Shown here: in pieces, positions 1 through 26,294 of the stretch | Layout: every line of letters starts with the position of its first letter | How positions within the stretch are numbered: position 1 is the stretch's first letter | Source of the DNA: Octopus sinensis | Taxonomy: Eukaryota | Reading direction: 5' to 3' | DNA: 26,294 bases | NCBI RefSeq assembly: GCF_006345805.1 | Contig: NW_021836540.1 | Location: 1 to 26,294 of the forward strand | Program-made: the position numbers and the translations under genes | The notes under the pieces: generated by a model | Told to the model about the DNA's origin: nothing | Database searches by the model: none | Seen by the model: only the letters and a program-made list of their open reading frames with translations

Positions 1-204
1 AGCGGTCACATAGACAGATGTGCATGAAATAAAAATCCAAAATTCACAACTTTCTCACTTTACCGATTCAATAACAACGTAACCATCACTCAACGTCATA
101 ACAAAGAGCTCCATTTCATTAGAAAATTCGAACCAAGTGTAAACACCCTGGGCCAGGAACATTAAAACCATATATTGGTTGTCCAAAAAGAAAAAAAAAA
201 GGAC

Positions 205-600
205 TTCTACAGCTCTAACTACCAGTACCACAACTACTACTTCTGCAAACAACGGTCTCTGCTACTGCTGCTATTACAGCCAACGGTCACTTCCATTTCT
301 AATACCACCACTACTACTACTACTACCACTACTACTACCACTACCACTACTACTACTATAGCCAATGAACTACTGCTACAACTCCAACCACCATGGTTAC
401 TACTACTACTACTACTACATACCAACTGTCACTTCCACTGCTGCTGCTACTACTACTACAGCCAATGAACTGCTGCTACAACTCCAACCACCACCACCAC
501 AACAACAACCACGGTCACTACTATTACTACTACGACCAACGGTCTCTGCTACTACTGCTATTACGGTCAACGGCCACTTTCACGATTACAGCCAACGATT
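205..600. repeat. Degenerate (ACT/CCA/GCT)n trinucleotide array with internal duplicated blocks
   Basis: CAACGGTC(A/T)CT recurs, and GCCAATGAACT(A/G)CTGCTACAACTCCAACCACCA occurs at ~361 and ~460. Confidence 0.85.
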
Positions 601-857
601 CTAGTCAACGCACAGGACAGCCATTATGCTTCCCCCACAATACACCACCACGTGGATTCTGTTGAGACCAGTAAGAAACAATTATGAACTTTTTTATTAC
701 ACTTATCTTTTAAAATTATTTTTGATAAGGTTCGCTTTTTCAAGAAGAACAGAAACATGTAAAATCTCTAAGAAAATTAAGATTTATCTTATATTAGTGG
801 TGTTTTCAAACTTCTTTTTTATAAATATATACCCACTCGTATGCCACCCATACTTTT

Positions 858-889
<32 letters not shown>

Positions 890-1409
890 CGTACACGTAT
901 TATTATTATTATTGGCTAAGTTTGTAATGAATATCATTCTGAACAAGACATCTCCAAACAGCTTTGAGTTGCAATAAAGAAATAAGGCTTCTGAATGCAA
1001 CCAGATGTAATTAAATTCAGCAAAAAACATTTTTCACACAAATTTACCCGCATCTTTTCTCTATTTCCATTCTCTCTCTCTCTTTTTTAATTAAAGATAA
1101 CCAAAACAATTATGTAAAAAATTAATTAATCTAAATTATTCCATTAATTCATTTACATGATAAGCATTTTTATTTTGTTTATATTTTGATGTTGGTGAGA
1201 AGAGAGTTTTTAAAAAACCCTGCAATGGAAACAAACTTAAAACATGAGAGAACTTTCAACTTTTAATGAATTCCATGAGTGAGCTGGGGCCATACTGGAG
1301 CACCATTTTCATGGGGTTTACACCAGTCTTATCAAAATGGATCCTAGTTTCAAATCGGTACTTGTTTTCTTGATCACTGTTTATCGAGCTGTTACATCAT
1401 GATATTAAA

Positions 1410-1597
1410 CAGTGGTTCTCAAACGAGGTCCATACGACCCTTCGGGGGGGGGGGCGGTCCATGTAACCCTTGAGATCCAAACAAGATTCTGCTGTTAAAA
1501 CTGATACGTAATAATCCGGTTATACTTCTACACAAAATATTTCAGCAGATTTATTGTACACTTCTCAATAATATATTGTTATTCAGTGATTTGATTG
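1410..1597. mobile_element. Possible truncated hAT-type MITE end
   Basis: CAGTGGTTCTCAAAC at 1410-1424 is typical of hAT/Charlie TIRs. No partner TIR was found. Confidence 0.25.
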
Positions 1598-1770
1598 CGG
1601 CCATGCTGTAGCACAGCCTTAAAGGACTTTAGTCGAAGAAAATGACCCCATGACTTATTCTTAGCAAGACTAGTACTTTTGCCGTACCGCTAAGTTACAG
1701 AGACCTAAACATACGAGTATCGGTTGTCAAGCGATGCTGGAAGGACAAACACAGACACACACACAAATAT
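1598..1770. repeat. Fragment of a high-copy octopus-type SINE-like interspersed repeat
   Basis: GCGGCCATGCTG..TTTAGTCGAAGAAAATGACCCCATGACTTATT..CCGCTAAGTTAC..TCGGTTGTCAAGCGATG..GGACAAACACAGACAC. It shares TTTAGTCGAA..TGACCCCA.GACTTATT and CCGCTA.GTTACAG with 19455-19535 in this window. Confidence 0.65.
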
Positions 1771-2404
1771 ATAAACTTTATTTTGACTACAGTTTCAAGT
1801 GTTTATTATTATTCAATTTCAAGTATTTATTGTAGCCAGATCCCATTTCTGACCAGCAAAATAAAGTCAGTAAGGCGAACAAACAACAAACTCGATGCCT
1901 TTGGACTCTGATTCGGATTGTTTTTTCCCCATGTTTCCCTATTGTTTTTTCCCTATTTGCTAATAATGTCGTATCATTCACACACCATAGAACTTCATTA
2001 ATTTCTTCCTTCCTCCTTTTTCTTCCTTTAAATTGGTTGTAGAATAACATAATCATTCTCTATGCTTTCCCTTTACTGATGGAGGTAATTAATTAAGATT
2101 CACTGCGAGCCATAGAGCGAAAAATATTCAAATTAAAACAAAAATTCATTTAAATTTTAGATTTAGTAGTTTTGCAATTTTCTCGATAATCACTATTAAC
2201 AGTTTCCATTGCTATCCGTGAAAGATCATTGTCCATAACAGTGGATCGTGTAATTATATTTGATTCTACTTTCGATCTAAAAGCTTTCAAGCAAAGTTAT
2301 CGATTTTTATGACTTCATCAATTGATCCGCTATCAATACGCTGCAATGAATTCCTTGTAAAGATAAGAAGAATAGATGAGTCTGTGGCTGGCTTTGTCTT
2401 TGTT

Positions 2405-2762
2405 TTATTTCTATTTGTTTTATATTGTACGTACGTATGTATGTATGTATGCGTTTATGTATGTATGTATTTATGTATGTAAGAATGCATGTATGTATAT
2501 AGGCATGTATGTATTTATGTATGTAGGTAGGTATGTATGCATGAATGTAAGTATGTACGCTAATACGCTAATATAAAACGTATTGGTGGATAAATATACT
2601 TTGTGGGTTAACGGACTATGAATGGTTTCATATAAAGATGAACCTCTCAAAAGTTATCAAGCTTGTCTCATTAAAACGTTGGCACTCTCCTCTTATATAT
2701 ATACATACATGTAAACATATAGATAGATAGATAGATAGAGAAAGAGAGAGAGAGAGAGAGAC

Positions 2763-2822
<60 letters not shown>
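2405..2822. repeat. (TATG)n, (TAGA)n and (GA)n microsatellites
   Basis: Read directly from the sequence at 2405-2560 and 2720-2822. Confidence 0.95.
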
Positions 2823-2823
<1 letters not shown>

Positions 2824-4406
2824 CCTAAAATAAAGTGTTTAATCTTAAATAAGCGGGGATATACACACATGGCGTAAAGTATTTAGTACTTTTCAAATAG
2901 AGTTCATGTACACGCGTAGAAGAAATTTATTTCTCATCGGGGAATAAAAGGTATACACTAATTGGATTTAGAGAGCCTGTAAATTAAGCATTACTGATCA
3001 GGATATTGTGATATTCTTTCATTGCCAAAAGGTTTTGACAGTAATTAATAACGATCTAACATTGGGTCATGTAGTCAGTTCTTCGACTTGGTAGCAATGC
3101 CAACTCGTCTCTCTGAAACCTCTTCAAATTGTCTTAAGGAAGGATGATTCACTGGATGAAATTTGTTCTGTGATATAATGAAAGATGCGATGGTCATGGT
3201 GGGGAATTTTCGTTATAGATCTGCCAGATCAGAACTGGCGGGGTGGGCGATTAAGCAACACTAATGGTACTAACAATGTCTGTGTAAAATAGCAACTCTT
3301 TGGAAGTGAACCCTGGCCATAGACGCTACTTCACGGCAACTTACCTTTTGCATAAAGGCCCTCGCCACAATTGCTTTCAGAACACCACGATACAACACCT
3401 CCTAGAATACGATATGAAGTTTTGATATAACTCCCCTTAGGACGTAGGGCCATCAGCGTCTGTATCCAATAAGGCAATTTATACGAAGTTTCGTGATCTG
3501 TTATGACTAATAGCCAAATTTTCATATCATTGCCAACCGTTTCAAAGACTAGGCATATCATGTAATGTCGTTATAAAAAGGACAACATCACATTCCAGCT
3601 TTGCCGATAGAGATTTTCAAAGGGTGTCAGCATAGCTGGGATAAACTGTTAGGTGTCGGGGTTTGAACAGGTTTAAACAATGGCAATATTGGTTTGTGGT
3701 CACTCCGTAAGACAGAAATAGCAGTCAAATTCCGTTTAAACTTCAAGTTACCCTCTCAAAAACAGATGACAGTTCGATAATATATTCTTCGAGGATTTGT
3801 CAAAAATTACGAAAGATCAGATTGTGATGGTAGAAATGGCGAGGTGTTTCGAACTAACCTGAGTTTAAGCAACAACGCTGTGGCGATAATATTGAATGAT
3901 ATAAGATTTTTGTTATAAGTGTTGCTGTTATTTGATCCAGGATCCGCCTTGTTGAAGCAGACATAATTAATGGCATTTCAGCTCGTGTCTCCTGCTATCT
4001 TAGCCAATATGTCCGTCCAATTTTGAAGACGTTAAAGCATGATTTGATAACATTTGATCGCTGTCTCAAGGAAGTTCGAGCGATTAAGGAGTGAGACTCT
4101 CGAAAGATGCATAAAACATCTTATTACGTCTAGCTTGTTCTACAAACTTCTATTGCTCCATCTCTTGGTTTCTGTACTGCATCCTCCTACAATCTTCTCT
4201 CGCCTCCATTTTCTATTCTGCTGACTTCTCCTTCAATAGATTGAAAACTTCAACCGATGCGACTCAGATTTACTGAACTTCTAACCTTAAACGAACGTGT
4301 TTTTGTATTTTCTCCGAAGTATTTTGCTAACTTTATAAACTAGTATACTTTATTGTAGAGAAATAGAGAAAGAGAGGCAGAAAAAAAGGGAAAGAGAGAT
4401 AAAGGA

Positions 4407-4409
<3 letters not shown>

Positions 4410-4456
<47 letters not shown>

Positions 4457-5489
4457 GAATTGTCGGTCAGCCGCAGTAGATTATTTCCTTCATATTAACT
4501 TTTTCTATTATTTATCTTCAGAAACATTGAGTATCAAAGAGCAATTACTAAACATCTTAGACTTCACCAGAAAACGAAAGTTATTCTTGCAGTAAGCAAT
4601 CAGATTTTAAAATACGATAAACGTGGGCGGATAATTCATAGAAATTACTGGAAACCTAATCATAGATATTGCATGATTTTTACAGAGAAATGGTGCAATG
4701 CTTAACTTTTAACTTGGCTTCCAAGCCTCAATTGTTTCCTTTCCTTCTGTTAAATGTTTCAGAAAATATCTTCAGAAACATGGAATCTCTAAGAGGAATT
4801 GTAAATGGTTTTAGAAGCGAGGCATACATCAAAGACTTCATATTAAAAAAGAGATGATAGGGAATTGTGATAAATATGTATTTGATAAACACTCAACCAC
4901 ATACACATCCAATTATTGATTGCAGAGGAATTTAGAAAATCCTTTACTGCGGCGGCGAAAGTCTGAGACCAATCGTATATGCAAAAATATACATACATAC
5001 ATACATACATATAGATATCTATTGACACACATATATATGTATATATGTGTATACAAATATATCTTTGTTTATATATATATATTATATATATATATATATA
5101 TATATTATTATATATATATAATATATATTATAAAAGTTATTTTATTCCACACGGTAGAAATATGGGGACAAAAGAAGTTGAAAATGCACTGAGAATACAT
5201 AAAATATTTTTATTATTATACTTAAAGATTTAACTGTTTTCGCATTTCACACTGAGTTTCAAAACGTTGAAATCGAAAGATGTGTCTCGAATTAGTCCAG
5301 GAAATCCCTATCAAAATAAGTCGAACTTCAAACATTAGTCAGAAGCAAGACAGCTGCGACATAAGCCACGTCTTTCTATTTCAAATTTTTGAAAATCAGT
5401 GGAAACTGTGAAACCGGTTAAGCTTTAAATGTATTAATAATAAAAATATTTTTAAATTCTCGGTGCATTTTTCAACTTCTATTTTTCAT

Positions 5490-5562
<73 letters not shown>

Positions 5563-5749
5563 GAGTGGTGTGTGTGTGTGTGTGTGTGTGTATTCTTTTG
5601 ATTTCGGAATTGAATTTTTTTTAGCTGAGGAGATGAACGAGATACGAACGACGAGTATGTTCATTTATCGACCAAATGCACATCCTTGAGTTTTCTTTTG
5701 CTTCTCTGATCATACTTATTAACACACTTATACACACACAAACATATTG

Positions 5750-5792
<43 letters not shown>

Positions 5793-5916
5793 GGGGATAT
5801 ATATATATATATACATACATATATTATACATAGATATATATAATTATACATACATATTATACATATATATATATATACTACATATATATACTATATATAT
5901 ATATATATATACATAC

Positions 5917-5957
<41 letters not shown>

Positions 5958-6009
5958 TATATATACATACATATATATACATATATATATATATATATTA
6001 TATAAATAC
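4410..6009. repeat. Cluster of (AG)n, (TA)n, (CATA)n, (CA)n, (TG)n and (CT)n microsatellites
   Basis: Tracts at 4410-4453, 4985-5130, 5490-5590, 5752-5790 and 5800-6009. Confidence 0.9.
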
Positions 6010-6812
6010 AGTCCCCCCTTTCCCCCCCCCCTTTTTGCTCCCTCCTCCATTATTTTCTCTCTTTTCTTCTATTCCCTTCTCTATTCTTGGCCGCTCTAGA
6101 AAGCCCTTCAGCCTTTAAGAGTTAAATAGCTACAGCCTCTTGTGAATAGCAGTAATGTGATTAATATGGCAAACACCTAATCATATAACAAGTATTGGTA
6201 CCTACCTCATTGTGTTCAACCATTGTAAAATTTATCGCCTGTGAATATGAAATTCATCTCCATTTCTCTGGAAATTTACATCTACACCATTGGAATCTGT
6301 GCATATATACAAAGGATTAATTCACCCTCTCTGTAATGCTAATAACAATGGATAAATTTGTCTTCTGTGAGTATATAATCCCTCATCATATCTATGGAAA
6401 TTCATATGGATTAGGTCACCTTTCTGTGATGCTATCAAAACTTTTTTAAAATCTGTGATAAGACTGTACATCATCTTTAATGAACTTTAATGAACTTTAG
6501 AAATCTGTTTAATTATCTACATTACTTCATGAGTATAGCCTCAAACACTAGGATGTCTAGAGAACTTACATGTATTTTAGCTGATGAGTACGGGACTCGT
6601 TTATATGCTGTAATCTTTGCAACTTTTAATAAAACCTGTCCTTGTATGAAACGATCGTACTAAAAACCTATCCATTCTTGTTGCTTCTTTCTCGCTTATA
6701 ATCACCCCACATTACTGTATTGTTAAATCAGTATAGTTTTTTTTGGTGCATCTGAGTTAGGTACCATATTCAAGTAAATTTTTTTAAATTAACTTGAATC
6801 TTTATTGCTCTT
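6010..6812 (+). repeat. 5' pseudo-LTR (direct repeat copy 1)
   Basis: Runs from AGTCCCCCC to TTTATTGCTCTT. By eye it matches 10542-11341 with about 3-4 substitutions (e.g. CCGCTC/CCGATC, AAGTATT/AAGGATT, TCTGAG/TCTAAG) and about 6-7 small indels, mostly in homopolymers. Confidence 0.95.
6575..6665 (+). ncRNA. Type I hammerhead ribozyme (copy 1), predicted cleavage GUA^ after 6659
   Basis: Stem I TTTTAG(6575-80)/CTAAAA(6660-65); core CTGATGA(6581-87); stem II GTACGGGAC..GTCCTTGTAT(6588-6647, one bulge, G-U pairs); GAAA(6648-51); stem III AC-GATC-GT; cleavage triplet GTA(6657-59). Confidence 0.9.
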
Positions 6813-6868
6813 TGAATATATTCCCATACAGTCTGTATGTTTTTCTGGTACTTAATTTCTCAACAAGA

Positions 6869-9699
6869 ATGGAAAAAGTAAACATTGAGTTCTCCCCTAA
6901 AGACATCCCCTTACATAGTATAGATGAATATAATTGGCTTCTCATTCATAGGATTAACGATTTCATTAGAAGAATCAGGTGGAAAACGTACCATTTTGAT
7001 GTCAAACAGAAGAAGAAACCTCAGGAAATGAATACCGAAAAGAATTTTAGAGAATTTTTAAAAGTAGAAAAAGCCCACCTCAGAACCCATTCCTGAGAAC
7101 TTTGAGAAAGACTTGCTGAATCTTATAGATGATATTAGCTTCAATGAACACCCGTTAAGATATAACCCTCACCTAGACACCTTAGGAACTTTATTCAGTC
7201 AACCCGGTGCAAACATGGAATCCTAGTACCAGCAGATAAAACGGGTAATATGTATAGAGTTGATTACGATATTATAGCAAATTAATTAGGAAAGAACTAA
7301 ACTCCAAATATAAATTACAACTGAGAACAATTTGAAAAAAGTAAACATGGAAATGAAAGAGATCATGGAGAAACTAAATTTAACAGATAGAACGGAGCCA
7401 CTTAACCCTGTGAGCCCAGGATCAACCTTAAAGACCACAAAAAGGACTTCTTGGATAACCCTTCAGTAAGGCTGATCTGTCCAACTAAGTCGGACATTGG
7501 CCGACTTAGTAAATCTATCCTGGATACTGTTCTACCCCAAATAACCCCCCTTCTCCCCTTAAACCTATGGCTAAGTACCGACGAAGTTCTAAAATGGTTT
7601 AACTCTCTAACTAATACTAGTAGTCTGTCCTTTATTCAGTTCGATATTAATAGTTATTACTCTAGCATTTCCCCTATCTTACTCAACAAATCACTAATAT
7701 TTGCCATGAATCGCTCCCTCATAACTAGAGAAGAAATCAATATTGTGCTACTAGCTAGGAAGACATTTATTGAATTTGAAGATAAATTATGGACTAGAGC
7801 AGATACACCAAATTTTTGATATACCAATGGGTTCCAGTGATTCGGCTGAGGTAACCAACCTAGTAGGCGCATATCTATTAAAATGCATAAGCAAGGATAT
7901 CCCAGAAATACTGGGGGTCTATATAGGGATGATGCTCTGTTTGTTATCCCTAGTAATAATAAATCTGTTATAGAAAGGATTAGAAGAAAAATTAATAAGT
8001 TCTTTAAGGATTTCAACCTCAGTATAACGTATGAACCGGGCACTAAAATAGCTAATTTCCTAGATATTACCCTAGACCTTAACTCCAAGCTACATTACCC
8101 ATTTAGAAAGGAAGGCGAAGTCACGAATTACGTAAATAAATTATCAAATCATCCCCCAAATATAATAGAATCTTTAGTAAGAAATATTTCATTAAGAATT
8201 TCAAAATTATCATCCAATAAGGATATATTTAACTCCCATTCTGAGCATTATAATGCGGCGTTAACTAAGGCTGGATACAACCAAAAGATTACATTCGTTG
8301 ATAGGGAGAACTCACGTATTCCTAATAATGAAGTTATCAGTAATCACGTAAGCAGCAAAAAGACCAAGCCCGAAATAAAAGTAGAATTAAATTAACGGTA
8401 AACGCTAATCTAGAGTACAGGCCCAACAATTCAAATAGAAGCATTGACCAGAACATAGGTAACTCGGATAAGATTGAAGTAGATAAACCTAAGATGCACA
8501 CAAATAAAAATAAAAATAATGGTAATAAATACAATAACTCCGGTGAGATGAATAGTAGTAATTCTACGAACCCTAAATTTAATAAAAAAGATATATTATG
8601 GCTGAATATTCCTTTCAACTGTGCGATACAATCGGATATACAGAACAAATTCAAAGTGATTCTGGAAAAAAATTTCCCTATCTCTCATAGATATCATAGA
8701 ATTATTTCTAGGAAAACAGTTAGGATTTCTTATTCAACCCTCCCAAATATGTCCACTTTAATAGCTAAAATTAATAATAACAACATTAAACTAGCCAGGA
8801 AAGATAGAAATAAAAATAATAATATCAGAATGAATACCAATAGCAATAACAATAATACTACTAACAATAAAACAGCAATAGGAACTATCAAAACATAGGT
8901 GAAATTAGTAACCACAGAATGACTAATAACATTAACATTAATAGTAATAATAACAATGCCGATATTAATAGAAGTAATATTGTTAATAATAGAAATAATA
9001 GAAATAAGGCTAATGGAGAAAATAAGGAGAATGAAAATATCAGTGATATCTATAACAATAATATACAGTTGATAAAAAGACTAACAATAATAATAACATT
9101 ACGAATAATATAAGAAATCTTGGTAGGACTTTACACCTAAATGATGAAACGGAAGGATCAATAAATAATAACAATACTTTAGATATCAGTACCAACTATA
9201 GAAATGATAATCAAAATAATAGGAACCTTAAACATCTACCCAGGAATAATCCAAGGCCTGAAGTTGTTCCTCCTGTGTGTAAGTGTAGAATAAAATCAAA
9301 ATGCCCGGCACCTGGTCTATGTAGGGAAATAATGTAATCTATAAATGTACCATATCCACGGAGAATAACAAATATTTTTACATTGGCTGTACAATTAATT
9401 TTTTAGCCAGAGTTAGAAATCACATCTCGACTTTTAAATTACGTCATAAAGCTGGTACCACCACACTTTCAAACAAAATCTGGGAACTCAAAAATAATAA
9501 CAAAAATTATACCCTTAATTGGGAAATAGTTAGGAGAGCAATTCCGTATAAAAATAGTAGGGTTGGTTGTCAACTATGCTCCATGGAGACGTACGAAATT
9601 CTAAAGCATAGTAAACATAGAAACTTATTGAATAACCATATCGAACTAGGTCAAGTTTGTGTCCACGCTAAATTGAAGACTTTAAAATATTTTAAATGA
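6869..9699 (+). pseudogene. PLE polyprotein: reverse transcriptase plus C-terminal GIY-YIG endonuclease, frameshifted as given (about 946 aa if repaired)
   Basis: Manual translation across frames gives, in order: MEKVNIEFSPKDIP..FIRRIRWK, FEKDLLNLI, ILVPADKTGNMY, INLKDHKKDFLDNPSVRLICPTKS, RT motif A QFDINSYYSSI, motif B FDIPMGSSDSAEVTNLVG, motif C GLYRDD, NFLDITLDL, SNHPPNI, WLNIPF, ISYSTLPNM, CKCRIKSKCP..GLC, VIYKC..FYIGCT..RVRNH, CQLCSME, LLN..E..CVH, then TGA at 9697-9699. Confidence 0.92.
9270..9699 (+). CDS. GIY-YIG endonuclease domain of the PLE (missed by the ORF track)
   Basis: Frame 1 from 9328 reads NNVIYKCTISTENNKYFYIGCTINFLARVRNHISTFKLRHKAGTTTLSNKIWELKNNNKNYTLNWEIVRRAIPYKNSRVGCQLCSMETYEILKHSKHRNLLNNHIELGQVCVHAKLKTLKYFK*. 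The VIY/YIG pair and candidate catalytic R, E and N are present. A Cys-rich CKCR..CP..C segment precedes it in the adjacent frame. Confidence 0.9.
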
Positions 9700-10541
9700 T
9701 TGGAATATTCATAACTAGATAGATAGATATAACTTGATTTCTACTAGTATAGCACTGCTTTAAGTAGATAACTAAGAGTTCTCACATTACAGTTATCTTT
9801 ATCTTTTTCCTTATATCTGCATCAGTTTTTTGAGAACAGGGAAATGAATAGTACTTATTCGCTACTTAATTGAGGCTTTATTTAATTTCAAACTCACAAT
9901 TTTTAAATTCTTAATTTAAATCTTAATTGTAATATTTAATTTTAATTCCTAACTTAATCTAATTTAAATAGCATAACTCTAATAAATTATAATTAGTTAC
10001 TGTAGCCCCATAATTCTATTTCATAATTAAATAAATAAGGCTATTCCCTCGGTGATAATATGATTATCTTCATTATGATAGACAATCCCCTAACACCTTG
10101 TAAATGATCTTATAAGATTTGACCTGTAGTCAGTCAATGTATGAATAATAACGACAACTCCTTAAGACAATAAAATGAATAAATTAAATAAGTAAATTTT
10201 TAATGACTTTTTGATAAGATTATACTTAGATTTTCCTAATGTATTTTCTGGTGATTTTAGCATCTGACCCCTTAACCCCTGACTGTGTTATCTCTTTAGA
10301 TTCTCTTTAAACTCATAGCTGATTTCAACAGCAATAAATTAACGGTTTACTGGTCAAAGAATAATATTCCCTCTAGTTCCTAGATGCCTGTTGATTAAAA
10401 CCAGACTTACAGTCTACTAGCTCTTCTGTATAACTAGAACCCTCTTTTTTTCTTTCTTTTTTTCCCTTCTTTCCCTATTTCTTTCTCTTTTCTCTTTTTT
10501 TTTCTTCTTCTTATTCTCTGTTTCCTTTTCTCTTCTCTTTT

Positions 10542-11341
10542 AGTCCCCCTTCCCCCCCCCCTTTTTGCTCCCTCCTCCATTATTTTCTCTCTTTTCTTCT
10601 ATTCCCTTCTCTATTCTTGGCCGATCTAGAAAGCCCTTCAGCCTTTAAGAGTTAAATAGCTACAGCCTCTTGTGAATAGCAGTAATGTGATTAATATGGC
10701 AAACACCTAATCATATAACAAGGATTGGTACCTACCTCATTGTGTTCAACCATTGTAAAATTTATCGCCTGTGAATATGAAATTCATCTCCATTTCTCTG
10801 GAAATTTACATCTACACCATTGGAATCTGTGCATATATACAAAGGATTAATTCACCCTCTCTGTAATGCTAATAACAATGGATAAATTTGTCTTCTGTGA
10901 GTATATAATCCCTCATCATATCTATGGAAATTCATATGGATTAGGTCACCTTCTCTGTGATGCTATCAAAACTTTTTTAAAATTCTGTGATAAGACTGTA
11001 CATCATCTTTAATGAACTTTAATGAACTTTAGAAATCTGTTTAATTATCTACATTACTTCATGAGTATAGCCTCAAACACTAGGATGTCTAGAGAACTTA
11101 CATGTATTTTAGCTGATGAGTACGGGACTCGTTTATATGCTGTAATCTTTGCAACTTTTAATAAAACCTGTCCTTGTATGAAACGATCGTACTAAAAACC
11201 TATCCATTCTTGTTGCTTCTTTCTCGCTTATAATCACCCCACATTACTGTATTGTTAATCAGTATAGTTTTTTGGTGCATCTAAGTTAGGTACCATATTC
11301 AAGTAAATTTTTTTTAATTAACTTGAATCTTTATTGCTCTT
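10542..11341 (+). repeat. 3' pseudo-LTR (direct repeat copy 2)
   Basis: Near-identical to 6010-6812 at an offset of about 4530-4532. It is preceded by a polypyrimidine tract (10436-10541) and ends abruptly in TA-rich microsatellite. Confidence 0.95.
11107..11197 (+). ncRNA. Type I hammerhead ribozyme (copy 2), predicted cleavage GUA^ after 11191
   Basis: Sequence identical to copy 1: CTGATGA 11113-19, GAAA 11180-83, GTA 11189-91, CTAAAA 11192-97. Confidence 0.9.
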
Positions 11342-11506
11342 GTATATACATAATAATATATACATATAATATATAATATATATATATTATACATACATAT
11401 ATATACATATATAATATATATAATATTAATATTACATACATACATATATATATATATTATATATACATAATATATATATATATATATATATAATAATTAC
11501 ATACAT

Positions 11507-11551
<45 letters not shown>

Positions 11552-11565
11552 GATATATATATAAT
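11342..11565. repeat. (TA)n/(TACA)n microsatellite, right flank of the PLE
   Basis: Read directly; same composition as the left flank 5800-6009. Confidence 0.95.
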
Positions 11566-12265
11566 ATTTGCACTTTCATTTTATATTTTTATCGGATTTT
11601 GGTTATAACATTGCGACTATATTAAATTCCGCCTTCCGTCAATCTTGCACTTAATTCACATTTGTGCTTTTCATTTTTTTTTTTTTTGTGATCTTCGTTT
11701 CTTGAGTCAAATTAGTTCTAACGCACGATTTTGAAACGAAGAGATGCAAGGCGAGACATCGATCCATATCTCTAAACCAGGAACCTACAAAATCACACGA
11801 AAACTTCAACATGCAGTCACTTTCTCTTACTTTCTCCTATCAAGAAAAAACAACAAAACACCAATGAATTTCGCCTTAAACTACTTCTCCAAAACAAAAT
11901 ACACTTTTACCAAACGTTCGCATCTGAAACAGTATTTCTACGAAAGACAACAGCGGGATGTTATTCCAGATATTCACTGAATGCACCAATTTCTGATCTT
12001 AACTGATCTTATTAAAAAACAAAAACGAATATTTTCCTCCAACCTTTTGAGAATGAACTATATTTTATAGCCAGAATTGTATGATATAATTAGTTTTTGC
12101 CTAAGCGAGCCCCACCATAAAATTGCTTTATTTAAAAAGACTAAAAACTTATTCATCAACGCTGATGCGTCTAAAAAAATGCTTGAAATCAATTTTGGCG
12201 AATATATCAAAATTCTTTCTAGTCATTTATTTCATTTACAAGGTTTGTCACAATGCGCTAAAAAA

Positions 12266-12526
12266 ATATTGGTTTCCAATGTTGGCACAAGGCCAGCAAT
12301 TTCGGGGGAGTGGGGAAATCGATTGCATCGAGCCCAGCGCTCTACTTGTAGTATTTATTTATCGCCTCCGAATGTATGAAAGGCAATGTCGACCTCGTCG
12401 GAATTTGAACTCCGTACATAAAGATGGACGAAATACCGCTAAGCATTTTGCCCAGCGCGCTAACGTTTCTGCCAGCTCGCCGTCTCCGTACATAAAGATG
12501 GACGAAATACCGGTAAGCATTTTGCC
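12266..12526 (-). mobile_element. tRNA-derived SINE of the same superfamily (different tail), with a 43-bp 5' duplication
   Basis: The minus strand reads GGCGAGCTGGCAGAAACGTTAGC..GGAGTTCAAATTCCGACGAGGTCGAC.., with the B-box at 12400-12412. 12410-12452 is repeated at 12484-12526. Confidence 0.8.
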
Positions 12527-12597
12527 GGCTCACCACCCTAATGAATGCTAACGCTGACCCATAGGATCTTCCTACTACATTGGACATAAATAGTGAT

Positions 12598-12733
12598 AAA
12601 TAGATAGATAGATAGATAGATAGATAGGAAGGTAGGTAGGTAGGTAGGTAGGTAGGTAGGTGGATGGATAGATGGATGGATGGATAGAAAGATAGATAGA
12701 TAGATAGGTGTGGGGTGGGTGGGTGGATGGATG

Positions 12734-12765
<32 letters not shown>

Positions 12766-12800
12766 GACGGACGAACAGACGGACAGACGGACGAACTGAC
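12598..12800. repeat. Compound tetranucleotide microsatellite
   Basis: TAGA, TAGG, TGGA, TGGG, CAGA and CGGA blocks. Confidence 0.95.
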
Positions 12801-13064
12801 AGATGTGTGGTTGGATAAATGCGCTTCACTTTTCCTCGACTTCATCCGTAATTATATACGTCTTCTTAACAAACTACGAAAGCTATGTCTCACTTCTTAC
12901 AAAAATCAATAACCAGACCAACTTAAACAGATCGACGATAATAGAAGAAGACCGTCATTATTTTAGTTTTATTATTGATACACTGATTATTAATATAATT
13001 CGATTATTGAAATATTTCGATTATTGCCACGGGTCTCCATGCTTTATGAGAGGACACAATCGAT

Positions 13065-13200
13065 TGTATCGTCTTTATTTCATGTCGTGTACTGTTCTTT
13101 TTTATCGATCATCGGAAGTATGAGCGACAAAAATCCGCCCCGTCGAAATCCGATCGTGGGACGTAAATATTATTAACTAATCACGACAAAGCATGTTGTT
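13065..13200 (-). mobile_element. Highly decayed SINE fragment
   Basis: GACAAAAATCCGCCCCGTCGAAATCCGATCGTGGGACGTAAA loosely resembles the reverse complement of the SINE B-box/central region seen at 12380-12420. Confidence 0.35.
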
Positions 13201-13507
13201 CATTGATCTAGATATCCCGACTTAATGTTTAAATGGTCGAAATTATGTTCACATATCTTCAGCTACCTTCACTCTCTAATGATAAAGATTTTTGTCCAAG
13301 ATCTTTAATGGTTTGTCAGGTAAAAGTCATTTGGTTCGGAGAAACACGTATATTTTATCATCAGACGGCGGCCATGTCGGTGTGGATCTCTTGTTCGTTT
13401 ATCGAGCAAACATCAATTGCTTTCATCAAGTGTTTTTAAGACATAGTGTATCTAGGACTATGCAGTCCAATGTAGTGGCTTCATATTGCTTATCTTTTAT
13501 ATTTTAA

Positions 13508-13524
13508 TGTGCGTGTGTGTGTGT

Positions 13525-13570
<46 letters not shown>

Positions 13571-13612
13571 CTGTGTGAGTGTGTGTGTGCGTGCGTGTGC
13601 GTGTGTGTGTGT
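13508..13612. repeat. (TG)n microsatellite
   Basis: Read directly from the sequence. Confidence 0.95.
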
Positions 13613-14189
13613 AGTATACTGTTCAGTTTTCTGTTAAGATAGGATTAACAAAACAAGTACTTCAGCCAGTGACAGATGAATATCATTTAATGAGCACAGT
13701 ATTCAAACCAGGAGCGACTTATAGCTGTTTGTCATAGAGAAGACACTGTGATTAGGTAGATTTATATACGACGTACCTTCTGTCTCCAAGCAGTGTCGAG
13801 ATTCAGGGCACTCGGTTGGTAGTATTTGAAAAGCAGGACGCTGACAGATGAAAAACCGCGAGAAAGAAACGAGATTGAGAATGAGAAGATAAAACACATG
13901 GACGATCAGCTTTTGTTGAACCGGGGGACATTGGAGGACACCAACCTCTCCACATTGTGCAGCTATCTCACAGGCTTTTGGACTCCTCGCCGTTCGAATT
14001 ACTCAAGGCTACAGATTTATTGAGTGAAACTGATTAATTTTCACCTGCTGATTTCAAAAATTACAGTTAAATTATCCCATCACATACTGTTTTTTCACAA
14101 AATTAATCATCGTATTTTACCATTATGTCCGAATTTTATGATTGTCTAATTATAACTACTAATTTCCATACTTAAATAGACTATAACAG

Positions 14190-15455
14190 TATGACTTGTA
14201 GGTGCAATTCTGGAAAGTAATCATCTAGTGATGTTTGCACTGTTTTAGCTATACAAAGAGGTGCCTACATCACTTAGGAGATAAAGACGCGCTTTACAAG
14301 GTAACGTTACGAGTTCTGAGTCAGAAATAGCAATGACGGAGAAGACTTCAATAGCAGTGAAGGTGAAGAACCTCAACTGTTGAACCTGTGTGAATTAAAT
14401 GATCTGATGAGGAACTTAAGGCTCGCAAATGAATCAACAGAGGTTTTAAGTCCCTGGCTTAAATCCAAGTATCTTTTAGCTCCTCCTTGCACATCTTTCT
14501 ATTGGTATTGTAACCGCGAAAAAATTTCTTTTTTCATTTTGCACAAGAAAATTATTTGGATTCTTGTATAGATCCATCAGAACTAGAAGAAAAGATTGGT
14601 GTAAGTTTCAGCCCTGTTGAACGGAGACTCTCTTATTGACTCTTCAAACAAGTTTTATAGCTGTTCTACTGCATAATATGGTAATAAATATGCTTCCATC
14701 CCTGTTGGACATTCAGTGCTCATGAAGGGAAACATGAAACTTTAACGTCACGCTTACACCAGATTAGATTCAAAGATGACAACAGGAGGATTTGCGACAA
14801 CTTGAAACATAATATGGCTTGCTGCTTGGGCAGCAGTCAGGTTACACAGAGTTTCTTTGTTTCTTGTGTGAATGGGACAGTAACAAGGAAGCTCCATTGG
14901 TCCAAAATAAAATTGCCAAGTAGAGATACGCTTACACCAGGAACAAAGAATGTTTTGTTGATCAAAATAGGGTTTTAAGCCTCCTCTACGTATAAAACTT
15001 GGCCTCATGAAACACTTCGTAAAAGCCTGGCCACAATATAGAAAGGGCTTCATGTATTTACGTAGCAAGTTTCCTGCTCTATCAAAAGCCATGGTTGAAT
15101 AGGGTGTATACTTAGAACTCGATGTTAGGAACTCGTCGGAAAATCTGGAAAATGTGAGTGAGGAGGAAGGGGGAAGTTTTCATCAAGACATAAAGGAGAT
15201 GAAAAGCTGTGAGGGACAATGGAATTTCAATATGATGGCCGACTACTGCTGGACGATGTATCGTGAATGTCCATCAAATGCTCGCAAGTCAAAGAGTTGC
15301 ACGCATGGTTTCCTTATAAAAAAAAGATGATATTTTGAGTTTGCGAATTTTAAAAAATGAATGGAATCCTAGTAAAAATCTGTTTTCTCGCCTTTCAATT
15401 GCTGCTAATTAAAGTACCAAATTCATTTCTAAAAGTTTCATTTTGTCCAACCGTG
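14190..15455 (+). mobile_element. Degenerate CMC/Chapaev3-like DNA transposon (transposase relic plus right end)
   Basis: Fragments read ELNDLMRNLRL, LIDSS, AVLLHN, GNKYASIPVGHSV, LLGQQSGYTEFLCFLCEWDS, PGTKNV, PPLRIKLGLMKHFVKA, KFPALSKA, SEEEGGSFHQDIKEM, MMADYCW. There are stops, frameshifts and an internal deletion near 15135. The right end ..GTCCAACCGTG (15455) reads CACGG on the minus strand, a CAC-type terminus. No matching left TIR was found. Confidence 0.8.
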
Positions 15456-16329
15456 TGTGGATTTACCAGAAAATTATGGCATATTTTATCATTATCTTAG
15501 GTAATGGTTAAGAGCTTTTTGATATTCCGAATTAACAATACAAAAATATATAATGTAACACACATCAAAACAATACTTTGTCATCTAAGGACTGCATCAT
15601 CTAAGCCGTTCATATTTTTCGCATCGTATGCATATTTCATCTCATCTCCCCATCCACTTCCCTCGTCCCCCACCTTCGAGTTTTATGTAACACACACAAA
15701 TTCTAAATAGGGAACACAAAATATTTCTAGAAAAATCTTCATCTCAACTATGAGCCTCACTATTTACATTAAACCAACAATTAAACACTTTTATAGCAAT
15801 TAACATTTCTAAGGGTGTTTAGGTGTTGCCCGGGAAATCTGAGAATGGTTGGCGGTTATTTTGTTCTTCTATAATTTATTGTTTAAAGTTGGAAACCAGA
15901 GACAAGCAGTTTTCGTAATCTCAGCACAATAAAACTTTATATAAAAACTCTATAACGTGACATTTTATTCGTGAAACATGTGATTATCATGTCATTGTAA
16001 AAGCCTCGACAAACTTAGTTTCTCTTCTCCACGTCGACACTAAACAACAACAACTACAACAACTACAACATGACGGCAATAGTCATAAAAACAACGAAAT
16101 AGAAATGAATAAATAAATTTCTTTTATTCATCGAATTTTAAATGTTTCAAATTTAAATAAAACATTATGAAAATAATGAGATTTCCAAAGCTGTTCACAC
16201 ATTAATAAACGCGTTATCTTTGCTATTGAAACAGTGAAAAGACTCAACATAAATGATGTGAAAATGTTTCTATGAATATTATAAGAAGACAAGTTATAAT
16301 TAGTGTGAAATATTTCTGATGTTGTCGCT

Positions 16330-17040
16330 TGACGTTCTTTGAGAAACTCAGGACGAAGCAGCTGGCCGGGTTTGGGAGATTTTCTGGGTGGCAGCTATTA
16401 CAGGTCGTTAACAGAAATCCGGGTAGTGCTACGAAGAGTCATTATCGATTCGTCATACACACAAAAGAAAGAAACGTAGATATCGCCAGACAGGACTGTT
16501 CAAGATGCGATGAGAGAGACAGAACCGCACTGCACTCATATTGAGCAGAGTCCGAACATTGAGGATTCGTGGCGTTTTACATGTCGGACAAATCCTACTA
16601 TCGGCCAAGTCCACCGCGATGATCACCCTCTACCATTTTTTACAAGCCAAGACAACTGATGGTCCTCTAACTAATGGTTGTAGCAAAAGTATCGAACATA
16701 CACCGTCCTCTTCTGTCAAACCTTCATCTACTTTTTCAAGTCCCGTTTGGAAAGGAAAATCAGGGTGGAGAAAGAAGTGCTCTCTTTCTCTTTCTCTCTC
16801 TCTATCTCTCCCTCTCTCTATCTATCTCTCTATCTCTCTATCTCTCTCTCTCTCTTTCTCTCAACGAATTTGCCAAAAGATTACTAAATGTTTTGGGTGG
16901 CAGGAACTACTTAAAGTCTATGTCTCTAGAATGAAGAACCATTGGAAATGCAAAGGAGGCTCTTGCTGTTGGAGGTTCGGGCGATCGCAGATCTGTGAGG
17001 TCCATTGGTTGGCTTTAGTTAGAGGCTCCTCTCCGTATCA
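16330..17040 (+). mobile_element. Possible decayed L1/Tx1-like LINE 3' remnant, interrupted by a (CT)n microsatellite
   Basis: Fragments YYRSL, CYEESLSIR, zinc-knuckle-like DCSRCDERDRTALHS and VGQILLSAKS occur in shifting frames. The segment is CpG-rich relative to its flanks. Recognition is by recalled motif resemblance only. Confidence 0.4.
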
Positions 17041-17219
17041 AGAGCACTGATTCATCCATGTATTCAGGTATTTATATAATATCTATGCTATTTTATATAT
17101 TGTCTATAATTTTAGCTCACTGCCCCCTTTTCCTTTCTCCCCATCATCTTTGTGAAAAGTCTGTGGTTCCAATGTCCTCCTCATCATATATTCTGGCAAC
17201 AGATGTAAGAAATCCTCAT

Positions 17220-17290
17220 TACCACCGCCGCCACCACCACCATCACCATCACCATCACCAACAACACCACCACCGTCATCGTCACCATCA
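17220..17290. repeat. (CAC/CAT)n trinucleotide repeat
   Basis: Read directly; explains the His-run ORF 17058-17474. Confidence 0.9.
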
Positions 17291-18098
17291 TTTATTCCAC
17301 GTTAATCCAGTCCACTCAGCTGGCAAAAATGCGAGCCACCAACATTTCAAAGGGTCAGCCTTCACACAAGTCTCAATCACGCTAATTTTCCCAGAGAAGA
17401 ATATCAAGAGTTTGCGTATCTGTGGAATACTCAGCCACTTGCACGTTAAATTCTCGAGCAGATTGTTCCGTTGATCGGATCAACTGCAACACTCCTCGTC
17501 GTAACCGACGGAGTGGCAGTTTTATCATTGTCCAGTGATTATACAGGTTATATGCCGGGTGCGGTGAGTGGACAGTTTGGTTTCGTAGTGTTTTGCGTGG
17601 ATTGTGGGTTGTGAGCGACGGAACAGGTTTTAGATTGGGCATAACGTCATGATTGCCGAAATACCCGATAAAAATAATGGTTGATGGATTTGGCGGTCGG
17701 GTGTTTTCTCCGATCATGTTTTACATCGTACAGAGTGAAGTAGAACGAATAAAAGGGAAATGCAGACAAAGATAACGTATGAGGTGCACGATGAGTGTAT
17801 ATACTAGGCTTGGTGGCAGGAGGAGCAGCTGTAGGAGTAAAGGACAGATTAGCGATGGAAGAAGTTATACGAATGAAATTGTTTTCAAGTTATTTTAAGG
17901 TAATAAATATTTTTCTTTTGACACTATGCAATTTATTATTTTGTAGAAACATCAAAACATTTAACAAAAGTTTAATTATAATTTTGAAAGTTTACCATAT
18001 TCCCTCATATTAACCATCGTAGCAAAAACATGCTTCTAAACTTTTCTTTATTGGCCGGGTAACACTTTACGAAATATATATATATATGTATATATACT

Positions 18099-18294
18099 AC
18101 TTATAAACAAGGGCAAAATAAAAAAATTCTAATGCCAAATATGCCGAAAATAGACTTAAATCGTCAATAACCATATAATTCATCACTATAAGCACGCCTC
18201 TCGAAGTGATGAATTATATGGTTATTGACGATTTAAGTCTATTTTCGGTATATTTGGCATTAGAATTTTTTTTCTTTTGCCTTTGTTTATAAGT
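18099..18294. repeat. Near-perfect inverted repeat (foldback/MITE-like), arms ~89-90 bp, 17-nt spacer
   Basis: 18099-18187 is the reverse complement of 18205-18294 with 3 substitutions and 1 indel. Spacer ATAAGCACGCCTCTCGA. Confidence 0.92.
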
Positions 18295-18432
18295 TGTTTA
18301 TAAATTTAACCTTTAAAGCTATTTTTAATATGCTGGCCATTGATAGAATTTTTTCGAAACATTTTATCCTATATTAGATATAGATATATATATATATATG
18401 AGTGTGTGTGGGTGTATATATTATATGTATGT

Positions 18433-18494
<62 letters not shown>

Positions 18495-19367
18495 TATATA
18501 TATATGAGTCAGTTATCCCTAGTTGGGTTTTCTACCTGTGTGTGGGCACAACTAACACCGAAACATAAAAATAATTACCTCTAGTTTTTCCTGTCTGTGT
18601 TTCAAACTGTACATACAAGCGCCAGCACGCGTGCACACAGATATGACAGCATCATTGAATTCTGTTACAAGCTCCTTCTTCTTCTGCCTTTCATTTCATA
18701 ACTCTATAGAACATCAATCCATTTGTTTAGTAAAATAGCCTGGTAACGTGGAGGAAATTCCCTGCATTGCATTTAATATTCAAAATGTGATTAATCTCTT
18801 GAGAAATGGTAGTCTGTTGGCTTCCGGCTGTGACTGTGATATAGAATGTTGTTCGTTTGAGAGGATATATGTACGGCAAACAGCATCTTAGCAGTCATAC
18901 AGACTCCGCAATTCGAACAGTTCTTTTAATATATAAGCAAACATACAGCCATACATTGTGTGTGTGGTGTGTGTGTGTGCGTGCGTGTATGTGCGTTTAT
19001 GCATGCGTCGGTTATTAAATTATCGTATTGTGTGTGGCTGTGTGTTAAGAAGTGTGCTGATCAATCATACGTTTTTGGGTTCCATCTCACTATGTTGCAC
19101 CTTTGTTATAGCCCTCCGAAGGGTCTTCCTGGAAAGTTCCGAGGATTTCCTGGAAAGCACTGATGATGGAGACTTCCTGGAAAGTTCCGAGGATGGGACT
19201 TCGCGTATAACCAATCGAAATTGCAAAGATAATTTGGAACTCGACCGAGGAGAGAAAACTCCGAATGACCAGTCCTTGTTTTCTTTGTATCGTCTATCTG
19301 GATGTTTTGTTGCCCCTTTTTTGTATCACCTAATTGTCTGGTTGTTTTGCGTTCTTTTCACATTTTG

Positions 19368-19405
<38 letters not shown>

Positions 19406-19419
19406 TTCGTCTTTTGCTT

Positions 19420-19622
19420 GTTTCAGCCTTACTGGGGCACCGTCTTGAAGAGTTTCTTTTAGTCGAAAGAATTGACCCCAGGACTTATTTTTCTTCAATA
19501 CTAGTATTTATTCTACCCGAGCCGCTAGGTTACAGGAATTTATGTACGACGGGATCTTTCAGTTTCCGTCAACTAAATCTATTCCCAAGACGCTATAGTA
19601 GAAGAAACTTGCCCAAGGCACT
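19420..19622. repeat. Internally deleted copy of the same SINE-like repeat family
   Basis: Shared blocks with 1598-1770, plus TTTCAGTTTCCGTC and CTATAGTAGAAGAAACTTGCCCAAGG. Confidence 0.6.
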
Positions 19623-19624
19623 AT

Positions 19625-19663
19625 ATGTATATATATAGTATGAGTATGTATGTATGTATGTAT

Positions 19664-19694
<31 letters not shown>

Positions 19695-20061
19695 TATATA
19701 TAAATATATATATATGCATATATGCATATATATATATATCTATATGCATATGCATATATTTTTATAAAATATATATAATATGCCTATATGCATATTATAT
19801 ATATATATATATATGCATATATATATGCATATATATATTGCATATATATATGCATATATATATGCATATATATATAAATATATTATATATATATATATAT
19901 ATATATACATATGCATATATATAATATATGCATATATGCATATATATATAATATATATATATAGCATATATGCATATATATAGATATATATATATATATA
20001 TATATATGCATATATGTATATATATATTATATATATATATATGCATATATGCATATATGTA

Positions 20062-20092
<31 letters not shown>

Positions 20093-20125
20093 TATATGCT
20101 ATATGCATCTATGTATATGCATATA

Positions 20126-20160
<35 letters not shown>

Positions 20161-20172
20161 TATATGCATATG

Positions 20173-20203
<31 letters not shown>

Positions 20204-20247
20204 GTCATATATGCATAATATATATATATATTATTATATAATATATG

Positions 20248-20309
<62 letters not shown>

Positions 20310-20319
20310 TATATATATT

Positions 20320-20355
<36 letters not shown>
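19625..20355. repeat. Long (TA)n array with recurring ATGCAT interruptions
   Basis: Read directly from the sequence. Confidence 0.95.
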
Positions 20356-20357
<2 letters not shown>

Positions 20358-20749
20358 AGATGTACTCGCATAGCAAGTAATTTGATCTGAGATCGTGTAC
20401 TGAAACGAAAACAATTGAAGCGTGGAAGGTGTTTATAAGCCATTTAAGAAACACACAAAAGCCGTTCGATTCACTCCAACATTTAAGTTTAATTTGTCAA
20501 AATATTTTCGTCGCTAAAATCCGCGACCTGTTCACTGACAAAGTCCGTGCTGCATCTCTCTATATATATATATCTTGTATATATATATATATATATATGC
20601 ATACATATACACAACACACACACACGCACACGCACGCACGCACACGCACGCACGCACACATCGATGCACACATTCACACCCACACATTTGTTATATACGA
20701 TACCGCATATGAAAGAAACAGTCCAGTGTTTCAACTTGATCTGCAATCA

Positions 20750-21365
20750 ATAGCAGTCAAATCTCCCTCAAATCATGAGTTACACTACCACCACAACCAC
20801 CACAAATTCCGTTATTCCTTCTACCGCCATCACCAACACACCGCAGTTGCCTTCATCAGCACTATCACAAGAACCACTGCCATTACAATCACCTCAACCA
20901 CCACAACCGCCCATACCGTTCCCTACAACAACCACCATCACCAATACCACTACAGCTACCATCTTCACTGCCATCACCAACGCCCATCAGCACCGCCTTC
21001 ACCACCTTTAACCACCAGAGCCGCCACCATTAACACTATACAACTTCAATCACCATCACCAACCATAAACACTGTCACAAGCACGGTTCTTATCACAATC
21101 ATCACCACCGCCGCCGCCGTTGCCGCTACCACCGAAATCACAACTACTACAACTACTACTGCTACTACTACTACTAATAATACTAATACTAATAATAATA
21201 ATAATAATGATAATAATAATAATACAACTACTACAACTACTACTACTACTAATAATAATAATAATAATATTAATAACAATAATAATAATATTAATAACAA
21301 TAATAATAATACAACTACTACTACTGTTGCTGCTGCTGCTGCTGCTGCCACCAATAGCGTCGCCA
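20750..21365. repeat. Degenerate (CAC)n leading into (ACT)n/(AAT)n/(GCT)n trinucleotide arrays
   Basis: Read directly; generates the open low-complexity ORFs in several frames. Confidence 0.9.
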
Positions 21366-21887
21366 CCACAACTACGGCGACCTTTGAGAACCAGGAATTG
21401 ACACTCATATTAAATGTGTGTCTTGCACCATTTTGTCCAATTTGAGAAAGAAAGAAAATATTTTTTCTAATGGCTTCACTTGTAATTGAGTAAATATTAA
21501 TGTCTTCAAAATTCTTTCGACAGAAAAGGATTGGCGGAAACATTAGATTCTTGTATAAAGGCACCAATTACCTCAAATATAATTTCCACACTTCTGTTCC
21601 ACAATTTCTTCGTCTTGTTGATTAGTTCCTGCCATATCTTAACTCTCTTAATTTCTTTTAATATCCGTTCCACTTTTATGCTGGGATGAAAACTCAAGAA
21701 CGTTGTTCTTTCTGTGTTCTGTGTTTAGTCTGTTTCAATAATACGGCCAGTCTTGAAGAAATCTCATAACCTCTTCTAATAATTCTTCAGGATGGCAGCT
21801 CTTGATTCGTGTTCCATCATTTCACATCCACAAACTAAGCCAACATTACAAGACATTCCTTCACGGACACAGACATGTCAGTGTTTA

Positions 21888-22110
21888 GGCGGCGAGCTGG
21901 CAGAAACGTTTGCACGCCGGGCGAAATGCTTAGTGGTATTTCGACTGCGGTTACGTTCTGAGTTCAAATTCCGCCGAGGTCGACTTTGCCTTTCATCCTT
22001 TCGGGGTCGATTAAATAAGTACCAGTTACGCACTGGGGACGATGTAATCTACTTAATCCATTTGTCTGTCCTTATCTGTCCTTGTTTGTTTTGTGAGTAG
22101 TAAAGAAATA
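21888..22110 (+). mobile_element. tRNA-derived SINE (octopus-type high-copy family), full head
   Basis: Head GGCGGCGAGCTGGCAGAAACG with an A-box-like motif, B-box GAGTTCAAATTCC (21960-72), central GCCTTTCATCCTTTCGGGGTCGAT domain, tail GTAAAGAAATA. Confidence 0.85.
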
Positions 22111-22294
22111 GGTATTTCGTCTGCCGCTACGTTCTGAGTTCAAATTCCGCCGTGGTCAACTTTGCCTTTCATCCTTTCGGGGTCGATAAATAAAGTGCCA
22201 GTTTTGCACTGGAGTCGATGTAATCGACTTAATCCGTTTGTCTGTCCTTATTTGTCCCCTCTATGTTTAGCCCCTTGTGGGCAGTAAAGAAATA
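22111..22294 (+). mobile_element. Second, 5'-truncated tandem copy of the same SINE
   Basis: Starts GGTATTTCGTC (equivalent to 21935 of unit 1) immediately after the unit 1 tail. It has the B-box, no A-box and the same GTAAAGAAATA tail. Confidence 0.85.
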
Positions 22295-23504
22295 TATTCC
22301 TTTTGTGTAAGTACTGCACTCTTTTAGCAGAGAGTTCATACTTTCGCCCCTTTTGTCTTCATTCTGTATTTAATGTTCGATTGAATCTTATTACACTTTG
22401 TCTTTATCAAACTCTTTATTCTTAAACGACCCCAATCAGTAATTCCGTCTTCGTTGTAGCTTTCCATGTCTAAGCGCAACTGGTGTTCTTTGTATCGAAC
22501 TTGCTCGGTTTCTTTCATGAATTTCTCATGTAATTCTTTTTCTGTTAAATTCTTTATCTTGTTCTCAAAGTTCTTGAAGTCTTTTTATTATTTCAGTGTT
22601 TCTAACTGCAGACGACAGTATTCCCTCCCCAAGCACAACATAGATTTACAAACCCCAAATCGCAATAGTAATGGTGTCTTCTGTATTTAACAAACATCTA
22701 TTCCTTTCACGTCTTTATAAACAGAGCTTAACGAAATTGCATTTAGAGTATAGGTGAAAATAGCTTCAATTCCCTCCAATTTCAGTGACTCTACTTCTGT
22801 CCAGTTTAAAAAAGGAGCAGAGTATCCTTGAACTGGTATGTCTCACATAAGGATGGCTTTGATGCTTCCATTTTTAGCCGCATTATTTATCTTACGCTAC
22901 TTTCAGCCGTTGACTGCAACTTCGAATTTCTCTGATTGGTACTTATTGATCTTTCACTATATATTGAACTGCTAAGCTGTGCTTCGGCACGCATGCACGC
23001 GCACACTCACACACACATTGTGTGTGTATGAGTGCGTGTGTGTGCATGTGCGCAAGATCACTGGTGGTATCTCAACACCATGTGGTGTGGGTGTTAGTAT
23101 CAGTTGTATTTCCAGACCAATGAAACTTATCTGTTGCTTTTGGGACGGGTTTGACTCCTGTTCAGCGAATAATCTGAGTGAATGTCTTCTCCAACCGAAA
23201 CTTTTCAGTGAGTATGAACTCAGCATCTAAAATAACGGAACTAATACTGCACAGTCTTTTATCTGACGCTCGGATGATTCTCTCAGCAAATAACAACAAG
23301 AGCACTCAGAGAGAGCAAACCTCTGTCGAAGCAACACCAATGTCCTCTCAACGATTAGCCGGAGAGGATTTTTAAAATGAGAATATCTGAGATAAACTCG
23401 ATTGCTCTCACAAATGAGAATATTAAAAATGAACCCGACTGCTCTCAAAAATTAAGCAAAAAAAAATCGAAACGGAAAATTAATCCAGAATCCTTGTCCG
23501 GTAC

Positions 23505-23600
23505 CGGATCGATCCCAAAATCTAATCAGTTCGTGCCAGTCACAAGGCCAAACATCCCTGAAAGTTTCATCGGAATCCATCGAGCGGTTCTTGAGGTCAC
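23505..23600. repeat. Fragment of a common invertebrate interspersed repeat (possibly Helitron/Helentron-derived)
   Basis: CCCAAAATCTAATCAGTTCGTGCCAGTCAC..CCCTGAAAGTTTCATCGGAATCCATCGAGCGGTTCTTGAG; resemblance recalled, not searched. Confidence 0.35.
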
Positions 23601-23984
23601 TAAGGCGGAGGTAATAATTACAGTAACAACAACAAATACCAAACTCTACGTTCTGAGTTCAAACCACGTTCGTGCTTATTATTAATCTGATCTGGGTAAA
23701 AAAAAAACAACCAAAAGAACATCAAACAGAATTTTAGACAATGCGTAAACAGCAAGTTATTGGAGATCTGTCTAATCAACATAAGGTAATGAAATAATGA
23801 AAGCATCTCGGGATGGTGGCGTCGGGGGATGAGATAGTGGGGGCGTCAGTGGTGATGGGGGGAGGGTGTTAGCTGTGGTATGACGGTGGAATGACGGTGT
23901 TTGCGTACTGTCTTTTGCTAGAGAAGAAAGAAAATCTGGTAATTGGAGAATGACGATTTCTTGAAATAAACAGTAAACAAATGC

Positions 23985-24044
23985 ACTCACACACACACAC
24001 GCACGCACACACACACACGCACACACACACACACACACACACAT

Positions 24045-24075
<31 letters not shown>

Positions 24076-25103
24076 TACACGTGCGCGCAAACGTAAAAGC
24101 GCACGCATAAAAACACGGACGCATACAAAGAAATAAAGAAGAGGAAAAAAGGTGAAAAAAAGAAGCGAAGAGAGTAAGAATGGTTAGAATCATTTTAATG
24201 CGATACTTTGATATTTTTCCAATTTGGCTGCGATGGCTGCAGCGCTAAAATATGTTCTAGACATGTTTCCGTTATAAATATATATATATATATATATATT
24301 ATATTTATATATTTACATTGATATACATTGATATACATACATGCGGGTATATATATATATGTTATATATACATATATACATACATATATATATATATATA
24401 ACATATATATATATGTATGTATGTATGTATATATATATATAATATATATATATACATACTTACAAACACACATATATATATATACATATATATATTATAT
24501 AATTATATATATACATACATATATATACATATATATATGTATTGTATATATATATATATATATATATAGACATGCATATACATTTATACGTATTTATGCA
24601 TGTGTGCGCGCATGTGTGCATGGAGTGTGTGTATTCCAATGCATGCAAACATAGACACATATGTATATATACAAATAGAGGTACATGCTTATAAATGTTC
24701 ACACACACACACACACACACACATACACAAACACACACATACACATCACGCACATATGTATATATACACGCACAAATATGTATGCATAAATCTATCTATA
24801 TCTTTATAATTATAGATAAATATGTATATGTTTCTATATATATATATGTATGTATACAAATGTATATGCGTGTATAATAGAGTGCCTGTGTGTATTTATG
24901 TATGACCATCCAACCACCCATATACCACACACATGCACACAGGCAAACACACACACACATATATATATATTTGTATATATATATGTGTGTATATACATGT
25001 ATACATATGTATTATATGTATATGCATGTAATATCTATATCTATATATACATATAACTATCTATCTATCAATCTATAATATATATATATGTGTTGTGTGT
25101 GTG

Positions 25104-25145
<42 letters not shown>
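23985..25145. repeat. (CA)n, (TA)n, (TATG)n and (TG)n microsatellite-rich block
   Basis: Read directly from the sequence. Confidence 0.9.
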
Positions 25146-25151
<6 letters not shown>

Positions 25152-25679
25152 CTATTTTCGAGACTTGGAGGCGTTCTTTTACGTCGAAATGATGATTATT
25201 TTCCGTTGAAAACTTGTTCGGTTGCATAAGCAAGTAATAAGGGTTAATTATATCTCTTATTAGATATCCAGTTGATTTGACTTGCTGTCAGTTCATTACA
25301 AACAGAAGGGATTTAGCTGTTTTAATAGTACACTGAGGGGATACCTTACTCGGCTTCACAGTTTTGTCTCTTTTGCAGTTTTCAATATCTTTCTCTGCAA
25401 GATTTCTACATTGATTTCCATATTAATTAAGAAGGACAGTGTTGCTGACATATCAACAATGATTTAGCCACCGATACCGACATGGTATAGTGCGGCACAA
25501 AATAATATACTGATTGTCTATTTGGTATAGTACTGGTGTACATATTTTAGATTTGGACTAGATGTTATAGTACGGGGCCAAATACTAGGGGAGCTAGAGG
25601 AGCAATGAGTACAGGTAGTGCCTTTTATGTTTAGTCCATTACACCCAACCTGGTAGGTTAGACACGCATCAGTGGGTCT

Positions 25680-26250
25680 CACTCACTCCTTAAATCTCTT
25701 ATGTGCTGGCTCCAATTTCCACATTCCGTTACACCGACTCACCTCGTGACAGGGTGATGGTGACACTCTAACCACTAGTCGTGGATGAGTCTTACGAAGA
25801 ACAGCGACCAAGTGTCCGTGAGTGAATGCGATCCACATAATACTTTGTGGATCTCGGCTAGCAGTGAACAGAGAGAGCTCGGTTTACGGTGTCTTTCCTA
25901 AATGCAAATTGCTGGGCTTCAGGTTAGTAATCTATCCCTGGATAAAAAAAAACCTCAAGCAACGAAAGCCTGGCAGCATCGGACGAAGAGGTCCGACGCC
26001 CACTGTCCGTTACCATCATGTAAGCGCCGACTGGGTTGGCTGGAACATGTCGCAAGACGACCAATGAACATACTCAGCACCCAAGTCCTTAATGGAAACC
26101 CCAAAGGCTGCGATTGAGGGAATATTTCAGACGATCAAAAGGGATATTCAATGGCATGTTACCCTGTGGGTCTCTACTGACCAATTGTGCACTTGTATGT
26201 TGACAGTCGCAGACGTCGCTCGACGAGGGAAGACTTAAGCCTAAGTGTAA
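25680..26250 (+). mobile_element. RTE-clade LINE remnant; 5'UTR-like segment joined to C-terminal coding end
   Basis: KRRLGWLEHVARR (26022-26060) matches the RTE C-terminal RRLRWLGHVARM-type motif and is followed by TIKRDIQ and a TAAG-like tail. GGTTAGTAATCTATCCCTGGATAAAAAAA (25922-25951) resembles RTE 5'UTR ends. Confidence 0.55.
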
Positions 26251-26294
26251 ATACTATGGCAACAGTAGACATGTTATGATAGACTAAATGGTTT

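What the first reader, a model, noticed from the sequence alone, without database searches (positions are those of the whole stretch)
6575..6665. Hammerhead ribozyme with a palindromic mini-stem III and an atypically long ~60-nt stem II, in both pLTRs
Seen: the complete core (CUGAUGA, GAAA, GUA triplet) and a 6-bp stem I. Stem II spans 6588-6647 with outer helix GUACGGGAC/GUCC(U)UGUAU and possible inner helices GUUUAU/AUAAA(A)C and UGC/GCA. The motif is 100% identical at 11107-11197. Established: PLE pLTRs often carry minimal type I hammerheads with tiny stem III, usually with a short stem II. Inference: this extended-stem-II variant would escape length-limited motif searches, and the extra domain could be a protein-binding or regulatory module. 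It may define a ribozyme subtype for this PLE lineage.
Basis: partly seen in the sequence, partly recalled or inferred. Interest (0 to 1): 0.85.

Follow-up and report, generated by a model that had tools for sequence, protein, structure and literature searches.

The report
Long-armed hammerhead ribozyme in octopus retrotransposon
Both terminal repeats of a decayed Penelope-like retrotransposon from an octopus-type genome carry a genuine hammerhead ribozyme motif whose second helix is about 60 nt long, a trait shared by related octopod elements but absent from their nearest sampled relatives, so it is a new structural variant of a known ribozyme whose activity is still untested.

Summary
Window 6575-6665 and 11107-11197 are identical type I hammerhead motifs. 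Each has a 6-bp stem I, the CUGAUGA and GAAA core halves, the palindrome ACGAUCGU and a GUA cleavage triplet (cut after A6659/A11191). A 60-nt insert occupies stem II.

They lie in the ~800-nt pseudo-LTRs of a frameshifted Penelope-like element (reverse transcriptase plus a Cys-rich linker plus a GIY-YIG endonuclease) inserted in a (TA)n microsatellite.

Related copies in Octopus sinensis, O. bimaculoides and Argonauta hians keep a 58-62-nt stem II:
- Stem I and the outer stem II helix covary.
- The stem III palindrome occurs in three versions.
- The only core position that varies is the free N7.

Every hammerhead recognised in 80 related elements from marine metagenomes (about 28 loci) has a stem II of roughly 10-25 nt. 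The extension is therefore real, selected and lineage-specific.

The window's own stem II is the weakest of the set. Catalysis, dimer dependence and any protein-binding or regulatory role are untested. Rfam misses it, but Rfam also misses the short PLE hammerheads. Verdict: new variant of a known kind, moderate interest.

The parts
6010..6812 (+). 5' pseudo-LTR (a partial upstream tandem copy of the element's 3' part)
   Evidence: 98.4% identical to 10542-11341. The right edge, TTATTGCTCTT, was fixed.
10542..11341 (+). 3' pseudo-LTR
6575..6665 (+). Hammerhead motif, copy 1 (type I, open stem I)
   Evidence: 94.8 bits with family model R1
11107..11197 (+). Hammerhead motif, copy 2, identical to copy 1
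6575..6580 (+). Stem I, 5' strand UUUUAG; pairs with 6660-6665 CUAAAA
   Evidence: Four of six pairs show changes on both sides among relatives, for example A-U / G.U / G-C at 6579:6661.
6581..6587 (+). Core C3-A9, CUGAUGA
   Evidence: Invariant except N7, which is U, G or C in win, L001 and L007.
6588..6647 (+). Extended stem II (60 nt). Outer helix: 6588-6596 with 6638-6647, U6642 bulged. AU-rich middle part. Apical hairpin.
   Evidence: folds; 5-7 of the 9 outer pairs change on both sides.
6607..6623 (+). Apical hairpin of stem II, GCUGUAA-UCU-UUGCAAC (7 bp, mismatch C6608xA6622)
   Evidence: Perfect 7 bp in O. sinensis copies. Hairpins of different sequence sit at the same place in L001 and L007. 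Predicted independently by RNAalifold.
6648..6651 (+). Core G12-A15.1, GAAA
6651..6658 (+). 8-nt palindrome ACGAUCGU. As a monomer it gives only 2 bp plus a GAUC loop. In a dimer it gives an 8-bp intermolecular helix III.
   Evidence: The inner hexamer occurs in three palindromic versions: CGAUCG, CGUACG and CAAUUG.
6659..6660 (+). Predicted scissile bond (after A17 = A6659; the second site is 11191/11192)
   Evidence: Follows from hammerhead numbering applied. Not tested.
6670..6686 (+). Box ATCCATTCTTGTTGCTT just 3' of the ribozyme; conserved in all family copies and close to the alternative 3' terminus near 6700
6869..9696 (+). Remnant of the single PLE ORF (RT with YRDD, Asn-rich linker, CxC..C..C motif, GIY-YIG); broken by several frameshifts and stops
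5797..6008 (.). (TA)n-rich microsatellite flanking the insertion on the left (its partner is 11343-11567)

Best explanation
This is the type I hammerhead ribozyme that canonical endonuclease-bearing Penelope-like elements carry in their pseudo-LTRs. It takes a form specific to octopod PLE families, in which helix II has grown into a roughly 60-nt, three-tier imperfect hairpin.

Shown:
- The motif, its duplication and its PLE context.
- Selection for pairing in stem I and in the outer helix II.
- Retention of a palindromic helix III.
- Restriction of the long helix II to the octopod copies in the sample examined.

Inferred mechanism:
- On read-through or tandem transcripts, two copies pair through ACGAUCGU to form a shared 8-bp helix III. 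As a monomer only 2 bp can form.
- Each core then cleaves after A17 (A6659 and A11191). This leaves a 5'-OH at C6660, 209 nt upstream of the ATG, and releases a unit-length 4532-nt RNA.
- The long helix II most likely acts as a rigid, coaxially stacking arm. It would stabilise an AU-rich core that lacks the loop-loop tertiary contacts of canonical hammerheads. Its sequence is free to drift as long as pairing is kept, which is what the divergent copies show.

The window copy itself belongs to a dead element with a broken ORF and has the weakest helix II of the set. It may therefore cleave poorly or not at all.
For: - Complete core and geometry. Chance expectation is 0.05 per window.
- PLE context: pLTRs; RT, Cys linker and GIY-YIG; octopod homologues; inverted 5'-truncated partner copies in L004 and L007; a (TA)n target, as described for PLEs in PMC8557442.
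- Covariation: 85.8% of cells paired against 35-45% in slid controls; 9 pairs with double changes against 1-5; 0/500 shuffles reach the observed score. The 7-sequence model-fitted alignment gives the same picture. RNAalifold recovers stem I, the outer helix II and the apical hairpin.
- Palindrome variants CGAUCG, CGUACG and CAAUUG. The CGAUCG-to-CGUACG change cannot be explained by CpG decay.
- Only N7 varies in the core.
- Stem II of the relatives folds as one long hairpin with z = -3 to -5.
- Related metagenomic PLEs have hammerheads in the same place, about 160-200 nt upstream of the ATG, with a 10-25-nt stem II. They show 21 descriptor hits and 19 model hits on the coding strand, and none on the other strand with the descriptor.
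- Dimer dependence and low in vitro activity of PLE hammerheads are described in PMC4209133 and PMC6765202.
Against: - No cleavage data exist.
- In the window copy, 10.1-11.1 is G.U rather than the canonical G-C. G.U and A-U are, however, common in this PLE lineage.
- The hammerhead-competent monomer fold is 4.3 kcal/mol above the MFE, which instead uses a competing GUAC/GUAC pairing.
- Stem II of the window copy is only marginally better than shuffles (z about -1.7 to -2).
- Several relatives carry inactivating changes: GGAA in L002, G17 in L006, a non-palindromic CAAAUG in L004inv, and a 13-nt deletion in the L004 3' copy.
- Genomic copies end at about 6700 or 6812, not at the cut site 6659. 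The template for integration therefore retained sequence 3' of the ribozyme.
- Naiad PLEs proliferate without hammerheads (PMC8557442), so the ribozyme may be dispensable.
Confidence: 0.7

Rival explanations
1. The stem II extension is a functional module in its own right. It could be a recognition site for the element's RT/EN protein, or for a host protein, near the 3' end of the RNA. Alternatively it could be a switch whose folding gates formation of the core-proximal helix II, making it a natural counterpart of engineered stem II aptazymes. The ribozyme scaffold and the module would then be read together.
For: - Within the closer copies, the apical hairpin and the following UUUAAAUAAA tract are more conserved in sequence than the covarying outer helix. 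Helix 3 shows almost no double changes.
- The motif lies 41 nt from a recurrent 3' terminus and next to a strongly conserved box at 6670-6686.
- A conserved self-complementary GUAC at both the base of stem II and the cut site allows an alternative inactive fold.
Against: - In the more distant copies (L001, L004:4999-5067, L007) the apical hairpin has a different sequence. What persists is the shape, not the letters.
- No known RNA family or motif matches the insert.
- Nothing here tests binding.
Confidence: 0.2
2. This is a relic only. The hammerhead was functional in the ancestor of the family, but in this lineage it has been inactivated by a sequence that grew inside helix II. It persists because it hitch-hikes in a repeat, and the apparent structure reflects shared descent.
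For: - The window element is dead.
- Many copies carry core or helix defects.
- In vitro activity of PLE hammerheads is low even for short forms (PMC4209133).
- Hammerheads may simply parasitise PLEs (discussion in PMC8557442).
Against: - Copies from families only 38-45% identical at protein level keep an intact core, a palindromic helix III and a long helix II that pairs, each with quite different sequence.
- Double compensatory changes exceed all slid and shuffled controls.
- Variation in the core is confined to N7.
Confidence: 0.08
3. It is not a ribozyme at all: two hammerhead core half-sites happen to flank a conserved LTR element. This would resemble the 'HHR_half_core' cases with 35-50-nt spacing noted for Naiads.
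For: - Rfam hammerhead models give no hit even at E <= 10.
- The 91-nt fold is not better than shuffles.
Against: - The Rfam negative is uninformative, because bona fide short PLE hammerheads are also missed.
- The chance rate is 0.05 per window.
- Stem I and stem II covary, and the helix III palindrome is conserved.
- The motif occupies the same position as the hammerheads of related PLEs.
Confidence: 0.02

Closest known systems
Minimal and atypical type I hammerheads of Penelope-like element pLTRs (Cervera & de la Pena 2014, PMC4209133; Lunse, Weinberg & Breaker 2017, cited in PMC6765202)
   Same: Located in both pLTRs of an RT plus GIY-YIG element. Type I topology, 4-6 bp helix I, a vestigial helix III with a palindromic insert that implies dimeric action, and no loop-loop tertiary contacts.
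   Different: Helix II is 58-62 nt (about 20 or more bp in three tiers), against the 6-8 bp described there and the 10-25 nt in the relatives surveyed here. There is no obvious bulged nucleotide between A9 and 10.1. In the window copy 10.1-11.1 is G.U.
Hammerheads active as dimers in newt satellite 2 and avocado sunblotch viroid (Forster et al. 1988, as cited in PMC4209133)
   Same: A weak monomeric helix III with a palindromic loop, so that two copies can build one extended helix III.
   Different: Those have short helices I and II with tertiary loop contacts, and lie in short tandem repeats or circular RNAs rather than 4.5 kb apart in a retrotransposon.
'HHR_half_core' cases in Naiad PLEs (Craig et al. 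2021, PMC8557442, Methods)
   Same: The CUGANGA and GAAA halves are separated by far more than standard descriptors allow (35-50 nt there, 60 nt here).
   Different: Those were not accepted as hammerheads because the stems did not fit. Here all three helices fit and covary, and the element is a C-terminal-EN PLE, not a Naiad.
Engineered allosteric hammerheads (aptazymes) with an aptamer grafted on stem II (own knowledge; the class is reviewed in PMC10353319)
   Same: A large folded domain replaces loop II, and its folding determines whether the core-proximal helix II forms.
   Different: Those are synthetic. No ligand or protein partner is known or indicated here.
Discontinuous or large-insert natural hammerheads (rodent Clec2 3'UTR, mammalian HH10; own knowledge, not checked here)
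   Same: They show that hammerhead cores tolerate very long insertions in a peripheral helix.
   Different: In those the insertions are in stem I or in loops, in cellular genes. They are not in helix II of a transposon ribozyme.

Membership tests
Hammerhead ribozyme (type I) | Conserved core C3-U-G-A-N-G-A9, G12-A-A14, A15.1-U16.1 and H17 | tested here: met
   CUGAUGA 6581-6587, GAAA 6648-6651, U6658, A6659. Among relatives only N7 varies.
Hammerhead ribozyme (type I) | Helices I and II flank the core and are supported by covariation | tested here: met
   Stem I has 4 of 6 pairs and outer stem II has 5-7 of 9 pairs with changes on both sides. Overall 86% of cells are paired against 33-45% in slid controls.
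Hammerhead ribozyme (type I) | Helix III closing the core | tested here: inconclusive
   As a monomer only A-U and C-G around a GAUC loop can form. An 8-bp helix is possible only between two copies. The palindrome is kept in three sequence versions. Dimer formation itself is not testable here.
Hammerhead ribozyme (type I) | G10.1-C11.1 base pair | tested here: not met
   The window has G6588.U6647. Relatives have A-U, G-C or UxC. In related PLE hammerheads the counts are G-C 9, A-U 4 and G.U 4. The pair is conserved in the family at large but is not obligatory (PMC3088659 reports active U-U variants).
Hammerhead ribozyme (type I) | Match to the curated Rfam covariance models | tested here: inconclusive
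   No hit at the gathering score or at E <= 10. The short PLE hammerheads used as controls are also missed at E <= 1.
Hammerhead ribozyme (type I) | Site-specific Mg2+-dependent self-cleavage giving 2',3'-cyclic phosphate and 5'-OH ends | not testable with these tools
   Requires transcription and cleavage assays.
Penelope-like element, C-terminal EN+ (Neptune/Nematis-like) | [quoted passage not shown] | tested here: met
   YRDD fragment at 7850-8392; GIY-YIG at 9325-9696 (Pfam E = 0.0017, below the gathering score); intact 922-aa ORF at L004:5916-8681. The conserved motifs GLYRDD, IVYK..YIG and CxxC are present in alignment A6. Pfam and PDB searches with the whole ORF or its profile found nothing.
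Penelope-like element, C-terminal EN+ (Neptune/Nematis-like) | Pseudo-LTRs from partial tandem insertion, often with an inverted 5'-truncated partner | tested here: met
   Window repeats. Inverted partners at L004:5587-5777 and L007:2936.
Penelope-like element, C-terminal EN+ (Neptune/Nematis-like) | CX2-5CxxC linker upstream of GIY-YIG, and a microsatellite target | tested here: met
   CKCRIKSKCPAPGLC. C794, C796, C802 and C808 are nearly invariant in A6. (TA)n lies at both flanks and at the ends of the L001, L002 and L004 copies. The criteria come from PMC8557442.
Penelope-like element, C-terminal EN+ (Neptune/Nematis-like) | Phylogenetic placement of the RT within a named PLE clade | not tested
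PLE 'min-HHR' as defined by Cervera & de la Pena 2014 | Short helix II (6-8 bp) with an unpaired nucleotide between A9 and 10.1 | tested here: not met
   Stem II is 60 nt, and position 10.1 pairs and covaries. The motif works like a min-HHR but does not fit that descriptor.

The most novel reading that the evidence does not exclude
The 60-nt helix II may be a protein- or RT-recognition or gating domain grafted onto the ribozyme, making this a natural 'aptazyme'-like hammerhead. In that reading it couples cleavage, and possibly ligation into a unit-length circle, to RNP assembly.

Reverse transcription would start at the conserved box and 3' terminus about 41 nt downstream of the cut site and run more than once around the circular or multimeric RNA. 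That would generate the pseudo-LTR architecture itself.
Probability: 0.12. Interest if true: 0.8.

Novelty: new variant of a known kind. Interest (0 to 1): 0.45.

Why it matters
The role of hammerheads in Penelope-like elements is still unknown, and published censuses use descriptors that cap the length of helix II. A lineage in which selection has kept a helix II three to six times the usual length has three consequences:
- PLE hammerhead counts in cephalopods, and possibly elsewhere, are underestimates.
- It offers a natural test of how much peripheral structure a minimal, dimer-dependent hammerhead tolerates or needs.
- It provides a handle, the extra domain, for asking whether the ribozyme is read by the element's own protein.

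The recurrent 3' termini 41 nt beyond the cut site also constrain models of what the cleavage is for.

Tried and rejected
- Rfam at the gathering score and at E <= 10 found no hammerhead, only trivial C/D-box-like matches to UGAUGA. The negative was shown to be uninformative.
- Pfam on the window ORF fragments, on the intact L004 ORF and on all members of A6 gave only a sub-threshold GIY-YIG hit. A PDB profile search gave nothing.
- Pfam on other window ORFs gave nothing.
- Folding energy of the 91-nt motif is not significant. The predicted dimer MFE does not adopt the hammerhead fold, so thermodynamics were not used as support for this copy.
- A 64-nt stem II hit in metagenomic locus L036 was rejected. 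It lies 2.8 kb beyond the PLE unit, whose true hammerhead (25-nt stem II) is at L036:38-88 and is repeated 2496 nt downstream.
- I considered that the CGATCG-to-CAATTG change is covariation. It can equally arise from CpG decay on both strands, so only the CGAUCG/CGUACG difference was counted as real.
- Lunse et al. 2017 (PMC5785218) could not be read.
- No hammerhead was found in Argonauta locus L003 or in Logan contig L008. In L008 the flanks are too short for one to be expected; L003 was not examined further.

Full report
**1. What is in the sequence**

On the + strand the window reads as follows:
- UUUUAG (6575-6580)
- CUGAUGA (6581-6587)
- a 60-nt segment (6588-6647)
- GAAA (6648-6651)
- CGAUCG (6652-6657)
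- U6658 and A6659
- CUAAAA (6660-6665)

This is the full type I hammerhead layout. Stem I has 6 bp. Both core strands are present. A15.1 and U16.1 flank a palindromic hexamer. The cleavage triplet is GUA, with the scissile bond after A6659.

The same 91 nt recur at 11107-11197, inside a 275-nt block of perfect identity. A permissive descriptor finds only these two sites in the window on either strand. The same descriptor gives 0.05 hits per dinucleotide-shuffled window.

**2. Context**

The motifs lie in direct repeats 6010-6812 and 10542-11341, which are 98.4% identical. Between the repeats are:
- reverse-transcriptase fragments, including GGLYRDD
- an Asn-rich low-complexity stretch
- a CKCRIKSKCPAPGLC motif
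- a GIY-YIG domain (VIYKCT...YIGCT; Pfam E = 0.0017)

All are on the + strand but in shifting frames, so this copy is dead. The ATG is at 6869, 209 nt after the predicted cut. The insertion sits in a (TA)n microsatellite on both sides.

The protein fragments match predicted proteins of Octopus bimaculoides, O. sinensis and Argonauta hians. An O. sinensis locus holds an intact 922-aa ORF of the same family (L004:5916-8681).

Several features identify a C-terminal-EN Penelope-like element of the Neptune/Nematis kind, using the criteria of PMC8557442 and PMC4209133:
- a single RT plus Cys-linker plus GIY-YIG ORF
- pseudo-LTRs
- inverted 5'-truncated partner copies (L004, L007)
- a (TA)n target
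- a hammerhead in the repeats

Clade placement by phylogeny was not done. Pfam and PDB searches with the full ORF or its profile gave nothing.

**3. Is the long stem II real?**

For the window copy alone, thermodynamics are weak:
- The 91-nt fold has z = -0.8, and its MFE is a competing fold.

The case rests on relatives. Homologous motifs were recovered from the following loci.

| Copy | Species | Stem II | Notable features |
|---|---|---|---|
| L002:8862-8950 | O. sinensis | 58 nt | GGAA core mutation |
| L004:5623-5713 (-) | O. sinensis | 60 nt | CAAAUG, not palindromic |
| L004:9797-9874 | O. sinensis | 47 nt | 13-nt deletion |
| L006:9730-9819 | O. sinensis | 59 nt | G at position 17 |
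| L004:4999-5067 (-) | O. sinensis | 58 nt | 5'-truncated copy |
| L001:4826-4915 (-) | O. bimaculoides | 59 nt | CUGAGGA core, G10.1-C11.1, CGUACG |
| L007, three identical copies | Argonauta hians | 62 nt | CUGACGA core, CAAUUG |

The five-sequence MAFFT alignment (A5) gave these results:
- 85.8% of cells form standard pairs, against 35-45% when partners are slid.
- 9 pairs change on both sides, 4 in stem I and 5 in the outer stem II helix, against 1-5 in slid controls.
- The covariation score is 0.404, against at most 0.158 in slid controls, and no shuffle out of 500 reaches it.
- RNAalifold independently predicts stem I, the outer stem II helix and the apical hairpin.

A seven-sequence alignment fitted to the model gives the same picture, with 12 pairs changed on both sides. 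That alignment leans toward the structure by construction.

Stem II of the relatives folds as one long imperfect hairpin, with z between -3.0 and -5.1 and -2.7 for Argonauta. The apical 7-bp hairpin is:
- GCUGCAA/UUGCAGC in O. sinensis
- UGUAGUG/CACUACA in O. bimaculoides
- GCUGUAA/UUGCAAC, with one mismatch, in the window

The window copy is therefore a slightly degraded member of a family whose helix II is a selected, roughly 20-bp, three-tier rod.

**4. Other hammerhead signatures**

- The only core position that varies among the diverged copies is N7 (U, G or C). This is exactly the unconstrained position.
- The helix III insert occurs as CGAUCG, CGUACG and CAAUUG, and all three are palindromes. 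CAAUUG could arise from CpG decay on both strands. The central AU-to-UA swap cannot.
- As a monomer helix III is 2 bp with a 4-nt loop. Two copies can form an 8-bp ACGAUCGU duplex. This matches the dimer model for PLE and newt hammerheads (PMC4209133, PMC6765202).
- Position 10.1-11.1 is G.U in the window. The pair covaries (A-U, G-C, G.U). In related PLE hammerheads G.U and A-U are common.

**5. Is the length atypical?**

Published PLE hammerheads have a helix II of 6-8 bp (PMC4209133).

I fetched 80 loci encoding relatives of the ORF (33-42% identity) from marine metagenomes.
- A descriptor allowing stem II up to 150 nt found 21 hits in 18 loci on the coding strand and none on the opposite strand. 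Stem II was 10-25 nt in 20 of the 21.
- The single 64-nt hit lies outside the PLE unit, whose real hammerhead has a 25-nt stem II.
- The octopus-derived model R1 found 19 hammerheads of 41-58 nt total length, all on the coding strand, in 17 loci; about ten of these loci were not among the descriptor's 18.
- No long form was seen outside octopods. The remaining loci are mostly short contigs with little flanking sequence, so absence of a hit there says little.

**6. Would it escape searches?**

Rfam finds nothing. Rfam also misses the short PLE hammerheads, so that failure is not due to length. Length-limited descriptors would miss it. Craig et al. used a 7-17 nt spacer and set aside eight 'half-core' cases with 35-50 nt (PMC8557442).

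**7. How it probably works**

Shown: the anatomy, the selection on pairing and the lineage restriction.

Inferred:
- The motif is a dimer-dependent self-cleaving ribozyme acting on read-through or tandem PLE transcripts. Cuts at 6659/6660 and 11191/11192 would release a 4532-nt unit.
- The long helix II stacks coaxially on helix III and serves as a stabilising arm for an AU-rich core without tertiary loop contacts.

A protein-binding or gating role for the apical part is possible. The sequence there is more conserved than in the outer helix among close copies, and a competing GUAC/GUAC pairing is conserved. Nothing here tests that role.

One constraint emerged. Copies in L001, L002 and L004 (the inverted copy) end at (TA)n about 41 nt after the cut site, near window 6700. 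The window and L004 3' repeats run to about 6812. No 3' terminus coincides with the cut. The integration template therefore kept sequence downstream of the ribozyme. It was either uncleaved at its 3' ribozyme, or cleaved and re-joined.

**8. Verdict**

The motif is a new structural variant of a known ribozyme-transposon association. It is not a new kind of element. Activity and the function of the extension remain to be tested.

Noticed in passing
window 6700 and 6812; L001, L002, L004: Family copies have two classes of 3' terminus. One lies about 41 nt after the ribozyme cut site (...TTATA, then (TA)n). The other lies about 112 nt further on. Neither coincides with the cut site. The window's 3' repeat thus carries a 112-nt 'tail' equal to the start of the next unit.
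   Followed up: partly
window 6670-6686 and 11202-11218: The box ATCCATTCTTGTTGCTT, 5 nt downstream of stem I, is the best-conserved part of the repeat in all copies, including the divergent O. bimaculoides one. It may be a 3'-end recognition or promoter element.
   Followed up: no
window 8344-9334; L004:5916-8681: An Asn-rich low-complexity linker of roughly 250 aa lies between the RT and EN domains. It is also present in the intact O. sinensis ORF (922 aa). The metagenomic relatives are about 700 aa and lack it. It explains misleading database names such as 'GATA zinc finger domain-containing protein 14-like'.
   Followed up: partly
window 6869-9696: The PLE ORF is interrupted in five places: multiple stops in 7094-7405, and frame changes near 7816-7850, near 8392, in 8895-9062 and near 9334. 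The repeats are nevertheless 98.4% identical.
   Followed up: yes
L004:4999-5110 (minus strand): Two hammerhead-bearing PLE fragments meet head to head, with the junction inside the ribozyme: the reverse complement of GAAACGUA abuts a stem II, followed by GAAA-CGAUCG-UC. The same inverted tail, AAAATAAGCAACAAGGATATCCAGAGGTAATGCAG, also follows the (TA)n in L002.
   Followed up: partly
L007:5661, 8878 (+) and 2936 (-): Argonauta hians PLE has three identical hammerhead-like motifs with a 62-nt stem II, a CAAUUG palindrome, U at position 17 and only about 2 bp of stem I next to the core. Two of them flank the ORF 3217 nt apart, and one is inverted upstream.
   Followed up: partly
window 6588-6591 and 6657-6660: The self-complementary tetramer GUAC occurs both at the base of stem II and at the cleavage site. 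The predicted MFE of the monomer uses this alternative pairing, which is incompatible with the active fold. The arrangement is conserved in the relatives.
   Followed up: no
loci L015-L063: The Rfam 15 hammerhead models do not detect the short, palindromic-helix-III hammerheads of PLEs even at E <= 1. Rfam-based annotation therefore undercounts this class in general.
   Followed up: yes
L053:69-109 and 2516-2556; L036:38-88 and about 2534: Compact metagenomic PLE relatives carry two identical hammerheads exactly one unit apart (2447 nt and 2496 nt). Each lies about 160-200 nt upstream of the ATG, the same placement as in the window.
   Followed up: partly
L002:1921 and 2064: A CUGAUGA...GAAA pair lies inside an inverted-repeat region. 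Here CUGAUG pairs with a nearby CAUCAG, so it is probably an unrelated hairpin or repeat rather than a hammerhead.
   Followed up: no
window 6476-6495 (and 11008-11027): A 10-nt tandem duplication, TTTAATGAAC x2, lies inside the repeat, about 80 nt upstream of the ribozyme.
   Followed up: no
window 200-600 and 21100-21340: Long imperfect trinucleotide arrays (ACT/ACC/AAT) and many (TA)n, (CA)n and (GT)n microsatellites occur across the window. No Pfam domain was found in any ORF of 100 aa or more outside the PLE.
   Followed up: partly
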